Source of the DNA: a virus | DNA length: 64,000 bases | Reading direction: 5' to 3' (one strand) | IMG/VR virus record: IMGVR_UViG_3300042013_000056 | Coordinates: 96,001-160,000 of that record | Shown: positions 1-64,000 of the stretch, one piece after another | Numbering within the stretch: position 1 is the stretch's first letter | Layout of the letters: each line of letters starts with the position of its first letter | Made by a program: the position numbers and the translations under genes | Notes under the pieces: generated by a model | What the model was told of the DNA's origin: nothing | Database searches by the model: none | Seen by the model: the letters and a program-made list of their open reading frames with translations, nothing else

Positions 1-870
1 TGCAAAGGTCATCAGGCGACCGCGCAGAGAACGTTTCGGGTTGTCGAACAATTTTACATCAATGATCGACTTGCGCAGCACCTTTTCAGGCACATGCAGT
101 TTTGTTTCTTCGAACAGTTCGCGAAGCGCACCGTCTTCTACAGTTTCATCTGTCTGGACGAACCCACCGGGGAGAGCCAATTGCCCTTTGCCGGGGATGT
201 TCTTACGACGGATCAACAGAATGTGGCTCTTGCACAACACAACAGCATCGGCAGTCACATCGTTGATTGGATACTTCTTGCGACGGTTTTCCGGGTACGC
301 TTTGTGAAAACGATACTCGGCCATGATCCCACGGAACAGTTCTGTACCAATGTATTTCTCATTGATATAGTTCCAAACCGGATACGGCATCATGCAACCA
401 GCGTCATCAAAATCGCCTTCGAACATAAGTTCGCGAATCTTGGTGGCTGCCATTTCATCGTCGCCATGCATTTTTGCACCGGTTTCAATGAAATCCCACG
501 TTGGGAACAGGTCAAGATAGAAGCTTGTGGCATCTTTCTTGTGGCCGACAATGGCGATGTTGGTATTTGATGTAACGTGACGACCTGCAAGACGCATGAT
601 TTCAGCGGCCCACAGATCATTTGACGGCATGTCGTTCATGAGTTCGACTACAACCATAGGTTCGGTCAAACCGTTCGTTGCGTGATACACCATCAGTTCG
701 CGTTGGTCATTGGTGAATGGATTTCGTTCATCGCGTGGTGCGTTGGAACTACCCAGAACAACCAGAACTTTGTCTGCGATGCTGGCAGCGTGTTTGATGT
801 TTTCCAAATGGGCATCATGCAATGGTGCCATCCGGCCAATGAATACAGCGAGTTGATATTTCTTTGACAC
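1..870 (-). CDS. Bifunctional NMN adenylyltransferase / ADP-ribose pyrophosphatase (NadM-Nudix, NatV-like), runs off the window start
   Basis: Not in the ORF track. Manual translation from GTG at 870 gives MSKKYQLAVFIGRMAPLHDAH (HxxH nucleotidyltransferase motif), GSSNAPRDERNPF, VGHKKDATSFYL and the Nudix box GGFVQTDETVEDGALRELFEET. The frame is open to base 1. Confidence 0.9.
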   Translation of the reverse strand, partial: MSKKYQLAVFIGRMAPLHDAHLENIKHAASIADKVLVVLGSSNAPRDERNPFTNDQRELMVYHATNGLTEPMVVVELMNDMPSNDLWAAEIMRLAGRHVTSNTNIAIVGHKKDATSFYLDLFPTWDFIETGAKMHGDDEMAATKIRELMFEGDFDDAGCMMPYPVWNYINEKYIGTELFRGIMAEYRFHKAYPENRRKKYPINDVTADAVVLCKSHILLIRRKNIPGKGQLALPGGFVQTDETVEDGALRELFEETKLHVPEKVLRKSIIDVKLFDNPKRSLRGRLMTFA

Positions 871-945
871 CTCTTTGAACCCCTCAAAATTTGTGTCGAG
901 TATTAAAACAGAACCACCAACAGAATGCAAGTGGTTCTGTTCGTT

Positions 946-1431
946 TTATTCTGCCGCTCGAATCAACCAGCCTCTTATGAAGACTGCTTTCTTCGGATCG
1001 GCTGCAACCAGACTCTTATAATACTCTGCTTGGACGCTACGATAAACATTCAACAGAACAGAATTGTCCACTGAGTTGATTGCTGCAAGCGTACCGGGGC
1101 CGAACACACCGTCTACCACAAGGGATTTGCCCATCTGGTTCAGTGCTTGTTGGATGAATTTCACCCCACGTTTGGTGCCGGTGTTGACAGATGTATCAAA
1201 CAGCTTGGTCGCCATTGCATCATCTACGATTTCTTCGTAACGATACGGTTTCCAGAAATCATCAAAATAAATCTGTTTCGCTTTCGCGATGGTCAGATTC
1301 TTTATGTCCACATGTGGGTATGAACGTTTGCTGATTCCATATTTTGTTTCACCGCCCGGATCATTAGGGTTATTGACATAACCACCTTCATGTGCCAGAA
1401 CGATGGATACTGCTTTTTCAAAATTCGACAT
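946..1431 (-). CDS. Endolysin, glycoside hydrolase family 108 plus peptidoglycan-binding domain
   Basis: EGGYVNNPNDPGGETKYGIS motif; C-terminal DGVFGPGTLAA and FIRGWLIR. Confidence 0.9.
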   Translation of the reverse strand: MSNFEKAVSIVLAHEGGYVNNPNDPGGETKYGISKRSYPHVDIKNLTIAKAKQIYFDDFWKPYRYEEIVDDAMATKLFDTSVNTGTKRGVKFIQQALNQMGKSLVVDGVFGPGTLAAINSVDNSVLLNVYRSVQAEYYKSLVAADPKKAVFIRGWLIRAAE

Positions 1432-1468
1432 TTGTTGTGTCCTCCATCCCTATTTACGGGGCAAAGGA

Positions 1469-1705
1469 TCACTTACAAAACAGATCAAACAATGCAGGTT
1501 GTATCAAAGCCTTTTCGTGATGCTCGAACCATCCAGTGAATGGTTTATCACCATAAATGAGCAAACAGAACGGCAGATCATCAGGCGTCCAATAAGTCAT
1601 GGCGTAACCATGGTATCCGAAGCCAATGCCTGAATATCTGGTCACATCCATGAGATATTTCGAAACAAATGATCCCCGACGTTCTTCGACGGGGGTATAA
1701 ATCAT
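1469..1705 (-). CDS. Hypothetical protein
   Basis: 78 aa ORF, start overlaps the stop of the upstream gene. Confidence 0.5.
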   Translation of the reverse strand: MIYTPVEERRGSFVSKYLMDVTRYSGIGFGYHGYAMTYWTPDDLPFCLLIYGDKPFTGWFEHHEKALIQPALFDLFCK

Positions 1706-2763
1706 TCCGCAGTCGAATCAATCAGATTCAACCACTGACCACGAATGGTCAACGCGGTATGGGCACCAACACGTTTCGACAGCAACGACCAGCTTTCGTC
1801 ATCAGACAGTTTGTAGCCTTCGTCTTTCTCGAAGTCTTCCAGAGCATCGCGGGTCAGATCGCCTTGCAGACGACCGAAATCCTTCTGCGTAACAACACCG
1901 ATCTTTGATACAACCGAGTTCAGACGGTTCACGTTGATGTACGAACAGATTTTATCCAACTTGGCTTGGGTGTCTTCGTCCAGAGTCGCAGCCGACTTGA
2001 TCTTGACTTCTTTTTCTTTCTCGTTGAACAGCTTGTTTTTCTGTTTCAAGATCACACGATCACCGTTATCCGTGCGGTAATCTTCTGTGTAACCACGAAT
2101 CACAAAGCCTTCGCCGTAGTCTGCATCGGTTCGAGGATGATTTTGATCAATCCCGTAGGCCGCTGGAACCTTGGTGTAAAACAATGGATCGATTTTGATC
2201 AGTTCTTCGAGGGTATCAACCGCGATTACTGGCACAGTTTTCAGGTGCTTCATGGAATCTGGTTCCATGAAATTCGCGTCTTCCAACAGTTCTTGGATAG
2301 CAACGAACGGGATGTAACGAGATACGCCGGTTTCGAATTCCAGTCGAATATCAAACACCATGAATTCGTTGTCTGGGTGGTAGTTCATACCAGCCTGAAC
2401 CTGCTTGGCACCGGTATTGGTCACGCCTTGGTAACGACCACCGAAGATTTCACCGTAAACCGTCATCTGGTTCAAGGTTGGGAATTCGGCCTTGATCAGT
2501 TCATAGACGGTTTTGATGATTGACGAATACTTGCCGTAGAAACGGGTGTGCCCGTAGAACGTCGAAATATCATCGATCAGACCAGAACGTTTTGCAACGC
2601 GCATGTCACCGTTGGCAACCACGAACGAAAAGTTCGCACCATGGATTTTTTCCAGTGCAACCATGGTATTGCTACCAACAGCAAACGCGCATTTGTCCAA
2701 CCATGCTTGACGGTACGAGTTTTCGATGGAATTGTATTTGGTAAAGACGAGTTTGTTGCTCAC
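1702..2763 (-). CDS. rnlB: RNA ligase 2 (Rnl2 family)
   Basis: Motif I EKIHGANFS, then YGEIFGG, FMVFDI, EGFVIR and KQKNKLFNE. Confidence 0.9.
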   Translation of the reverse strand: MSNKLVFTKYNSIENSYRQAWLDKCAFAVGSNTMVALEKIHGANFSFVVANGDMRVAKRSGLIDDISTFYGHTRFYGKYSSIIKTVYELIKAEFPTLNQMTVYGEIFGGRYQGVTNTGAKQVQAGMNYHPDNEFMVFDIRLEFETGVSRYIPFVAIQELLEDANFMEPDSMKHLKTVPVIAVDTLEELIKIDPLFYTKVPAAYGIDQNHPRTDADYGEGFVIRGYTEDYRTDNGDRVILKQKNKLFNEKEKEVKIKSAATLDEDTQAKLDKICSYINVNRLNSVVSKIGVVTQKDFGRLQGDLTRDALEDFEKDEGYKLSDDESWSLLSKRVGAHTALTIRGQWLNLIDSTAE

Positions 2764-2766
2764 GAA

Positions 2767-3138
2767 TTATTCCTCAGTTTCGGTATCACCGTTCGAGTTC
2801 ATTCCCCGAGCGGCATTTTTAATTGATTTCACTTTGTCTATCAGAATCGATATTTGAAGTTTCGTCATAGGGATTGTCCCATCACCTTGCATCAATGTTG
2901 TATCAATCATCCCTTTCAAACGAAATTCAGCGCGTTTGCTGGCACGTTCGCCATTTATAAACACCTTGATATCGATGAATGTTATTTCCAGACGGTGTTG
3001 CCACAACAACTTCAAGTAATCTTGAATGATGTCAAAGTTGACTGTGATTTCGTCACGGTAATATCTGGTAGTTTCAGCACGGACGAAAACTGAATGAACT
3101 AATCGAACCGTGCTGAAAACACATCTAATTTCTCTCAA
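2767..3138 (-). CDS. Hypothetical protein
   Basis: 123 aa ORF packed in the operon. Confidence 0.55.
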   Translation of the reverse strand: MREIRCVFSTVRLVHSVFVRAETTRYYRDEITVNFDIIQDYLKLLWQHRLEITFIDIKVFINGERASKRAEFRLKGMIDTTLMQGDGTIPMTKLQISILIDKVKSIKNAARGMNSNGDTETEE

Positions 3139-3422
3139 TCGATATCTGGTTCAAGTTTGTCGTACAGGTCATCATCGTAAGACATCTGAATTTCGGTCTT
3201 GATTTTATCCAAGAAGAAATTCGATGCGAACATATCCATGTTCGTGATGAAGTCAGGCAAACCGTCATCGTCGATAGTAATCATGATGTGACGTTTGTTG
3301 TCCATGACACGACTAATCAGTTCGTCTCGATGCTCGACGTATTGCTCTGTTACCGAAGGCAATGTCGTGACATTAATCTTCGGCACCAGAGAAAACACAT
3401 TATTCTTTTTGTCATCAGACAT
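3135..3422 (-). CDS. Hypothetical protein
   Basis: 95 aa ORF with coupled start/stop overlaps. Confidence 0.6.
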   Translation of the reverse strand: MSDDKKNNVFSLVPKINVTTLPSVTEQYVEHRDELISRVMDNKRHIMITIDDDGLPDFITNMDMFASNFFLDKIKTEIQMSYDDDLYDKLEPDID

Positions 3423-4291
3423 TAGAAGTTACCCAGTTGAACTTGGTAGCAACGCAGACCCATCGCACGCCACATGGCAACTACTTGGTTGCGATCATCG
3501 AATACACCACGCACGTTGTAGAACGGTGCGATGTCGCGGTGATAGATATCGTGCTTGATGATCGAATCACGTACCTGAGAGCCCGCAGGGCGCATCAGAA
3601 GCTGATCGCAGATAACATCGTTATCATCCAGCCACTGTTGAGTTTCTTCGCGGCATACACCATCACGGCCACTCACAACGATGATTTCATGACCAGTCTC
3701 GCAAAGATCGCGGGTCATTTGAATTACATCTTCATATGGGGCATCTTTACCGACTTTCTTCCAATCGAACGGTCCACGAACACCTTCCATGTTGGCAAGA
3801 GTTCCATCGATATCGAAAACAAATGCCTTCGGCACACTCGCATTGCTATAATCAGCTTTCTGCAACGGGAACTGTTCACGGTATTCGGTATAAAACCGGG
3901 TAACCACCTTGTCGTCTACAACTTTGGATTGATCATCACGATTGCGGTTGCGTTCGATCAAATCATCCAAGAGCAAATGACCGCCAACATGAATAACATC
4001 AACTTCCGAACCCATAGACGAACAGAAATGAATCCATTTGTTACGTGTTTCCGGGTTGATGCAAGTGTCAGAGATAACAATGCTTTTACCGGCAAGTAAT
4101 GCCCTACGTGCGCGTTCAACTTGAACTGCCGTAACTTTGTTTTCATCAATCCCGCCGCCGTACCACACCCCGTAGAGTTCCATCCGAATAAGGTCACGTT
4201 CAAGTTGCACATAACCTTTATCCACGAATTGACGGGCGACGGTCGATTTACCTGAACCGGGAACGCCCACCAAAATTTTAGTTTTCCGCAC
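3422..4291 (-). CDS. pseT: Polynucleotide 5'-kinase / 3'-phosphatase
   Basis: P-loop GVPGSGKST; HAD motif DIDGTLA; VSGRD; FDDRNQVV. Confidence 0.93.
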   Translation of the reverse strand: MRKTKILVGVPGSGKSTVARQFVDKGYVQLERDLIRMELYGVWYGGGIDENKVTAVQVERARRALLAGKSIVISDTCINPETRNKWIHFCSSMGSEVDVIHVGGHLLLDDLIERNRNRDDQSKVVDDKVVTRFYTEYREQFPLQKADYSNASVPKAFVFDIDGTLANMEGVRGPFDWKKVGKDAPYEDVIQMTRDLCETGHEIIVVSGRDGVCREETQQWLDDNDVICDQLLMRPAGSQVRDSIIKHDIYHRDIAPFYNVRGVFDDRNQVVAMWRAMGLRCYQVQLGNF

Positions 4292-5426
4292 TATCTCTTT
4301 CGAACTCCTTCAAAATATAATCACTGGCATTGCGAATCATCAGTTGTTTAACCTGACTTTCAAAGTCTTTGCCTTGCATGATGCTCATCTGCGCATGGAA
4401 ACCCCATGGTTCAGATGTTGTGTCCCAATATTCTTTGGCTGCAATTGCGTAGGTCTTTCGATCTTCGCCTTGGTGACCGATATGGAACAATTCTACATGG
4501 GTAACAACCCGATTATAAACATTCGAAACAGAAATCTCATATGCATTGATTTTGTCAATAACCAACTGATCACCGGTGAACATGGATTTCAGGTCATCGA
4601 CCTTTTCCATCAGGACCAATTCAATCAAAGCCTTGCTGTTTGATACAGAGTCTTTGTTGCGATGCAAACTCAGATACCAGTCGCCCTTGAGCTTGAAGGG
4701 TACATTGTTTGATGTAATCCCTACACAGCCTTCGGAGCCAACCAGATTCTTGACCGCTTCGACCAGATCACCTTCATATTCGAACTGTTCAACCCAGCAC
4801 CCGAGCAAATCCCACAGTTCCAAGTCTTCGACGATATCAGACCCGTACATAATCCCGGTGTCATTGTCGATCACCGAGAACGCAACCAGAGCTGGTTTTT
4901 CATAACCAACAACGATTCGGTTCCATGGTGCAGTCCATTCGAGATTGACTGTGAAATCCCGTGCTGCAAGGCGTCTCAGATCAGCCAGCAGAGCCGGTTG
5001 GGTCTTGAGCCATGCCATTGCATCATTCGCTTGTTCCGAGCCTGTAGAGCCCTTAGATTTCAAGCGGAGTTCACCATTGGTGTGGATGTAGGTAGACATC
5101 AACGAACCATCTTCCTTGACCATGCACGAATACAAGTCGGTCAAGTCCAAATCCATGGTCATTGGGTTTTCGTTCAGGTTGAAGAATTTCTTCTGTGGTC
5201 GGCAAACCAAATCCACATACGAACCATCACGGCCTACCAGAAACATTGTTCCTCGGCATTCCAATGCACCCGGCAACAGAAAATCTGAGTAAGATGCCAA
5301 CCGATAGTTGAAAATCCTGTACATGGTGTGTTGTTCGTCTGCTGGAAAGTCCTTGAAAAAGAACGCATCCGATTCAGTCAATGCCATAAGGTTTTGATAC
5401 AATTGTTCTGGGGCCACGTTGTTCAT
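4278..5426 (-). CDS. rnlA: RNA ligase 1
   Basis: ECRG, KFFNLNEN, adenylation motif KEDGSL, EGCV, KLKGDWY. Confidence 0.92.
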   Translation of the reverse strand: MNNVAPEQLYQNLMALTESDAFFFKDFPADEQHTMYRIFNYRLASYSDFLLPGALECRGTMFLVGRDGSYVDLVCRPQKKFFNLNENPMTMDLDLTDLYSCMVKEDGSLMSTYIHTNGELRLKSKGSTGSEQANDAMAWLKTQPALLADLRRLAARDFTVNLEWTAPWNRIVVGYEKPALVAFSVIDNDTGIMYGSDIVEDLELWDLLGCWVEQFEYEGDLVEAVKNLVGSEGCVGITSNNVPFKLKGDWYLSLHRNKDSVSNSKALIELVLMEKVDDLKSMFTGDQLVIDKINAYEISVSNVYNRVVTHVELFHIGHQGEDRKTYAIAAKEYWDTTSEPWGFHAQMSIMQGKDFESQVKQLMIRNASDYILKEFERDSAEN

Positions 5427-5755
5427 TAAATTTCCTCAATCCATATATTCGTGGGGTTATCTTTGGAAAATAGCTGTTCGAATCCGGCTACGGTAAGTAT
5501 CCCGATCAGTTCATCCATTTGTCTTGCAACGAAGTAACGCACTTCGGTTCCATTAAATTCCACACGAACGGTATCCACAAATTCACCCGGAATTAGTGGG
5601 ACATTAACGTCTAGAACTGTAATGTAAGAGTTTTGTGATTCATCCCAGACGCAACATTTTGGAATGTGGCTCCACAGGAATGAATCGTTTGCAACTAAAC
5701 GATACTTTGTTTTGGTATCGAAGGCCGGACCAACCCGGCCTATCAGTGGATTCAG
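5426..5755 (-). CDS. Possible hypothetical protein with non-canonical start
   Basis: Stop-free 110-codon frame fills the gap exactly and its TAA overlaps the rnlA ATG. No ATG in frame; CTG overlaps the upstream TGA. Confidence 0.45.
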   Translation of the reverse strand: MNPLIGRVGPAFDTKTKYRLVANDSFLWSHIPKCCVWDESQNSYITVLDVNVPLIPGEFVDTVRVEFNGTEVRYFVARQMDELIGILTVAGFEQLFSKDNPTNIWIEEI

Positions 5756-6135
5756 GCAGCACCCGCCAACCAGCGACCGATGTGATTCATCGAACTCGCG
5801 GTTTCCGTCAGTACATCATTGATAGAATTCAACATCTTTTCCATCAAAGGTGCTTGGAGATTTGGTGTCTTTTTCAAGAACACAACTTCTTCACCTTTCC
5901 CACGCAGGTAATCTTGAACCGTGAAATACGGTTTCTTACCCTGATGGAATTCGTACTTGTACACCACACCATGTTTCTGGTCTGGTTTCTCAAAGATACG
6001 AATCTTATAGTCAGGCAGAATGATCCATTGAATGTAGCCTTCATCATCCATTTTGAATTTCGCCACGGAAGCGCATTCAAGCAGGTCACGGTTTTGGATC
6101 AAACTAGTAATTAACAAAACGGCTTTATGTGTCAA
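5752..6135 (-). CDS. Hypothetical protein
   Basis: 127 aa ORF. Confidence 0.55.
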   Translation of the reverse strand: MTHKAVLLITSLIQNRDLLECASVAKFKMDDEGYIQWIILPDYKIRIFEKPDQKHGVVYKYEFHQGKKPYFTVQDYLRGKGEEVVFLKKTPNLQAPLMEKMLNSINDVLTETASSMNHIGRWLAGAA

Positions 6136-6155
6136 TGTAAATTCCCCGTGATTGA

Positions 6156-6827
6156 TTAAATATCTTTGCTTGCGTAAAACGTGTGGTCACCGATTTTCAC
6201 GGTTTTGTTGAACGCGTAAACCCACGTTGGCAACGTTTTGACCTTTGATTTGTTCAAATAATGATCAGCACCTTTGGTTGTATCTTTCAAAATACCATTG
6301 GTTGCTTTCCATGCCACGTAGCCAGCTTTGTACCGCGATTCTTCGTCAGCCATTTTCCGGTTTTTCAACTGGCACATGTAACTGAACTGGCAAACCCAGC
6401 CATTTTTAGTCCACTTTTTCTGGTTCACGACACCCGCAACAGAATTCGGATACTTACCCGAGTTCACACGGTTCATGACCACATTCGCAACAGCTTTCAT
6501 ACCTTCAAGGTCACCGCCGCGATCTTCAAAGTAAACAGCTTCCGCCAGCTTCGCACACTCCCGAACCTTGAAACATTTCTTGGAATGTGACAGAAATTCT
6601 GGTTCTTTCTGTTGTTTGATATGATCCAATTCTTTATCGGCTGCAACCTGCTTGGATTGAATCATCAGAATACGTTCAACCGCATCACGGCCTACGGATT
6701 CGTTTGCATCAATCCTAGCTTCCTTTGTATCATTCAAACGCTCTTGCGTACTGTTCATGTTGTTGATCAGGGGCACAGTCATAATGCCAGCGAACACCAA
6801 CGCGCCTACTTCAAGATATTTGAGCAT
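6156..6827 (-). CDS. SleB-like cell wall hydrolase (Hydrolase_2) with N-terminal membrane anchor
   Basis: LAEAVYFEDRG, AVANVVMNRV, CQFS, GADHY, IGDHTFY. Confidence 0.88.
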   Translation of the reverse strand: MLKYLEVGALVFAGIMTVPLINNMNSTQERLNDTKEARIDANESVGRDAVERILMIQSKQVAADKELDHIKQQKEPEFLSHSKKCFKVRECAKLAEAVYFEDRGGDLEGMKAVANVVMNRVNSGKYPNSVAGVVNQKKWTKNGWVCQFSYMCQLKNRKMADEESRYKAGYVAWKATNGILKDTTKGADHYLNKSKVKTLPTWVYAFNKTVKIGDHTFYASKDI

Positions 6828-6837
6828 TATTTTTACC

Positions 6838-7131
6838 TTAGAAGGGTAACAAAACCGCTACAGGTTCATGAGAAATCTTCTCAATGAAACGACGGATCAT
6901 ACCTTGATCGGCACGTTCCATCATTTTGCGATAACCCATGTACGTCAGCGGTTTCCCATAAGTGCTGGTGAACCCCAACATGTTCAGAACTTCGACCAGC
7001 CACTTTTCGTTTTCGACTTCTTCTTCGAAGCCCATTTTGATCAAAAGTTGTACAGTTACAACGATTTCTTGCACGATTTCTTCGGTCTTGGCTTTCTTAC
7101 CAGAAACGATTTCATTTTCAATTGCAGTCAT
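6838..7131 (-). CDS. asiA: Anti-sigma70 protein AsiA
   Basis: EIVVTVQLLIKMGFEEEVEN...LNMLG...GKPLTYMGYRKMM aligns by eye to T4 AsiA EIITVASILIKFSREDIVEN...LNEIG...GRKLNQNSFRKIV. Confidence 0.75.
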   Translation of the reverse strand: MTAIENEIVSGKKAKTEEIVQEIVVTVQLLIKMGFEEEVENEKWLVEVLNMLGFTSTYGKPLTYMGYRKMMERADQGMIRRFIEKISHEPVAVLLPF

Positions 7132-7175
7132 TCTTATCTCACAATGGGCACATGGTTGATTTACTACGAACAGAA

Positions 7176-8474
7176 TTAAATCTGTTTCAAATCAGATTGG
7201 AACTGATCTTGTGGGGTAGCATCTTTCCAGAATTTCCGTTGAGTGTCAAGCTCTTTCGCCGCCGTAATCTGTTTCGTGATTTCATCCGTGGTTAACGAAT
7301 AGAAGTCCATCCCCAGAAGGCTTGGAATGAGTTCTGTTTCAAACGAAACAGAAAGCTCTTTGGTCAGTTCAGATTTGGATTTTCCCTTGAAAACCAATGT
7401 GTTGTCAAGAACAGATCGAATAAATTTGATCTTGGCTACGGCAACCCTCAGTTTCCATTCGGTTTCAGCCAGCCGCTTAGCAATTCGCTGGGTGTAGTAC
7501 GGCAACCGGAAGTCACAGAATTCCTTTACGATTTCGTGTGGACCATCGAATTTCCGCAGTTTACGACCGTCATCCAGAACTGTCAGGTTCTCGGTGAACG
7601 ATGATCGAAGCTTGAACAATTTGATCAAATCATCATTGGTCTTTGTATCAAACCCACGCTTCAAATCGACCTTGAAACAGAATCCGTTTTCACCACAGTC
7701 TTCGTCGTACCTGAGAATGATTCCTTTCTCTTTCAGTTCTTCCAGAACAGCGATGTACTTCACACGGTCGTACTTGAATGGAACTTCACTGATGATCGCG
7801 GTTGTCTTGCCTTTCAGCTCAACGATACCGATTTGATCAAACCCACCCTTGGAATTTGGTTCGATCCGACCTTTGAACCCATAGAACTTCGGGGCTACTT
7901 TGATTGTATCAATGTCCTTACCCTGTACATACTTCAAGCACAGGTTTTTGATATCATCCAACGCATACGGTGGGATGTCAGTTGCGTAGCCGGTTGCGAT
8001 CCCAGAGATACCGTTTACCAGAACCATTGGAATGATCGGCAAATAGAACTTCGGTGGGATGTGTTCCGGGTCTTCATGTGGTGGGCAAAGGTCGTTATCT
8101 TTGAAAATCTTATCCATCAAAGGGTGAACCTGTGCAAACACATAACGCGGGCTGGCAGCTTCTTTGATCAATCGATCACCGAAGTAACCATCACCCAGAA
8201 GGCACGGTTGGTTATTACACCAATCAGCCGCCATCAGACTTGCCGCTTCCTGTGCAGCCGCATCACCGTGGTGATAACCATACTCGGCAATAGCAGCCAA
8301 TGACGATACTTTCAACCATCGGTTATGTGCATTCTTGAACGCAGAGTACATGATGAATCGTTGGGATGGTTTGAATCCATCCACCATGGAAGGAATCGCC
8401 CGGTTCTCGATTGTGTAAATCGAAAACTCACGCCAAGGCCCGTGGGCAAACTGGCTCAATGTAATTTCTGTCAT
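7176..8474 (-). CDS. gp52: DNA topoisomerase II medium subunit
   Basis: RAIPSMVDGFKPSQR, YHHGD, AASPRY, PMVLVNG. Confidence 0.95.
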   Translation of the reverse strand: MTEITLSQFAHGPWREFSIYTIENRAIPSMVDGFKPSQRFIMYSAFKNAHNRWLKVSSLAAIAEYGYHHGDAAAQEAASLMAADWCNNQPCLLGDGYFGDRLIKEAASPRYVFAQVHPLMDKIFKDNDLCPPHEDPEHIPPKFYLPIIPMVLVNGISGIATGYATDIPPYALDDIKNLCLKYVQGKDIDTIKVAPKFYGFKGRIEPNSKGGFDQIGIVELKGKTTAIISEVPFKYDRVKYIAVLEELKEKGIILRYDEDCGENGFCFKVDLKRGFDTKTNDDLIKLFKLRSSFTENLTVLDDGRKLRKFDGPHEIVKEFCDFRLPYYTQRIAKRLAETEWKLRVAVAKIKFIRSVLDNTLVFKGKSKSELTKELSVSFETELIPSLLGMDFYSLTTDEITKQITAAKELDTQRKFWKDATPQDQFQSDLKQI

Positions 8475-10297
8475 ACGTCACCAATCAGTTTCTTACGGGC
8501 GTCACCAAATTTGATGTAATCGCCATACATTGCATCAAACAAGCTTGGGTCATCAATCTTGACCGTCACCATGACAGGACTGGACAAAATGTCTTTGTAC
8601 TCGGCTTTACGCAGAGAACCAAGACCTTTGATATATCGAATTTCATACCCTTTGAGTTTTGATGAAACTGCATCGAACTCGGCTTTGTCATAGTAGTATT
8701 TTCGATCATCTTTCTTGGTTGCCACATACAGTGGTGTCTTAACGATCTTGACCCGATTCATTTGATACAACTCAGGCCACAACCAGAAGAAATTCAGCAA
8801 TAACCCTTGGATCGAGAATCCGTCAAGGTCTTGGTCGGTCATGATCGCAATCGTCCCGTAATTCGGGTTGACTACTTTTTGACCAATCTTCAAACCAAGG
8901 ATGTTGATCAGCTCGCCAAGCTCTTTTGTTCCAAGGATTTCCGACGTTTTCATGCCGGTCACGTTTGGAATCTTGCCTCGCAATGGATACCCACCGTAAA
9001 TCTTTTTCAGTTCCTCTGTACGGGCCGAAACGAATGGACCAATAGCAGAGTCACCTTCTGCGATGAACAACGTCTTCTCGTTCGAATAGCGGCCTGTAGC
9101 GGGGATATGCTTCGCTACGGTCTTGGCAGCAACAGCTTTTTCAGCCATGGTTGCAGCACGGGCATCAGCGGCCATCTGTTTTGCAAGCTGGGCTTGGATG
9201 ATCGGCATAATCAACGCATCATTTTTCAGAATGCTTGCAGCCAGCTTGTCGAACTTGACAGACTCGAAATAACCTGAGATTTCACCACGCGGGTTTGTGA
9301 TTCGTTCCTTGGTCTGGGAATCGAATTTCATGTTCTTCATACCACGGATCACAGAAATCAATTGCAAGTGGCTTTTGATTTGACCCGGTGTCACTTCGAG
9401 CTTGTGTTTCTTTTTGATGCCTTCACGCAGAACATCACACAACTGACCCATGATGTAATCAATGTGCGAACCACCGTTGATGATACTCAGACCATTCACC
9501 AGAGACAAGCAACGGAATTCTTCTGCTTCACTGTTCATGATCCCAATGATAACACCGTCGTCGCTGTGCAGAACGTGTTCTTCCGCAAACTTGGTCATCC
9601 AAGCCTTTGGGGTTCCCAGCTTGACAGTTTCGTCATTGAATTTGAACGTGATTGCAGGGTAACAAACAGCCAAGTTATTCAGGCGGTTGAGAATCAAACC
9701 CTTGAGCGTTTCGTCGATGTTTTTAACACCGAATCTTGAAAACTCTGGCTCAATATAAACCTCTGTAAACTTCTTCGTGCTTTTCTTGACATCAACATTG
9801 CGGATAGTGGCGTTATCGTCACATTCCACAACCAACTTAAACTTACCATCCGAGGTTGTACCGATGAATTTGGAACTGAAAATGTTAGCCAGTGCCGAAC
9901 CCACGCCGTTCATACCGATGGTGTCACGATCTGCATCCGAACCGAAGTTAGAACCTGCTTTGGTTTTACACCATGCAGCTACTGGCAAATAAATGTCTTC
10001 GCCGTCAAGGTCTTTGGTCAGAGTAACCGGGATACCACGGCCATTGTCTTTGATCCAAAACGATTTGTCGGTTACTTTGATATCGATTTGATTGGCATAT
10101 TCCCCACCGGTACGAATGAATTCGTCGATAGAGTTATCAATCAGCTCGTTGAGGATTTTGAACAAACCCGGCACGTATTGAAACGGTTGCCATTTGTAGT
10201 TCAAAAATTGATTGTGTAGCTCGCTAGTTACCGATCCGCAATACATGCCCGGACGTAACAGGATGTGGGCTTTATCATCCAGAATTTGGAACGACAT
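8471..10297 (-). CDS. gp39: DNA topoisomerase II large subunit (unsplit gp39+60)
   Basis: HILLRPGMY, ELIDNSIDE, DNGRGIP, EGDSA, PLRGK, MTDQDLDG, YIKGLGSL. Confidence 0.95.
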   Translation of the reverse strand: MSFQILDDKAHILLRPGMYCGSVTSELHNQFLNYKWQPFQYVPGLFKILNELIDNSIDEFIRTGGEYANQIDIKVTDKSFWIKDNGRGIPVTLTKDLDGEDIYLPVAAWCKTKAGSNFGSDADRDTIGMNGVGSALANIFSSKFIGTTSDGKFKLVVECDDNATIRNVDVKKSTKKFTEVYIEPEFSRFGVKNIDETLKGLILNRLNNLAVCYPAITFKFNDETVKLGTPKAWMTKFAEEHVLHSDDGVIIGIMNSEAEEFRCLSLVNGLSIINGGSHIDYIMGQLCDVLREGIKKKHKLEVTPGQIKSHLQLISVIRGMKNMKFDSQTKERITNPRGEISGYFESVKFDKLAASILKNDALIMPIIQAQLAKQMAADARAATMAEKAVAAKTVAKHIPATGRYSNEKTLFIAEGDSAIGPFVSARTEELKKIYGGYPLRGKIPNVTGMKTSEILGTKELGELINILGLKIGQKVVNPNYGTIAIMTDQDLDGFSIQGLLLNFFWLWPELYQMNRVKIVKTPLYVATKKDDRKYYYDKAEFDAVSSKLKGYEIRYIKGLGSLRKAEYKDILSSPVMVTVKIDDPSLFDAMYGDYIKFGDARKKLIGDV

Positions 10298-10314
10298 TGA
10301 ATCTCCTAAAACAG

Positions 10315-10342
10315 AAAAGGGATTCTATCACGAATCCCCTTC
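10315..10342 (-). terminator. Intrinsic terminator after dexA
   Basis: ggggattc-tatcac-gaatcccc hairpin with an A-run giving a U-tail on -. Confidence 0.65.
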
Positions 10343-10352
10343 CAGTTAAACA

Positions 10353-10997
10353 TTACAGGTCTTCGGTCGTAATCTCGCCGGTAACCAGTCGAACCACGTT
10401 CTGCATTTCAACAACAGCTTTCGCAATGTCGTGACGCGCATCGTGGATACGGAAGCCCGGAATAGTTTTGTATTCGCGGTCATCCTTGTAGATGGTGGTC
10501 ATGGTGAAATCCAGTGTTGCCGCCGCAATGAAAGTACGGATGTCACGGGAGTTCCAGAAAGCACCCGGCAGGGTTTCCCCAACCATTTCCATCAAACTAC
10601 CAAGAATCGGGATATCGAAATCCTGACCACGGCAGAAACGAATGGTGTTCTTTTCCACGTTCTTATCAATACCTTTGGACGCAAGGTATTCTTTGATTTG
10701 TTTCGTACCTTCAGCCATGGTTACATCATTTGCAGATGGCATCAGCTCACGACGAACAACGTCGTCCTGTTTCTTCCACCATTCCAGAGTATCAGGGTCG
10801 ATCTTGCGGCCAGCTTTCTTCTGTTCGGCAATGCTGAACTTCACGTAGAAAGCATCTTTCACGTATTCTTCAAAGCTTTTGCGTTCGTTGAAGTCGAACA
10901 CCAAGAATGCAGCAGAAACAACAACTGCATCAGACTTAGTTCCAAGGGTTTCAATATCGAACCCGTAGAACTTAGTCCCTTTACGCATGGTCAGCAT
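10353..10997 (-). CDS. dexA: DexA-like 3'-5' exonuclease
   Basis: FDIETLG, RGQDFDIPIL, WNSRDIRT, HDARHDIAK. Confidence 0.85.
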   Translation of the reverse strand: MLTMRKGTKFYGFDIETLGTKSDAVVVSAAFLVFDFNERKSFEEYVKDAFYVKFSIAEQKKAGRKIDPDTLEWWKKQDDVVRRELMPSANDVTMAEGTKQIKEYLASKGIDKNVEKNTIRFCRGQDFDIPILGSLMEMVGETLPGAFWNSRDIRTFIAAATLDFTMTTIYKDDREYKTIPGFRIHDARHDIAKAVVEMQNVVRLVTGEITTEDL

Positions 10998-11560
10998 TAA
11001 GAAGCAACACCGTAAGCAGCCAAATCAGCTTCTTTGATGAACGCACCGTCGATCATACGGCCTTTACGGTCTTTGATCACGTTGTACGACTTGTCCAAGT
11101 TTTCTTCGATGGTTGTATCAAAGCGGTAGCTGATGCTTTCGATGATACGGAACGCAGTACCAATGCCTTGCTGTGCCTTGGTCAAATCTTTCTTGGAAAT
11201 ACCGGTAGCCAGTCGGCCAACAGCATTGAACAACGAATGAAGCAAACCGGATACACCCTGTGCTTTACACAGAAGACCACCACGGGCATTTGCATCTTCA
11301 AGTTGATCATCGAAAGTTGCAATACAGGTTTCGATATCAGTACCCAGTTGAGCGGCAACAATGGTCAGAACAACCACAGAGTCACCAAGACCGTCGATGA
11401 TTTCGAATTCATCACCGTCATCAATACCTTGTGTGAACTCACTGATTTCTTCAATCAGTTTGGTAAATTGAGCTTGTGGAGTTGCACCGGCAATCAGATT
11501 GCGAGCTTCGCCCCATTCACGGACCAGTTGGAAGTTTTCAGTAATTTCTTTAATGCTCAT
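10997..11560 (-). CDS. MazG-like nucleotide pyrophosphohydrolase
   Basis: WGEARNL, QFTKLIEEISE, DGLGDSVVVL, YNVIKDRKGRMIDGAFIKE. Confidence 0.8.
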   Translation of the reverse strand: MSIKEITENFQLVREWGEARNLIAGATPQAQFTKLIEEISEFTQGIDDGDEFEIIDGLGDSVVVLTIVAAQLGTDIETCIATFDDQLEDANARGGLLCKAQGVSGLLHSLFNAVGRLATGISKKDLTKAQQGIGTAFRIIESISYRFDTTIEENLDKSYNVIKDRKGRMIDGAFIKEADLAAYGVAS

Positions 11561-12612
11561 AGGGGAATCTTACACCATTTATCAAATTGAAGTTGTGCGG
11601 CTAAACCGCTCACAGTATTGCGTTCGAAATATTGTTGAATCTCTTGTGGACTGACACCGTTTTGAACGCAGAGGTTGATGTCTTTCCACTTGTATTTCCA
11701 GTTCATCCACGATACGAACTTCGCACCGCGTTTAATCAGAGTTTGATACCGGCGACATACCGATTGGTTTCTCGGTTCGTTATCGAGTACAAACACCCAG
11801 TCAAAATCAGGATCAAGTAAGTCTGGGTTGGCAGAACCACCTAAGATGGCCGCTGTGTTGTCTAGGAACATTGCATCAAACGCACCTTCAAGCAGGAACA
11901 CCGGTTTAGTGTCCTTAACCTTGTCCATGCCCCAAATCTTGAGTTCTTCTTTGACCAATACAGTCAAATACTTCTTTTCATCACAATTTGGGTCTAAGCT
12001 TCGGCCTTGAAAGCAAATCAATTCACCGGCTTTGTTATACGCCGGAATTACAATACGGGGTTCATCTTTGAAGATTTTGTCGTATGTTTGTTCAAACTGG
12101 TTTGTTAACAGTTTCCATTTATCTGTAAAGTAAATCTTATTCCACAGATGAATTGGAATCAGTCGATCAGCAATGTACTTGCGTGCAAAATGATCGGACG
12201 GTAATGATGCAATGGTTGGCAACTCATGGAGAAATGCAGGATCACCCGATTTCTTTGGAGCAACTTCATCAATATCATCAAACACCGAACTAGTTGTTGA
12301 ACTTGCTCGTTTGTTCGCCTGCCCGTATTCTTTAAACTTGTCTAAGCGGTATTCACCGGCAAGAGACTTATCCACTCGGAACAGGAAGTATGAGAGATTC
12401 GAACCACAAGTTTCGTCGTTGAAACAGTGAAACTTCGCTTCACCATCTTTATCAAACAACCAACCACGGGCTTTATTCTTATCTTTTGCAGAGTCACCAC
12501 AAATGGGACATCTGAAATTGAATCGACCGCGTTGCCGTTCCTTGAATCTCTCAAGTCTTATGGAAACGCGGTTGATATACGCTGCGTCAATCCAATCCAA
12601 AATCATCACCAA
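11557..12612 (-). CDS. gp61: DNA primase
   Basis: FRCPICGDS Zn finger, EGAFDAMF, DNEPRN, KDIN. Confidence 0.95.
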   Translation of the reverse strand: MVMILDWIDAAYINRVSIRLERFKERQRGRFNFRCPICGDSAKDKNKARGWLFDKDGEAKFHCFNDETCGSNLSYFLFRVDKSLAGEYRLDKFKEYGQANKRASSTTSSVFDDIDEVAPKKSGDPAFLHELPTIASLPSDHFARKYIADRLIPIHLWNKIYFTDKWKLLTNQFEQTYDKIFKDEPRIVIPAYNKAGELICFQGRSLDPNCDEKKYLTVLVKEELKIWGMDKVKDTKPVFLLEGAFDAMFLDNTAAILGGSANPDLLDPDFDWVFVLDNEPRNQSVCRRYQTLIKRGAKFVSWMNWKYKWKDINLCVQNGVSPQEIQQYFERNTVSGLAAQLQFDKWCKIPL

Positions 12613-12628
12613 TCAAAAACGTACTATA

Positions 12629-13042
12629 TCACAGTTTGATGTAATCATTAAACTTTGGAATGATATATTCCTCAGTCACGAAATTCATCGAGTCGATCCA
12701 TGTAGTTGTATCAAACGATTCAAGCAAAGCTTCATCGTCTGTATCCTCTTTGTAGAGGGCATACGCGGCCACCAGCTTACCGATTTTGGACTTACCACCC
12801 GGAACAGTTTCTATCAATCTCTTGAGGTTCGCTGCAAGCCGGTGAAAATACGTCCATGCGGTAGTTTCAGCCGATGTTACGGCTGGTTTTATCTGGTTAC
12901 CGGTTTTATCAATTATGCCTTTCTTGAAGGCGTCCCACTGTGTCCAATCTTGGTACAGCAAAGCAGCCATTCTGGCGGCATAAATGTTGTCTATCAGTTT
13001 AGGCATATTACCATCAGTTTTAAGTATTCGTGGGGAATCCAC
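12629..13042 (-). CDS. Conserved T4-like hypothetical protein (gp61.1-like)
   Basis: WDAFKKGIIDKTGN and YFHRLAANLKRLI recall the conserved primase-adjacent protein. Confidence 0.6.
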   Translation of the reverse strand: MDSPRILKTDGNMPKLIDNIYAARMAALLYQDWTQWDAFKKGIIDKTGNQIKPAVTSAETTAWTYFHRLAANLKRLIETVPGGKSKIGKLVAAYALYKEDTDDEALLESFDTTTWIDSMNFVTEEYIIPKFNDYIKL

Positions 13043-13061
13043 TGATTATTTACCAGAATAC

Positions 13062-13328
13062 TTACACGTCGAAGAAGGGGTTGGCTAATTCTATCAAAAC
13101 GTCACCATGACAGGCGAGTGGTTTGCAGAAGCAGACCAAATCACACCCTTGAAGTTCATGGATGTCTTTGATCAGGCCGGATGTGTACAAGTAGTCCTTG
13201 TACATTTGAATTACAACGGAACGTGGACCATCAACACCGGCCTTGAACGGGTTTCCCCATTTACCGGGCCGGCTGATGTGTACTGCGTTTTGCGGAAACG
13301 GTTTGTTCCGGTTCCAGACTTTAGGCAT
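13062..13328 (-). CDS. DUF4326 family protein
   Basis: ISRPGKWGNPF, LVCFCKPLACHGDVL; probable start MPKV at 13328. Confidence 0.85.
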   Translation of the reverse strand: MPKVWNRNKPFPQNAVHISRPGKWGNPFKAGVDGPRSVVIQMYKDYLYTSGLIKDIHELQGCDLVCFCKPLACHGDVLIELANPFFDV

Positions 13329-13704
13329 CAACTCGTTCAACGAACTCAATATCAGTTCGAGCGTAGCGGGTTGATTGACCATAGCGTCTGGATGTTTGCA
13401 CCAGCACGGTTTTCAATGTGATATCCAGAATTTCCATTTCGACCAACGAAACAGCACCCGGAAGCTTCACAAACCAAACTTCACCTTTCTGTTGTTCAAA
13501 CAGACTGACCGGACCAACAGCTTGTGGACCACCAACAGATTTCATCGGCTCAAGCTTGTAATCACCCCATTGTTCTGGCAGTGTTGTTACAACCGTGGTC
13601 AGTGTTGGCTGATTCTGTTCTTTCCAGTGCCGTGATAACATAGACCCCATTGAGTCTGGGTACGGCTCTGGTTGGAATCCAGCATCATTATCACCCAGTT
13701 TCAT
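13321..13704 (-). CDS. Hypothetical protein
   Basis: 127 aa ORF. Confidence 0.55.
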   Translation of the reverse strand: MKLGDNDAGFQPEPYPDSMGSMLSRHWKEQNQPTLTTVVTTLPEQWGDYKLEPMKSVGGPQAVGPVSLFEQQKGEVWFVKLPGAVSLVEMEILDITLKTVLVQTSRRYGQSTRYARTDIEFVERVDA

Positions 13705-14003
13705 TACACAGCCTTTGGTGTAAGCAGTGCAGTGATGTTGTCGATTGCAGCATTTGCACCGACGATTTCAGCACCAGCGGCTTCATGTTTGGCTTGCAGT
13801 GCTTTGATTTCAGCATCATGCGCAGCTTGTTGTTCCTTGTGATGGGTGACGGCGGTTTTCAGCTCATCAACAATCGAATGGAACGTACCGAGGATTTCAT
13901 TGACAGCACGAACTTTCTTACCGCCGCCGAACAGATTCGACAGAAAGCCTTGGGATTGTTCATTGGTCGATGCGCCTACAGTTGGTTCAGTACGAGTAGT
14001 CAT
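13704..14003 (-). CDS. Hypothetical coiled-coil protein
   Basis: 99 aa ORF just downstream of the promoter at 14043-14075. Confidence 0.6.
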   Translation of the reverse strand: MTTRTEPTVGASTNEQSQGFLSNLFGGGKKVRAVNEILGTFHSIVDELKTAVTHHKEQQAAHDAEIKALQAKHEAAGAEIVGANAAIDNITALLTPKAV

Positions 14004-14042
14004 TTTGTTGCCCTGTGTTGGGTTGTTCTTGAATGTGTGGCT

Positions 14043-14075
14043 ATCTTACGACAGGTTCTGTTCGAAATAAACATT
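14043..14075 (-). promoter_or_regulatory. Phage promoter AATGTTTA-N19-TAnnnT
   Basis: AATGTTTA...TAAGAT. Confidence 0.75.
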
Positions 14076-14115
14076 GGACGCAACAAAATCGCTTCTGCTG
14101 CGTCCTACGCTTAAA

Positions 14116-15534
14116 TCAGGCCCACTCTACCCCTTCACCGTTTGCGATTGCTACGGTCGTGCCTGAGCCTGTTACAGCGGCCTTAACTGTGACGGCTGGT
14201 GGCATGGTCTGATCATCCGGGAACGTGTTGTTTTCAAGCTGTGTCCAGCGTTGAAGACCTTTATCCACGGCAAGGAAGAACCTACTCCACTTGGATTTGT
14301 CACCGTAACGCGATTTCACCTGTTTGAACATCTGCTGACCCTGTTGGGCCAATGCTTCTGTTTCAACAATACCCAGAATAAAGTCAGCGGTATGGACCAA
14401 GCCAGCGGATTCCGCCGTATCGCCCATATCGATGTCGCTTTTCTCCCACGAACTACGGGTGGTTTGTGCCGCAGTCCACACACAGGTATTTGTCTCAATC
14501 GCCAGACCACGGATTTCTTCCGCAATGGCTTTGACGTAACCGTATGAGTTTTCACCACCATAACCGATACGCTGGCTCGCACAGATACCAAGGTAGTCGA
14601 TAATGATAATTTGTGGTACGAAATTCTGTTTCGTTCTGAGTTCTTGCAGCAAGGTGCGGAAATGCCCAACGTGGGCTGCACCGGTAGGGAACTGTTTGAA
14701 GAACAGATTACCCACAACCTTTTCACGCAGCTTAGCGATTTTCTTACCGAACATCGCCTTTGGAATCGCTTCAAGGTCATCCATCGTCACGTTCAGAAGG
14801 TTTGCATCAATCCGCTTACCGATTGCTTCCTCAGACATTTCCATCGAAATATAGAGGACGTTCATACCTTGGTTCAGGTAACCGGCTGCTAAGTGACACA
14901 ACCCCAACGACTTACCAGCGTTCGAGCCTGCAAGCAAGATGTTCAGGGTTTTATATTCAGCACCACCTTTCGTTACACGATTGAGAATGTCGATGTCAAA
15001 CGGAATTTTCGCCGCTTTGTCGTGGTACGAATTGTACCGGGTTTCCCAGTCGGTAATGTAGTTGTGACCAACGGATGTATCAAAGCACACGCCTAGGGCA
15101 TCCCGCATCATTTCCGGGATCGATCCCACGTCTAGAAGCTTCTTGTTTCGCTTCTCTGGTGGTAAGTCGGCGTTTGATTTGATTTCCAAGGCTTTGGACA
15201 ACGCATTGTACAGAGCTTGTTGTTTGCAGAACCCTTCCGTTTCTTCAACAATAAAAGCTGTCTGGCCGAGGTCTGGTCGTTTTGTGTCCAGTACATCGAT
15301 TTGAGCTTCAAGTGCTACGTGGGTACTATCAGTCAGGTTGTTGTCTTTTTCAAGCAGAATTTTCAGAACAGATGCATCAGGACGTTTGTTGTACTTGTCA
15401 CCAAAGAATTTGATGTAATTAAACAAACGTTCATCAGCCGAATCAATAAAGTATTCGCGTTTAAGATGTGGCAGAACCGAGCGAAAGTATTCCTCGTTGT
15501 GCATCAGGTTTAGAAAAATACTTTCTACGATCAT
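14116..15534 (-). CDS. gp41: Replicative helicase
   Basis: Walker A AGSNAGKS, SMEMSE, IIIDYLGI, AAQTTR, AESAGL. Confidence 0.95.
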   Translation of the reverse strand: MIVESIFLNLMHNEEYFRSVLPHLKREYFIDSADERLFNYIKFFGDKYNKRPDASVLKILLEKDNNLTDSTHVALEAQIDVLDTKRPDLGQTAFIVEETEGFCKQQALYNALSKALEIKSNADLPPEKRNKKLLDVGSIPEMMRDALGVCFDTSVGHNYITDWETRYNSYHDKAAKIPFDIDILNRVTKGGAEYKTLNILLAGSNAGKSLGLCHLAAGYLNQGMNVLYISMEMSEEAIGKRIDANLLNVTMDDLEAIPKAMFGKKIAKLREKVVGNLFFKQFPTGAAHVGHFRTLLQELRTKQNFVPQIIIIDYLGICASQRIGYGGENSYGYVKAIAEEIRGLAIETNTCVWTAAQTTRSSWEKSDIDMGDTAESAGLVHTADFILGIVETEALAQQGQQMFKQVKSRYGDKSKWSRFFLAVDKGLQRWTQLENNTFPDDQTMPPAVTVKAAVTGSGTTVAIANGEGVEWA

Positions 15535-15831
15535 TTACCAAAGCTCTTTGATTTTGTTTAAAAGGGTTCGCCATATCGGCAAGTTAAGGTCGGGTTCTGG
15601 TTCTGGAATTTCGTCATCATCTGGCGTCTTTTCGATGTTCTCTAACAAGAACTTGAATGCCTGAGCCAACATTTTATCGGTTACATCATCAGACCAAAGA
15701 CGTTCACCGAGAATGACCCAATCGGTTTTAAATCTACCATCTTGGGTCACTTCAAAGTTGGTCACCGCTACCTGTTGCCCGCTCAAGTCGAACAACAGGT
15801 ATTGGCTAGGGGCCGCAGTCGGCTCGATCAA
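15535..15831 (-). CDS. Hypothetical protein (gp40 position)
   Basis: Lies between uvsX and gp41, as T4 gp40 does; sequence support weak. Confidence 0.5.
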   Translation of the reverse strand: MIEPTAAPSQYLLFDLSGQQVAVTNFEVTQDGRFKTDWVILGERLWSDDVTDKMLAQAFKFLLENIEKTPDDDEIPEPEPDLNLPIWRTLLNKIKELW

Positions 15832-16913
15832 TCCTCAACACCTTTAAGGAAGGTATCAAACTCGGCTTCGTGGTTTGTATCCATTTCGGTTGCTTTCAAC
15901 ATGTACGTGTTTTCAACGTAGTCACGGAACGACTTGCGTTTCATGATTTCCATCAAGTAGTTGTTGGTCGCTTCCAGCTCTGCTCTACGGAACTTCTTAC
16001 CGTCGTACAGGATTTCGCCGGTATCCGGGTTGATCATTTGATAGAACCCTTTGGTTGGGCTAATCAACGAACCTTCTTCCAGTGCCAGTTCAAAGATGCC
16101 AGACATTGCCTGAACACCACCCTCAAACGAAACGTGAATCGGGAACTTGGACTTTTCAACCACGAATCGCGATTTCTCGATGATCAGTGTGAACTTGAAG
16201 CCGGTCAGCTCTTGGCCGTCTTTGTCCTGTGCCTTGGAAATAAACAGTACGGTGTTCGAAGACAACATACCACCCTGACCACCACCCATGATTTGTTTCG
16301 GGAACATGCCTTGTTCGTTGTATGTGTGGTTAATCACAATGCAAGGAATGTTCTTTGCTTGGAAGTGCGGGGTGATGATACGGAACATTGATTTCAGTTG
16401 CTTCGCACGGGTCATGTCCGCAGCACTGTTTTCATTCAATGCGTCATCAACTTCTTTCTTCGAAGCCAAGTTACCGATGGAATCCACCAAGAAAACAACT
16501 TTTTCGTTACGCTTGATTTGTTCAAGCAAGTTCGCGAATTCGAATTTCAGTTGTTCAATGTTGTAAATCGGAATGTGCATCAAACGGGATGGATCAATAC
16601 CGAACGACTTCAAGTATTCCGGGGTAATACCAAATTCGGAGTCAAGCAATACGCACATGGCGTCTTTGTGCTTCCGAAGATATGCAGCGACCAACAGCAA
16701 TGCGAAGTTGGTTTTAAAGTGCTTCGACTCTGCCGCGATGGACAGAATACCCGATGGAAGACCACCGTTGATTTTACCACTCAATGCCACGTTCAGGATC
16801 GGGACGGATGTTGGGGCAAAATCTTTTTCGTTAAACAGTGTCGAGTCGGACAACACCGCAACATCATCACGGGTTGTCGCTTTCAACAGTCTTTGCATCA
16901 AAGCTGGATTCAT
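15828..16913 (-). CDS. uvsX: RecA-like recombinase UvsX
   Basis: AAESKHFKTNF, DSEFG, DSIGNLAS, ADMTRAK, GGQGGM; probable start MNPAL at 16913. Confidence 0.95.
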   Translation of the reverse strand: MNPALMQRLLKATTRDDVAVLSDSTLFNEKDFAPTSVPILNVALSGKINGGLPSGILSIAAESKHFKTNFALLLVAAYLRKHKDAMCVLLDSEFGITPEYLKSFGIDPSRLMHIPIYNIEQLKFEFANLLEQIKRNEKVVFLVDSIGNLASKKEVDDALNENSAADMTRAKQLKSMFRIITPHFQAKNIPCIVINHTYNEQGMFPKQIMGGGQGGMLSSNTVLFISKAQDKDGQELTGFKFTLIIEKSRFVVEKSKFPIHVSFEGGVQAMSGIFELALEEGSLISPTKGFYQMINPDTGEILYDGKKFRRAELEATNNYLMEIMKRKSFRDYVENTYMLKATEMDTNHEAEFDTFLKGVED

Positions 16914-16929
16914 CTTTTTCTCAGTTCTC

Positions 16930-19476
16930 TTACATAAAATCGTCAAGTGAGATTTCGTCTTTGTACTTCCAACCAATTGCATCGCAAATAGTTGCCAAAG
17001 GCTTGATGAATGATTTATCAAACATCGTCTCACGGTCCATAAACCGCAGAATATTATCTGGGTCCATTTCGTCTGGAATTCGCATACCAGATTTGAACGC
17101 AAATCGCTCACAGCCGTAACTATTCGGCTCTCTCAAAAGGATACTGGCAATCTTCTCGCCTTCTTTGATCATGTCCACGCCGTCGATCTTTCGAGCCACA
17201 CGGTTGAACGCCAAAACACCTTTGATATGACCCGGACATCTGAACCCCGGCTGCATGTCACCCATGGTGTACTTGGCTAAGTTGTTCGCGGAAGACACAC
17301 CGGCAATTTCCCGGTAGTCGATCACACCATAACGCTTGTGTACGTCATCGATCAGGGTCAGAAGCTGTGCTTGTTGTCCGTCAAGGATCAAATCAATCGC
17401 CTCTTTCAGACCATCCCGCGCAAGTTGTGGTGTACTCGCTCGCTGGGTTTCAATACCCATGATCTTTGTTTCTGGTTCTTTGTAGCGGTAACCTTCCATG
17501 TCCCACACTGCCAACGCATAACGTTTCTTGGCAATGAAGAATCCAGTTGAAGAAATCGCTTCTCGTTTCATGTACATCACAGACGCGTAATGGTTCATGT
17601 ACGTTGCAAGTTCTGCATACCACTTGTTCAACATCGGTTGAATCTTTTCTTCGGCAAACCGATCCAGCATGGTTACCGTTGCATCTGTACCTTTGTTTGC
17701 ATAGAACTTATCAACAAAGTCTTCGAAACATACATAACAAGAGTCAGTATCAATTGCCACAACACGATCTTTAGGCTTGCCACCGATAGCCTTGTTCAAC
17801 ATTTCATTGAAGTGTTTAGCCGACCATTTGATAATCACTTGACCCGTGAGAGTTACAGCTTCTGCGTTTCGAATGTCGTAGTATCGGAAATACGCGTTAC
17901 CCAATGCACCATAAGCCGAGTTGATCGCGATCTTAGCCGCTTTCTGCAACAGGTCGTACTTACGAACATCATCGTCATTGCCAGCATGCTTGGCATCTTT
18001 CATCAGGTTCTTGAAAATTTTACGCTGATTAAAGACATGCTCAACTACGGTTGGGATCACACCACGGATATCTTTGCGGTATCTTGTACCGTTAGCACCG
18101 ATGGAATAAGTTTCACCATTCATGTTGACTTTGCCAGCAACGTAATCATCAACATCAGCGTTGTAAAGCTTATCAACCAGTGTCTCTGGGCTGATATTTA
18201 GCTGACGGATAATACCCGGATACAGCGATTCCAAGTCGAATGACATAATCCAGCGGAAGTATCCAACCAATGGGTCTTTTACAAACGCACCTTCAAATGG
18301 CACAGCTTGGCTATTCCGTTTCATCGGAACAACAACTTTTTGCTTCTTCAAGTGATTGAAGATGATTGAATCCCACTGTTTGATTGGTGAATATCCATCC
18401 TCGAACGTCATTCCTGCGTCATAGGTCATGTACATCATCAGATCAATCAATAGCAACTTCTCATTGATTCGTTTAACCAAATCAACGTCGTAGATGTTGT
18501 AATCCACGTATTTCTGTGGGTCGTTGATTGCCAGATCAACCAGCGAACCTTCAAAGTCCAACTTGTCGTCTTGAATCTCGACTTTCGCGATGTAGCCCAA
18601 GCGGAAGTTTGATCGAGGCTCCAATACGAACTTTTTGTACAACTCAATGTAGTCAAGTTGTGCAATACCAACCAATTTGACGAACTGTCTTTGACCGTTC
18701 TGGTTATCCTGCATGGTTTTGATATCAGTACGACCATACGGACTCAATGAGTCAGCAGCGGCTTCACCCAGAACCATCGTAATGCGTTTGTGCATGTACG
18801 GGATGTCAAAGCTGTTCGAATACCAACCAGTAACGATGTCCGGGAAGCATTCACGCCAGTCTTGAATAAATTCAACCAACATGTTCTTTTCAGTTGCGAA
18901 ATACTTGTAACGAACACGTTTCAGAAGCGATTCTTTGAGTGTCGATTCTTCTTTGGTCCACTTCCGAGTTGAATACACGGTGTAGATATCGTCAATGTTG
19001 TCGTACAGGGTAATCGCGTCAACTTCCCACTTCGCAATCTCAGGCGATGGGAATCCATCAGGTCTTGCAGTGGTTGGGTCGTTTGGGTCGGTGTAAGTCG
19101 CGGCGTGAACTTCGATGTCGAGGTTCTTGATCCGAACAAGCTTGGTGTTTGGTGTCTGCTTGCCGAACTGATCAGCAATGAACGCCAAAGTGAAGTTGTC
19201 CATACCATTTACAACACCGTTGGAAACGGCCTTGGTGTCGCGTATAAACGCCGATGCGTCATACATGTTGTCGAAGTGCATGGGCATCTGGGAAACGCCG
19301 TAGATGTCCTTGTAGCCTGTTTCTTTGCTGGTTGGGACAAATAGCGTAGGGGAATAAGTGTGTTTCTCTCTGAAAGGCTGTCCGTTTTCATCATATCCAC
19401 GAACCAGCATGTGTTGGCCTAATCGGTCAACAGCGGTGAAAAATTTCTTTGACAATGAGTTTCCTAAAGCAAGCAT
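16930..19476 (-). CDS. gp43: Family B DNA polymerase
   Basis: DIEV, FDLESLYP, KIAINSAYGALG, DTDS, KKRYAL; true start may be TTG at ~19455. Confidence 0.97.
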   Translation of the reverse strand: MLALGNSLSKKFFTAVDRLGQHMLVRGYDENGQPFREKHTYSPTLFVPTSKETGYKDIYGVSQMPMHFDNMYDASAFIRDTKAVSNGVVNGMDNFTLAFIADQFGKQTPNTKLVRIKNLDIEVHAATYTDPNDPTTARPDGFPSPEIAKWEVDAITLYDNIDDIYTVYSTRKWTKEESTLKESLLKRVRYKYFATEKNMLVEFIQDWRECFPDIVTGWYSNSFDIPYMHKRITMVLGEAAADSLSPYGRTDIKTMQDNQNGQRQFVKLVGIAQLDYIELYKKFVLEPRSNFRLGYIAKVEIQDDKLDFEGSLVDLAINDPQKYVDYNIYDVDLVKRINEKLLLIDLMMYMTYDAGMTFEDGYSPIKQWDSIIFNHLKKQKVVVPMKRNSQAVPFEGAFVKDPLVGYFRWIMSFDLESLYPGIIRQLNISPETLVDKLYNADVDDYVAGKVNMNGETYSIGANGTRYRKDIRGVIPTVVEHVFNQRKIFKNLMKDAKHAGNDDDVRKYDLLQKAAKIAINSAYGALGNAYFRYYDIRNAEAVTLTGQVIIKWSAKHFNEMLNKAIGGKPKDRVVAIDTDSCYVCFEDFVDKFYANKGTDATVTMLDRFAEEKIQPMLNKWYAELATYMNHYASVMYMKREAISSTGFFIAKKRYALAVWDMEGYRYKEPETKIMGIETQRASTPQLARDGLKEAIDLILDGQQAQLLTLIDDVHKRYGVIDYREIAGVSSANNLAKYTMGDMQPGFRCPGHIKGVLAFNRVARKIDGVDMIKEGEKIASILLREPNSYGCERFAFKSGMRIPDEMDPDNILRFMDRETMFDKSFIKPLATICDAIGWKYKDEISLDDFM

Positions 19477-19544
19477 TAAGGCGATGCAGACCTATATTGT
19501 AAATGAAAAGGGTCGTGAACTAAACATTCAACGACCCTTGTGTA

Positions 19545-19916
19545 TTACTTCTGACCGATGTTGTACTTGTAGACTTTCTGCCATCCATCGTTTGCATCTG
19601 CAAATGAAATGATTCTGAACAAATTACGTCGTTCGGAAACAGCTTGGCTGTGGTCAACGATACGGCACAGGTTCCAGTCTTCAAGAAGCTTGGCAATGTC
19701 GTTTCGTCTTTCAGTATCTTCATCAGTCATTTTTGCATCACGCCCATCAAGCTCTAACAGCTCTTTGAAATGCACGATGTATACCTTGCCACGTTTGTTT
19801 AGAATGTGGCATGACTGGTAAATGGTTTTGGTTTTGTTGTTGGCTATACCAACTCTGGTCAGTGTTTCCCGGATTTTCGGAAAACTATCTTGACTGGTTA
19901 ATTCAATCTCAATCAT
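19545..19916 (-). CDS. regA: Translational repressor RegA
   Basis: FPKIRETLTRVGIA, QSCHILNKRG, HFKELL. Confidence 0.95.
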   Translation of the reverse strand: MIEIELTSQDSFPKIRETLTRVGIANNKTKTIYQSCHILNKRGKVYIVHFKELLELDGRDAKMTDEDTERRNDIAKLLEDWNLCRIVDHSQAVSERRNLFRIISFADANDGWQKVYKYNIGQK

Positions 19917-19932
19917 CAGTGAAATACTCCTA

Positions 19933-20337
19933 TCACGGTGTATTTACTGATGGCCGCAAGCCACCAAAATTGGTCATCTTTCCGCGAAGTGCTTTCAATT
20001 GATCTTCTGTAAGTCGCTCAATCATGCCAATGGCTTTTCGTTGACTGACTTCGAAGTATTTCATCACATCTTCGAGGTATTCATGTTTCTCAAGTTTGTT
20101 CCACTTACCAAACCGTTTCATCTTACGCAACCCGTAATACAGGTAGTCGTATTGCATCTTGTTTGGCAGATGTGGGTGCATATTCAAAAAATGAACATAC
20201 GGCACGGCATCAATAAAGTTGCTTAAAGCCCGATTGATCACGAACGGTACATAAGCCCGTTCTGCTTCTGGCCCGAATGGAACGTATTTCTTATCGTTGA
20301 TTGACCCAATCAGATCGAATGGGCTTAACTTGCTCAT
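19933..20337 (-). CDS. gp62: Clamp loader small subunit
   Basis: YVPFVINRALS, QYDYLYYGL, KRFGKW; probable start MSKLSPF. Confidence 0.9.
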   Translation of the reverse strand: MSKLSPFDLIGSINDKKYVPFGPEAERAYVPFVINRALSNFIDAVPYVHFLNMHPHLPNKMQYDYLYYGLRKMKRFGKWNKLEKHEYLEDVMKYFEVSQRKAIGMIERLTEDQLKALRGKMTNFGGLRPSVNTP

Positions 20338-21290
20338 TACTTGAAGTCCATGTTCATCATCAACTGAACACACAGGCATTCCATGTGAATTTCGATGTCT
20401 GGTACAGTGTTGTAGAACTTCTGGTTTTCACCGATGTATTCGATCATTGCAGGGATGTGGCTTGGTTTCACAGCAGAGAACATCGCGTCATACAAAGCCC
20501 GAATAAACGTCGGATAATCAGACGCATATTTTGGGATCAACGCACGAATTTCTTTGAACTGTTTCGCCTTCAAGTGCCCGACCATGACATCAACTTCGGA
20601 CGCGGATGTAACTTGACCAAGAATACCTTCATCGATCACACCTTTCATAGCGTATGATTGCAGATCAACCAACATGGACCGGTTGTCTGGGAAGTGCTTC
20701 TTGACCAGTTCCATAACTACTTGCTTGTTATCAACTTGAACGTTTTCGAGCTTCAAGATTTCCAACAGGCGAATAACCTGACCTTTGATCATCTGGTTCT
20801 TTTCATCGGCTGGAATCACGAACTCTTTAACGTTCATCCGGCTTCTGATTGGCTCAATGATTCGGTTCAGTTGGTTGCATGTCAGAATGAATCGGCAGTT
20901 GCACGAAAATTCTTCAATGATTCCACGGAACGCTTTCTGTGCCGGTTCAGACAAGTTGTCTGCTTCGTCGAGGATCACAACTTTACCAGACCCCATCATA
21001 GATACGGTCGATGCAAACTTGGTGATGTCGGTACGGAATACGTCGATACCAGCTTCGGACGATGCGTTGATGAACAACAAATCCATGTCCATTTCTTCAA
21101 CCATCGCTCTTGCCATGGTTGTTTTGCCAGTACCCGGATTACTCGAACACAAAATCATGTTCTGCAATTCACCAGCCGCAACCAGTTCTTTGAAGTATTC
21201 TTTCAAACTGACAGGCAGGATACTTTCATCAATGGACTTTGGGCGATACTTCAATTCCCAAAGCCATTCGTTAGGGGTTACACTGATCAT
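20337..21290 (-). CDS. gp44: Clamp loader large subunit
   Basis: WELKYRP, PGTGKTT, ILDEAD, IIEPIRSR. Confidence 0.95.
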   Translation of the reverse strand: MISVTPNEWLWELKYRPKSIDESILPVSLKEYFKELVAAGELQNMILCSSNPGTGKTTMARAMVEEMDMDLLFINASSEAGIDVFRTDITKFASTVSMMGSGKVVILDEADNLSEPAQKAFRGIIEEFSCNCRFILTCNQLNRIIEPIRSRMNVKEFVIPADEKNQMIKGQVIRLLEILKLENVQVDNKQVVMELVKKHFPDNRSMLVDLQSYAMKGVIDEGILGQVTSASEVDVMVGHLKAKQFKEIRALIPKYASDYPTFIRALYDAMFSAVKPSHIPAMIEYIGENQKFYNTVPDIEIHMECLCVQLMMNMDFK

Positions 21291-21300
21291 CTTTCACCAA

Positions 21301-21987
21301 TTAAGAAGCGATTTCGATTTTAGTTCCGCTGAACTCACTAGACTTTTCAGCCGCGACAAAGTATTCGATGTCAGATGCAGAGAACCGGCACAGGCAACGA
21401 CTAGAAATCGAAACCTTGTAATCAGCTCGTACCATCTTCAACAGATCGGTTTGAATCTGGAAGTTGTACGTGTTATCCGACAGGTCTTGACCAACGACCA
21501 CACTGAATGCGTTAGCATTAGGGTTCTTCGGGTCAATCGCTTTGAGTACGATATTGTTCTTTTCATCTTTGGTCACAGCCAACATCGGCAGACCCAAAGT
21601 CGAACTTGCTTTCATGATCCGATCAAATGTATCTTTCGGAAGATCAAATTCAACTTCGCCACCGGGGAACTTAACGCGGTTCTTCGGTGAAATGATTACT
21701 TGTTCTTCTGCGTACCCGTAAGAACACTTCGATGCACCACCAGTGATGGTCATGTAATTGGTGTTGAATTCTACATCGGCTTCTTCGAACAGATTGACTG
21801 TAGCAATGAAGTTGTTCAGGTCATAGATACCAAACTGCACCGGGAAATCTTCTGGAACTTTTGCAAATGCTACAACAGTCTTTGCGATGTTCACGGTGCT
21901 GATTTCGTTACCCGGTTTAACGATGATCGACGTGTTGATACCACTAAAATTCTTCAACAGATCGAGGGTGTTTTTGCTAATTTTCAT
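21301..21987 (-). CDS. gp45: Sliding clamp
   Basis: MKISKNTLDLLKNFSGINTS, FGIYDLNNF, synteny. Confidence 0.93.
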   Translation of the reverse strand: MKISKNTLDLLKNFSGINTSIIVKPGNEISTVNIAKTVVAFAKVPEDFPVQFGIYDLNNFIATVNLFEEADVEFNTNYMTITGGASKCSYGYAEEQVIISPKNRVKFPGGEVEFDLPKDTFDRIMKASSTLGLPMLAVTKDEKNNIVLKAIDPKNPNANAFSVVVGQDLSDNTYNFQIQTDLLKMVRADYKVSISSRCLCRFSASDIEYFVAAEKSSEFSGTKIEIAS

Positions 21988-21993
21988 GTTCTA

Positions 21994-22308
21994 TTAGTTA
22001 CTCACAATGTAGCCAGATTCAGTCAAAACGTCGTGGGTGACGCTTTCAAGGACCAGATCAAGCGGTTGTTGATTCGTGGATTGACGCAGTGGACCAAAAC
22101 CTTTCAGTTGAATTACAACAAGGTTTTTATTCAGTTCGCGGAGGGTTTCGAGGTATCGGGTTTTGATTTTTGCATCAATGTCTTGATACAGGGCCAGTCG
22201 GGCCGGTTGTGCGATCAAACTAAATTTCTTCGCTACATCAGCGTCAATCAGGGAAACCCAAGCATTACGCACGTTTACATCATGTTCAACAAGATCACTA
22301 CGATTCAT
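21994..22308 (-). CDS. rpbA: RNA polymerase-binding protein RpbA
   Basis: VRNAWV...PARLALYQDID resembles T4 IRRAWV...PARHAYYEAID; same position beside gp45. Confidence 0.7.
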   Translation of the reverse strand: MNRSDLVEHDVNVRNAWVSLIDADVAKKFSLIAQPARLALYQDIDAKIKTRYLETLRELNKNLVVIQLKGFGPLRQSTNQQPLDLVLESVTHDVLTESGYIVSN

Positions 22309-22347
22309 TACTATATTCTCACAAGGTGGCAGGGGTTTGATGGGATT

Positions 22348-22380
22348 ACTATACCAGCTAAACCCCTGTTTCTAAACATT
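22348..22380 (-). promoter_or_regulatory. Phage promoter AATGTTTA-N19-TAnnnT (rpbA-gp45 operon)
   Basis: AATGTTTA...TATAGT. Confidence 0.78.
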
Positions 22381-24088
22381 AAACAGAAATTTCGATTTCG
22401 GAAAATTTACCGGTCATTCGAACGTCAATGGTTCTATCAAACTCCATAGACTCGATCTTTTCACTGTGACTGATCACATAGATTGAGTCATTGATTTGAT
22501 CCAGAATCTCAACCAAGGCTTCGATTCCGTCTGTGTCGCTTGAGCCGTCCATGACTTCATCCAGTACCAGCACGTTCACGCTACCACCAGAAATCAGTTT
22601 CACCAGATCACGCCATGCGAACAGAATCGCGATGTCAATCCGGTACTTCTGACCTTCGGAAAAACTGTTGTACGTGAAGTTTTCCATACCACGGGTCTTG
22701 ACACTCTCACTGAATTCTGCATCCAGCTCGAACGTGTACATCGCACCCATCTTGGTCAGGTACTCATTGATCAGTTTGTTGATCACAGGAATGTACTGAC
22801 CGATGATCACGGTTTTAACACCAGAATCCTTGAGAATGGCATTGATTGCCGCATAGCAATATTTGTCATTCATCAGTTCCAACCGATGTTCACTGACCTT
22901 GTTCAGCATTTGTTCCAGTTTAATCAGTTGTTGGCTCACGTCTTTGAACTCTTTCTGCTCAAGGGCAGCAATCGAATTCTGTGTCATTTGAATTGCGGAT
23001 TCATAATGACGAACGCTTGATTCATCAACGGCTTTCTGACTCTGGACTTCTTGAATCTTGGTCTTGATTTTCTGATCGCGTGTGCGGTCTACTTCTTTGG
23101 CGTTGATCCCGGTGACCTTTTCATCCAGTCGCAGCCCAACTTCGTCGATACTCATATCCAGTTCGAAGGTTTTCTTCGATTTGAAGGTTGTATCAATCTT
23201 CTGGGTACACACCGGACAGTTATCGTTGTTGGTCAGGAAGTGCAACATCTTTTTGTGTTCTTCGATCTTGGCTTGCAGTTGACCACGTTCCGCATACAAG
23301 GCCGGTAAGGCTGTCTGGTATGAACCATCGCTCAACATAGGTGCTAGCTTACCCAAGACATTAGTGCCCGCCAGAACGTCTGCTAGAGCGCGATCCAGCT
23401 TATGTGCAAGGTCATCCAGCTTGACTTTTTCAGCCTTGATCAATTCGTCAACTTTACCCTTGTCATCAGCCTGTTGTTTTTGCAACATCGACTGTTTTTG
23501 GGTCAGCAGTTGAATGTTATGTTCTGCTTGAACAATATCGCTCTGACAGATTGCATGTCGTTCTTTGTTCTTTGCAGCCATGATGCTAAGCAGTTGGATA
23601 TCCAACAGGTCTTCGATCACTTCACGGCGTTTCGGTGCTGTCAACTGCATGAACGGTGTAAACCCGGCTGTACCAAGAACCACAATTTGCTTGAATGATT
23701 TCAAACTCATTTGGAGAATCTTGTTCTCAAGGTAGTCTTGGTAATCACCGGTACTGGCATCTTCTTCGATCAGTTCAGAATCCTTGCGGATTTCAAATAC
23801 TTTCGGGCCGATGCCGCGTGTTACTTCATATGGAACACCATCGACTTCAAACTCAAGCTTGACCACCATACCCTTTTTGTTAGTGGTGTTCACCAACTGG
23901 GGCATGTTGATGCTTCGATATGGTTTACCGAACATCGCGTAAGTCAAGGCTTCAATCAGGATCGTTGATTTACCTGTACCATTCTTGCCGGTAATCAGGT
24001 TCTTTTTATGTGTGTCAAGCTCAATGATGATTGGAACATTACCAACGCTCATTAGATTCTTGATCGTAATCTTTTTCAGATTGATCAC
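22379..24088 (-). CDS. gp46: Recombination endonuclease, SMC-like subunit
   Basis: GKNGTGKS, CPVC hook, FSEGQK, VLDEVMD. Confidence 0.95.
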   Translation of the reverse strand: MINLKKITIKNLMSVGNVPIIIELDTHKKNLITGKNGTGKSTILIEALTYAMFGKPYRSINMPQLVNTTNKKGMVVKLEFEVDGVPYEVTRGIGPKVFEIRKDSELIEEDASTGDYQDYLENKILQMSLKSFKQIVVLGTAGFTPFMQLTAPKRREVIEDLLDIQLLSIMAAKNKERHAICQSDIVQAEHNIQLLTQKQSMLQKQQADDKGKVDELIKAEKVKLDDLAHKLDRALADVLAGTNVLGKLAPMLSDGSYQTALPALYAERGQLQAKIEEHKKMLHFLTNNDNCPVCTQKIDTTFKSKKTFELDMSIDEVGLRLDEKVTGINAKEVDRTRDQKIKTKIQEVQSQKAVDESSVRHYESAIQMTQNSIAALEQKEFKDVSQQLIKLEQMLNKVSEHRLELMNDKYCYAAINAILKDSGVKTVIIGQYIPVINKLINEYLTKMGAMYTFELDAEFSESVKTRGMENFTYNSFSEGQKYRIDIAILFAWRDLVKLISGGSVNVLVLDEVMDGSSDTDGIEALVEILDQINDSIYVISHSEKIESMEFDRTIDVRMTGKFSEIEISV

Positions 24089-25122
24089 TGTGTTTCAGCC
24101 TCGCGGTATAAGTCCAGAATGAATCGTTTGATTTTCTTCCGATCTTCATCGGTTTCTTCCAAGGTATCAACGTATTCATCAATGATGTCAGCCGTGGTCA
24201 ACATGTTATTGAGTGACACAGTTGCAGCCACACCATTACCGGAATCCAACACATCTTTTACTTTGACTTCTTTGGCAATAAGAATCAGCTTATCAATCAG
24301 CTTATCGAATTTCTTGGTGTCGCCTCGGGATTTGACTTGAATGTTCAAGTTCATTCCTTTGTATCGATCCAAGTTCTTTTCATCAAATGTTTCATGATCG
24401 TAGTAGATGCGCGAAAATCGCGGCATGTTGTTGTTATGGAACTCGAACTTACCGTCATCTGTATCATAAACCCAGACACCACGATCATCATCCGCATCAC
24501 CAAACGTCAATTGGTATGGAGTACCAACGTACAGGATATGGTTTGCTTTTGAGATTGTATGGAAGTGACCCGACCAAACTTGACTGTAATTTGCCAAGAA
24601 GTGTGCGTCTTCGCCCTGTGATGCCATACCACGGTAATACTGGAACCCAGCCAACTCAAAGTGACCAACTGCAATGTTCCGGTCGCTGTTAGCGATGAAC
24701 TCAAGGACTTGTTTGCGGTTGTCCCGGCAAATCCACGGAATCATGTCGATTCGAATTCCATCAATCTCAAGGACGCCCGGTTCGTTGTAGATCGTGAAGT
24801 TGTCGTACCCTGCCAGCAACTCGTTACACGAATTGGGGAAGATCGATTCTTTCAAGTGCATATCGTGGTTACCCACCAGCACATGCCATTCTTGACCCTT
24901 GGTCTTGGGGATCAGTTTTTCCCGTACAAGTTCCATGGTGTCATGTCGAATAGCTTTGCGAGCATCAAAGAAGTCGCCGGTTTGAATAACGTGTTTGATT
25001 CCGAGTTTGGACATCAACGGGAAAATGAATTCATCAAAAACCCGTATTTGATATTCGGCGGTTTCTCGGTCGCCACTTCGGTGACCCAAATGTTGGTCAC
25101 CGATAACCATCAGTTTTGCCAT
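24085..25122 (-). CDS. gp47: Recombination endonuclease, nuclease subunit
   Basis: GDQHLG, GDFFD, GNHD, GHFH, GTPYQLT. Confidence 0.95.
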   Translation of the reverse strand: MAKLMVIGDQHLGHRSGDRETAEYQIRVFDEFIFPLMSKLGIKHVIQTGDFFDARKAIRHDTMELVREKLIPKTKGQEWHVLVGNHDMHLKESIFPNSCNELLAGYDNFTIYNEPGVLEIDGIRIDMIPWICRDNRKQVLEFIANSDRNIAVGHFELAGFQYYRGMASQGEDAHFLANYSQVWSGHFHTISKANHILYVGTPYQLTFGDADDDRGVWVYDTDDGKFEFHNNNMPRFSRIYYDHETFDEKNLDRYKGMNLNIQVKSRGDTKKFDKLIDKLILIAKEVKVKDVLDSGNGVAATVSLNNMLTTADIIDEYVDTLEETDEDRKKIKRFILDLYREAETQ

Positions 25123-25619
25123 TAATCAATAAATTCCGCTAAACCACCTTCCTCTACAGGTTCAAGTGGCACAATTTTTTTACCCGGTGCTTCTTTCAAC
25201 TTTTCACCGATATCTTTAAAGAACGAATAATCAATCTGGATGGCGTTTCCGTCATCGTCGAATTCTTCAAGGTCGGGGATAGCTTGCAGGTAGTATTTGT
25301 ACTTGATACGGGTTTGCTTGTTTTCTTTCTTTAAACGGTTTACACAAGCCCGTTCACATATCCGAGTGATATATGCATGGACGTTAGTGTATTGGGTGTT
25401 GTATTTGTGAAGATATCTGGCACAGACTTCAATCGCGTCCAACGCCATTTCATCACGCCATGTGTAGTTCTGGAAGTTCCAGCGCTTGACGAGATTATTA
25501 GCAATCAGGATTACCGACTTTGCGGTGTAATCGCCCATCTTTGCGACGGGGTTTGTTTCACGACGTTTATGCCATTCGACAATATCTTCGTACAACAGTT
25601 TATTGTCAACGTACATCAT
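25122..25619 (-). CDS. gp55: Late-transcription sigma factor
   Basis: YVDNKLLY, IANNL..RWNFQNYTWRDEM, AYITRIC, RLKKE. Confidence 0.9.
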   Translation of the reverse strand: MMYVDNKLLYEDIVEWHKRRETNPVAKMGDYTAKSVILIANNLVKRWNFQNYTWRDEMALDAIEVCARYLHKYNTQYTNVHAYITRICERACVNRLKKENKQTRIKYKYYLQAIPDLEEFDDDGNAIQIDYSFFKDIGEKLKEAPGKKIVPLEPVEEGGLAEFID

Positions 25620-25638
25620 TTCTCCTACTGGTCAGACT

Positions 25639-25671
25639 ATTCTACCAGTGTTTGTATCAAATATAAACATT
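25639..25671 (-). promoter_or_regulatory. Phage promoter AATGTTTA-N19-TAnnnT (gp55 operon)
   Basis: AATGTTTA...TAGAAT. Confidence 0.78.
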
Positions 25672-25683
25672 CCCCAGAAATGC

Positions 25684-25720
25684 AAAAGGCCACTCATCGA
25701 TTAAAATGAGTGGCCTTTTT
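25684..25720. terminator. Bidirectional intrinsic terminator
   Basis: aaaaggccactcat...atgagtggcctttt. Confidence 0.8.
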
Positions 25721-25726
25721 GGTGCG

Positions 25727-26002
25727 TCAAGCGCTACTGGATTTCTTGTAAATCTCAAAGTTCTTATAGAACTCGTCGATGATCATATCAAACGTACCAA
25801 AGAACTCTTTGGTTTTTGCATCAAAGGTTCTAAGCCGCATGTTCTGTGTCTCGATGGATAGCGTCAACACCTGAGCCAGCAATCGGTTTGATCCAACCAC
25901 TACACGCTCATAAGTGCCGTCATCCCGTTTGATATATTCCAAAACGTCTCTATCAAACTCGAACCAGTATGGAGAATCAATTCTCCCATTTGTATTAATC
26001 AT
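25727..26002 (-). CDS. Hypothetical protein
   Basis: 91 aa ORF followed by a terminator. Confidence 0.55.
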   Translation of the reverse strand: MINTNGRIDSPYWFEFDRDVLEYIKRDDGTYERVVVGSNRLLAQVLTLSIETQNMRLRTFDAKTKEFFGTFDMIIDEFYKNFEIYKKSSSA

Positions 26003-26432
26003 GCAACGTTACGATCTTACCAGCCCTGATATCAACTCTACCGTCACCGACAACCACCATTTGATAGCGTGAGTCCGGTAGTTCCCTCAGTTCTTTCCAA
26101 CAGGAACCCCAAGGCCCGGTGATAAGCAGGGTACGGCATCCGTCACTTTTGGTGATACGATGATACTCATTCTTTGGAATGTATATCAAACGGCGTCTGT
26201 TTCGATCAAGTCGGACGACCTTACCACCATCCTGCACGATTTCTTCAACATAATTGCCCTTGAGCAAAACGCTGATCGCACCAAATGCATGGGTATGGTA
26301 TCGGTCTTGACACCCGGTTGATTTATGGAAATGGAACAGTTTGATACTGAACAGTTTCTTCCATTCCAACAGCGTGATTTCAGTTATTGGTTGATCACCT
26401 TGATTGATTAGTTTCTTCTTGAGAAATATCAT
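25995..26432 (-). CDS. Cupin-like hypothetical protein
   Basis: HTH...GNYVEE...HRI pattern; true start MIFLK at 26432 (the longer ORF overlaps two tRNAs). Confidence 0.6.
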   Translation of the reverse strand: MIFLKKKLINQGDQPITEITLLEWKKLFSIKLFHFHKSTGCQDRYHTHAFGAISVLLKGNYVEEIVQDGGKVVRLDRNRRRLIYIPKNEYHRITKSDGCRTLLITGPWGSCWKELRELPDSRYQMVVVGDGRVDIRAGKIVTLHD

Positions 26433-26446
26433 TTGGTAACCATAAT

Positions 26447-26532
26447 TGGTGCCGATGGTGGGATTCGAACCCACGATCCCTTCCGGGCGCCACTTTTTGA
26501 GAATGGTGTGTATGCCACTCCACCACATCGGC
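26447..26532 (-). tRNA. tRNA-Leu(CAA)
   Basis: Cloverleaf, loop CTCAAAA, long variable arm, CCA. Confidence 0.92.
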
Positions 26533-26539
26533 TTGAAAT

Positions 26540-26617
26540 TGGAAGGACGGGTCGGATTTGAACCGACGGGTTTACGGATTTGCAATCCGGTGCATTGGGC
26601 CTCTCTGCCACCGCCCC
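26540..26617 (-). tRNA. tRNA-Cys(GCA)
   Basis: Loop TTGCAAA, U73, CCA. Confidence 0.9.
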
Positions 26618-26625
26618 TTTGTTAT

Positions 26626-27009
26626 TTAGTGTGAGTTGACAAGAATCTTCAACACATCACGCGCTTTTTTGTATTCACCCAGCTTGATCAAACGGGCTGC
26701 TGTTCGTTCAAGTTCAACGATTGCAGCATCCCTTGGGGTTTCCACCGGCTCGATATTCGCAATCAGTGTCGGTGTACCCAGCTTGATCATGACGTTGCTA
26801 GTGAGGAAACGAAATTTAATATCCGACTGAGAATCAAGCACCAAGTATGACGCTCGACGACCGTTCAGTTCGTAGGTCAGCCAATCGGCTACATCTTTTG
26901 ATTCTTTCAGACTACATCCGGTTTGTTCCCGGAAATCTTTGATCCAATTGATTTTACGATCCGCTACGAACAAGCCGGTTGGGCCGAATGTGGAAACCTT
27001 AAATTTCAT
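26626..27009 (-). CDS. Protein with ribosomal bL12 (L7/L12) C-terminal-like motif
   Basis: KINWIKDFREQTGCSLKESKD matches the bL12 CTD pattern [21 protein letters not shown]. Confidence 0.6.
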   Translation of the reverse strand: MKFKVSTFGPTGLFVADRKINWIKDFREQTGCSLKESKDVADWLTYELNGRRASYLVLDSQSDIKFRFLTSNVMIKLGTPTLIANIEPVETPRDAAIVELERTAARLIKLGEYKKARDVLKILVNSH

Positions 27010-27016
27010 CTAATTC

Positions 27017-27409
27017 TCACTTGTTAGTTAGTACCGCATAAGCTCGAACCACACCAAACAACACATACTTGATAACAGGGTTCACTTTGGAAACACCCAT
27101 TGCTTCAAGGAAGATGTAATCACCTTCTTTACGTGTACAAGTTCTGGTCGAACCATCTTTCAATGTAATGGTTTTGTAGTCGCACAGATAGTCGTGAACA
27201 ACAGCAGCTTTACCATAAGTTCCTGTTGGTGGAAATAACCACTTGAACCCTTTGGTTGTTGCAAAATCGGTCACAAATCCTTTTGGAACAATAACGCGGT
27301 CATCGCCTTCCAATTCTCCAATCACATACGTGAATTGTTTGTTGAGAATCCAAAGAGTCATTGCATCATTGAACGGCGAAACTTCTAGTACATCTGTATA
27401 GCTGCTCAT
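27017..27409 (-). CDS. DUF1353 family protein
   Basis: VPKGFVTDFA, YGKAAVVHDYL, GDYIFLEAM. Confidence 0.85.
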   Translation of the reverse strand: MSSYTDVLEVSPFNDAMTLWILNKQFTYVIGELEGDDRVIVPKGFVTDFATTKGFKWLFPPTGTYGKAAVVHDYLCDYKTITLKDGSTRTCTRKEGDYIFLEAMGVSKVNPVIKYVLFGVVRAYAVLTNK

Positions 27410-27420
27410 CTGTTTTGTCC

Positions 27421-27753
27421 TTATAGACGTTCGAGGAAAATTTCTTCCTGATGCCTATGCAGACCATCCGTGTATAAATCAGCAAGCTCCTTTCTCAATG
27501 CGACTCGCAGCACGATATCTTTCGACGTGCCAACAATTGCATATGCAGCCCGCGACTTTTGATCAGCGGTCAGCTTGTTACCACGAATGAATTGCAGTTT
27601 GATACATTCCATATTCGGAAAGTATTTTTCAACGATCCATTCCATCAAACTTCGACTGAATGAAACGCGATGCAATTTGTTGGTTGCTGGGTCAAAGACA
27701 CCATAAACCAGATCGGAGGATTTGCAGTTACAACTAATGTTCTACACTTTCAT
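27421..27753 (-). CDS. Hypothetical late protein with in-frame TAG at codon 4 (readthrough candidate or pseudogene)
   Basis: CTAAATA-AGG-N7-ATG AAA GTG TAG AAC... continues in frame into the tracked 27421..27675 ORF. Confidence 0.6.
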
Positions 27754-27771
27754 CGGTATTACCTTATTTAG

Positions 27772-28029
27772 TTACCATCTTGAATATGCAAGTTCACATG
27801 ATTGCGACCCTGCAACTAAGCGTTGATTTTTAATCAACACACAAATATCGGCTCTGGTGAACTTGTACGGCAAGATAGGTGATGACATATGGTCAGGTCG
27901 GTGGACCCACATTTCAACCATGTCAGAATCAACCGTATGCCACGACAGTTCACGCACACTACCATTGATAAGAAACATACCATTACAACGTCGCAACAGT
28001 ATGTCTATCAGTTCATTCATCGGGATCAT
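27772..28029 (-). CDS. Hypothetical protein
   Basis: ATGA overlap with the Seg gene stop gives start MIPMNE. Confidence 0.55.
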   Translation of the reverse strand: MIPMNELIDILLRRCNGMFLINGSVRELSWHTVDSDMVEMWVHRPDHMSSPILPYKFTRADICVLIKNQRLVAGSQSCELAYSRW

Positions 28030-28694
28030 TGAATTACCATCTTTCGCCCAAGTACCCACCCAGACGGCTCATATTCACCGAGTGTTGCTTTCGGTATCTT
28101 TTTATTGCCTAGGGTTGGGTGTGTTATCCAACAAGTTCCATATTGACTATTATCGGATGGCTTAGTATGTCTCGCACGCGCTTTTTCAGAAATCAACCGT
28201 TTGGTTTCTTCACGATGTGTTTTACCAGTCCAGTCATAGTCAATCTTCTGCGTATCACCAACATGGCGGAGTTTCTTTGCTTCTCGGAATCTTTCTTTAT
28301 TTGCGTCCGTGCTAGACCTAGCTCTGATCACTTTGGTCACAGCACCCCGATACTCAGGGTTTTCCCAATTCCGTTTAGCAATCTCCGATGACTGCCCACC
28401 TTCACCACCAAGCTTTAAATTCAAGCATTGTGGATCGGTTAACGTTTCTGGGTTGACTAGCTCTGATTCTCTCAAAGCCAATTCATCCCTTGATTCATGA
28501 TATTCCAAAATCTCAACACTATGGTTTTCCAGCCCATGTTTTCGAATCGAATATCGCAATCGTTTACCAGACCCAACATAACCATCGTTTAAATCGTCGG
28601 TTGAGTGCATACCGATGTAATATCGGTTTGATACAAGACATGTGGTCTTGTAGATGTAGTGAAATTTTCGTTTCTCTACTCGAACGTAAGTCAT
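28026..28694 (-). mobile_element. Seg-like GIY-YIG homing endonuclease
   Basis: YIYKTTCLVSNRYYIGMH...GYVGSG; NUMOD3-like GKTHREETKRLIS; perfect TATAAATA upstream. Confidence 0.88.
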
Positions 28695-28728
28695 TTTTGC
28701 ATACCTGTATTTTGTTCATGAACACAGG

Positions 28729-28736
28729 TATTTATA
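28729..28736 (-). promoter_or_regulatory. T4-type late promoter TATAAATA
   Basis: Exact consensus upstream of the Seg endonuclease. Confidence 0.75.
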
Positions 28737-28761
28737 TCAATTGATATGCAAAAATGGTCAA

Positions 28762-28837
28762 TGGTGCAGCCAACGGGACTCGAACCCGTGCTTGGAGAAT
28801 TTAGAGTTCCCTGCCTTGCCAACTTGGCTATGGCTGC
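28762..28837 (-). tRNA. Amber suppressor tRNA (CTA)
   Basis: Canonical cloverleaf, GGGAA-CTCTAAA-TTCTC, TTCGAGT T-loop, CCA. Confidence 0.9.
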
Positions 28838-28844
28838 TTTAATT

Positions 28845-28921
28845 TGGTGTGGCTGGTGGGAGTCGAACCCAACATCACCGGTGTCACAAACCAGTATTCT
28901 AACCATTAAACTACAACCACC
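28845..28921 (-). tRNA. tRNA-His(GTG)
   Basis: Loop TTGTGAC, G-1 available, CCA. Confidence 0.88.
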
Positions 28922-28964
28922 ATCAAGCGTTGTTTGTGCTGCGTTGTTGCTGTGACGTGAAACA

Positions 28965-28997
28965 ATATTAGCACCAGTTCTGTTCGAAATAAACATT
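28965..28997 (-). promoter_or_regulatory. Phage promoter (His/amber tRNAs)
   Basis: AATGTTTA...TAATAT. Confidence 0.75.
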
Positions 28998-29197
28998 CAT
29001 TCGTACAATTTTAGTGCTTCCTGCAATTCTCTTACCAGAGCCTCGGCTTTGTTAGCCCGCAAAGCCCACTGATGTCTGCTTAGAACCGTGCATGGAAGGC
29101 ATTCTGTAGGGCACCCCACTTCAAGCATTCTACCCGGCACACCAGCTTCTGGGTGAGGGTTCACCGACATCGGGAACCCGCATTTGTAACAGATCAA
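28997..29197 (-). CDS. Hypothetical Cys-rich protein
   Basis: 66 aa ORF. Confidence 0.5.
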   Translation of the reverse strand: MICYKCGFPMSVNPHPEAGVPGRMLEVGCPTECLPCTVLSRHQWALRANKAEALVRELQEALKLYE

Positions 29198-29352
29198 TCT
29201 AGGATGCTGCCTACAAGGTCACCCACGCCGTCTAAGATCGACCACCATACAAACGCATCAACTGCATCACCGGCAACCTGTGCGGCGTTCACGTTGGACG
29301 TGGTAGGCTTCTGTTTGACCTTCGGTTCTTCTTTCTTTTCAGGTTCTGTCAT
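29194..29352 (-). CDS. Small hypothetical protein (52 aa)
   Basis: Manual translation MTEPEKKEEPKVKQKP...GSILD*, with overlaps at both ends. Confidence 0.5.
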   Translation of the reverse strand: MTEPEKKEEPKVKQKPTTSNVNAAQVAGDAVDAFVWWSILDGVGDLVGSILD

Positions 29353-29855
29353 TTGCCTGTCCACGATGGGTCAATGTCATCGCCGTATTCTTCAACGATC
29401 ACGATCTTTCTGTCTGATATAAAGGACGTTGGCCCAAGCTCGATTTTCATATCACCGATGTCATACGACAGGGTGATGTGTGGAATGAAGCTAGGATGAT
29501 CCCACGTACCGCCGTGTTCTTTCATCAACTCACTATGACGGTTTGATAGAAAGCTACTTTCATATGCCAGTACCAATGCGTTCTTCCCGGATGCCGTCTT
29601 GAACACCTTTAAATCAAACTGATTTGTGTCTGAGGTTGGTGTGGTCAGGTACATCCCGAATGGAACATAATTTGGTAGGGGTTTACGACTATACAGCAAT
29701 GTGCTATGGAATTTTGCCGGATCAAGTCGATTCGGAAGATTCAGCATGTCTTGCATGATCATCAAATCACGCACCGTTAATGGATCAAAACGCACCCCGG
29801 CGTATGTTCCATGAATCCCTTCCATCAGGAAGGGAAGCATATCTCTAAAATTCAA
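29349..29855 (-). CDS. acb1: gp57B / Acb1 2H phosphoesterase (anti-CBASS nuclease family)
   Basis: FHSTLLYSR and PHITLSY (two HxT motifs); aligns by eye to T4 gp57B IHSTICYSR / PHITLSY. Confidence 0.85.
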   Translation of the reverse strand: MNFRDMLPFLMEGIHGTYAGVRFDPLTVRDLMIMQDMLNLPNRLDPAKFHSTLLYSRKPLPNYVPFGMYLTTPTSDTNQFDLKVFKTASGKNALVLAYESSFLSNRHSELMKEHGGTWDHPSFIPHITLSYDIGDMKIELGPTSFISDRKIVIVEEYGDDIDPSWTGK

Positions 29856-30731
29856 TTATTTCTTCCTGCCGACCCAACGACCTTCGGAATCCATAACAAG
29901 CGGTTCAAGTACAGGCATCGAATCGATGATTAAAGCTGTACCGATGATTGGGCGTTTGATGTTTACGTTGTTGTAGTTGAAAGCCAATGCATCGTCATCG
30001 ACCAGACAACCGGTCTGTAAGCCCCAGTACAAGCCTGTAGGATTACGCCAGTAGCTAACCTTAAAGGTTTCGTGATAGTGGCCCTGAACAGCGTTCATGC
30101 CCATCTGCTGGCTAAGTTGAATGACATCGCTCGACTTACCGTGATGGAAGTAGCAATTCTGACCATTTGGCAGTTTGATAGTAAGTTCAAATGACCATTT
30201 CCAGTTCGGACCCACACCAAGAACTTCGTTGTACGATTTGATGTAGTGTTTTGGAATTCCGTTGGTTTTTGCTTTACGCCATACCAGTGAGCCGTGGTTT
30301 GATTCAATGATGTCCATTTTCGGGAACATTTGATACAATTCAGCGATCACTGCTTGGCTTTGACGCAATTCATCACCGGCACTTGGCAGATCAGGGTCAT
30401 GGTCGTGGAAGCTCAACGCGTGTTTGTCAAGTTCATCGCCCATTGAGATAATTCGAGTCGGCTTGTATTTCTTTTTCAGATAAGCCAGAAACTCCAACAG
30501 GTCAGGGTGATGATACGGAATGTGCATATCACTGATGACTAAAATTCGATCATTGTTTTCCGTCGCTGCATCCAGCTTGCGGATGGCGAATTTTGTTCCA
30601 ACGGGTTTACCGAACTCTTTGCGTAGAAAGTCCGAGACTGTTGACTTTGGTTGCCCTACAGTTTCAGAAATACTGCGCCACGATAAGTTCTGTTTGGCTA
30701 ATTCAACAGCCTTCGATTTCCATTCTTGCAT
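29856..30731 (-). CDS. Metallophosphoesterase with N-terminal HTH
   Basis: ISDMHIPY, MGDELD, SNH, FHHG, QGHYH. Confidence 0.85.
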   Translation of the reverse strand: MQEWKSKAVELAKQNLSWRSISETVGQPKSTVSDFLRKEFGKPVGTKFAIRKLDAATENNDRILVISDMHIPYHHPDLLEFLAYLKKKYKPTRIISMGDELDKHALSFHDHDPDLPSAGDELRQSQAVIAELYQMFPKMDIIESNHGSLVWRKAKTNGIPKHYIKSYNEVLGVGPNWKWSFELTIKLPNGQNCYFHHGKSSDVIQLSQQMGMNAVQGHYHETFKVSYWRNPTGLYWGLQTGCLVDDDALAFNYNNVNIKRPIIGTALIIDSMPVLEPLVMDSEGRWVGRKK

Positions 30732-30784
30732 TAGTTATCTCGTTGAGAGGTTGGCCCGGTGGGCATCACACTTATTTACGGGCG

Positions 30785-30810
30785 TAAAAAAAGGGCCATT
30801 CGGCCCTTTC
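30785..30810 (-). terminator. Intrinsic terminator
   Basis: aaaaaagggcc-attc-ggccctttc. Confidence 0.75.
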
Positions 30811-30823
30811 ATATGATTTTGCA

Positions 30824-31219
30824 TCAGCTACGTGCGATGGTTGAAGCCAGACTTTTATCAAACTGACCAGCGTAGTTGCCGTTGAGGTATTGCATTACCG
30901 CTGGGACACCGACCAAACCATTAGCTGTAATCAAATCACGGATTTGAGATTCACTAAGTTGTTTCGGCAAAAGTCCAGCGAGAACTTGGTTTTCGGTTTC
31001 AAGCTTTGGATTGGCACGGTGTTTCAGACTTTCATCGTTGGACTTGATCAGTTTCTTGACCGCATCAACAACTTGAGCTTCTGTGTAAACCTTGCCAGTA
31101 CGCTTTTCAACTGTTTCGATTTCACCCAAAAGCAGGTTGAGAATCGCAACTTCAATTGCGCGGGATGGGTCACGTCGGGCATCCAGTTTCTGGGCACCGA
31201 TTGTTTCAATCAAACTCAT
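30824..31219 (-). CDS. GatB/YqeY domain protein
   Basis: LLLGEI, VKKLIKS, LLPKQLSESQI, GQFDKSLAS. Confidence 0.75.
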   Translation of the reverse strand: MSLIETIGAQKLDARRDPSRAIEVAILNLLLGEIETVEKRTGKVYTEAQVVDAVKKLIKSNDESLKHRANPKLETENQVLAGLLPKQLSESQIRDLITANGLVGVPAVMQYLNGNYAGQFDKSLASTIARS

Positions 31220-31240
31220 TATGTAATACTCACTAATTAA

Positions 31241-31954
31241 TCAAAGTTCGTGTGAGATTTCCAACTTGTGGAATACAGCACGACTACCCTCATCGGGTGT
31301 GGTTGTGTCGGTTGGGTCTTCTTGGTTGTAAACACCAGCTTTCATGTACAGTTCACGAACACCCCAGCTAGGTTCGAACGCCAAGTCTAGTTTTCCATCA
31401 CGTCGTAGACCGGTTTTATCGGTGTAACTCGCATTGAAAATAACCTTCCCAGATTTGGTTACGTGGATAACGAATGTGAATCGAGCCCCAAGAGGGATAT
31501 CTTTCAACAAAGCGTAATCTACAGGATTCGTCTGATCGAATGCCTTACGGAATCCAACAGTCAGTTGACCAATACCGTCTGCTGCTTTATCAAAAGACAG
31601 TTTGACAGGTGGTCTAGTTGAATCTTTAACATGAATCTGACCAATAACAGTTTCGCCACCCTTTGGAACTTGATTAACAGTCATTGCTACACGCAGCCAA
31701 TGGTCACTGAAATCAGCGAACTTCCAATTATACGTGGCACCTTGAGCGGTTACTTCACGCAGTTCTGTGCGGGTACGACTTGTTGACTTGGATGATGCGC
31801 CCTTGGTAGGTGCCCATAGACGGATATCACCATTCGATTCAACTGAAAAGTATTCGTTCTGTGGGAAAGTACCCGGTGCATATGTAATACATTCATCACT
31901 ACCGGGGAACTTTGGTTCTGGGGTAGTGAGGTTAAGCAGATTTAACAGAATCAT
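31241..31954 (-). CDS. Polysaccharide lyase family 7 (alginate lyase)
   Basis: All three PL7 signatures: RTELRE, QIH, YMKAGVYNQ. Confidence 0.88.
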   Translation of the reverse strand: MILLNLLNLTTPEPKFPGSDECITYAPGTFPQNEYFSVESNGDIRLWAPTKGASSKSTSRTRTELREVTAQGATYNWKFADFSDHWLRVAMTVNQVPKGGETVIGQIHVKDSTRPPVKLSFDKAADGIGQLTVGFRKAFDQTNPVDYALLKDIPLGARFTFVIHVTKSGKVIFNASYTDKTGLRRDGKLDLAFEPSWGVRELYMKAGVYNQEDPTDTTTPDEGSRAVFHKLEISHEL

Positions 31955-32003
31955 GAAAACACCTTTAAATTTTAGAAATTACAATCAAGGTATATTCATC
32001 AAT

Positions 32004-32080
32004 TGGTGCCAACACTGAGCATCGAACTCAAGTCTCATCCTTACCAAAGATGTATTCTAACCAATCTGAACTATGTCGGC
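32004..32080 (-). tRNA. tRNA-Thr(GGT)
   Basis: Loop TTGGTAA, CCA. Confidence 0.9.
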
Positions 32081-32185
32081 TTGATGCCCATTCAAGGGCT
32101 TGCTGTATGCGGTATTAGCCGCGTCGCGAAGGGACGTTACAGCTACGACCACTCCACCGGCACATGGCAACCCATGGCGCTAAGT

Positions 32186-32260
32186 TGGTGTTCCCGGTCG
32201 GTAACGATCCGACTACCCGTTGCGTGTAAGGCAACCGCTCTCCCTTTGAGCTACAGGAAC
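32186..32260 (-). tRNA. tRNA-Val(TAC)
   Basis: GTTGC-CTTACAC-GCAAC, CCA. Confidence 0.88.
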
Positions 32261-32266
32261 TTTTAA

Positions 32267-32322
32267 CAGGTTACAGTTTTGGTTTTCATATGCGAGAAAG
32301 TTTGGACTGCTGTTTGTAACCT
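32267..32322 (-). ncRNA. AACAGCA-motif RNA, copy 1
   Basis: AGGTTAC-A-AACAGCAG...GTAACCT-G. Confidence 0.7.
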
Positions 32323-32326
32323 AAAT

Positions 32327-32400
32327 TGGCAGGGGTAGTAGGAATCGAACCTACGACAACGATGTCAAAGACCGTTGTGATACCATTTCACCATACCCCA
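32327..32400 (-). tRNA. tRNA-Gln(TTG)
   Basis: Loop CTTTGAC, CCA. Confidence 0.92.
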
Positions 32401-32550
32401 ATCTAACATGGTCAGCCGCTGCCTGACCGTAATACTACTTGTTCTTTACGAACTGGCTGTATCTGCGCTACGCGGGTCTGTTACCGTCATATTTCAACGG
32501 CTTGGTGTTTAACGTGCTTGAGACTCATACTCACACGATGCTTGCGCATT

Positions 32551-32640
32551 TGGCGGATACAGTAGGTATCGAACCCAAGCCGTATTAACAGCCCAACTGG
32601 TTAGCAACCAGCGCTACCAAACCTTGGCAGATCAGTATCC
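32551..32640 (-). tRNA. tRNA-Ser(GCT)
   Basis: Loop TTGCTAA, long variable arm, G73, CCA. Confidence 0.85.
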
Positions 32641-32873
32641 AAATCTTCTACAACAGTGCGGGATTCGAGGTAATCAATGTTTCTCTGATTACACACCAAC
32701 ACAACTCCGTACTTTTCACGTAATTCTTTGCTTGCTGCGATAGCCGCATCCAAACGTTCTTTCATTTTAGCGCGCTGTTCAGCCCTTTCATCCGGTGACT
32801 GTTGCTCATGATAACGCTTGAGCAATTCAGGGCACAGATGGAAGCCTGTATAACCGCAATGATCACATTTCAA
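32601..32873 (-). CDS. Hypothetical protein, 3' end overlaps tRNA-Ser(GCT)
   Basis: 90 aa ORF. Confidence 0.5.
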   Translation of the reverse strand: MKCDHCGYTGFHLCPELLKRYHEQQSPDERAEQRAKMKERLDAAIAASKELREKYGVVLVCNQRNIDYLESRTVVEDLDTDLPRFGSAGC

Positions 32874-33085
32874 GCCGAAACTACCGGTGCGAGTACCGCT
32901 TCGATGAAAAACTTACCATCATCAACAATACCAGCGACCTGATGGCCTTCAACCATGATACCAACACGGCGCATATCGAATTCTTCTGAAGTGTTCCCGA
33001 ACTTCGAATAGTCTGGAATGTAGCCAAGAGATTCAACACCCAAATCAACTTCAACAGGAACTTCTTTCAACGGCAGATTCAACAT
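32870..33085 (-). CDS. Hypothetical protein
   Basis: 71 aa ORF with TGTGAG upstream. Confidence 0.55.
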   Translation of the reverse strand: MLNLPLKEVPVEVDLGVESLGYIPDYSKFGNTSEEFDMRRVGIMVEGHQVAGIVDDGKFFIEAVLAPVVSA

Positions 33086-33110
33086 TTGATTCTCACATGG
33101 TTATAACAGT

Positions 33111-33201
33111 TGGCAGCGTTAAGAGGTATCGAACCCCAACCGGGATTAGCCGGTCGAACTACTTTCCAAGTAGACCCCATCACCATCAAGGATTTAACGC
33201 T
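33111..33201 (-). tRNA. tRNA-Ser(GGA)
   Basis: Loop TTGGAAA, long variable arm, G73, CCA. Confidence 0.85.
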
Positions 33202-33206
33202 ATATT

Positions 33207-33312
33207 TGGTGCAATGTCGCGGAGTCGAACCACGTTGTATCTCACTGACTGGGCCAATTTATCCCAGCGTTTAGGAAGCTATCCGTTGGCAACTAAATCA
33301 GGTCAACAATAC
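33207..33312 (-). ncRNA. Atypical tRNA-like RNA (Arg CCT-like loop, enlarged extra arm)
   Basis: Acceptor GTATTGT/ACATTGC, T-arm CGTGG-TTCGACT-CCGCG, TTCCTAA loop with weak stem, CCA. Confidence 0.55.
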
Positions 33313-33334
33313 AAGACCATTCACAAAGCATATT

Positions 33335-33410
33335 TGGTGCGGGCAACAGGACTTGAACCTGCAACTTCCTGCTTGGCAAGCAGGTACTCTACCAATTGAG
33401 CTATGCACGC
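33335..33410 (-). tRNA. tRNA-Gly(GCC)
   Basis: CCTGC-TTGCCAA-GCAGG, CCA. Confidence 0.93.
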
Positions 33411-33426
33411 ATTTTGAAACTTAATT

Positions 33427-33503
33427 TGGTGCCCATAGCGAGAATCGAACTCGCTTTTTACGGTTGAAAGCCGTATGTCCTAGACCGTGTAGACGATATG
33501 GGC
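33427..33503 (-). tRNA. tRNA-Glu(TTC)
   Basis: TACGG-CTTTCAA-CCGTA, CCA. Confidence 0.92.
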
Positions 33504-33507
33504 AAAG

Positions 33508-33622
33508 CTGGCTGCATTAACTGTAGTCGCCAGACCAGAGTTAGGATTCTCTGCCGGGAAATCGAATCCCGGTAATTTTCGTCAAAAGGAAAGTTTAGTT
33601 AATTGGTTGCTGTTAGCAGCCG
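33508..33622 (-). ncRNA. AACAGCA-motif RNA, copy 2
   Basis: GGCTGC-T-AACAGCAA...GCAGCC; internal T-arm-like CCGGGA-TTCGATT-TCCCGG. Confidence 0.7.
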
Positions 33623-33740
33623 TTCCTGTTTTTGGTTTGATACATCCCTAGTTGCACTTCCTGAGAAGGAATTTACGCAATTGCAGCAACTTATTGGGAT
33701 TCGATCAGTTGTCTCGGTTACTCTGACCTTGTATCAAATT

Positions 33741-33824
33741 TGGTACGGAATGAGGGATTCGAACCCTCAAGGGCACGGCTTCTAAGGCCGTTAGCTGTGC
33801 CAGATTTGCATTAGCCAATTCCGC
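33741..33824 (-). tRNA. tRNA-Leu(TAG), short variable loop and enlarged D-loop
   Basis: ACGGC-CTTAGAA-GCCGT, CCA. Confidence 0.8.
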
Positions 33825-33856
33825 ATTGTTTCGTTTTTCTGTTGCTTATACGTTAC

Positions 33857-33889
33857 ATTCTATATCAAATGTCACACAGAATAAACATT
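33857..33889 (-). promoter_or_regulatory. Phage promoter (tRNA block)
   Basis: AATGTTTA...TAGAAT. Confidence 0.78.
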
Positions 33890-33902
33890 AGAATCAATTA
33901 TT

Positions 33903-33977
33903 TGGTGGACCGCAAGGGGATCGAACCCTTACCCCCGACGTGCAAGGCCGGTGTGCTCCCATTATCACTAGCAGCCC
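33903..33977 (-). tRNA. tRNA-Ala(TGC)
   Basis: Loop CTTGCAC, G3:U70, CCA. Confidence 0.92.
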
Positions 33978-33987
33978 ATATTGTTAT

Positions 33988-34209
33988 TTAGGCGTACCCA
34001 ACGAACACATCGTTGATATACATCTTTAATTTCTTTTGTGGTAGCGCCCACTGTGCAGCATATTGAATGGCTTCACGGTACGATTTAAACGGCCCGCGAC
34101 AATCACCCTGCCCACGGCCTGTTCCTACGAACCATTCGCCGTTATCGAGCTTACAGACGCCACACAAGCCGCGTGCAGCCCGTTGTTTCAGGACTTGCAA
34201 TCTGGACAT
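33988..34209 (-). CDS. Hypothetical protein
   Basis: 73 aa ORF with TGTGAG upstream. Confidence 0.55.
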   Translation of the reverse strand: MSRLQVLKQRAARGLCGVCKLDNGEWFVGTGRGQGDCRGPFKSYREAIQYAAQWALPQKKLKMYINDVFVGYA

Positions 34210-34278
34210 ATCATTCTCACAATAGAAGGCTGCAACGTAACAAAGAACCAGTCTAAGCCAGTGGATGCAGCTCGTTTT

Positions 34279-34353
34279 TGGTAGTTCCGACCGGGAACGA
34301 TCCGGTGATTTGTCCTTATGAGGGACTTGGTTTACCGATTAGCCTACGGAACT
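34279..34353 (-). tRNA. tRNA(CAT), elongator Met or Ile2
   Basis: Loop CTCATAA, CCA. Confidence 0.85.
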
Positions 34354-34437
34354 ATATTTTTGACCTCTTGAGTGGCTTCTCCCCGAAGGTTTCCGCTTAT
34401 ATTGCCACTGGGAGTCACCCCAACGCCCGAAGGTGAT

Positions 34438-34516
34438 TGGTTGCGGGTGCTGGATTCGAACCAGCGAGCTTTGGCGTATGAAACCAATGAGATAGGCCAG
34501 ACTTCTCTAACCCGCA
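34438..34516 (-). tRNA. tRNA-fMet-like (CAT)
   Basis: TGCGGGT acceptor, loop TTCATAC, ACCCGCAACCA end. Confidence 0.8.
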
Positions 34517-34517
34517 A

Positions 34518-34868
34518 TTATTCTAATCTTAACCGCACATGTTCTTCACGATGGCAGTTGGCACATAGCATCAAACACTTATCTAACTCCGCCTGTATGA
34601 CTACCCAAGCTTTGTTATGTGTGTTGGCACCTATGCCGAAGTCTTTCTGTGTTGGGTCTTTGTGATGGAACTCAAGGGCTTCTACACACTTGTTGTAGCC
34701 GCACGTTTCACATCTACCACCCTTGTATGCAATAGCCATCATTTTGACTTTAGCACGCCGACGTTTTACAGCGTCGTACATACACTTGCGACAGCGCTCA
34801 TGGTATTTCTGCACCGAATGGACTGTTTCACCATGCTTGGCACAGACCTTGATTACTGTATCTACCAC
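34518..34868 (-). mobile_element. HNH endonuclease between tRNAs
   Basis: CETCGY...LEFHH...LCANCHREEH. Confidence 0.88.
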
Positions 34869-34883
34869 ATCAGACCTTATATT

Positions 34884-34958
34884 TGGTGCTACTAGCAGGA
34901 CTCGAACCTACGCCGATCGATTATCGGTCGATTGCACTACCAACTGTGCTATAGTAGC
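34884..34958 (-). tRNA. tRNA-Ile(GAT)
   Basis: ATCGA-CCGATAA-TCGAT, CCA. Confidence 0.9.
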
Positions 34959-34974
34959 TTTGTATCATTGAATT

Positions 34975-35051
34975 TGGTCACCCTACACAGATTCGAACTG
35001 TGTCTTCATCGTCCCAAACGATGTGTGCTAGCCGTTGAACACTATAGGGAG
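34975..35051 (-). tRNA. tRNA-Pro(TGG), copy 1
   Basis: CATCG-TTTGGGA-CGATG, CCA. Confidence 0.9.
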
Positions 35052-35053
35052 AT

Positions 35054-35135
35054 TGGTGGGTTATTGGTGGAATCGAACCACCGACCGTATCATACGTCCT
35101 GTACAAGACAGAATGAACAGCCAAACATGTAACCC
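35054..35135 (-). tRNA. tRNA-Tyr(GTA), divergent
   Basis: TTGTACA loop, variable arm CGTATGATACG, weak D-arm, CCA. Confidence 0.65.
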
Positions 35136-35149
35136 ATGAAACTTTAAAT

Positions 35150-35225
35150 TGGTCACCCCGAACAGATTTGAACTGTTTCTTCATCGTCCCAAACGACGTG
35201 TGCTACCGTTGAACACTACGGGGAG
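35150..35225 (-). tRNA. tRNA-Pro(TGG), copy 2
   Basis: Near-duplicate of 34975..35051. Confidence 0.9.
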
Positions 35226-35232
35226 TTAATAG

Positions 35233-35436
35233 CAGGTTGGCACCCTTTAACTATTGTGTCTGAGGATAATTTCCGACACGCACACAGTTATATCCCACTG
35301 TTCGGTTGCTACTTATTCTCTGTAGCCGATATCCAAGCGAACTTGGCGGTTTGATTGGTGTATTGTTGTTTGAACGAGTTCGGCAACAATAGTCCTATCT
35401 CTCTAGTATTTTTAGAGGTTTGCTGTATTCCAACCT
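35233..35436 (-). ncRNA. AACAGCA-motif RNA, copy 3 (long)
   Basis: AGGTTGG-A-ATACAGCAA...CCAACCT-G with several internal hairpins. Confidence 0.7.
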
Positions 35437-35488
35437 AATTGTGTAGGGTTAGATAGCCCTACGACCGTGCGGGGAGCAACAGTGTTCT

Positions 35489-35770
35489 TTACTTGTGCAT
35501 GACATCTAACAGATACTGGAAATCACTATCAGCGGCCTTGTAGGCAGCTTGGCGACGTTCTTCCAATAACTCTGGTGTCATCACTTTAAGGTCGGCCAAT
35601 AAAATACTGACACGAACCTTGGAATTTTTGATTACTACGCCTGCTTCGGACATAATCCGTTTACATCTGGCATCGGATTTACCGGTATACTCAACGACCT
35701 TGAACCAGCCGCGTTTGTCTTGGTAAAAACCTTTGTTGGAAAATACCAACGAACCCACTTGGACTGTCAT
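35489..35770 (-). CDS. Hypothetical protein
   Basis: Probable start MTVQV at 35770. Confidence 0.55.
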   Translation of the reverse strand: MTVQVGSLVFSNKGFYQDKRGWFKVVEYTGKSDARCKRIMSEAGVVIKNSKVRVSILLADLKVMTPELLEERRQAAYKAADSDFQYLLDVMHK

Positions 35771-35774
35771 GTAT

Positions 35775-36110
35775 TTAGCGACCCCGATTTGCGAGCAAAT
35801 GGTTACGAACTGCCTCGGCATGTGCGATTGCATCTTCATACATTTTCTCGACTTGCTGAACGCTGATTTTCGTTACCCAAGCAACTTCAATCGGTTTACC
35901 CGGCTTTGGGTTGCTGGTGATGTATTCATTGTTGTCAACCAGACGTTTTGCCTTTACATGCAAAATACCTTGGATTTCCAATACTTCTGAAACAACACCA
36001 ATACCATCACGACCTTTGTTGCCGACACGGATTTTGATCAAATCACCAAACTGAATGTCTTTCGCAAGATCGTCTTGCATTCGCTTTTGCAAATGTGTCA
36101 TCTGGTTCAA
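35775..36110 (-). CDS. Hypothetical protein
   Basis: 111 aa ORF. Confidence 0.55.
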   Translation of the reverse strand: MNQMTHLQKRMQDDLAKDIQFGDLIKIRVGNKGRDGIGVVSEVLEIQGILHVKAKRLVDNNEYITSNPKPGKPIEVAWVTKISVQQVEKMYEDAIAHAEAVRNHLLANRGR

Positions 36111-36136
36111 TATATAATTCTCACAATGAATTGTAT

Positions 36137-36234
36137 CTGAATCACCGGGTCAGTTACGCAACACCCTTTCGGGCACCCAATCTTTCAGGGCTTTACCGGC
36201 TAGCTGATTTTAGGGCTTTCGCCTACGATTCAAA
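36137..36234 (-). ncRNA. Structured RNA with GAAA tetraloops
   Basis: TGAATC/GATTCA closing stem; GGC-GAAA-GCC and CCC-GAAA-GGG hairpins. Confidence 0.5.
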
Positions 36235-36236
36235 TT

Positions 36237-36340
36237 TGGTTTGAACAGTTGGGTACGCAATGATTACGTCATTTCACCCTCTCCACTTCGAGGCGACTGA
36301 CCTAAGCCAGTTGTAATCACCCACAGATGTGTTGTTCAAA
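36237..36340 (-). ncRNA. CCA-terminated non-cloverleaf RNA
   Basis: TTTGAACA...TGTTCAAA-CCA terminal stem; inner GGGT/ACCC and GATTAC/GTAATC. Confidence 0.55.
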
Positions 36341-36342
36341 TT

Positions 36343-36418
36343 TGGTGCCGCAGAAAGGACTCGAACCCTCAACCTTCTCATTACAAGTGAGCTGCACTAC
36401 CAGTTGTGCTACAGCGGC
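36343..36418 (-). tRNA. tRNA-Thr(TGT)
   Basis: Loop CTTGTAA, CCA. Confidence 0.92.
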
Positions 36419-36591
36419 TTTTTGTATTCCTGTCTCATAACAAAACGATTCATCAAAGCATTAGCCAATGGATCATTGAGTAAATTTTTAATCAAATCCG
36501 GGGCCATCGGTTGAACCGATAGAAGTTCTCTTGCGAGTTGTTCCGGGTCAAACTTTGTAGCCCATTCACTCAACTGTTCTTTGGTCAGCAT
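36409..36591 (-). CDS. Hypothetical protein
   Basis: 60 aa ORF; its TAG stop lies in the 5' end of tRNA-Thr(TGT). Confidence 0.45.
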   Translation of the reverse strand: MLTKEQLSEWATKFDPEQLARELLSVQPMAPDLIKNLLNDPLANALMNRFVMRQEYKKPL

Positions 36592-36830
36592 GGTTCAGTC
36601 CGAAGAAGTGGATACTTCTCTTTGAAGCTTTCATGTTGACCACACCCGGAACACACATGAATGTATTTCGGTGGGTAAGTCAGGTAAGCTTCACCGGTTG
36701 CTACGAACTGCCCAACACAATTATTATGATCGGCGTGTACCTGATACGTTCGAACTTCAACCTTGCGTTCTGTTAACAGTGCAGCTCTATTACGCTGAAA
36801 CCGTTCAATCGCTTCTTCTCGGTTCATCAT
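36585..36830 (-). CDS. Hypothetical Zn-ribbon protein
   Basis: HVCSGCG; probable start MMNREE. Confidence 0.5.
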   Translation of the reverse strand: MMNREEAIERFQRNRAALLTERKVEVRTYQVHADHNNCVGQFVATGEAYLTYPPKYIHVCSGCGQHESFKEKYPLLRTEPC

Positions 36831-37243
36831 TTCCCACGTTTCTCCACAAGAGACTTTGCAAAATTGCAAGGCGAACACATGGTGGTTGTATTGCTGACAT
36901 TATCAGCACCACCCGCACTTCTCGCTAACGTATGATCATGAGTAAACAGAATCTCATTGCCCTTTTTATCTTTGCCCCAGAGGTTCAGATGATATGGAAA
37001 ATCATCAGTCTCTCTGACAGGACGTTCCACCGCATAGTAAGACGCGTGCAGCCCACATGCAGAACATTTGGTGCTACGATAAAACGTTCTTAACCGGGTT
37101 CCGCGACTGAACAGCTTGACTTGTTTACCAAACAGTTCAGTTCTGGGTTGATCCTTTGGGGAAGCTCCGACGACAGTTTTCTGTCTAGCCCGAATTTCCT
37201 TGATGTCAACAACACCTATACGATGATAATCTTGCGGCTTCAT
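36827..37243 (-). CDS. HNH-domain protein
   Basis: CSACG...THDHTLARSAGGADNVSN...MCSPCNFAK. Confidence 0.8.
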   Translation of the reverse strand: MKPQDYHRIGVVDIKEIRARQKTVVGASPKDQPRTELFGKQVKLFSRGTRLRTFYRSTKCSACGLHASYYAVERPVRETDDFPYHLNLWGKDKKGNEILFTHDHTLARSAGGADNVSNTTTMCSPCNFAKSLVEKRGK

Positions 37244-37273
37244 TGTATCAATCTCTTGCTTGGTTATGAATCA

Positions 37274-37306
37274 AGCATACCAGCATTGGAACAGAATGTA
37301 AACATT
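37274..37306 (-). promoter_or_regulatory. Phage promoter
   Basis: AATGTTTA...TATGCT. Confidence 0.72.
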
Positions 37307-37317
37307 TGAATCGAATT

Positions 37318-37514
37318 TGGTCGTGGGGGCCGGACTCGAACCAACGACCTTCGGCTTAGTTGCCGATGCTCTTAAAAACCGATAACCGCCAATGTGTCAT
37401 CCGGAAAGCAACGCCCATATCCACAAAACACTTCTACTGGCATCTAGCGTCTACTATATCGGTCGCGCACCGATGTTCAACATTCGAAATTTAATCCAAC
37501 TGAGCTACCCCACG
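37318..37514 (-). ncRNA. tRNA-like RNA with ~120 nt insertion in the D-loop
   Basis: Acceptor CGTGGGG/CCCCACG-A-CCA, D-stem GCTC/GAGC, TCGGC-AACTAA-GCCGA, TTCGAGT T-loop. Confidence 0.75.
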
Positions 37515-37623
37515 TTGCGCCATGGTTTTAGATTCAGACCCATGAACTGAATATTGCCTTGCGGCTACCTGATACTAAAGTCGGGGTTCCCATTAAAGGG
37601 GTATCCAACAATTGCATCAAATT

Positions 37624-37700
37624 TGGCTGGATATCTTGGAATCGAACCAAGCTCAAGTGATTAACAGTCACCCCGCAGCCGCCATGGCGCGTCATATCCA
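37624..37700 (-). tRNA. tRNA-Asn(GTT), copy 1
   Basis: GGTGA-CTGTTAA-TCACT, G73, CCA. Confidence 0.85.
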
Positions 37701-37708
37701 ATTTAATT

Positions 37709-37784
37709 TGGTGGGGTTCTTTGGATTCGCACCAACAACTGCGAAGTCGATGCCACGCCGCTTTCCTAATTAAGCTACAACCCC
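37709..37784 (-). ncRNA. tRNA-like RNA, degenerate anticodon arm, TGC T-loop
   Basis: GGGGTT/AACCCC-A-CCA, D-arm GCTT-AATTAGGA-AAGC, T-loop TGCGAAT. Confidence 0.65.
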
Positions 37785-37853
37785 TTCGTCACCCGATTCT
37801 TTCACTTCGGGTCTAGCGAGTGTTCGTTACCTTAGACATCGGGGTATCGAATT

Positions 37854-37930
37854 TGGCTCCGGTAGTAGGACTCGAACCTACGACCTGACGGTTAACAGCC
37901 GCCTGCTCTACCAACTGAGCTATACACGGA
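37854..37930 (-). tRNA. tRNA-Asn(GTT), copy 2
   Basis: GGCGG-CTGTTAA-CCGTC, one-base bulge in the acceptor, CCA. Confidence 0.88.
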
Positions 37931-37940
37931 ATTGAAATTT

Positions 37941-38031
37941 TGGTGGGGAACAGAAGACTTGCACTTCCAACCTTGGCTACTGGCCGACTATACCGGCGCT
38001 CGCCATGCTCTGCTAATTGAGCTAATTCCCC
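37941..38031 (-). ncRNA. tRNA-like RNA with expanded anticodon arm, TGC T-loop
   Basis: GGGGAAT/GTTCCCC-A-CCA, GCTC-AATTAGCA-GAGC, TGGC...GCCA enclosing a hairpin, T-loop TGCAAGT. Confidence 0.7.
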
Positions 38032-38192
38032 AGTACCGAATGCAATGATTGGAGTGGCGTGTACTTAGCCAGCCTCACATTGCATTCTGCTCTGTTGTGG
38101 ATATCCCATTCCCATTGCACGTTCATAACGTCGGTGGAGGCATCGAACCCCGGATAAGACAACAGCATTCTTTTTGATCGTTAGATCGAATT

Positions 38193-38271
38193 TGGTGGGA
38201 AAGGATGGAATTCAACCATCGTATTGCAGTGTCCAATGTTAACTGCTGCTCTTACATTCAGCCACTTTCCC
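38193..38271 (-). ncRNA. tRNA-like RNA with 11-nt anticodon loop
   Basis: GGGAAAG/CTTTCCC-A-CCA; GCAGT-TAACATTGGAC-ACTGC; GATGG-TTGAATT-CCATC. Confidence 0.7.
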
Positions 38272-38427
38272 TTTGGTCACCATCTTATAAACCGCTGATG
38301 AACGCGGTACAAGCTGCCACCGGTTGTTGCTACACCGATTAGACCTGTTGTCCCGAGAAGCCGCTAAGCTTCAATTGGAACCATCATACGTGGCCTTACT
38401 ACGTCTAGTTAGCACTACAGCATTGTT

Positions 38428-38511
38428 TGGTGGATCAGGTAGGGATCGAACCTACTTCGCCAGCGGCATGGGGTTACAGCCCACTAGGACTACCTGTGTC
38501 CCGTCTGATCC
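38428..38511 (-). tRNA. tRNA-Tyr(GTA)
   Basis: Loop CTGTAAC, variable arm, A73, CCA. Confidence 0.85.
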
Positions 38512-38834
38512 ATGTTCTATTTAGATCGGAGCAAATGGCTCAACAATCTGGAATTAGTAGCACCCGGTAAAAGGTCACATCATTGATCAATGATGCTAAC
38601 GTGCAATAGTTAGACACTTTGTCAGTCAAACAGGATTCTTTAACGAATTCCCCCATTATATCTCGGCTGATTGTTTCAAGAACATCCAGCAAATCTTCTA
38701 CCGATTAACGTCCGGTTGTATCCCGACATGGTTATGTTGTGAACCAGTACACACCAACCTGTTAACGAACAGCAGGGACAACCGCATGCATTTTACCCAG
38801 TGCATGATGGGATGTGCCGTTTACCCGGCAAATT

Positions 38835-38910
38835 TGGTGGGAAAGGATGGACTTGCACCACCCCACACCCGCTGTTAGCAGGCAGCTCTAGCTATCTGAG
38901 CTACTTTCCC
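38835..38910 (-). ncRNA. tRNA-like RNA (CTAACAG loop), TGC T-loop
   Basis: GGGAAAG/CTTTCCC-A-CCA, GCTC-AGATAGCTA-GAGC, T-loop TGCAAGT. Confidence 0.7.
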
Positions 38911-39046
38911 ATGGTGACGATTGAGTTCTATTGGTGATCGTCAAACCGCAAAACCCCTGAACTTTTGGGGATCAACGCTTATCCCCTTGGGCGTTGACAG
39001 AAACCAGTCGATACCCGAAGGCGTTAGAACTGAGGGAGTTTCCATT

Positions 39047-39123
39047 TGGTGGGTCGTCTGGGATTCGAACCCAGAACCTTCCGGTTAAAAGCCGGATATT
39101 CTAAACCGTTGAATTAACGACCC
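39047..39123 (-). tRNA. tRNA-Lys(TTT)
   Basis: TCCGG-CTTTTAA-CCGGA, CCA. Confidence 0.93.
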
Positions 39124-39138
39124 GGTGAAACTTGAATT

Positions 39139-39214
39139 TGGCGCCCATGAACGGACTCGAACCGTCAACTTACCGCTAGACAGGCGGTTACTCTACCAAT
39201 TGAGTTACATGAGC
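39139..39214 (-). tRNA. tRNA-Asp(GTC)
   Basis: ACCGC-CTGTCTA-GCGGT, G73, CCA. Confidence 0.9.
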
Positions 39215-39220
39215 TTTTAA

Positions 39221-39286
39221 CTGGATACCATTGGTCTTTTCAAAGATTAAAGGTTTGAATGATTTATGGTTTGCTGTTGGTATCCA
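39221..39286 (-). ncRNA. AACAGCA-motif RNA, copy 4
   Basis: TGGATAC-C-AACAGCAA...GTATCCA-G. Confidence 0.72.
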
Positions 39287-39291
39287 AAACT

Positions 39292-39361
39292 TGGTGCAGT
39301 AGCTGGATTTGACACCGGCATCAGTCGCTTTAGAGGCGTTGACTTCTTTAGTCGATACTGC
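39292..39361 (-). ncRNA. 70-nt compact tRNA-like RNA with CTA anticodon loop
   Basis: GCAGTA/TACTGC-A-CCA, GACT-AAAGA-AGTC, CGC-CTCTAAA-GCG. Confidence 0.7.
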
Positions 39362-39417
39362 AAATGGGGCCGATCATTCGGTTAAATTCCCCGGTAATTC
39401 TGTTTGCTTATACGGTA

Positions 39418-39450
39418 ATTGTATCACAACACAACCACCAAATAAACATT
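39418..39450 (-). promoter_or_regulatory. Phage promoter (compact CTA RNA and tRNA-like block)
   Basis: AATGTTTA...TACAAT. Confidence 0.78.
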
Positions 39451-39459
39451 GAAACTTAA

Positions 39460-39518
39460 CTAGTTGCACTTTTGCTTTCAAGCCAATATGAAATTTAAGT
39501 GTTTGCTGTTGGCAACTA
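39460..39518 (-). ncRNA. AACAGCA-motif RNA, copy 5
   Basis: TAGTTGC-C-AACAGCAA...GCAACTA-G. Confidence 0.72.
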
Positions 39519-39522
39519 AAAC

Positions 39523-39597
39523 TGGTACATCCGGTTGGACTCGAACCAACATAAGTCGGCTTAGAAGGCCGATGCACTTCCGTTATACCACGGATGT
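39523..39597 (-). tRNA. tRNA-Arg(TCT)
   Basis: TCGGC-CTTCTAA-GCCGA, CCA. Confidence 0.92.
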
Positions 39598-39605
39598 ATT
39601 GAAAC

Positions 39606-39684
39606 TGGTGGGCCAAAGCGGGATTCGAACCCTACCCTCATCCACTCTCTGGGATGCGCTCTATCCGCTAAGCTACTCGGACCC
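39606..39684 (-). ncRNA. tRNA-like RNA with 8-nt anticodon loop
   Basis: CATCC-CAGAGAGT-GGATG, D-arm GCTT/GAGC, TTCGAAT T-loop, CCA. Confidence 0.65.
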
Positions 39685-39697
39685 ATTTGATGTAATC

Positions 39698-39730
39698 AAT
39701 ATATCATATCAATCACACAAATTAAACATT
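39698..39730 (-). promoter_or_regulatory. Phage promoter
   Basis: AATGTTTA...TATATT. Confidence 0.72.
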
Positions 39731-39744
39731 GAAACTAAATTATT

Positions 39745-39832
39745 TGGCGGGCCACTGAGGTATCGATCCCCAATCGCGAAACGATCCACTAGTTTTCAAG
39801 ACTAGGCTACCAGCCATGGCAGTTAATGACCC
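39745..39832 (-). tRNA. tRNA-Ser(TGA)
   Basis: CTAGT-CTTGAAA-ACTAG, long variable arm, G73, CCA. Confidence 0.88.
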
Positions 39833-39833
39833 A

Positions 39834-40025
39834 TTAAATCTGTTTGAACACTGGCAGGTTGTAGGTATGCATTCTTACGAATTCACGACAATCCAATTTA
39901 ATTGGATTGCCTACAGTGTGTGGTGTACGTTCAGTGAACAATCCACCGTCGTCTTGCTCTACAAGGTACAACAACATGCAATTGCCGGTTGTGCCTTCCA
40001 GTTGTCCTTTAAAATACCGATCCAT
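39834..40025 (-). CDS. Hypothetical protein
   Basis: 63 aa ORF. Confidence 0.45.
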   Translation of the reverse strand: MDRYFKGQLEGTTGNCMLLYLVEQDDGGLFTERTPHTVGNPIKLDCREFVRMHTYNLPVFKQI

Positions 40026-40238
40026 TCAAAGCCCCATTACACTGACCAGAAGGCCATATTCTTGGATCATCTGATAGTTACGACCAGCATAGAAGAATTT
40101 GATGATACTAGACCCTTCAAACTCGATGCTTGGTTGAAACGAAACCAAATCCATGTGTTCATCTAATACGCCAATCACTTCATGGAAGTCGCTTGGGTTC
40201 AGATTTGTCTGAATGCTTTTCAAGTCTTTTGGAAACAT
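40026..40238 (-). CDS. Hypothetical protein
   Basis: 70 aa ORF. Confidence 0.5.
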   Translation of the reverse strand: MFPKDLKSIQTNLNPSDFHEVIGVLDEHMDLVSFQPSIEFEGSSIIKFFYAGRNYQMIQEYGLLVSVMGL

Positions 40239-40421
40239 TAAGCTGGTTCCTTTGGTATCATAAACGCGGGAGTCGGAGTGAATCGTTTCGGATTCCGTCC
40301 AGACCCTACGATGGTTAGCACCGGCTTTTGACGCTTAACCGGCTGTGAACCAAGTGTCCAGAAGCTGTTCAAGCCCCAGAAATTACCACGTTGTTTCATA
40401 ATATAAGTCTCACAATGAAAT

Positions 40422-40497
40422 TGGAGCGGACGACGAGACTTGAACTCGCAACAGCCTGCTTGGAAGGCAGGAACTCTACCAATTGAGTTACGTCCGC
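40422..40497 (-). tRNA. tRNA-Gly(TCC)
   Basis: CCTGC-CTTCCAA-GCAGG, U73, CCA. Confidence 0.93.
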
Positions 40498-40617
40498 AAA
40501 TGGAAAGCACTGTCTCACGACGTTCTCGCCACCGAATACCCAAGGCGCGGGTAATTCGTTTGTCAAGCACCGGTTAACTTGAAGCTTTTGTTCCGGCTGT
40601 GCCTGACTTGTGAATCT

Positions 40618-40650
40618 ACTATAACAGGGTTCTGTTCAATTCTAAACATT
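40618..40650 (-). promoter_or_regulatory. Phage promoter
   Basis: AATGTTTA...TATAGT. Confidence 0.75.
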
Positions 40651-40665
40651 GAAACAGAAATAATT

Positions 40666-40743
40666 TGGTGTGGATGATCGGACTCGAACCGACTCCTACC
40701 GGGTTTCAGGCCCGGTCGCTTCGTCCCTGTTAGCTTCATCTAC
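40666..40743 (-). ncRNA. Class-I tRNA body with TGA (Ser) anticodon, identity unclear
   Basis: CCGGG-CCTGAAA-CCCGG, short variable loop, A73, CCA. Confidence 0.7.
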
Positions 40744-40748
40744 AGATT

Positions 40749-40824
40749 TGGTGGGTTCAAACGGTAACGATCCGTTATCTATGGCTTTTCAGACCATCGC
40801 TTGTACCATATAAGCTATGAACCC
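40749..40824 (-). tRNA. tRNA-Phe(GAA)
   Basis: Loop CTGAAAA, CCA. Confidence 0.9.
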
Positions 40825-40828
40825 ATAA

Positions 40829-40949
40829 CAGAATGCATTTATCTATCGGCACGATTCGAACGTGCTTCTCCCTATGCCAAGGGTGGTTTACCTACATAAC
40901 CTACGCTGCAAAGATTGGTTGCATGAGATTGGTTGCTGTTAGCATTCTA
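40829..40949 (-). ncRNA. AACAGCA-motif RNA, copy 6 (encloses degenerate tRNA)
   Basis: AGAATGC-T-AACAGCAA...GCATTCT-G; internal GCACG-TTCGAAT-CGTGC T-arm. Confidence 0.72.
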
Positions 40950-40956
40950 AGGCATT

Positions 40957-41040
40957 TGGTGCGTTAGGTAGGGATCGAACCCACTGTGCCATCGGCGCCG
41001 CTTTACAGGCGGTTGGGACTACCCTTGTCCCGTCTAACGC
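40957..41040 (-). tRNA. tRNA-Tyr(GTA)
   Basis: Loop CTGTAAA, variable arm, A73, CCA. Confidence 0.88.
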
Positions 41041-41055
41041 ATTGAAACTAAAATT

Positions 41056-41131
41056 TGGTGCCCGTAGAGGGATTCGAACCCCCAACCCCTCGGTTCGTAG
41101 CCGAGGATTCATCCAGTTGAACTTTACGGGC
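41056..41131 (-). tRNA. tRNA-Arg(ACG)
   Basis: CTCGG-CTACGAA-CCGAG, CCA. Confidence 0.93.
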
Positions 41132-41134
41132 AAT

Positions 41135-41161
41135 AAAAAGGGAGCCAATGGCTCCCTTTAA
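41135..41161 (-). terminator. Intrinsic terminator
   Basis: aaaaagggagcc-aat-ggctcccttt. Confidence 0.75.
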
Positions 41162-41396
41162 GAAAATCGATGCAACAACCGAATCAAATATCCGGGCGTT
41201 CGTCTTCTTGGGAACCAATTGTAACGGTTTTGCCGAAATTAAAGGCAAAGCGATCCTGTACCGGATATCCAGCATTTTTCAGAGAGCGATTTGTGATAGT
41301 CATTGACGACATGGCTTTAATTCCAATTTGTAAAACAGTTGATGTACTTGTATTTAGCGTTGTGTTTTTGAAAAATCATCGGTTTTCGAAAATAAT

Positions 41397-41669
41397 TCAA
41401 AAATAATTTTCACCGGTTGTTTGATACCGTGTCCAATCCATGATCATGTATTCCAGCCTAGACCGGAACGACCACAGGAAACCATACTCTGCAAAGTCCT
41501 CAGACTTCGCTACAGCCATTTGTTGAGTCAGTGTGCGGATTTCCCCGAACACTGACATCACAGTCGTCATACCGGCTTGTAGACGGTCTACGATCATTTG
41601 TTGCAACCATGCTTCACCCTTGGAACCGTAGTGGTTCGCATAGGCCAGCACAAACTCATCAAATGTCAT
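41397..41669 (-). CDS. Hypothetical protein
   Basis: 90 aa ORF directly after the DUF2828 gene. Confidence 0.55.
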   Translation of the reverse strand: MTFDEFVLAYANHYGSKGEAWLQQMIVDRLQAGMTTVMSVFGEIRTLTQQMAVAKSEDFAEYGFLWSFRSRLEYMIMDWTRYQTTGENYF

Positions 41670-41682
41670 AGACCACCTTTCC

Positions 41683-43080
41683 TTACCAGTCGTAACGCGG
41701 AACGTTCAGAGTGTCCAACATCATAGACAGTGGGGTCACTTCTGGAACATCAGTTGCCGCCAGAATCGATTTCATGATTGCTGGACTGAATCCAGTAACC
41801 ATCGCAGTACCACCAACACCGAAGCTAACTGGCACGTTACCGAAACTGGAGTTCATGTTCCAGAAAATGATGTCCGGGCGTTTGTAGCCAGCGGCTGCAT
41901 ACATACGGTCAATCATTTCGAACGCTGAATCATTTTGGAAACCACGGTCCACGCTATTGAACTGCATGTCAGACCACAACAGAATCTTGGTCGGCATGTC
42001 TTCAACCGGAACTTTGTGTTTCACCGCCGATTTCAGAATCAGTTCGAACGACTTTTGCAGGTTGGTAGAACCACCCCACGGTGCAGATTTTGTCTTGCGA
42101 ACACGTTCGGTCAGTGTCTTGCAGTCCGACAGGTCCACCCATGTAGGGTTACTATCAAACGTGATGAACTGATCCTTGAAGATGCCCTTGGAACGCTCTG
42201 CAACGTAGATACCCAGAGATACCGCCACATCCATACAGGTCAGGCCCGGAGACGCGTTGTAGTTGCTCATAGAGCCCGACACATCGACGATACCAATCAG
42301 GTTCTCTTTCGAGTCTGCAAGGTAATCTGGCAATGCTTTCCACTGCGCATCAGCAACACCCTGAACACCATTCAAACCGCGAATGACATCGTAAGGGAAG
42401 ATCGCACCGGCATTGATGGTGGTTTTGCCTGTAGCAAGACCGTCAACCCATTCTTGGTACGCTTCTGGTGCATTACGCTTGAATGCCTTCTGGTAGTTCT
42501 TCGACGCAACCGATGGAAGCTTGCTGAAATCGATTTCGTTCCACTGCTGGGCACACATCTTCTGTTCAACAGTGTTGGACAGCTTGACGATCATTTTGCG
42601 GTAGTTGCGTTCGGTCAATTCGAACTGATTCATGAAGAACCGAGAATACTTCTTGCCTTCACGCGGCATCCACTTCGCACACAGACCGTTATTGTCAAGC
42701 AGAGCCTGAGCAACGATTTCAGTGATAACGAAGTCCAGTTGCTCACTGATACCGATCAGTTGCCACAGGTCATCCCAACGACCAACTTCCGGGATTTTTG
42801 CGATGATACGCGCTGTGGTGTGAATGTGTTGTTCACGGGCGATTTGCCCCATCAACGAACGGAAAGTCTGACGTTCACCAGCACCACCGCGAATATCACG
42901 AACCCACAACAGTTGACGAACTGCCAAATCGGCATCTTCGTTGTACGCAGCACGGAACTGGCTCGACAGGTCAAGACCACGGGCCGAACCGATCTTGGCG
43001 AACAGATCGACGTTTGCATTGAAGCTGGTTTTCTGTGCAGCCATACCGTTGGTGGTACGAGTCATGTTAGTTTGATTCAT
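41683..43080 (-). CDS. DUF2828-type (TROVE/Ro-related) protein with C-terminal vWA domain
   Basis: TTNG, RDIRGGAGERQTF, GRWDDL, AKWMPRE, MIDAS DVSGSM, WGGSTNLQK, SDMQF, FWNM; start MNQTN at 43080 behind its own promoter. Confidence 0.85.
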   Translation of the reverse strand: MNQTNMTRTTNGMAAQKTSFNANVDLFAKIGSARGLDLSSQFRAAYNEDADLAVRQLLWVRDIRGGAGERQTFRSLMGQIAREQHIHTTARIIAKIPEVGRWDDLWQLIGISEQLDFVITEIVAQALLDNNGLCAKWMPREGKKYSRFFMNQFELTERNYRKMIVKLSNTVEQKMCAQQWNEIDFSKLPSVASKNYQKAFKRNAPEAYQEWVDGLATGKTTINAGAIFPYDVIRGLNGVQGVADAQWKALPDYLADSKENLIGIVDVSGSMSNYNASPGLTCMDVAVSLGIYVAERSKGIFKDQFITFDSNPTWVDLSDCKTLTERVRKTKSAPWGGSTNLQKSFELILKSAVKHKVPVEDMPTKILLWSDMQFNSVDRGFQNDSAFEMIDRMYAAAGYKRPDIIFWNMNSSFGNVPVSFGVGGTAMVTGFSPAIMKSILAATDVPEVTPLSMMLDTLNVPRYDW

Positions 43081-43118
43081 TATGTATTCTCTCACAAGTT
43101 GTTCTGATTTATGTGCCC

Positions 43119-43151
43119 ATCGTAGCATGGTTTGATTCTGTTTTAAACATT
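43119..43151 (-). promoter_or_regulatory. Phage promoter (DUF2828-vWA gene)
   Basis: AATGTTTA...TACGAT. Confidence 0.75.
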
Positions 43152-43184
43152 GGAACAGAATTATTTTCACAAATGTTTAGGCGT

Positions 43185-43212
43185 AAAAAAGCCCCGGCGA
43201 ACCGAGGCTTTA
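43185..43212 (-). terminator. Intrinsic terminator after tRNA-Trp
   Basis: aaaaaagcccc-ggcgaacc-gaggcttt. Confidence 0.65.
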
Positions 43213-43217
43213 GAATG

Positions 43218-43292
43218 TGGCAGGCTACTACGGACTCGAACCGCAAATGAGGGATTTGGAATCCCTAGTGTTGCCAATTACACCAGTAACCC
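43218..43292 (-). tRNA. tRNA-Trp(CCA)
   Basis: AGGGA-TTCCAAA-TCCCT, G73, CCA. Confidence 0.92.
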
Positions 43293-43488
43293 ATAAACCG
43301 GCCCTCACACACAAGAGAATGTCTTTACAGACTAGGCCGGGGTCGAAGCGTGGATTAAATCCTGCTTCTGTACTTCTATTTAGTGCTTTGATTTTCAAAA
43401 ATGGTCGTATTTGCAAAAATAATTCACAAACACCCACTTCGGCAGTCATCCTGTTGCCTTCGTAGAGCTTCCCGCCCAATGAGTATTC

Positions 43489-43521
43489 ATTAAAACACAC
43501 AATTGGGCGGAAATAAACATT
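43489..43521 (-). promoter_or_regulatory. Phage promoter, weak -10
   Basis: AATGTTTA...TTTAAT. Confidence 0.5.
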
Positions 43522-43524
43522 GAA

Positions 43525-43905
43525 TCAGTACCAATCCCACATGCGTTCAGCTTCGTTCACACGGGGTGACAGGATTACATCATAATCCTCGGTACGGCTG
43601 GCACGGTACATTTCGATCTTGTGCTTACGCTTCTGTCTCATGGTGTCTTCACGGTGGTACATGCCGGGGCACTTATTCCATCGTCTGTAGTCCATGTGAT
43701 ATTCACGGATGTTGAATTCTGCGTATGCATCATATTCTTTGAAATCGTCATCCATCCAATATGGTTGGTCGAGGATTTCGTTATGCCATCCACCCGGATA
43801 CGAAATGCACAGATGCGTGCGTTCATTTTCACAGCGCAGAAGACCAAGACCGATGTACTTGTGGAAGTTCCGGTTAGGGTTACCGCGACGAATTGTTCTT
43901 GACAT
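43525..43905 (-). CDS. Hypothetical protein
   Basis: 126 aa ORF. Confidence 0.6.
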   Translation of the reverse strand: MSRTIRRGNPNRNFHKYIGLGLLRCENERTHLCISYPGGWHNEILDQPYWMDDDFKEYDAYAEFNIREYHMDYRRWNKCPGMYHREDTMRQKRKHKIEMYRASRTEDYDVILSPRVNEAERMWDWY

Positions 43906-44099
43906 TTTCTTCCCTCATTGAGAAGCCCGGTATTGAGCTTCAATGACGCGAAGATTTGTCCCAGATGTATTTGATCATTCGTGTGATTTCCCACAACGTA
44001 GACATTTGGTGAAATAGAGATAACGAACCGATGGATTGTACCCAAACGGGTATCGTTCTTTGTAAACCAGTTTGCACCCGAAGATTTTACATATCAGGC

Positions 44100-44375
44100 T
44101 CATTGAGGCATCCAGTATGGTGCATCAGCCAACCCATATCGAACCATAGCCAGTTTGAATGCATCAATCCGGCGTTCCTTGTAGAAGCCATTTGGATCAA
44201 ATGGTCGAACCACTACATCATTCACATCAGCGAATGTGGTTGCATCAACTACAACATGACCAGCCTTGCTACCATCGGCAGCAAGATAAATCTGTCCGTT
44301 GGTAATACCGTAGCTTGGTTCAACAACTGGTTTTGGTTGGCGTTTCTGTACAACGATTGTTGGTTTCGGTTTCAT
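44100..44375 (-). CDS. Hypothetical protein
   Basis: Probable start MKPKP; the longer ORF overlaps tRNA-Leu. Confidence 0.5.
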   Translation of the reverse strand: MKPKPTIVVQKRQPKPVVEPSYGITNGQIYLAADGSKAGHVVVDATTFADVNDVVVRPFDPNGFYKERRIDAFKLAMVRYGLADAPYWMPQ

Positions 44376-44389
44376 GTCATTCTCACATT

Positions 44390-44475
44390 TGGTGCCCGTG
44401 GTGGGATTCGAACCCACATGATCTTTCGACCGTCGCATTTTAAGTGCGGTGTGTATACCGTTCCACCACACGGGC
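44390..44475 (-). tRNA. tRNA-Leu(TAA)
   Basis: Loop CTTAAAA, long variable arm, CCA. Confidence 0.92.
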
Positions 44476-44482
44476 GTTTGTA

Positions 44483-44698
44483 TCAAATAAGCAGCGTAAG
44501 TTCGCTGTAGCCTTGTTCCTGAACTTCGTTGTAGGTCAACGGGTTCGCTTCAATCAGGTTTGGTGGCGAATAAATCACTTGAAGCGATTTGTTGTAGTTC
44601 GCATATTCAGCCAGTGACTTGAAATGAATATTGCCGATGTAGTTACCGGCGCGTGTGTGCATCAGCACTTCATAGACTAGATTCATCGACACTCTCAA
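44483..44698 (-). CDS. Hypothetical protein
   Basis: 71 aa ORF. Confidence 0.45.
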   Translation of the reverse strand: MRVSMNLVYEVLMHTRAGNYIGNIHFKSLAEYANYNKSLQVIYSPPNLIEANPLTYNEVQEQGYSELTLLI

Positions 44699-44903
44699 AA
44701 AGGACGGTGTTAAAAGACTTGGTTGGGAATTCTTGCAGGGTTACATAAGACATCCAGCCACCAACTTCGGTGTGGGATACTGTGTAGATAGCGTTCAGTT
44801 CCAGAACTTCGCGAGCGGCTTTGTTTTGTGTTTCATAGCCGCTTCCACCCGGTGTAAAGCGTACTTTCGTACCTGCACGGGCGTAGATATCCATACTACT
44901 CAT
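44670..44903 (-). CDS. Hypothetical protein
   Basis: Probable start MSSMD; the longer ORF overlaps a tRNA. Confidence 0.55.
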   Translation of the reverse strand: MSSMDIYARAGTKVRFTPGGSGYETQNKAAREVLELNAIYTVSHTEVGGWMSYVTLQEFPTKSFNTVLFESVDESSL

Positions 44904-44934
44904 TACGAATTTTTCATTTCTCTTGTTTATAATT

Positions 44935-45012
44935 TGGTGGGCCTTGTCGGACTCGAACCGATCTATCCTTCGCTTATGAGGCGAACGCATTTACCAATTA
45001 TGCTAAAGGCCC
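44935..45012 (-). tRNA. tRNA(CAT), Ile2-like
   Basis: GGGCCT acceptor, TTCGC-CTCATAA-GCGAA, CCA. Confidence 0.88.
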
Positions 45013-45018
45013 GAATGT

Positions 45019-45544
45019 GGTTTGATGGTGTGCTATTACGCCAAAAGAGAGTTATGCCTTACCGTTTCCGGGGTGCCATCCTACTGCCAGTATTGGGTTC
45101 GTCTAACCTGCTTCTGATTGCCGTGACCGGTCAACCCGACATAGTACGAATGATCCAATACCTTGCTCTACTCATTATAAGGTGGCTGCTTCTAAGCCAA
45201 CTTCCCATCAAACCTACGGGTGTTGCGGGTTAATCGCTGGTGTGTTATGACACCAAATGCTCTACGGGTCTTGCATGGCGTTAATGGAACGGTATCTGTA
45301 CTTGCCAGCCTTTTCAGCCCTTATCCGTTTCGGACTGCCATTTTAAGTCGAGGCTTCGCCCTCTAACATAAGACCCAGATCATCTGCATGCACGGATGTC
45401 TATTAGTCTATTACCATACAAATTGCACTTGTTCTTCCCCGGTGGATATACGGATTCAGCTAGGATCGCCTACACACGTTTAAACTTCTGACGGTTCCAC
45501 TCGCAACTCATTAAAGATGGCTACCTTTAAGCCAACTTCCAGCG
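45019..45544 (-). ncRNA. Large structured ncRNA with two 23S rRNA H43/H44 (uL11-binding) mimics
   Basis: GTTGGCTTAGAAGCAGCCACC...GCGTAATAGC and GTTGGCTTAAAGGTAGCCATC...GTGTCATAAC, each closed by a helix; no ORF. Confidence 0.8.
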
Positions 45545-45548
45545 TTTG

Positions 45549-45701
45549 TTACTCTGCCAAATCTGACAGTTTAATAGTCGAAGCGTACTTTATAACGATT
45601 TCAATTTCGTTAAGTTCCAATTCTTCTTCGAGCATTTCCATTGACACAAAACCCGTAGCGTAACCACGGGCAAGTGATTTCAATTCTTCGTTGCTGATCA
45701 A
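45549..45701 (-). CDS. Small acidic hypothetical protein (50 aa)
   Basis: TTG start overlapping the upstream stop; MISNEELKSLARGY...DLAE*. Confidence 0.45.
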   Translation of the reverse strand: MISNEELKSLARGYATGFVSMEMLEEELELNEIEIVIKYASTIKLSDLAE

Positions 45702-46153
45702 CTCTCAACCTCTTGACTTCCCCACACCAATGCGTGGTTATCCCAAAAATGTTTCGCCTGCATGTATTCATCTGGTGTACGAATCGATTTATCAAACAGT
45801 TCTTTTTCGGCAACTTTGCCAATGAAACTAGTCAACAGTTTGAACCGACGACCAACACGCTTCATGATCACTGTTACATGACTTGAAGGTTGTTGTGTTC
45901 GGTTCAGAACAAATCGAGTCTTACCCGGACGACCCGGACGCTTGGCATACACAATGTCGTCGTAGGCTGTAGTTTCCACGCAATCAGTTACTCCAATGAT
46001 CCGGCCCATGTCAATTGCCGTTTTAACAAAAACCTGATCTTCAAGGACCATAGTTGGAATAATCTGTTTCAGGAAAGGCATGACCGATTCATGCATTTTC
46101 ATGTGTTCACGGTCAATGTCTACTACGATGCCATCGGCGGTCTTGATATGCAT
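45698..46153 (-). CDS. Hypothetical protein
   Basis: 151 aa ORF. Confidence 0.65.
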   Translation of the reverse strand: MHIKTADGIVVDIDREHMKMHESVMPFLKQIIPTMVLEDQVFVKTAIDMGRIIGVTDCVETTAYDDIVYAKRPGRPGKTRFVLNRTQQPSSHVTVIMKRVGRRFKLLTSFIGKVAEKELFDKSIRTPDEYMQAKHFWDNHALVWGSQEVES

Positions 46154-46196
46154 AAATCACCATGTGTTCTGTTTGATGGAACACATGGTAATGTAT

Positions 46197-46694
46197 TTAG
46201 GCGTTTGCTGCAAGACGTTTGTGAACACCCTTACGGGCTTTCAATGTGTCCCGGTCTGCAACCGTTGAACCACACCACGCATCTGGTTTCAGCTTCGGTT
46301 TGAAACCGAATGTACCCAGAACATAACCAACCGCTTCCTTGACGGCGACGTTTGATTTGTGCTGTGGGTCTGGGTTCAAATCCAAATGAATTTCGAATGG
46401 TCTGCCTTCAAGGTGTTCAACGATTTTGTACGCAACATCAATTGCTTTGTACACTTCGTTCATCAGACGACCTTTGATATTTCCATACCAAGGTTCGATA
46501 CTGATTTCCTTGTAGATTTTCCCACCCTTATTTCCATCATAGTGCAAGACAATAACAGTAACATAAACCACTTTGCCTTTGACTCGTTTGGAATCTGCAC
46601 CGACATAAACCTTGGTGGTCATAGACGATTCTTGAATCGCCTTGATCACATCAGGGATGTCCATTGCCTGTACGACTGTGCTTACGTTACTCAT
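46197..46694 (-). CDS. RNase H-like (YkuK/DUF458-type) protein
   Basis: VYVGADS, RLMNEV, EIHLDLN, PDAWCGSTVADR. Confidence 0.8.
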   Translation of the reverse strand: MSNVSTVVQAMDIPDVIKAIQESSMTTKVYVGADSKRVKGKVVYVTVIVLHYDGNKGGKIYKEISIEPWYGNIKGRLMNEVYKAIDVAYKIVEHLEGRPFEIHLDLNPDPQHKSNVAVKEAVGYVLGTFGFKPKLKPDAWCGSTVADRDTLKARKGVHKRLAANA

Positions 46695-46863
46695 TACTTT
46701 TTCCTTAACCTAGATGGTTTCTACGCTATTCGGCTTCATTTTTGTTGCTCCGATTGATAAATTAGTCGGAACGGTCCTTTTATTATGGTGCCTCACGTTC
46801 CAATCGGCACCCGGCCAAAGCCTACTGCCATCATCAAATCCGGTGCAGTCGCCGCTTAGGGGT

Positions 46864-47034
46864 TTAAACCCCTAAAGAAATCCACCCGAGTTGAGCTGCT
46901 GCATAGATCGCAACAAAACAACCAGAGAAGAAAGGGAATGCTTTCAGCATCAATTTGTCGATTAAACCATTTGTATCAACGGTGAATGCCACAATAACCC
47001 ACAAAACGCCAACAATAAACATTGCCATCAACAT
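46864..47034 (-). CDS. Small membrane protein (56 aa)
   Basis: Manual translation MLMAMFIVGVLWVIVAF...LGWISLGV*, two hydrophobic segments. Confidence 0.5.
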   Translation of the reverse strand: MLMAMFIVGVLWVIVAFTVDTNGLIDKLMLKAFPFFSGCFVAIYAAAQLGWISLGV

Positions 47035-47684
47035 TAGATATCAACCTGTTCCAGAACAGAATCGAGCTTATGGAAGAATTCCAGCAGCGTTCCGTTGTTT
47101 TCAACGACGAAATCCCCGTTTTCAACGGGTAAACCTTGTTCTGTTATATGGTCGTCAGTCAAGCCGGTTTCCCGAAGAATATGGATGACGGAACCACCAC
47201 GTTCACGAACAAATTCGATTTCATGTGTTTGTCTGCAATCGACCATGACAACGGTATCATAGACTTCTTCGAGACTAAACATTGCTTTCTCAAATTCTTT
47301 GAGCCAGATATTTGTATCAATCTGATTGACGCCTACGTCAGTGCCTACAACCTGCATGATTCTGCGAATGGTCCAACCGTTATTGTCGTCTACAACCGAC
47401 CAATCGATATCCAATTCATCCATACGGTAACCGAAGTCTTCGTAGATGCTTTCAACCCGTTCAATGAAGTCTGAACGTTCGATATAAATCATGAAACTGT
47501 TGCGATCAACACCATAGCCGAACACATCGTCTCTGGTCAGGAAATCGGAAAAATGTGTTGCGATTGATTCTTTGAAGCATGCAGCCAGTGCATACGAGGT
47601 TGAACCGGATAGTTTATCCAAGATATATTGTGCGGCTGTATCTTTGCCACATCTGGCTTTAGCTGATAATGTAATAATATTCAT
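47034..47684 (-). CDS. gp1: Deoxynucleoside monophosphate kinase
   Basis: AKARCGKDTAA, RRIMQVVGTD, DCRQTHE, HITEQGL. Confidence 0.9.
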   Translation of the reverse strand: MNIITLSAKARCGKDTAAQYILDKLSGSTSYALAACFKESIATHFSDFLTRDDVFGYGVDRNSFMIYIERSDFIERVESIYEDFGYRMDELDIDWSVVDDNNGWTIRRIMQVVGTDVGVNQIDTNIWLKEFEKAMFSLEEVYDTVVMVDCRQTHEIEFVRERGGSVIHILRETGLTDDHITEQGLPVENGDFVVENNGTLLEFFHKLDSVLEQVDI

Positions 47685-47709
47685 ATTGCTTTGTAACTCC
47701 TATTGGTCC

Positions 47710-47742
47710 AGTATAACAGTCCAACAGGTTTGATTAAACATT
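47710..47742 (-). promoter_or_regulatory. Phage promoter (gp1 operon)
   Basis: AATGTTTA...TATACT. Confidence 0.78.
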
Positions 47743-48426
47743 GGATCAAACTCAGACCAGATAGCGAAGCTGCTTTGAACGCAGTGAAAAGCCCAATCAT
47801 GATTTTAGAATCATTTAAAAGCTTTTAGTCGGTTCTAATCATCAACTCACTTCGTTCGTTGATTCGCTTCGCTCAAATCTTTATTGATTTTTTATCGTTC
47901 TTCTAAAAGGTTTAGATAGAATTCACCCATTAAAGGCAAATTCCAGAAACAGTTTTACAAAAATAGTTTCAATTGAAATACGCTAGTCGCACCTGCAAGG
48001 TGGGTGAGGGTCATACTGTTCACACTTTAAACGACTGTTCTTTGGCGGAAGGAAAATGTACCCAGCGTATCGAGCGTTCAAAATCCTTGGTGTTGGTTCT
48101 GTTTCATTCCAGCGGCACCATCCTATCATATTCATTTGTATCATTCCCTAGAGTGCCGATAGAGGTTGCCCGATTCATTTGGTTATGACTTACCCTAGAA
48201 CCGTTTGATGCAACAATATCGGATAGCATGGACGCCACTCAGTGAAGGTGGGGATTTTGCTATTCGGCTTGTAATAAAACGCAGGCGAACGAACGCCTTG
48301 ACCTTACGGCCCAAAATTATTTTTGATTTTAATTAGAATGGTATCGAGAATTGGTCTGGTACGAGCATTGGGGCCGCCACGCCCCACGTCGCCTACCGGT
48401 CAGGTAGGTAATAGAATTTATCAATC

Positions 48427-48459
48427 AATGTAGCACGGGATGGCTACGGAATAAACATT
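48427..48459 (-). promoter_or_regulatory. Phage promoter firing into a non-coding region
   Basis: AATGTTTA...TACATT. Confidence 0.7.
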
Positions 48460-48463
48460 TGGA

Positions 48464-48985
48464 TCAAATCGTCACACCGGCCCCAATTTCAAGGTCGTAT
48501 GTGTCATACACAAAGGTCACGTCACATGACAAAACCTGTGGGCCAGACACGGTGGTATCGAACTGAATACCCCCTAATCTTACAGGATACAGCCTACGGA
48601 AAGTAAACACTTTCCCCATGCTTGAGTGATTATTTGTCAAAATGTGGATCGATGCGGTGCTTTCAGCTTGGCCGTATAGATTGGTTGGCTGCGGCTTGTA
48701 GCCGTCTACCAGTTCCTTGATCCACACATAAATTTCTTGCCAAGCTTCGATGTTTTCATCCATCAAGAACCGAACCGTCAGTTTTTCAAAGATCAATGCG
48801 GTTCCGGGTAGTTCCCATGACCCGATCTTTGGTGACGATGTTGCCTTGGCTGTACTTATACTTATGTCAGGTAAATCGAAGATTTGGCAGTTCCAGTTGA
48901 AAATTTTGGTATCAGGTTTATGCAGCACGAACTTATGGTTCGTGCTTGACATAGTGTTCTGAATCATGTTGGGTCTTTCGTCCAC
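48464..48985 (-). CDS. gp3: Tail completion / sheath stabilizer
   Basis: LPGTALIFEKLTVRFLMDEN...WQEIYVW, tube-like fold motifs. Confidence 0.8.
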   Translation of the reverse strand: MDERPNMIQNTMSSTNHKFVLHKPDTKIFNWNCQIFDLPDISISTAKATSSPKIGSWELPGTALIFEKLTVRFLMDENIEAWQEIYVWIKELVDGYKPQPTNLYGQAESTASIHILTNNHSSMGKVFTFRRLYPVRLGGIQFDTTVSGPQVLSCDVTFVYDTYDLEIGAGVTI

Positions 48986-48986
48986 A

Positions 48987-50747
48987 TCAATCTCCTAGAT
49001 TACGTGATTTGCTCACACCACCGGCAGGATCAGCCGATAACGGTTGTGGCACAACGGTTTGATTATTGTTGTTGACTTGCGAGTTTTGTTGAATGGCTGC
49101 TTGTCGTGTTGCTTTCTTGGCTTCTGCTTCGGCTTTCGCATCTTCCAACCCGGCTGATGCTGGAATCAAATCTTGCCCCGGCAATGCTGGTTGTGCTTGA
49201 TCCAATTGCCAGTTCTGCATCAGTTGCGCCATTTCTTCTTTCGATTTGGCTCCAACAGAAGTGCCGAACATGCCACCAGTTAAACCACGGTTTGCAAATA
49301 CAGAAGGGTCCATTCCCGGAAGGGTGTGGTTCTTACGCACATGATCTTCTGTTGCTGGGTCCAATTGTCCTAGGCCAGATTGTTGTGCCAGTTCCTGTGC
49401 GTAATTAACATACGCTTCGTCGTCTCTGGTTTTAACTCTAGCAATTGCATCAGGATCGCCCATCTTCGCCAATACGTTATCGAATACATCGAATATTTTG
49501 AACATGAAGTTTTCGAAAGTTTTGTTACCTTCAAGGTACTTGTTCAGTTCTTCACCAATCGCTTGGCCAATTTCAAATGCACCATAAGCCGCTGCACCAA
49601 CTAAACCACCCTTGACCATCTTCCCACCCATGGCACCAGCCAAACCACCAGCCGCACCGCCGAGCATCTTACCAAAGCCACCCATCAGGTTTGTAAGCAA
49701 CCCCAGAATACCAATGAACTTGGTTTCTTCTTGGGACTCATATTGTTTCTTCTGAACTTTCAACTGTTCTTTTTCGATATCAATTTCTTTCAATCGATCA
49801 CCAGCCGCTTTTTTCAGCAAAGCCTCAATACGACCAGCCGAGCCATTAGCTCTAGCCATATGCCATTTGATGTTTGCAACGTCTTTGAACAATATATCAA
49901 AGTCCGGCATCTTACCGATACCGTTATCCGCCAATAGCTTTTCAATACGACCAGCCGAGCCATTAGCTCTAGCCATATGCCATTTGATGTTGCCGATGTC
50001 TTTACCAACAGTTTTGCCGGATGACGCCTGAATTTTTTCTACTGTAGCTGCGGTTTCTTGTGAAAAGAACTCGATTGCGTGTAGATACTCAAGTGCTTGT
50101 TCGTCGCGGATTCTATTCGGCCCTTGTTCACCCAATTTTTCAACTACGTCGTTAATCTTTACAACGATTTCATCAAACGTCTGGATAGCCGGTGTCAACG
50201 AGATTGCAGCCGCTTCAAGTTTCTCTGCTGCGTTTGATAGTTTGATTACAGCCGCACTGGATGCACCAGAACCACCGACACCGCGTGTGCGACTACCCGG
50301 TTTAGGGTTGGCTGCATCGATTTCCGATTGTTCTTTTTTCTTACGGGCTTCTTCGTACTGTTCCATCAGCTTGTGTTCAACTTTACGCTGACGGGTCAAT
50401 TCTCTTTGGTAGTTCTTCTTGTCTTTCAGCGTAGCTGCGGCTTCTTGACCAATTGCACGGAAGATGGCACCAACAATTGGGATACCCCCAATCGCGTTGC
50501 CGATCCCGCCCATAACAGCCCCTCCGGCCCGCTTGGCGACACGCCCGGAAAACCCACCCGGACGTTTCATCATTGCCTTACGATTGGCTTTAGAATCGCG
50601 GATAATCAACTTATCCGCTTTTGTTGCTAACTTGTTCGACAGAGTTCTTTGTTTCTCTGACTTTGTAAATTCTTCCAATAGTTTTTGATTTGGCTCACGA
50701 ATTCGAGTCGCCAAATCTTCTAGGAAGTCATAATCATTATTGGGCAT
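48987..50747 (-). CDS. Probable tape measure / gp29-like protein
   Basis: 586 aa, helical and Gly/Ala-rich, internal repeat, directly downstream of a frameshift-type chaperone pair. Confidence 0.6.
   Translation of the reverse strand: MPNNDYDFLEDLATRIREPNQKLLEEFTKSEKQRTLSNKLATKADKLIIRDSKANRKAMMKRPGGFSGRVAKRAGGAVMGGIGNAIGGIPIVGAIFRAIGQEAAATLKDKKNYQRELTRQRKVEHKLMEQYEEARKKKEQSEIDAANPKPGSRTRGVGGSGASSAAVIKLSNAAEKLEAAAISLTPAIQTFDEIVVKINDVVEKLGEQGPNRIRDEQALEYLHAIEFFSQETAATVEKIQASSGKTVGKDIGNIKWHMARANGSAGRIEKLLADNGIGKMPDFDILFKDVANIKWHMARANGSAGRIEALLKKAAGDRLKEIDIEKEQLKVQKKQYESQEETKFIGILGLLTNLMGGFGKMLGGAAGGLAGAMGGKMVKGGLVGAAAYGAFEIGQAIGEELNKYLEGNKTFENFMFKIFDVFDNVLAKMGDPDAIARVKTRDDEAYVNYAQELAQQSGLGQLDPATEDHVRKNHTLPGMDPSVFANRGLTGGMFGTSVGAKSKEEMAQLMQNWQLDQAQPALPGQDLIPASAGLEDAKAEAEAKKATRQAAIQQNSQVNNNNQTVVPQPLSADPAGGVSKSRNLGD
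49825..49991. repeat. Perfect 50-bp direct repeat (117-bp period) in the putative tape measure gene
   Basis: tcaatacgaccagccgagccattagctctagccatatgccatttgatgtt at 49825 and 49942. Confidence 0.9.
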
Positions 50748-50925
50748 TTCTTCTATCCTGCTTATGCTTTTCTTCCTGCAACCAATTCATCAGCAACGCC
50801 AATTCAATTTTGCGTTCCCATGGATACATGAGTTCAAGTTCAGTTATGGAATATTGGTGATATTTGTGCAGACCGAAGTTTGTCTTCATGTAATTTGCAA
50901 GAGTCTCATCGGCCTGCGTGATTAG
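50737..50925 (-). CDS. gp51-like segment, probably reached by -1 frameshift from gp26
   Basis: Frame reads LANYMKTNFGLHKYHQYSITELELMYPWERKIELALL; no SD before the internal ATG. Confidence 0.6.
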   Translation of the reverse strand, partial: LITQADETLANYMKTNFGLHKYHQYSITELELMYPWERKIELALLMNWLQEEKHKQDRRNAQ

Positions 50926-51719
50926 AAAAAATCTTCTAACCCACGCAGTTTAAGTTCAGCCTCGTTGCCACAGGTCTTGCATTTAAATTCAACATTCGCG
51001 GTAATGGTTGGTGCTTCGTTGAAGAACTCAGTGATTTTCTCAAACACTTCGCCCGACATGTATTCCAAGAACTCAACTGCATCATCAACGTCATAATCTT
51101 CACCGGCTGCAAGCATGGTGCCGTTTTTCTTGTAGATCGCTTGCAAACACTTGGCGTAGATTTGAAACGCTGCATCAATGTTGTCACTTGCCAAAGATGA
51201 TTCAATTTTGGTCATTTGATCAAACGATGGGTATGTAAAAATCATCTTGTCGATGGTTTCACTGTTAACTGTAATCACACCATCTTTGATATCAGCAACT
51301 GGAATTTTCGCAGTTGACAGATCGATCTTGACTTTGTTGATATCGTTACATAGAACTGGGTTACCATGTTCATCGATAATGTCTTGACCGGTTTCATCTT
51401 TCTTATGGGCTTTACATTGGTAATGCGCAAATGATGATTTAGACGCAGACGAGTTCATGAACAGTTGTACGAACATGTATTCAACGTCAAAACTTGGTAG
51501 AGTTGAGATATCGAGGTCGTCTTTTACACAGTTTTGAATCAGTTGTGTTACTGCGTTGATAATAGCTTCACCCGAATCATTCTCGGCTTCTTTTGCCATC
51601 AGCAACAGTTTTTGTTCCTTGACCAAGAAAGACCGTACTTTGACGGTCTTCCCTTTGCTTGGAATCAGACATTTGAATTGTGGTGCGGAGCTAACCGCTA
51701 ATTCCTGCAACTTACCCAT
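50922..51719 (-). CDS. gp26: gp26-like baseplate hub / tail assembly chaperone
   Basis: VRSFLVKEQKLLLMAKE, FDVEYMF, CKTCG...LRGLEDFF*; probable start MGKLQ. Confidence 0.8.
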   Translation of the reverse strand: MGKLQELAVSSAPQFKCLIPSKGKTVKVRSFLVKEQKLLLMAKEAENDSGEAIINAVTQLIQNCVKDDLDISTLPSFDVEYMFVQLFMNSSASKSSFAHYQCKAHKKDETGQDIIDEHGNPVLCNDINKVKIDLSTAKIPVADIKDGVITVNSETIDKMIFTYPSFDQMTKIESSLASDNIDAAFQIYAKCLQAIYKKNGTMLAAGEDYDVDDAVEFLEYMSGEVFEKITEFFNEAPTITANVEFKCKTCGNEAELKLRGLEDFF

Positions 51720-51732
51720 TAATATAATCTCA

Positions 51733-52518
51733 TTAGTTACGTGCGGTACTGATAAGTCGTTTGCCAACTTCGTACCAGTGTTTAGCTTCTGTGAACACGT
51801 TGTTATCGCTGCTATCATCGTCAGTCGATTCTTTGGTCACAGCTCTCTTGAATTTGAATGTTACGTCAAAAGTTGCAAGTTCATTGTTTGTATCATAACT
51901 CAACACCAACTCCGAAACTTTAATCGGGAAGGCTTCTGCGATTTCACAGATGCTGGTTTGATTACCCTGACGGTTGTAGTACCTGACAAGAATGTTTGCA
52001 ACATAGCTGTCATAGAACCCAAATTTGTTGTTGTCCATATTGTTGGCTTTGTTCATCCAGTCCAAGAAGAACTGACGTTCCTTTTGTGAAGGTGTCATGA
52101 TGAACGTACAAACGAATGGTTCGAACTCACTACCGGTTACGATAGCGTGAGACACTTGGTCTTGAACGGTATCTGTGGTTTGTAATGTACGTCCGGGAAC
52201 GCCTACAGCTTTAACATACATACCCAAATCGTATGGATACTGTAGGTATTTATCAAGCATACTCCCCAGCCCAACAGCCCGAAGAATTTCCGGGGAGAAA
52301 AAGCCCGTCAAATGACGCGCCGGTTCTACGCGGGACAAAACTTCTTTCGTCACCGCGTCGGTTACTGATCTAAAGAGACTTGACCCAAAAAGCCCACCGG
52401 ATTTGGAACCTGTATTTGATGTGCCGATCTTCTGTGGGAATTCGACCTTGAACAAGTTTGTTCGCCCAAGGTCTTCTTTCAACACAGCCGCTCGAAACTT
52501 GTCGATGTCGATTGTCAT
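51733..52518 (-). CDS. gp54: Baseplate tail tube initiator
   Basis: DLGRTNLFKVEF, AFPIKVSEL.LSY, FDVTF; probable start MTIDID. Confidence 0.8.
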   Translation of the reverse strand: MTIDIDKFRAAVLKEDLGRTNLFKVEFPQKIGTSNTGSKSGGLFGSSLFRSVTDAVTKEVLSRVEPARHLTGFFSPEILRAVGLGSMLDKYLQYPYDLGMYVKAVGVPGRTLQTTDTVQDQVSHAIVTGSEFEPFVCTFIMTPSQKERQFFLDWMNKANNMDNNKFGFYDSYVANILVRYYNRQGNQTSICEIAEAFPIKVSELVLSYDTNNELATFDVTFKFKRAVTKESTDDDSSDNNVFTEAKHWYEVGKRLISTARN

Positions 52519-53120
52519 TAGTGTGTTTTTCCATCTGCCCAGACTTTTCGAGCGGAGTAACGCTTGCCTTCTTTGTCGAGGAATTGTTGTGTTGGTAGAT
52601 AAATTGTGTTCGCCCATTGTGTCGGACTGATTTCGATCATCTTCCCTTTTACACGGGATCGAATGTACAACTTGATCATCTTGTCTGCACCCGGATATTT
52701 CTTAACCGCTGCCCAGTTGATTTTAAACTTGGCTCTAGGGCCAATAGTCTTCTGGTTCAACAGGCTTGGATTAGCCGCTAGAAGCTTCTCCAAGAACATC
52801 TGGCGCATTTTTGGTGCGATGTAGTGTAGGTTTAAACCTAATTGGTATTCAGCGTTCACATCGAGGATCACGACCAATGGGAACTTGTCCCAATATGGCA
52901 GAGTCTTTTTGTATTTCGCATCATACACATAGGTATACATTTTCCCGACTTCTGGTTTAGCACCAACTTTCATCAGGGGGATATTTCTCACGGTCGCGTC
53001 AAACCATTTAACGCTCTTGTTGTTCTTTTGAGCGTTTGGCATTGGTGCCATTGCGGTCATTTGAGCCCGGAATTGTTCCACCAATGTTGGTTCTTTGCGT
53101 ATTCTTTGCTTAACGGGCAT
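52518..53120 (-). CDS. gp2: DNA end protector protein
   Basis: YDAKYKKTLPYWDKFPLV, GLNLHY, IYLPTQQF. Confidence 0.9.
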   Translation of the reverse strand: MPVKQRIRKEPTLVEQFRAQMTAMAPMPNAQKNNKSVKWFDATVRNIPLMKVGAKPEVGKMYTYVYDAKYKKTLPYWDKFPLVVILDVNAEYQLGLNLHYIAPKMRQMFLEKLLAANPSLLNQKTIGPRAKFKINWAAVKKYPGADKMIKLYIRSRVKGKMIEISPTQWANTIYLPTQQFLDKEGKRYSARKVWADGKTH

Positions 53121-53571
53121 GGATCATTCCGTATTTGACTAACGCTTTTTCGGTAAGGACTTTGAAAATCCAGCCACGTTCTTTGGCGAACTTGTCAGCG
53201 GCATCCCATTTAGCCCGGTTCTTTTGGTAAGTGAACATTGCTTCTCTGAACCGAACTTTTGTTGCTGGAGTTAGACGTTTCGGTTCTTTTGGAAGTTGTG
53301 TTTCATCGTAGGGTTTAATTTCCCACAGATATGTAATTCCATTTTCAAGTTCGACATAGAAGTCAATGAAGTATCGGTGTGTTCTTTGGTCATTTGGATC
53401 GCGATATGGAACAACAATTTCTTCGGAACTCCATTTCTTGACATTTGGTGTGTAGTCGCAATATTTCATTACGGCTAATTCCCAAGAACTGCGATAGGTG
53501 ATTTTCTCTACGTTCCCCTTGTACTTGTGCTTATTGTGAGGCACGTAACCACCTCTATATGTTCCTGCCAT
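53110..53571 (-). CDS. gp4: Head completion nuclease
   Basis: KYKGN..KITYRSSWE, WSSEE, HRYFIDF, EIKP, KW.AA. Confidence 0.93.
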   Translation of the reverse strand: MAGTYRGGYVPHNKHKYKGNVEKITYRSSWELAVMKYCDYTPNVKKWSSEEIVVPYRDPNDQRTHRYFIDFYVELENGITYLWEIKPYDETQLPKEPKRLTPATKVRFREAMFTYQKNRAKWDAADKFAKERGWIFKVLTEKALVKYGMIHAR

Positions 53572-53582
53572 ATATCAACCTC

Positions 53583-53621
53583 ATAAATACATCATATCAC
53601 TTATTTACTAAGGTATTTATT
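53583..53621. promoter_or_regulatory. Divergent late-type promoters (TAAATA on both strands) between gp4 and gp48
   Basis: ATAAATA on + at 53583; TAAATA on - at ~53602 and ~53615. Confidence 0.65.
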
Positions 53622-53622
53622 C

Positions 53623-54528
53623 ATGTCTGTAATCAGCAATCTACTCGACAAGGGTAAAAACTTTGTCACAAGTACAGGGTCCGATATCGCAAATGGCGCA
53701 TCATCCCTGAACAAAAAATTTAACGCATATGCTGGTAGTGGCAATACCGGTGGTACTACCCGTGGTAACTGGAAATATCCACTGACCCTGCAAGCATCAC
53801 AGCACACATCCCGACTAGCATTTACCGCAACAAACGCAATTTCCGGTGATGAACCTGATGCTGGCCGCTCTAAAGCGTTCGGTGAATTCAAACGAATGAT
53901 GTTCCGTGATGTCGGCTCTGTGTTCCTGTATATGCCAAAACTCCAACAATCCTACACACAGAACTATTCTGATGACGGAAGGGGGCTAATATGGCAGATG
54001 GTTAACGCGTTCCAAGCCGCTGGGGGTGTCGATAAGTTTGGTGATGCCAGTGCCGCTGCTTTGAAAACTGGTGTGGCTCAAGTTGCCAACACAGCAGCAC
54101 CCGGATTGGTCCGTGACTTCTCTCAAGTGGTTAAGAACCAACACATGTCGTCCCACTTCACCGGCACGCAATTGCGCAGACAGAAGTTTGATTTTGAATT
54201 GCGTCCGCGCAATGAAGATGAATTGATTCAGATCGCCGGGATTATCCAGTTCTTTGCTGCGAACTCTGCTACTAACTTGAGTTCCGGTGACACCATGGGT
54301 ACTCCATGCCGTTGGATCATTGAAGAAATCACAACCGATAGTGCCAACCGCCATATCAAACCTTTTAGATTTGGTCCAGCGTTCTTGGCTGATGTATCGA
54401 TTGATAAAACGCCTGATGGTTCGTGGAAAACATTCGAGTCCGGTGACCCAATTGGGATTAACCTGACACTTGAATTCGTTGAAATCACCATTGTTACGAA
54501 ACAAGATATCGAGGATTTGGGTCTGTGA
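53623..54528 (+). CDS. gp48: Baseplate tail tube cap
   Basis: RRQKFDFELRPRN, FGPAFL..VSIDKTPDG, LTLEFVEI. Confidence 0.85.
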   Translation: MSVISNLLDKGKNFVTSTGSDIANGASSLNKKFNAYAGSGNTGGTTRGNWKYPLTLQASQHTSRLAFTATNAISGDEPDAGRSKAFGEFKRMMFRDVGSVFLYMPKLQQSYTQNYSDDGRGLIWQMVNAFQAAGGVDKFGDASAAALKTGVAQVANTAAPGLVRDFSQVVKNQHMSSHFTGTQLRRQKFDFELRPRNEDELIQIAGIIQFFAANSATNLSSGDTMGTPCRWIIEEITTDSANRHIKPFRFGPAFLADVSIDKTPDGSWKTFESGDPIGINLTLEFVEITIVTKQDIEDLGL

Positions 54529-55082
54529 TTCTAAATAGATTCCCTTCGATCACTTATGACGGTTACAAAATCCCAAACTTGATGATAAATTTGGGGTTGA
54601 CCTACGATTTGATCAAGGCACAGTTTACACACCGTAGTTTTACAATCATCGGGGCACCACGCCCGGAACAACTATCATACGGCATCTATGGATCACCCGA
54701 TTATGAATGGGTTCTGTTGTTGATCAACGGGGTTATCGATCCATGGTATGGTTGGATCAAAGAAGATGACGTTGTTCGGGAATATGCGGAAAAGAAGTAT
54801 GAAAAGTTTGGTGGTGCGGATGGTGTACATCACTATTACGATCCAATTACCGAAGAAGAATACTTTAACGTTGTGCGACCCGATCCATTGATTAACAAAT
54901 GGTACAACACATTGGACATCGACAAACTGGCATTACAGTTTGAGGGTCAGTTGATTCCTGTAACAAACGTTGAATATGAAATTAACGAAAATGAGACACT
55001 TCGCAAAATTTCTATCATACCCCCAAATGAAATTCGTGCGTTTGTAGATACATTTGAGAGAGTACAGAATGGGCGTAGTTAA
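54525..55082 (+). CDS. gp53: Baseplate wedge protein
   Basis: RPEQLSYGIYGSPDYEWVLLLIN, EYEINENE..RKISII. Confidence 0.9.
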   Translation: MILNRFPSITYDGYKIPNLMINLGLTYDLIKAQFTHRSFTIIGAPRPEQLSYGIYGSPDYEWVLLLINGVIDPWYGWIKEDDVVREYAEKKYEKFGGADGVHHYYDPITEEEYFNVVRPDPLINKWYNTLDIDKLALQFEGQLIPVTNVEYEINENETLRKISIIPPNEIRAFVDTFERVQNGRS

Positions 55083-56292
55083 TTCGATTCAAACACCATC
55101 GAATAGCCATATCATCAACTACATGACTCTGATCAACTACAATGGTCAGAAGTATGATGTAACGCAGATTATGCAGAAGTTGATTATCTATGAAGATTTG
55201 ATTAGCAAGGGTTACCAGCATGGATCGATTTCTATGCTGGATGACAACGCATTACATTTAAACCTTCCAATCATTGGACAAGAATTTTTGGAAGTGTCGT
55301 TCAAAACCCGTACAAACGGTGGTTATGTTGGCCAAACTGAATACGTCAAGAAGTACAAGATTGTTTCCGTGGAAGATTTATCAAAACAGAAAGATTCTGG
55401 CAACCAAGTTCTAGTTTTAAACTTTGTGTCGGAAGGATACTGGCTATCGGAAACGCATTTGTTCTCCAAGTCGTACAAAAGTACACTGACATCGGATTTG
55501 GTATTGGATTTGATGCAAACCGCATTGGGTCTAACAGTTCAGGTTGAACCGACATTGTACCCGCGTGATTGGGTAATCCCAAACATTCAGGCATTTGACT
55601 TCATCTATCGTTTGACGAACGAATCGACCAGCAAAGAAAACCTGTCTTCCGATTATAGATTCTTTGAAAACATTGATGGTTTCCACTTCAAATCGTTGTA
55701 TACCTTATCCCAAGCCGATTTCAAACAACGGTTGACTGCTGGTCCTGCTAACGTGGTTGAATATGACCGCATGCAAATCAGCGATCAAAAGAAAGATGTT
55801 CATTTTGATATAGAACGTCAATCACGCGGTGGTATCCAAGTAACGATTGATGAACTTGATACAATTCAGAAACGAACCATCCGATCACAATTAGATTACA
55901 AGGGATACCGTACCGCATATACCGGTATGAATCCATCCCCGCTATATCTGGGTAACCTAGATTACCCAACTGATATGTACTACCGCATTAGTTCTGGTAA
56001 CCAAGCCTATCAATCCAACCGCGAAACTGACATCAACCAACGTGTAAAGCGTGTGATGAACAGAACTCTACTGGATTCTTCACAACATACATTGAAGATT
56101 CCCGGAAGCATTGACTTGAAACTTGGTGAAACCATTTGGCTTGACTTTGAATACAACGGCCAGCTTGACCAAACTACTACTGGTAAGTATTTGATATGCA
56201 AAATCAAACATGAAATTGCACAAAATGAATATACGATGACTATGAATATCCGCAAGGATTCTAATGTCCAAGGTGATAAAGTTGAAAGCTGA
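55069..56292 (+). CDS. Baseplate hub (gp27-like)
   Basis: IYEDL, LPIIGQE, FFEN..GFHFKS, G.YLI..IKH; lies between gp53 and gp5. Confidence 0.75.
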   Translation: MGVVNSIQTPSNSHIINYMTLINYNGQKYDVTQIMQKLIIYEDLISKGYQHGSISMLDDNALHLNLPIIGQEFLEVSFKTRTNGGYVGQTEYVKKYKIVSVEDLSKQKDSGNQVLVLNFVSEGYWLSETHLFSKSYKSTLTSDLVLDLMQTALGLTVQVEPTLYPRDWVIPNIQAFDFIYRLTNESTSKENLSSDYRFFENIDGFHFKSLYTLSQADFKQRLTAGPANVVEYDRMQISDQKKDVHFDIERQSRGGIQVTIDELDTIQKRTIRSQLDYKGYRTAYTGMNPSPLYLGNLDYPTDMYYRISSGNQAYQSNRETDINQRVKRVMNRTLLDSSQHTLKIPGSIDLKLGETIWLDFEYNGQLDQTTTGKYLICKIKHEIAQNEYTMTMNIRKDSNVQGDKVES

Positions 56293-57544
56293 TAATATTT
56301 TTGATTTGTTTTGGTTTTTTGGTAAGGTTGAAGACCGTAATGACCCGATGGAACTTGGCAGACTCCGAGTTCGTGTGTATGGCATCCATACCCCGGATAA
56401 GGTAAAGGACCAGTTCAAAGGTATTCCAACAGATGAACTTCTGTGGTCGCAGCCGGTAATGGGTATTCGGTCTGCTGCAATGAACGGTATTGGTGACTCT
56501 CCAAGCGGCGCTGTTGAGGGTACGATGGTTTTCGGGTTCTTCCTTGATGGTCGTCTGGCTCAAGACCCATTCGTCCTAGGCACGCTTGCAGGGATTCCTG
56601 TAGATGGTGCCGACCCAACCCAAGGGTTCAACGATCCAAAGGGTGTGTACCCAAAGTACCTGAATGAATCTGATGTTAGCCGTCTGGCTCGAACTGCGTA
56701 TATGACGCATCCGGGTTTATCCGCCAAGTTCAACAACATGGTCAAAGACATTCCATCGGGTGCAGATGAAATTGCAAACACTGGTGTTCCCGGAAGTTCG
56801 GATACACCCGGAACTAAATGGAGTGAGCCAGCACCAGCCAATTCCCCACGATATCCATACAACAAAGTTCGTGAAACAGAAGCTGGTCATATCGAAGAAT
56901 ACGATGATTCACCGGGTGCAGAGCGTATGCACTGGATGCATGGACCATCTGGAACTTATGAAGAATGGCGACCAGACGGTTCGAAGTCGGCAAAGACCAA
57001 CGGTGATGAAGTTTATATCATTATCGGTAACAAGAAACATATGGTCAGTGGCGATTCTCAAATTACAATCGTAGGCAATGCGAAAATTCTGGTTCAAGGC
57101 AACTTAAATGAACAAGTAAATGGAAACGTACAGCGGTTTGTGAAGGGTAACGTAGTTGAAAAGATCGAGGGTAACTTCTCCCGTGATGTTTTGGGTGAAA
57201 GCTTTACCAACGTTCAGGGCAACGTGGTTCAACGTGATGGTTCTAACAGAACCAACTTTACAGCCATCAACAAAACAACAACTGTCGGTGCAAACAACAG
57301 CGAAACTATCAACGGTAAAAACGCAGTGCAATGTTTGGGCGACTGGACTGTAACATCTGCGGCCAAGTTCACACACATTACCGGTGGTAATCACGCACAA
57401 CTGATTAGCGGTAACTACAGCATCAACGTAGCTTCGGCATACGGTTTGGCTACTGCTCAATTTAGTGTCGGTGTTGCTGGTTCTGCAACTATTGATGCAA
57501 CTGGCCCAGCGACCATTATGGGTTCGCGGGTTGATCTTAACTAA
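56264..57544 (+). CDS. gp5: Baseplate spike gp5 without a lysozyme domain
   Basis: WFFGKVEDRNDPMELGRLRVR OB-fold, YPYNKV.ETEAGHI.EYDD, Val/Gly/Asn beta-helix repeats. Confidence 0.9.
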   Translation: MSKVIKLKADNIFDLFWFFGKVEDRNDPMELGRLRVRVYGIHTPDKVKDQFKGIPTDELLWSQPVMGIRSAAMNGIGDSPSGAVEGTMVFGFFLDGRLAQDPFVLGTLAGIPVDGADPTQGFNDPKGVYPKYLNESDVSRLARTAYMTHPGLSAKFNNMVKDIPSGADEIANTGVPGSSDTPGTKWSEPAPANSPRYPYNKVRETEAGHIEEYDDSPGAERMHWMHGPSGTYEEWRPDGSKSAKTNGDEVYIIIGNKKHMVSGDSQITIVGNAKILVQGNLNEQVNGNVQRFVKGNVVEKIEGNFSRDVLGESFTNVQGNVVQRDGSNRTNFTAINKTTTVGANNSETINGKNAVQCLGDWTVTSAAKFTHITGGNHAQLISGNYSINVASAYGLATAQFSVGVAGSATIDATGPATIMGSRVDLN

Positions 57545-57552
57545 GGTGATGT

Positions 57553-58227
57553 ATGCCCGATCTACCAGAACTGCCTAATTGGCAGGATATGGAATCCGCA
57601 TGTCCCGGTTTGGGGGAATTGGTCGATAAGGTCACTTCCGCCGCGAACCGGGCGGTTGATTCCATTGTAAGTACCATTACAGACAGCCCAACCGCTGGTA
57701 CAGCCGGTGGTATTGCTGCAAAAATCAGTGCTGCTGTTTCTGCTGTAACCGCCGAAGCCGAAGAACTGATGGAAACTGCGAAAGGTGCAGTTGCCGAAAT
57801 CGAACAGACGCTACAAGACTTTGCCATGGAAGTTCAAGGGAAAATCGAAGAATTCCAAGCCCAGATTGAGGGGTGGATGGTTGAACTAGAAACTGCTGTA
57901 GGTGAAGCCCGTGAAGAACTGTTGCGTAAGATTGCAGAAGCCGAAGGGTTTATACAAGACCAAATTGCAGAACTCCAAGCGGCATTGCCCGCGTGGTTGC
58001 AGAAGTCTCCACAAGAACTATTGGATGATGTAATCAATGGTATTTGTGACCCCGATGTAAGCGAGCTAGGGAAGCCTGTAGAGGGCACCGCGAAGAAAGT
58101 CGTACCATCGGAAGCCCCAACGGCTAACCCGGCTGCAACAGAAGTAGAGGTCTTTGTACCACCAGCAAAACCACCACTTCAAACCAATCCAATACAAGTT
58201 GATCCAGAAACAGGCGTAACCCCTTAA
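57553..58227 (+). CDS. Hypothetical baseplate-region protein
   Basis: 224 aa, coiled-coil centre, Pro-rich tail. Confidence 0.65.
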   Translation: MPDLPELPNWQDMESACPGLGELVDKVTSAANRAVDSIVSTITDSPTAGTAGGIAAKISAAVSAVTAEAEELMETAKGAVAEIEQTLQDFAMEVQGKIEEFQAQIEGWMVELETAVGEAREELLRKIAEAEGFIQDQIAELQAALPAWLQKSPQELLDDVINGICDPDVSELGKPVEGTAKKVVPSEAPTANPAATEVEVFVPPAKPPLQTNPIQVDPETGVTP

Positions 58228-59232
58228 ATGACAAACGTAACCAGAGTAGGTGATACCTGCGTACCCGGTCCAAGTGGTGGTATTTCAACAAATGCCGCTA
58301 CTGGGTCACCAAACGTGTTTGCAAACCACCTACCAGTACACCGGGTCACCGACTCATGGGTACTGCCAAATGCTGCACACAAGACGGTAACCGGTTCACC
58401 AGATGTTTTTATCAATAACTTACAGGTTGCTAGAGTCTTTGATACAACTAACACAGGGTCGATTATCAACGTCGGTTCACCGAATGTGTTTGCGAATGAA
58501 TCATTCATGACTGTTGCGGGTGTAACCATCCCATCAAATCAGAATTCATTCAAAAACGCAGAGCCATTGATTGATAACGTTGGACATTCTGGGATTGATG
58601 ATGAATTTGAAGTGAATTCCGGGTCGGGTGTTTACCCACCGTTGCCTCAAACAACACCACCAACACCGATTCCACCGAAAGAAATTGAACATGAAGACGA
58701 TGTGCCACCACCAGAACCACCGGCCCCACCAGTTTCCGACTGTTCGATGATCACACTTCCGATTAATTATGACTTCCAGCTAAGCCCAAACTTCAAACTT
58801 CGCAACTTTTCGATCAATTGTATCTTTCCTCACACGATTAAAGCGCAAAACGGTCTAACCGAAGCTGAAATTGTTTGTAATTTGAAAGCACTTGCGGCCA
58901 ACGTGGTTGAACCAATGCGTGCGCAGTTCGGTACGTTCCGTATCAACTCTGGTTTCAGAACAAGACAGAATGGTCGAAGTCAACATGAAAAAGGTCAGGC
59001 GTGTGACATTCAGTTCCCAAACATGAGTTACAACCAGATGTTCGCGGTTGCTCAATGGGTAAAGGATAATATCAATTACGATCAACTCCTATGGGAACAT
59101 GGTAACCGACCATGGATACATGTGTCATTCAATCGTGCGGGTAACCGTCCAAAGAGTGCATCTAATTCGGTGATGACAATGTATCAAAACCACTTTTCAC
59201 CGGGTTTGAAAAAAATCGCTGGATATAGTTGA
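58228..59232 (+). CDS. PAAR-like spike tip fused to peptidase M15 domain
   Basis: N-terminal RVGD...GSPNVFAN...GSPDVFIN..VARV.D; C-terminal LSPNF, INSGFR, SQHEKGQACDI, WIHVS. Confidence 0.8.
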   Translation: MTNVTRVGDTCVPGPSGGISTNAATGSPNVFANHLPVHRVTDSWVLPNAAHKTVTGSPDVFINNLQVARVFDTTNTGSIINVGSPNVFANESFMTVAGVTIPSNQNSFKNAEPLIDNVGHSGIDDEFEVNSGSGVYPPLPQTTPPTPIPPKEIEHEDDVPPPEPPAPPVSDCSMITLPINYDFQLSPNFKLRNFSINCIFPHTIKAQNGLTEAEIVCNLKALAANVVEPMRAQFGTFRINSGFRTRQNGRSQHEKGQACDIQFPNMSYNQMFAVAQWVKDNINYDQLLWEHGNRPWIHVSFNRAGNRPKSASNSVMTMYQNHFSPGLKKIAGYS

Positions 59233-59238
59233 TAAATA
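59231..59238 (+). promoter_or_regulatory. Late-type promoter GATAAATA upstream of gp25
   Basis: TAAATA core ~17 nt before the ATG. Confidence 0.6.
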
Positions 59239-59254
59239 ATAAAACAGAGGAACC

Positions 59255-59656
59255 ATGATGACTACCGCCATCTATGCAGACATTAGAAAAAACATGTTGA
59301 TGGATTCACTGACATCCGACGTATCGGTTGCAGTGAATGATCAAGCTATTAAAGATTCGGTAATGAACTTAGTCATGACCACCCGTGGTGAAAGGTTATA
59401 TCAACCCGAAATCGGGGGTGATATTTCGACTTTGCTATTCGAATTGATGTCACCGGAAACAACATATCTGCTGCAAAGAGCTATTCAGGAAGTGATTACC
59501 AACTGGGAGCCTAGAGCGGTATTGGATCGAGTTGATATCATACCTGATTATGATAACAACCATTACTCAATCACGATCCGTTTCTACACTAAATATAACC
59601 TTGAGGTTTCACAATCCGTGAATTTGAACCTTACATCTAAGGCACAAGCTACATGA
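59255..59656 (+). CDS. gp25: Baseplate wedge subunit
   Basis: AIKDSVMNLV.T..GER, I.NWEPR. Confidence 0.9.
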   Translation: MMTTAIYADIRKNMLMDSLTSDVSVAVNDQAIKDSVMNLVMTTRGERLYQPEIGGDISTLLFELMSPETTYLLQRAIQEVITNWEPRAVLDRVDIIPDYDNNHYSITIRFYTKYNLEVSQSVNLNLTSKAQAT

Positions 59657-61500
59657 TCAACACAGACTTCTCAGCTCTAACTTTCCAAGAAGTTAAAGCA
59701 CGCATCATTAACCACTTTAAGAACAGTGATGCTTTCAAGGATTATGATTTCGTTGGGTCGCGACTGAACACATTGATCGACGGTCTGGCCTACGCGGCAT
59801 TGTATCAAGGTACATTTGCAAACGCGGCATTGTTTGAAAGCTTCCTTCAATCCGCCAGAACACGCGGTGCTGTTGTATTGGCGGCACAGAATTTGGGTTA
59901 TCTGCCAGCTTCTATGCGCGGTTCGACGGTGAATCTTCCTATCACAATGACATACAACCAACCGGGCACCAAACCATTGTCGGTTAAACTCCCTTTCGGG
60001 TTTAAATTCTTCGGTACAATTGGTGATTCGAAATATGAATTTGTAACATTCAAAGAAAACATTTTACCACGTAACAGTGCGGGTACATACACAGGCGTTA
60101 TTGTTCCGGTTCAGGGTAAGCTAGTTCGACAACAATACACATGGTCAAGCGATTTGCGCATTTTTATTCGCGACCAGACAATTGATCGTCGTTATATCCG
60201 CGTTCTAGTGAACGGTGTAGAGTATACAAAAGCCGGTAACGCCGCTCGCGTTTCGTCTCTTGACCCGGTTTACTACTTCCGTGAAACACTTGAAGGTTAC
60301 ACCGAACTGTACTTTGGTGCAGGTGAACTTGAAGTGATTGAAGGTCAACCAGATTTGGAAGCGTATGTTGGTGGATTAAAACCATCCGTAGGCCAACCGA
60401 TTGTCGTTGAGTACCTTTCCGTGAAGGGTGCCGAAGCAAACGGCGTTAAGACATTTAAATCTGTTGACTCAGTTCCAAATTTTGATGTTGCTATTACATT
60501 GCCAGCCGATGAACAATCAACTGGTGGTGGGGATAAAGAAGACATCGACCGTATCCGTATCGTAGCCCCAAAGGTCTATGAGGCACAAGGTCGTTGCGTA
60601 ACCGCCCAAGACTACGAAGCATTCGTTCTGCGTGAGTTTGGATCAATCGTTGATGCAATTCGCTGTTGGGGTGACAACACTAAGCCGGGTTATGCGTTTA
60701 TCGCAATCAAACCTGTTGGTGCGTTGGCTATGAGCAAAGCCCAGAAAGATGCGATTGAAGAATCATTGAAACAATACAACATTGTGACTATCAGTCCGAA
60801 GGTTGTAACGCCGGATTATCTGTTCATTGAACATACGATTGATGTTGACTACAAAGTAACCGAGTTGAACGTTTCAGAAGATGAACTGTTCAATGCGATT
60901 CTGGGTCAGGTTGCATCGTACTACAATACAAATATCACTGCATTTGCGTCCAGTTTCCACGTTTCTAAATTGTTGGCTTACATCGACAATACAAATTCTG
61001 CGATTCTAGGTTCTGCGTGTGGCATTCGTATGGTTAAGGAAGTTGAAGACAACTATCTTACACCAGCATCTGGGGTTAACTTCCTGAACGTCATTACTAC
61101 CAGAGAGTTTGAAAGCTCTGATATTTCGTTCAAAAAAGACCCAGCCAATGTCTACAACGTGAAATTGAAAGGTACTGATTCTGGTAAAGTTGTAATCGGT
61201 CCATTTAAAAACACATCCGGTATTGCGATTGATCCATATATCGGTACTGATTTTAATAGACTTGGTACAGCACCAGACGATAAATATTTCGAGGTTGGTA
61301 CTATCAACTATGTTACCGGGAATGTTTATTACAACCTAGCAGCGTTGGGTCAAAGTCGTGACTATTTCAACGTATCGATCCTTCGATTGTACGCAACCCC
61401 AAACGAAAGCGATATTTACACCAAAAATGGTTCGTTGATTGTATATGAACCACTGTTAAGACCAGATTATATTGCTTTGAATATTAACCCAATTCTGTAA
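59653..61500 (+). CDS. gp6: Baseplate wedge subunit
   Basis: FKDYDFVGS, ESFLQSARTR, QGRCVTAQDYE. Confidence 0.93.
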   Translation: MINTDFSALTFQEVKARIINHFKNSDAFKDYDFVGSRLNTLIDGLAYAALYQGTFANAALFESFLQSARTRGAVVLAAQNLGYLPASMRGSTVNLPITMTYNQPGTKPLSVKLPFGFKFFGTIGDSKYEFVTFKENILPRNSAGTYTGVIVPVQGKLVRQQYTWSSDLRIFIRDQTIDRRYIRVLVNGVEYTKAGNAARVSSLDPVYYFRETLEGYTELYFGAGELEVIEGQPDLEAYVGGLKPSVGQPIVVEYLSVKGAEANGVKTFKSVDSVPNFDVAITLPADEQSTGGGDKEDIDRIRIVAPKVYEAQGRCVTAQDYEAFVLREFGSIVDAIRCWGDNTKPGYAFIAIKPVGALAMSKAQKDAIEESLKQYNIVTISPKVVTPDYLFIEHTIDVDYKVTELNVSEDELFNAILGQVASYYNTNITAFASSFHVSKLLAYIDNTNSAILGSACGIRMVKEVEDNYLTPASGVNFLNVITTREFESSDISFKKDPANVYNVKLKGTDSGKVVIGPFKNTSGIAIDPYIGTDFNRLGTAPDDKYFEVGTINYVTGNVYYNLAALGQSRDYFNVSILRLYATPNESDIYTKNGSLIVYEPLLRPDYIALNINPIL

Positions 61501-61510
61501 TGAGATATAC

Positions 61511-64000
61511 ATGTCACAGTCACCATCAGTAGAACAGATTCGAATCAAAAATGTTGCCGGTACATATGTCCAATTGGAATGGGATGATATCGGTGGATTG
61601 TTTACATATGAGATTCAAAAATCGGCCAATGGGGGTGCATTCATCCCCGCCGATTTTTCCACCAAACCATCCTATTTTGATCAAAATGCAACCATAAGCA
61701 CGGTTTATATTTACCGCGTTCGTTCTGTGTCAACTGAATACACACCAAGTGAGTGGGCATACACAGAACAGTTCACAACATTTGAAACCAACTCATATGC
61801 GGTTGTGTCTCAAAGTTCGGTAAATATTTACAAAAATTTCATTGACCAAAAACTAACATACGCTGATGACTTCATTAATTTCAATCGTGATGACATCGAA
61901 GCTGTATTGATCCGTGAGGGTTACAAATACAGCAGCGTGGATAAAAATCTTTCCGATATAGACCAATATGTTCTATTTGAAGAAGAATCCCTGAAAATTT
62001 ACGGGGATGTTTCGGCTGCGTGTGATAAACCAGTAAATTTGATCCCTGCATTTTTCAACGATACGTTGTTTATGTTTGAAAGGTTTCAACAAATTGTACG
62101 ATACTCAACAAACGGTGCGCAATCTTGGAAGACACATCACGGCGTACAAGGTCGTGTGGGTGCCCCTGTTGGTAACCAAGTAGCCGTATGTTCAGATTCA
62201 TCAATGTATATCCTAGGTTATGATGGCATCTACGCGATGACATACAACACTGATGTTCGTTGGTCGTCTAACACTGATAGATTCAGTGCAAATGCGTCTT
62301 CTTTTACATCTGGTAAAGTTGGTGAATTTAGATTTATCAAACTTATTGATTTACCGTCTGGTGTTGCATATGGTTCGCTGGAAGCAATTGGCATTTCGGA
62401 AGATCATTCCAAACTGTTTGTTGCCGCGTTTGATACACTGTATACACTGAAACTCACTGACGCTACTATTGATGTTGATGGGCATCGTCTATGGGAATCA
62501 AATTCGGTTAGAATCACCGGTAATGCAAATGCTAAAGTCAAAAACCTAGTCGGTTATAAAGATAGCGTTTATGCATATGTATACGGTTTGTTAGATACTC
62601 GAATTTCAATTAACCCGGAACTGGTTGTAGTTGATGGCCTTTTAGGTCTAGAATCAATCAACTCCGAAATCATTGTTATTGATCCTGCAAGTGGCCTTAC
62701 AGTCGAACGCACTACATTGGATGGGGTTTACAAAGTTCCTAACGATGTTAGTTCTGTTTCAAGAGTATATGGCAACACAGTTACAGAGCGTGCGTTGTTG
62801 GACCCAAAAATCTCCAACCTGTCTCGTTCGTCAACCAGTTTGATCATTGATACAATAAACATCCACTACATGGTAACTGATGATATCGATAGTGTTGAGC
62901 CACCTACACCGGGTTACGGTGACAACGATGTTGACCCAGAACGTGTTGATATCGCATCGATGTATGTAATCGATCCATTGATTGTTACAAATATCAGATC
63001 GTTCCGTCGTCCATTGAAATCTATCGATGGTTTGGTTTGGTTCAGCCAAGAAGAAAACTACCACTACGAATCACAATACCAGTGGTTTGCAGGTAACCGA
63101 GTTTGGGTGAACTACCACAACAAAATCTGTGTGATCGGTAAACGCAAAGACTTTGAACATCAACTAACCAATACATCAGAAGTTTTGGTGGATGGTAAAT
63201 TTACATTCTACGCTGATAACTTTGTAATCAAAGATTATCCGGGTTATGCAATTGGTGTTGTGTTCTACCGTAAAGATACCAAAGATTTGATTGGGTACTT
63301 TGCATTGGGGTACAGAACCAGAGATATTGCAACATTCACATGGATTCCTGATCGCACTGTTCTGACTGCAATTTTGGCGTCAAACGAAGTTGATATCGTA
63401 GTACCAGAACCAGAACCGGATAGTGAGTTTGATATTATCCCACCACTGGAACCACTGGCGTATCAATTCTTGCCGTCGCACTTCATTCAGACAGAGCCGC
63501 TGTATGTTGATTTTGTCAGTGAATACTTGAAGTTTCTATCAAGTGATGTCGATTCCGACTATGGGCAGTTGCATAGTCTGTTGAGAAACCACGACGTGAA
63601 CGAAACTGCGTATTTGGATATGTTTAAAAACGACTTGTCCAAGCGTAATGTGTATTTGGATAAATCCAAGTGGGTTGAATTGTTGAAATTGACGAACAAC
63701 CGTTCGTTCGATATTTACTCAATCAAAGGTATTAAAGACGCCTACACATTCTTGTTTAAGCTGCTTTACAATGAGGAAGTAATTGTTTCCACCGAAGCCG
63801 ATTCTAAGTATGAATTCGATATCATTATGGATTCTTCGACATTGACATCAGATTTGGTTGGTAACAGAATCAGAACTGCGAATAATTCTGGTCAAGCGGA
63901 TGTTGTTTATTATGAGCGATACTTCGATAGTGCTGGTAAAGCCTATTGGCAGGTTACTCTAAATAACATCATAGGTGAATTCGTTGTTGGTGATGTGTTG
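61511..64000 (+). CDS. gp7: Baseplate wedge initiator, runs off the window end
   Basis: Manual translation of the start, MSQSPSVEQIRIK...LEWDDIG...SEWAYTEQFTTFETNSY, matches T4 gp7. Absence from the ORF track implies no stop before 64000. Confidence 0.88.
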   Translation, partial: MSQSPSVEQIRIKNVAGTYVQLEWDDIGGLFTYEIQKSANGGAFIPADFSTKPSYFDQNATISTVYIYRVRSVSTEYTPSEWAYTEQFTTFETNSYAVVSQSSVNIYKNFIDQKLTYADDFINFNRDDIEAVLIREGYKYSSVDKNLSDIDQYVLFEEESLKIYGDVSAACDKPVNLIPAFFNDTLFMFERFQQIVRYSTNGAQSWKTHHGVQGRVGAPVGNQVAVCSDSSMYILGYDGIYAMTYNTDVRWSSNTDRFSANASSFTSGKVGEFRFIKLIDLPSGVAYGSLEAIGISEDHSKLFVAAFDTLYTLKLTDATIDVDGHRLWESNSVRITGNANAKVKNLVGYKDSVYAYVYGLLDTRISINPELVVVDGLLGLESINSEIIVIDPASGLTVERTTLDGVYKVPNDVSSVSRVYGNTVTERALLDPKISNLSRSSTSLIIDTINIHYMVTDDIDSVEPPTPGYGDNDVDPERVDIASMYVIDPLIVTNIRSFRRPLKSIDGLVWFSQEENYHYESQYQWFAGNRVWVNYHNKICVIGKRKDFEHQLTNTSEVLVDGKFTFYADNFVIKDYPGYAIGVVFYRKDTKDLIGYFALGYRTRDIATFTWIPDRTVLTAILASNEVDIVVPEPEPDSEFDIIPPLEPLAYQFLPSHFIQTEPLYVDFVSEYLKFLSSDVDSDYGQLHSLLRNHDVNETAYLDMFKNDLSKRNVYLDKSKWVELLKLTNNRSFDIYSIKGIKDAYTFLFKLLYNEEVIVSTEADSKYEFDIIMDSSTLTSDLVGNRIRTANNSGQADVVYYERYFDSAGKAYWQVTLNNIIGEFVVGDVL

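Follow-up and report, generated by a model that had tools for sequence, protein, structure and literature searches.

The window analyzed here is a 64-kb stretch of DNA corresponding to bases 96001-160000 of the complete 182.9-kb genome of an uncultured phage. This is a large phage of the Pseudomonas type, and its closest cultured relatives are the Pseudomonas phages Astolliot (Otagovirus) and Milchi, with ~73-79% nucleotide identity. The window contains 29 tRNA genes, all on the same strand, and at the upstream end of this minus-strand island lie two RNA modules, A and B, that resemble the GTPase-associated center (GAC) of 23S rRNA. The sequences given for both copies in the initial annotation were recovered on the minus strand. 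The features are listed below in order of position.

44938..45012, minus strand: tRNA-Met (CAU), starting 6 nt past module B
45019..45214, minus strand: module B, canonical GAC look-alike (C1072, C1092-G1099, A1067, A1095) with a ~127-nt B-type insertion
45205..45214 with 45019-45028, minus strand: module B closing helix, GGUUUGAUGG with CCAUCAAACC; covaries family-wide
45029..45049, minus strand: module B S1 3′ strand CUCU (45046-45049), UUU, then GGCGUAAUAGCACA (H44, GUAAUA loop)
45055..45077, minus strand: module B B-type junction module GGC-ACC-[CCG-GAAA-CGG]-UAAG-GCA; hairpin and outer stem covary
45089..45162, minus strand: module B variable central domain, closed in the MFE fold by GGUAUUGG (45155-45162) with CCAAUACU (45089-45096)
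45184..45198, minus strand: module B H43 core GGCUUAGAAGCAGCC, the same as in 23S
45215..45234, minus strand: 20-nt linker between modules A and B, read from the sequence; not conserved in Astolliot or Milchi
45235..45544, minus strand: module A, which resembles the GAC and has the U1072/U1092-A1099 triple, C1095 and an ornate (A-type) insertion of ~250 nt
45539..45544 with 45235-45240, minus strand: module A closing helix (H42-top equivalent), CGCUGG with CCAGCG
45241..45257, minus strand: module A UUUG, H44 (GU-GUCAUA-AC) and ACA; U1092-A1099 pair, C at 1095
45258..45505, minus strand: module A insertion; stem S1, UGC (45503-45505) with GCA (45258-45260)
45496-45500 with 45442-45446, minus strand: module A insertion, Pa, GUGGA with UCCAC
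45438-45441 with 45265-45268, minus strand: module A insertion, Pb, CGGG with CCCG; conserved loop GGGGAAGAACAAGUGCAAU after Pb
45414-45421 with 45271-45278, minus strand: module A insertion, Pc, an 8-bp helix of UUGUAUGG with CCAUGCAA
45350-45363, minus strand: module A insertion, Pd hairpin
45519..45533, minus strand: module A H43 core GGCUUAAAGGUAGCC; A1067 retained, U at 1072
45549..45701, minus strand: small conserved ORF (50 aa), its stop codon 4 nt upstream of module A

The neighbors of the two modules are the 50-aa ORF, the tRNA, an RNase H-like gene and a dNMP kinase gene. The ORF is conserved in Astolliot, Milchi and a closer relative of the phage, L004, whose dNMP kinase is 87% identical and in which the same slot holds module B without module A. 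The position of a tRNA after the module is shared with L004, Astolliot, Milchi, Aeromonas phage 4_4572 and an unrelated locus, L305. A scan around the ORF, the RNA and the tRNA revealed no convincing sigma-70-like promoter or terminator. There is no ribosomal-protein gene nearby, and the phage carries no uL11, uL10 or RelA/SpoT homolog; a 'bL12-like' phage ORF was rejected as a candidate, the resemblance being confined to 27 residues and below thresholds. The phage encodes RNA ligases of both the Rnl1 and the Rnl2 type. A gene for a TROVE/Ro-like protein is found 2 kb downstream of the modules; elsewhere such a protein accompanies the RNA only in L004, and with a presence near the RNA in 1 of 87 loci it does not behave as a dedicated partner. 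No further GAC module was found in the rest of the phage genome, which is free of 23S similarity except for an 18-nt match to H93 (window positions 40509-40526).

The GAC comprises the top of H42 together with H43 and H44 of 23S rRNA (E. coli positions 1051-1108), the 58-mer that binds uL11 and thiostrepton. When the 560-nt region of the modules was compared with a whole rrn operon, H43 was the sole significant match, accompanied by the exact H44 sequence GCGUAAUAGC. Module B had been said to keep the H43 core and H44 of 23S rRNA, and indeed it agrees with E. coli in 24 of the 25 nt compared across H43 (E 6.5e-7), with an identical core and an exact GCGUAAUAGC; a 45-nt piece of this module finds a match within the 23S gene of every one of 5426 complete E. 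coli genomes. Both modules possess the H43 hairpin with its 4-bp top stem, a UUAGAAGCAG-type loop and the base stem 1057-59/1079-81, and both keep U1060-A1088 and the 1082/1086 pair. The G-C/C-G stem and GUAAUA hexaloop of H44 are exact in module B, while module A departs from them by a U-A pair and the loop sequence GUCAUA. This change of C1092-G1099 to U-A in module A had already been described, but an additional change, C1072 to U, had escaped notice. The closing helices pair in both modules, as claimed, and that of module A covaries, reading CGCUGG/CCAGCG here and AACAGG/CCUGUU in Astolliot and Milchi. Neither module belongs to a full-length 23S rRNA of an rrn operon; their location is a phage tRNA island.

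We investigated the distribution of these RNAs with a covariance model (R1) built from 30 members on viral contigs unrelated to the window; its E-values are rough because calibration was shortened. Within the 64-kb window, modules A and B were the sole matches and nothing else scored, module B reaching 106 bits (rough E 2.4e-27) and module A 55 bits (rough E 2.5e-13, span 45230-45547). Five copies from cultured phages scored 67-93 bits (rough E 1.2e-16 to 8.5e-24) and the true E. coli GAC 51 bits (rough E 4e-12). Astolliot and Milchi retain both modules; the model misses their homologs of module A, in which the base of H43 has diverged.

The family carries the 3′ signature GGCGTAATAGCACAC, in place of the GCUCAC of true 23S rRNA. 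Scanning IMG/VR with this signature identified at least 118 loci, and among the matches listed an H43-like element lies 57-397 nt upstream in 92 of 118, compared with 29 nt in true rRNA. When 596 Gb of cellular genomes were scanned with this 15-mer, the paired motif accompanied only 8 of 120 matches; the majority of these 8 are surrounded by closely packed tRNA genes and probably represent prophages or phage contigs. The family is therefore phage-linked, given the paired motif in 92 of the 118 viral matches listed versus 8 of the 120 cellular ones. It is present, unannotated, in the cultured phages Astolliot, Milchi, Cronobacter GAP32, Xanthomonas XacN1, Ralstonia RSP15, Pseudomonas pf16 and Aeromonas 4_4572, and similarity of the 5′ half places the RNA also in Serratia BF, several Erwinia phages, Pectobacterium CBB and XbC2. 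The hosts thus span Pseudomonas, Xanthomonas, Ralstonia, enterobacteria and Aeromonas, in addition to contigs from Clostridia and Bacteroidales. The match in a Paenibacillus phage (Pd_22F) is of a different kind, being a plain contiguous 23S fragment that runs on into flanking 23S sequence.

The genomic setting of the family is defined by tRNAs rather than by proteins. In 90 family contexts, all 264 of 264 tRNAs within 3 kb are on the strand of the RNA, although 36 of the 90 contexts have no tRNA inside 3 kb, some of these loci being incomplete. No constant protein neighbor was found across the family loci; the best ORF cluster covers 7 of ~85 loci, and the flanking genes are lineage-specific. 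We also asked whether the family had already been described, a check that the initial annotation had proposed. At the gathering score, Rfam 15 returned only tRNAs for the whole window, and for 44900-45700 the matches at E<=10 were limited to tRNAs and one antisense tRNA artefact, with no GOLLD, ROOL or HEARO. Exact-motif scans of IMG/VR for the core of the module A insertion gave no matches, and relatives of this insertion were reached via the GAC motifs alone.

We next analyzed selection on structure, using as the main set 76 unique modules anchored on both motifs. This anchored extraction was used instead of whole-module MAFFT alignment followed by RNAalifold, which misaligned the insertions. 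In the 76 unique modules, each of the four Watson-Crick pair types occurs at almost all positions of the closing helix, and compensatory swaps are found at 1057/1081, 1058/1080 and 1082/1086; the last of these is paired in 69 of 76 (UA 30, CG 19, AU 16). The H43 hairpin and base stem are paired in 98-100% of cells in the family. Five positions, G1059, U1060, G1071, C1072 and A1077, are invariant across the set (U1060 in 76/76), while A1088 is kept in 66/76 and position 1067 is A in 67/76. In the set anchored on H43 only, G1093, U1094, A1095 and A1098 are almost invariant and positions 1096 and 1097 vary. Pairs were also counted in the 30 members unrelated to the window, where 93.2% of cells were paired compared to 69.6% after shuffling. 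Their covariation score was 0.602 versus 0.150 for shuffled sequences, a value reached in 0 of 500 shuffles, with slid controls at <=0.18, and compensatory changes were present at 16 of 23 pairs.

The base triple of the GAC provided the most stringent evidence. The triple 1072/(1092-1099) reportedly covaries in the GAC as either C(C-G) or U(U-A), as described by Conn, Gutell & Draper in 1998. In the phage family, C1072 occurs with C1092-G1099 in 76 unique modules and U1072 with U1092-A1099 in 12, and mixed combinations number 0 (Fisher p 4.9e-15, 88 unique modules); both searches for the triple were able to detect exceptions. The 12 modules of the U/U-A type are module A of the window, its two homologs, the RSP15 copy and eight IMG/VR lineages. 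Since this tertiary triple covaries without exception, the three-dimensional fold is under selection, and not the hairpins alone. The earlier argument for selection on structure is thereby strengthened, because covariation across the family extends to the helices, the 1082/1086 pair and the base triple alike. The view that these are not stray rRNA fragments also holds, given the precise domain ends and the compensatory evolution in 88 modules, as well as the contiguous nature of the one captured fragment (Pd_22F). The proposed search for homologs and covariation likewise yielded a large family with conserved H43 and H44. Folding energies were less uniform: module B beats its shuffles (z = -2.24), with the GAC helices present in the MFE structure, whereas module A gives no thermodynamic signal (z = +0.11), so that its structure rests on comparison with relatives.

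Comparison with Firmicutes-type 23S rRNA defined the point at which the family departs from the ribosomal domain. The rRNA reads AAAGAGU directly followed by GCGUAAUAGC, whereas the family reads AAAGAGU-[S1 ... S1′]-UUUG-GCGUAAUAGC, indicating that an extra domain enters after U1090 and converts the three-way junction into a four-way junction. The insertion had been placed near A1089, which is close by; the exact point is right after the U1090 equivalent in both modules. Insertions range from a bare hairpin of ~28 nt, the shortest, as in the plain hairpin of locus L109, to more than 350 nt. The first insertion stem, S1, is UGC/GCA in module A and AGAG/CUCU in module B, and it covaries family-wide, its pairs forming in 72, 65 and 60 of 76 modules with 5-6 pair types. 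Neither insertion resembles 16S, 23S or 5S rRNA, and the idea that an insertion copies another rRNA region, such as the SRL, was rejected, the best match being 13/14 nt to H97 with E 2.4.

Two subfamilies of insertion were distinguished. The ornate (A-type) subfamily includes module A, XacN1, RSP15, GAP32 and several IMG/VR phages, and its architecture is backed by eleven diverse phages in which S1, Pa, Pb and Pc change in a compensatory manner. S1 has five pair types in this subfamily; Pa occurs as GUGG/CCAC, AACGA/UCGUU, GGAC/GUCC, GAAC/GUUC, GAGC/GCUC and CGUG/CACG, and Pb alternates between CGGG/CCCG and AGGG/CCCU. Pc is an 8-bp long-range helix with 10 different sequences, in which 8/8 pairs form in nine phages and 7/8 in two, and it directly follows a conserved RCARU anchor in 10 of the 11 ornate sequences; when its 3′ strand was shuffled, the observed pairing was reached anywhere in ~10% of trials per sequence. 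The subfamily also carries an invariant purine-rich loop, GGGGAAGRAYAAGYRCAGU, and a GGGC-GNA-GCC hairpin, and its comparative structure is nested: S1[Pa, Pb[Pc[...]]]. One pairing in module A that had been put forward previously, GGGTCTT with AAGACCC, is not conserved, since GGGTCTT is located in a lineage-specific hairpin and the AAG and ACCC portions of its proposed partner fall in Pc and Pb, respectively. A group I intron was considered on account of the likeness of UAUGGUAAUAG to the Tetrahymena P4-P6 receptor region and was rejected: there was no RF00028 match at E<=10, UAUGG forms the 5′ side of Pc, a helix made up entirely of Watson-Crick pairs, and the helices are nested. Compared with Astolliot and Milchi, the module A insertion is more conserved than the flanks of the module.

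The B-type subfamily accounts for ~21 of the 76 modules and has a junction element at a fixed register, consisting of a covarying 3-bp stem, ACC, a 3-bp hairpin with a GAAA or UAAC cap, and UAAG. The centers of these insertions are hypervariable. In module B, the MFE fold and the retention of 7/8 pairs in L004 hint at the pairing that closes the central domain.

These findings bear on how the two modules are related to each other. They had been read as one RNA of ~530 nt, a doubtful reading: module B stands alone in L004, and in L305 the two modules are split by a tRNA, indicating that the modules are separable units. The description as two tandem mimics stands as regards GAC mimicry, which is evident in both, but duplication does not, since the modules carry two distinct and widely distributed types of insertion. 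Modules A and B differ in triple type, in H44 loop (GUCAUA and GUAAUA, respectively) and in insertion subfamily and, as judged from their sequences, are members of two old insertion subfamilies and not recent duplicates. Two-module loci are rare, with only four in the collection gathered here, namely the window, Astolliot, Milchi and the unrelated L305, where the modules are embedded in a 19-tRNA array with a tRNA after each. In both L305 and the window one module has A1095 and the other C1095, and the recurrence of this pairing in two independent lineages is only suggestive. Because A and B differ at ligand-facing positions (1095 and the triple type), they are probably not redundant. Taken together, the comparative data show A and B as two non-coding RNA units that are predicted to fold separately, each with the three-dimensional fold of the GAC.

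The GAC surface serves uL11, the stalk base, EF-G/EF-Tu docking, RelA activation and thiopeptides, and is also a site of toxin action. We consider it probable that the phage modules are trans-acting mimics of this domain that bind one of its ligands. They would be transcribed together with the phage tRNA operon, and an RNase P cut at the 5′ end of tRNA-Met would free the 3′ end of module B, while the closing helices of 6-10 bp would stabilize the resulting RNAs. Off the ribosome, the GAC fold is marginally stable, and the inserted domain may mainly brace it. Acting in trans, the modules would then present a GAC detached from the ribosome and thereby capture a binder of that site.

The nature of this binder may be narrowed down from the context. 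The lack of both a conserved protein neighbor and a phage-encoded uL11 or uL10 makes a universal component of the host cell the probable partner. The likeliest ligand would be uL11 of the host, a ribosomal protein that can exchange, and we put it first, although tentatively and with slightly less than even confidence. Ribosomes without L11 are blocked in RelA activation. Sequestration of uL11 could therefore leave ribosomes poor at activating RelA and blunt the stringent response in a long, translation-heavy infection. Jumbo phages encode alarmone hydrolases (PMC7824862), indicating that alarmone signaling matters to them. The U1060-A1088 tertiary pair is contacted by the L11 C-terminal domain, and bacterial L11 binds heterologous GAC RNAs (PMC2175356), which fits a mimic whose helices could drift freely. 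The ranking of uL11 ahead of a GAC-directed toxin or defense effector, which we would place second, follows from the wide host span, which a universal partner would fit, and from the retention of the L11 contact pair. Several considerations run against uL11. The insertion enters 2 nt from A1088 and might hinder uL11 rather than admit it; titration of uL11 from tens of thousands of ribosomes would need very high levels of the RNA; and the conserved A1067 and A1095 are unneeded for binding of the L11 C-terminal domain. The conservation of these two adenines points to a putative reader of the loop cleft, which could be the L11 N-terminal domain, translation factors or an enzyme.

An enzyme is at the heart of the strongest alternative, in which the RNAs would be anti-defense decoys that sequester or block an effector, of the host or of a competitor, directed at the GAC, such as an ADP-ribosyltransferase or nuclease, and so protect the ribosomes. 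We regard this as possible, though less likely than uL11 capture. The exposed loop bases A1067 and A1095 are conserved, and the natural toxin Tre23, which ADP-ribosylates H44 at nt 1095-1098 and needs just C1043-C1123, demonstrates that GAC-directed enzymes exist (PMC8661411). Abortive-infection nucleases cut rRNAs and tRNAs, the RNA is located in tRNA arrays, and a decoy would parallel the phage tRNAs and RNA-repair enzymes that counter tRNA-directed defenses; the phage has Rnl1 and Rnl2, and the XacN1 copy adjoins a 2′-5′ RNA ligase gene. In its other contents, the island has the appearance of a toolkit that shields the RNAs of translation. A module with A1095 and one with C1095 are both present in each of the two independent two-module lineages, and the C1095 module could serve as a non-modifiable or differently specific bait. 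In an extended form of this idea, A and B would be a matched pair with different bait loops (A1095/C-type and C1095/U-type) that neutralize host immunity effectors disabling the GAC, a version that we hold to be somewhat less likely still. Against the decoy idea, independent tandem cases number only two, to our knowledge no anti-phage system targets the GAC, and Tre23 is an interbacterial T6SS toxin. In addition, the spread of the family over phages of several phyla suits a universal partner better than a sporadic defense.

Alternatively, the GAC could be an adaptor, that is, a docking or folding platform (for example for uL10/bL12 or a translational GTPase), with the inserted domain bearing a lineage-specific function. 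The size range of the insertions, from ~28 to >350 nt, their conserved subfamilies with covarying helices of their own, the invariant loop GGGGAAGRAYAAGYRCAGU and the conservation of the module A insertion above its flanks would all be expected of such an adaptor. We nevertheless consider it unlikely, because in the shortest members (L109) the insertion is a plain hairpin, leaving the GAC as the common denominator of the family, and because the B-type centers are hypervariable and no counterpart of the insertions was found among rRNA regions or Rfam families. Still less probable is a cis element of the tRNA operon, either a spacer for processing, folding or stability or a uL11-responsive regulator of the transcript. 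Strict tRNA co-orientation, frequent direct abutment and, at this locus, the ORF lying 4 nt upstream are compatible with a cis role, but a spacer needs neither a conserved tertiary triple nor exposed loop adenines, the flanking genes change with every lineage, and the 36 of 90 contexts without a tRNA in 3 kb, some of them incomplete loci, do not fit. Finally, a neutral remnant, in which 23S rDNA captured from the host is split by a mobile insertion resembling an intron, is highly improbable even though the cores are clearly 23S-derived, extended H42 flanks as in real rRNA persist in four loci (L095, L066, L025 and L105) and the insertion is bordered by U and G like group I introns, since searches at E<=10 match neither group I nor group II introns, there is no internal ORF, the topology is nested and not of the P3/P7 type, some insertions are below a size that could splice, the domain ends are precise with compensatory evolution in 88 unique modules, and the true captured fragment in Pd_22F is contiguous and continues into flanking 23S.

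In Rfam 15 and the literature searched, comprehensive jumbo-phage reviews included, we found no description of such an RNA, and this literature contained no report of a virus with a free-standing, structurally faithful copy of an rRNA domain. The new elements are the triple covariation showing tertiary selection, the two insertion subfamilies, the ornate architecture, the heterotypic tandem pair and the list of cultured phages. Among the translation components already known from phages are tRNAs, ribosomal proteins and translation factors; here, the copied domain is the regulatory surface on which the large subunit relies most heavily, in a family that is abundant in large phages. Since the family is present in cultured phages with tractable hosts, the role of a ribosome-free GAC in the infected cell is directly testable. 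Should either uL11-based stringent-response control or decoying of GAC-directed immunity prove true, it would add a new kind of phage control over translation. The decoy pair, if true, would be the first RNA anti-defense element to imitate a part of the ribosome and would imply an undiscovered class of GAC-targeting anti-phage systems. The natural GAC variants, with their four-way junctions, both triple types and loop variants, may also aid studies of RNA folding and thiopeptides.

Several known RNAs share individual features with this family. The leaders of ribosomal-protein operons (L10, L1, S6:S18) are likewise RNAs off the ribosome that imitate a protein-binding site of rRNA; they regulate in cis from the 5′ UTR of the gene encoding the bound protein, and copy a local motif only, whereas the phage modules have no ribosomal-protein gene nearby and copy a whole tertiary domain. 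The species 1 and 2 RNAs of T4 (rnaC and rnaD) are stable RNAs in the T4 tRNA cluster and are similar in being small, stable non-tRNA RNAs of a phage tRNA operon that are presumably freed by tRNA-processing enzymes. We know of no GAC similarity in them. PhiTE pseudo-ToxI, bacterial Y RNAs and 6S RNA capture proteins by nucleic-acid imitation (PMC3475682, PMC4201824), but what they mimic is antitoxin RNA, tRNA or promoter DNA and not an rRNA domain. Group I introns and 23S intervening sequences resemble the family in being structured insertions in an rRNA helix junction with U/G borders; in contrast to group I introns, no covariance-model match, P3/P7 pseudoknot or G-binding core was found in the family, its insertions are as small as ~28 nt, and the 'exon' around them is not a functional rRNA gene. 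The closest relative is the real GAC, with which the family shares the same helices, the loops (UUAGAAGCAG and GUAAUA), the 1082/1086 pair, U1060-A1088 and the base triple. In contrast to the real GAC, the phage RNAs are free-standing, phage-encoded and about 100-400 nt long, reside in tRNA arrays rather than in an rrn operon, have A1101 for U and relaxed positions 1096 and 1097, and carry an extra helix and domain after U1090 that makes the junction four-way.

Two stretches of the tRNA island that carries the window's GAC modules, A and B, resembled other parts of 23S rRNA:

40509-40526, minus strand: exact 18-nt copy of AGAACGUCGUGAGACAGU, a universally conserved 23S H93 segment, within the spacer 40500-40665
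45312-45325, minus strand: H97-like stretch GAUAAGGGCUGAAA, within the module A insertion

The H93 copy was found by blastn against one rrn operon (E 0.07) in an ORF-free spacer flanked by two tRNA genes, and may be a second rRNA-fragment look-alike within the island of the GAC RNA. The stretch in module A was rejected as a copy of 23S H97 (GAUAAGUGCUGAAA), since agreement at 13/14 nt (E 2.4) is at chance level.

Two protein-coding genes on the minus strand were also considered:

41683-43170, minus strand: 495-aa TROVE/Ro-like protein with DUF2828, DUF7788 and VWA domains (phrog_850, 'RNA-binding protein')
26626-27009, minus strand: 127-aa ORF with a 27-residue resemblance to the bL12 C-terminal domain

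The TROVE/Ro-like gene lies within the window's tRNA/ncRNA island; such a protein accompanied the GAC RNA at 1/87 family loci, and thus no general linkage was found. The 27 residues of the shorter ORF, KINWIKDFREQTGCSLKESKDVAD, resemble the factor-binding helix region of bL12, and because this match is sub-threshold (Pfam 18.7 bits against a cut-off of 25.9; PDB E 0.55), the label 'bL12-like protein' is not established.

Among other phage loci, four IMG/VR members with short insertions (L095, L066, L025 and L105) have extended flanks nearly identical to real 23S H42 (GACAGCCAGGAUG...CACUGGCCGAG), and may represent the forms of the family nearest the rRNA ancestor. Paenibacillus phage Pd_22F (L153, MZ092003.1 ~83,950-84,050) provided a control: close to the end of its record lies an uninterrupted stretch of true 23S rRNA of the Firmicutes type, which is either host DNA or a captured piece of rRNA. 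In the Pseudomonas phage Milchi (L002 2082-2438), an HNH endonuclease gene is inserted directly after the tRNA-Met 3' of the GAC RNA; Astolliot, another Pseudomonas phage, and the window both lack it. A 174-kb phage contig unrelated to the window phage also carries two modules:

L305:5124-5710 (IMGVR_UViG_3300042197_004918): pair of GAC modules within an array of 19 tRNAs

A tRNA gene comes immediately after each of them (Pro, Trp), and the second module has the rare GUCAUA (C1095) loop, as in module A.

The window also encodes two RNA ligases:

2044-2664, minus strand: Rnl2-type RNA ligase (PF09414, 64.9 bits)
4854-5261, minus strand: Rnl1-type RNA ligase (PF09511, 52.8 bits)

Together these genes give the phage carrying modules A and B a T4-style RNA-repair capacity. 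A further link of the GAC RNA to RNA repair is provided by the Xanthomonas phage XacN1 (L149), in which the GAC RNA (~898-1135) lies directly downstream of a gene (233-883) annotated as a 2'-5' RNA ligase of the 2H phosphoesterase type.
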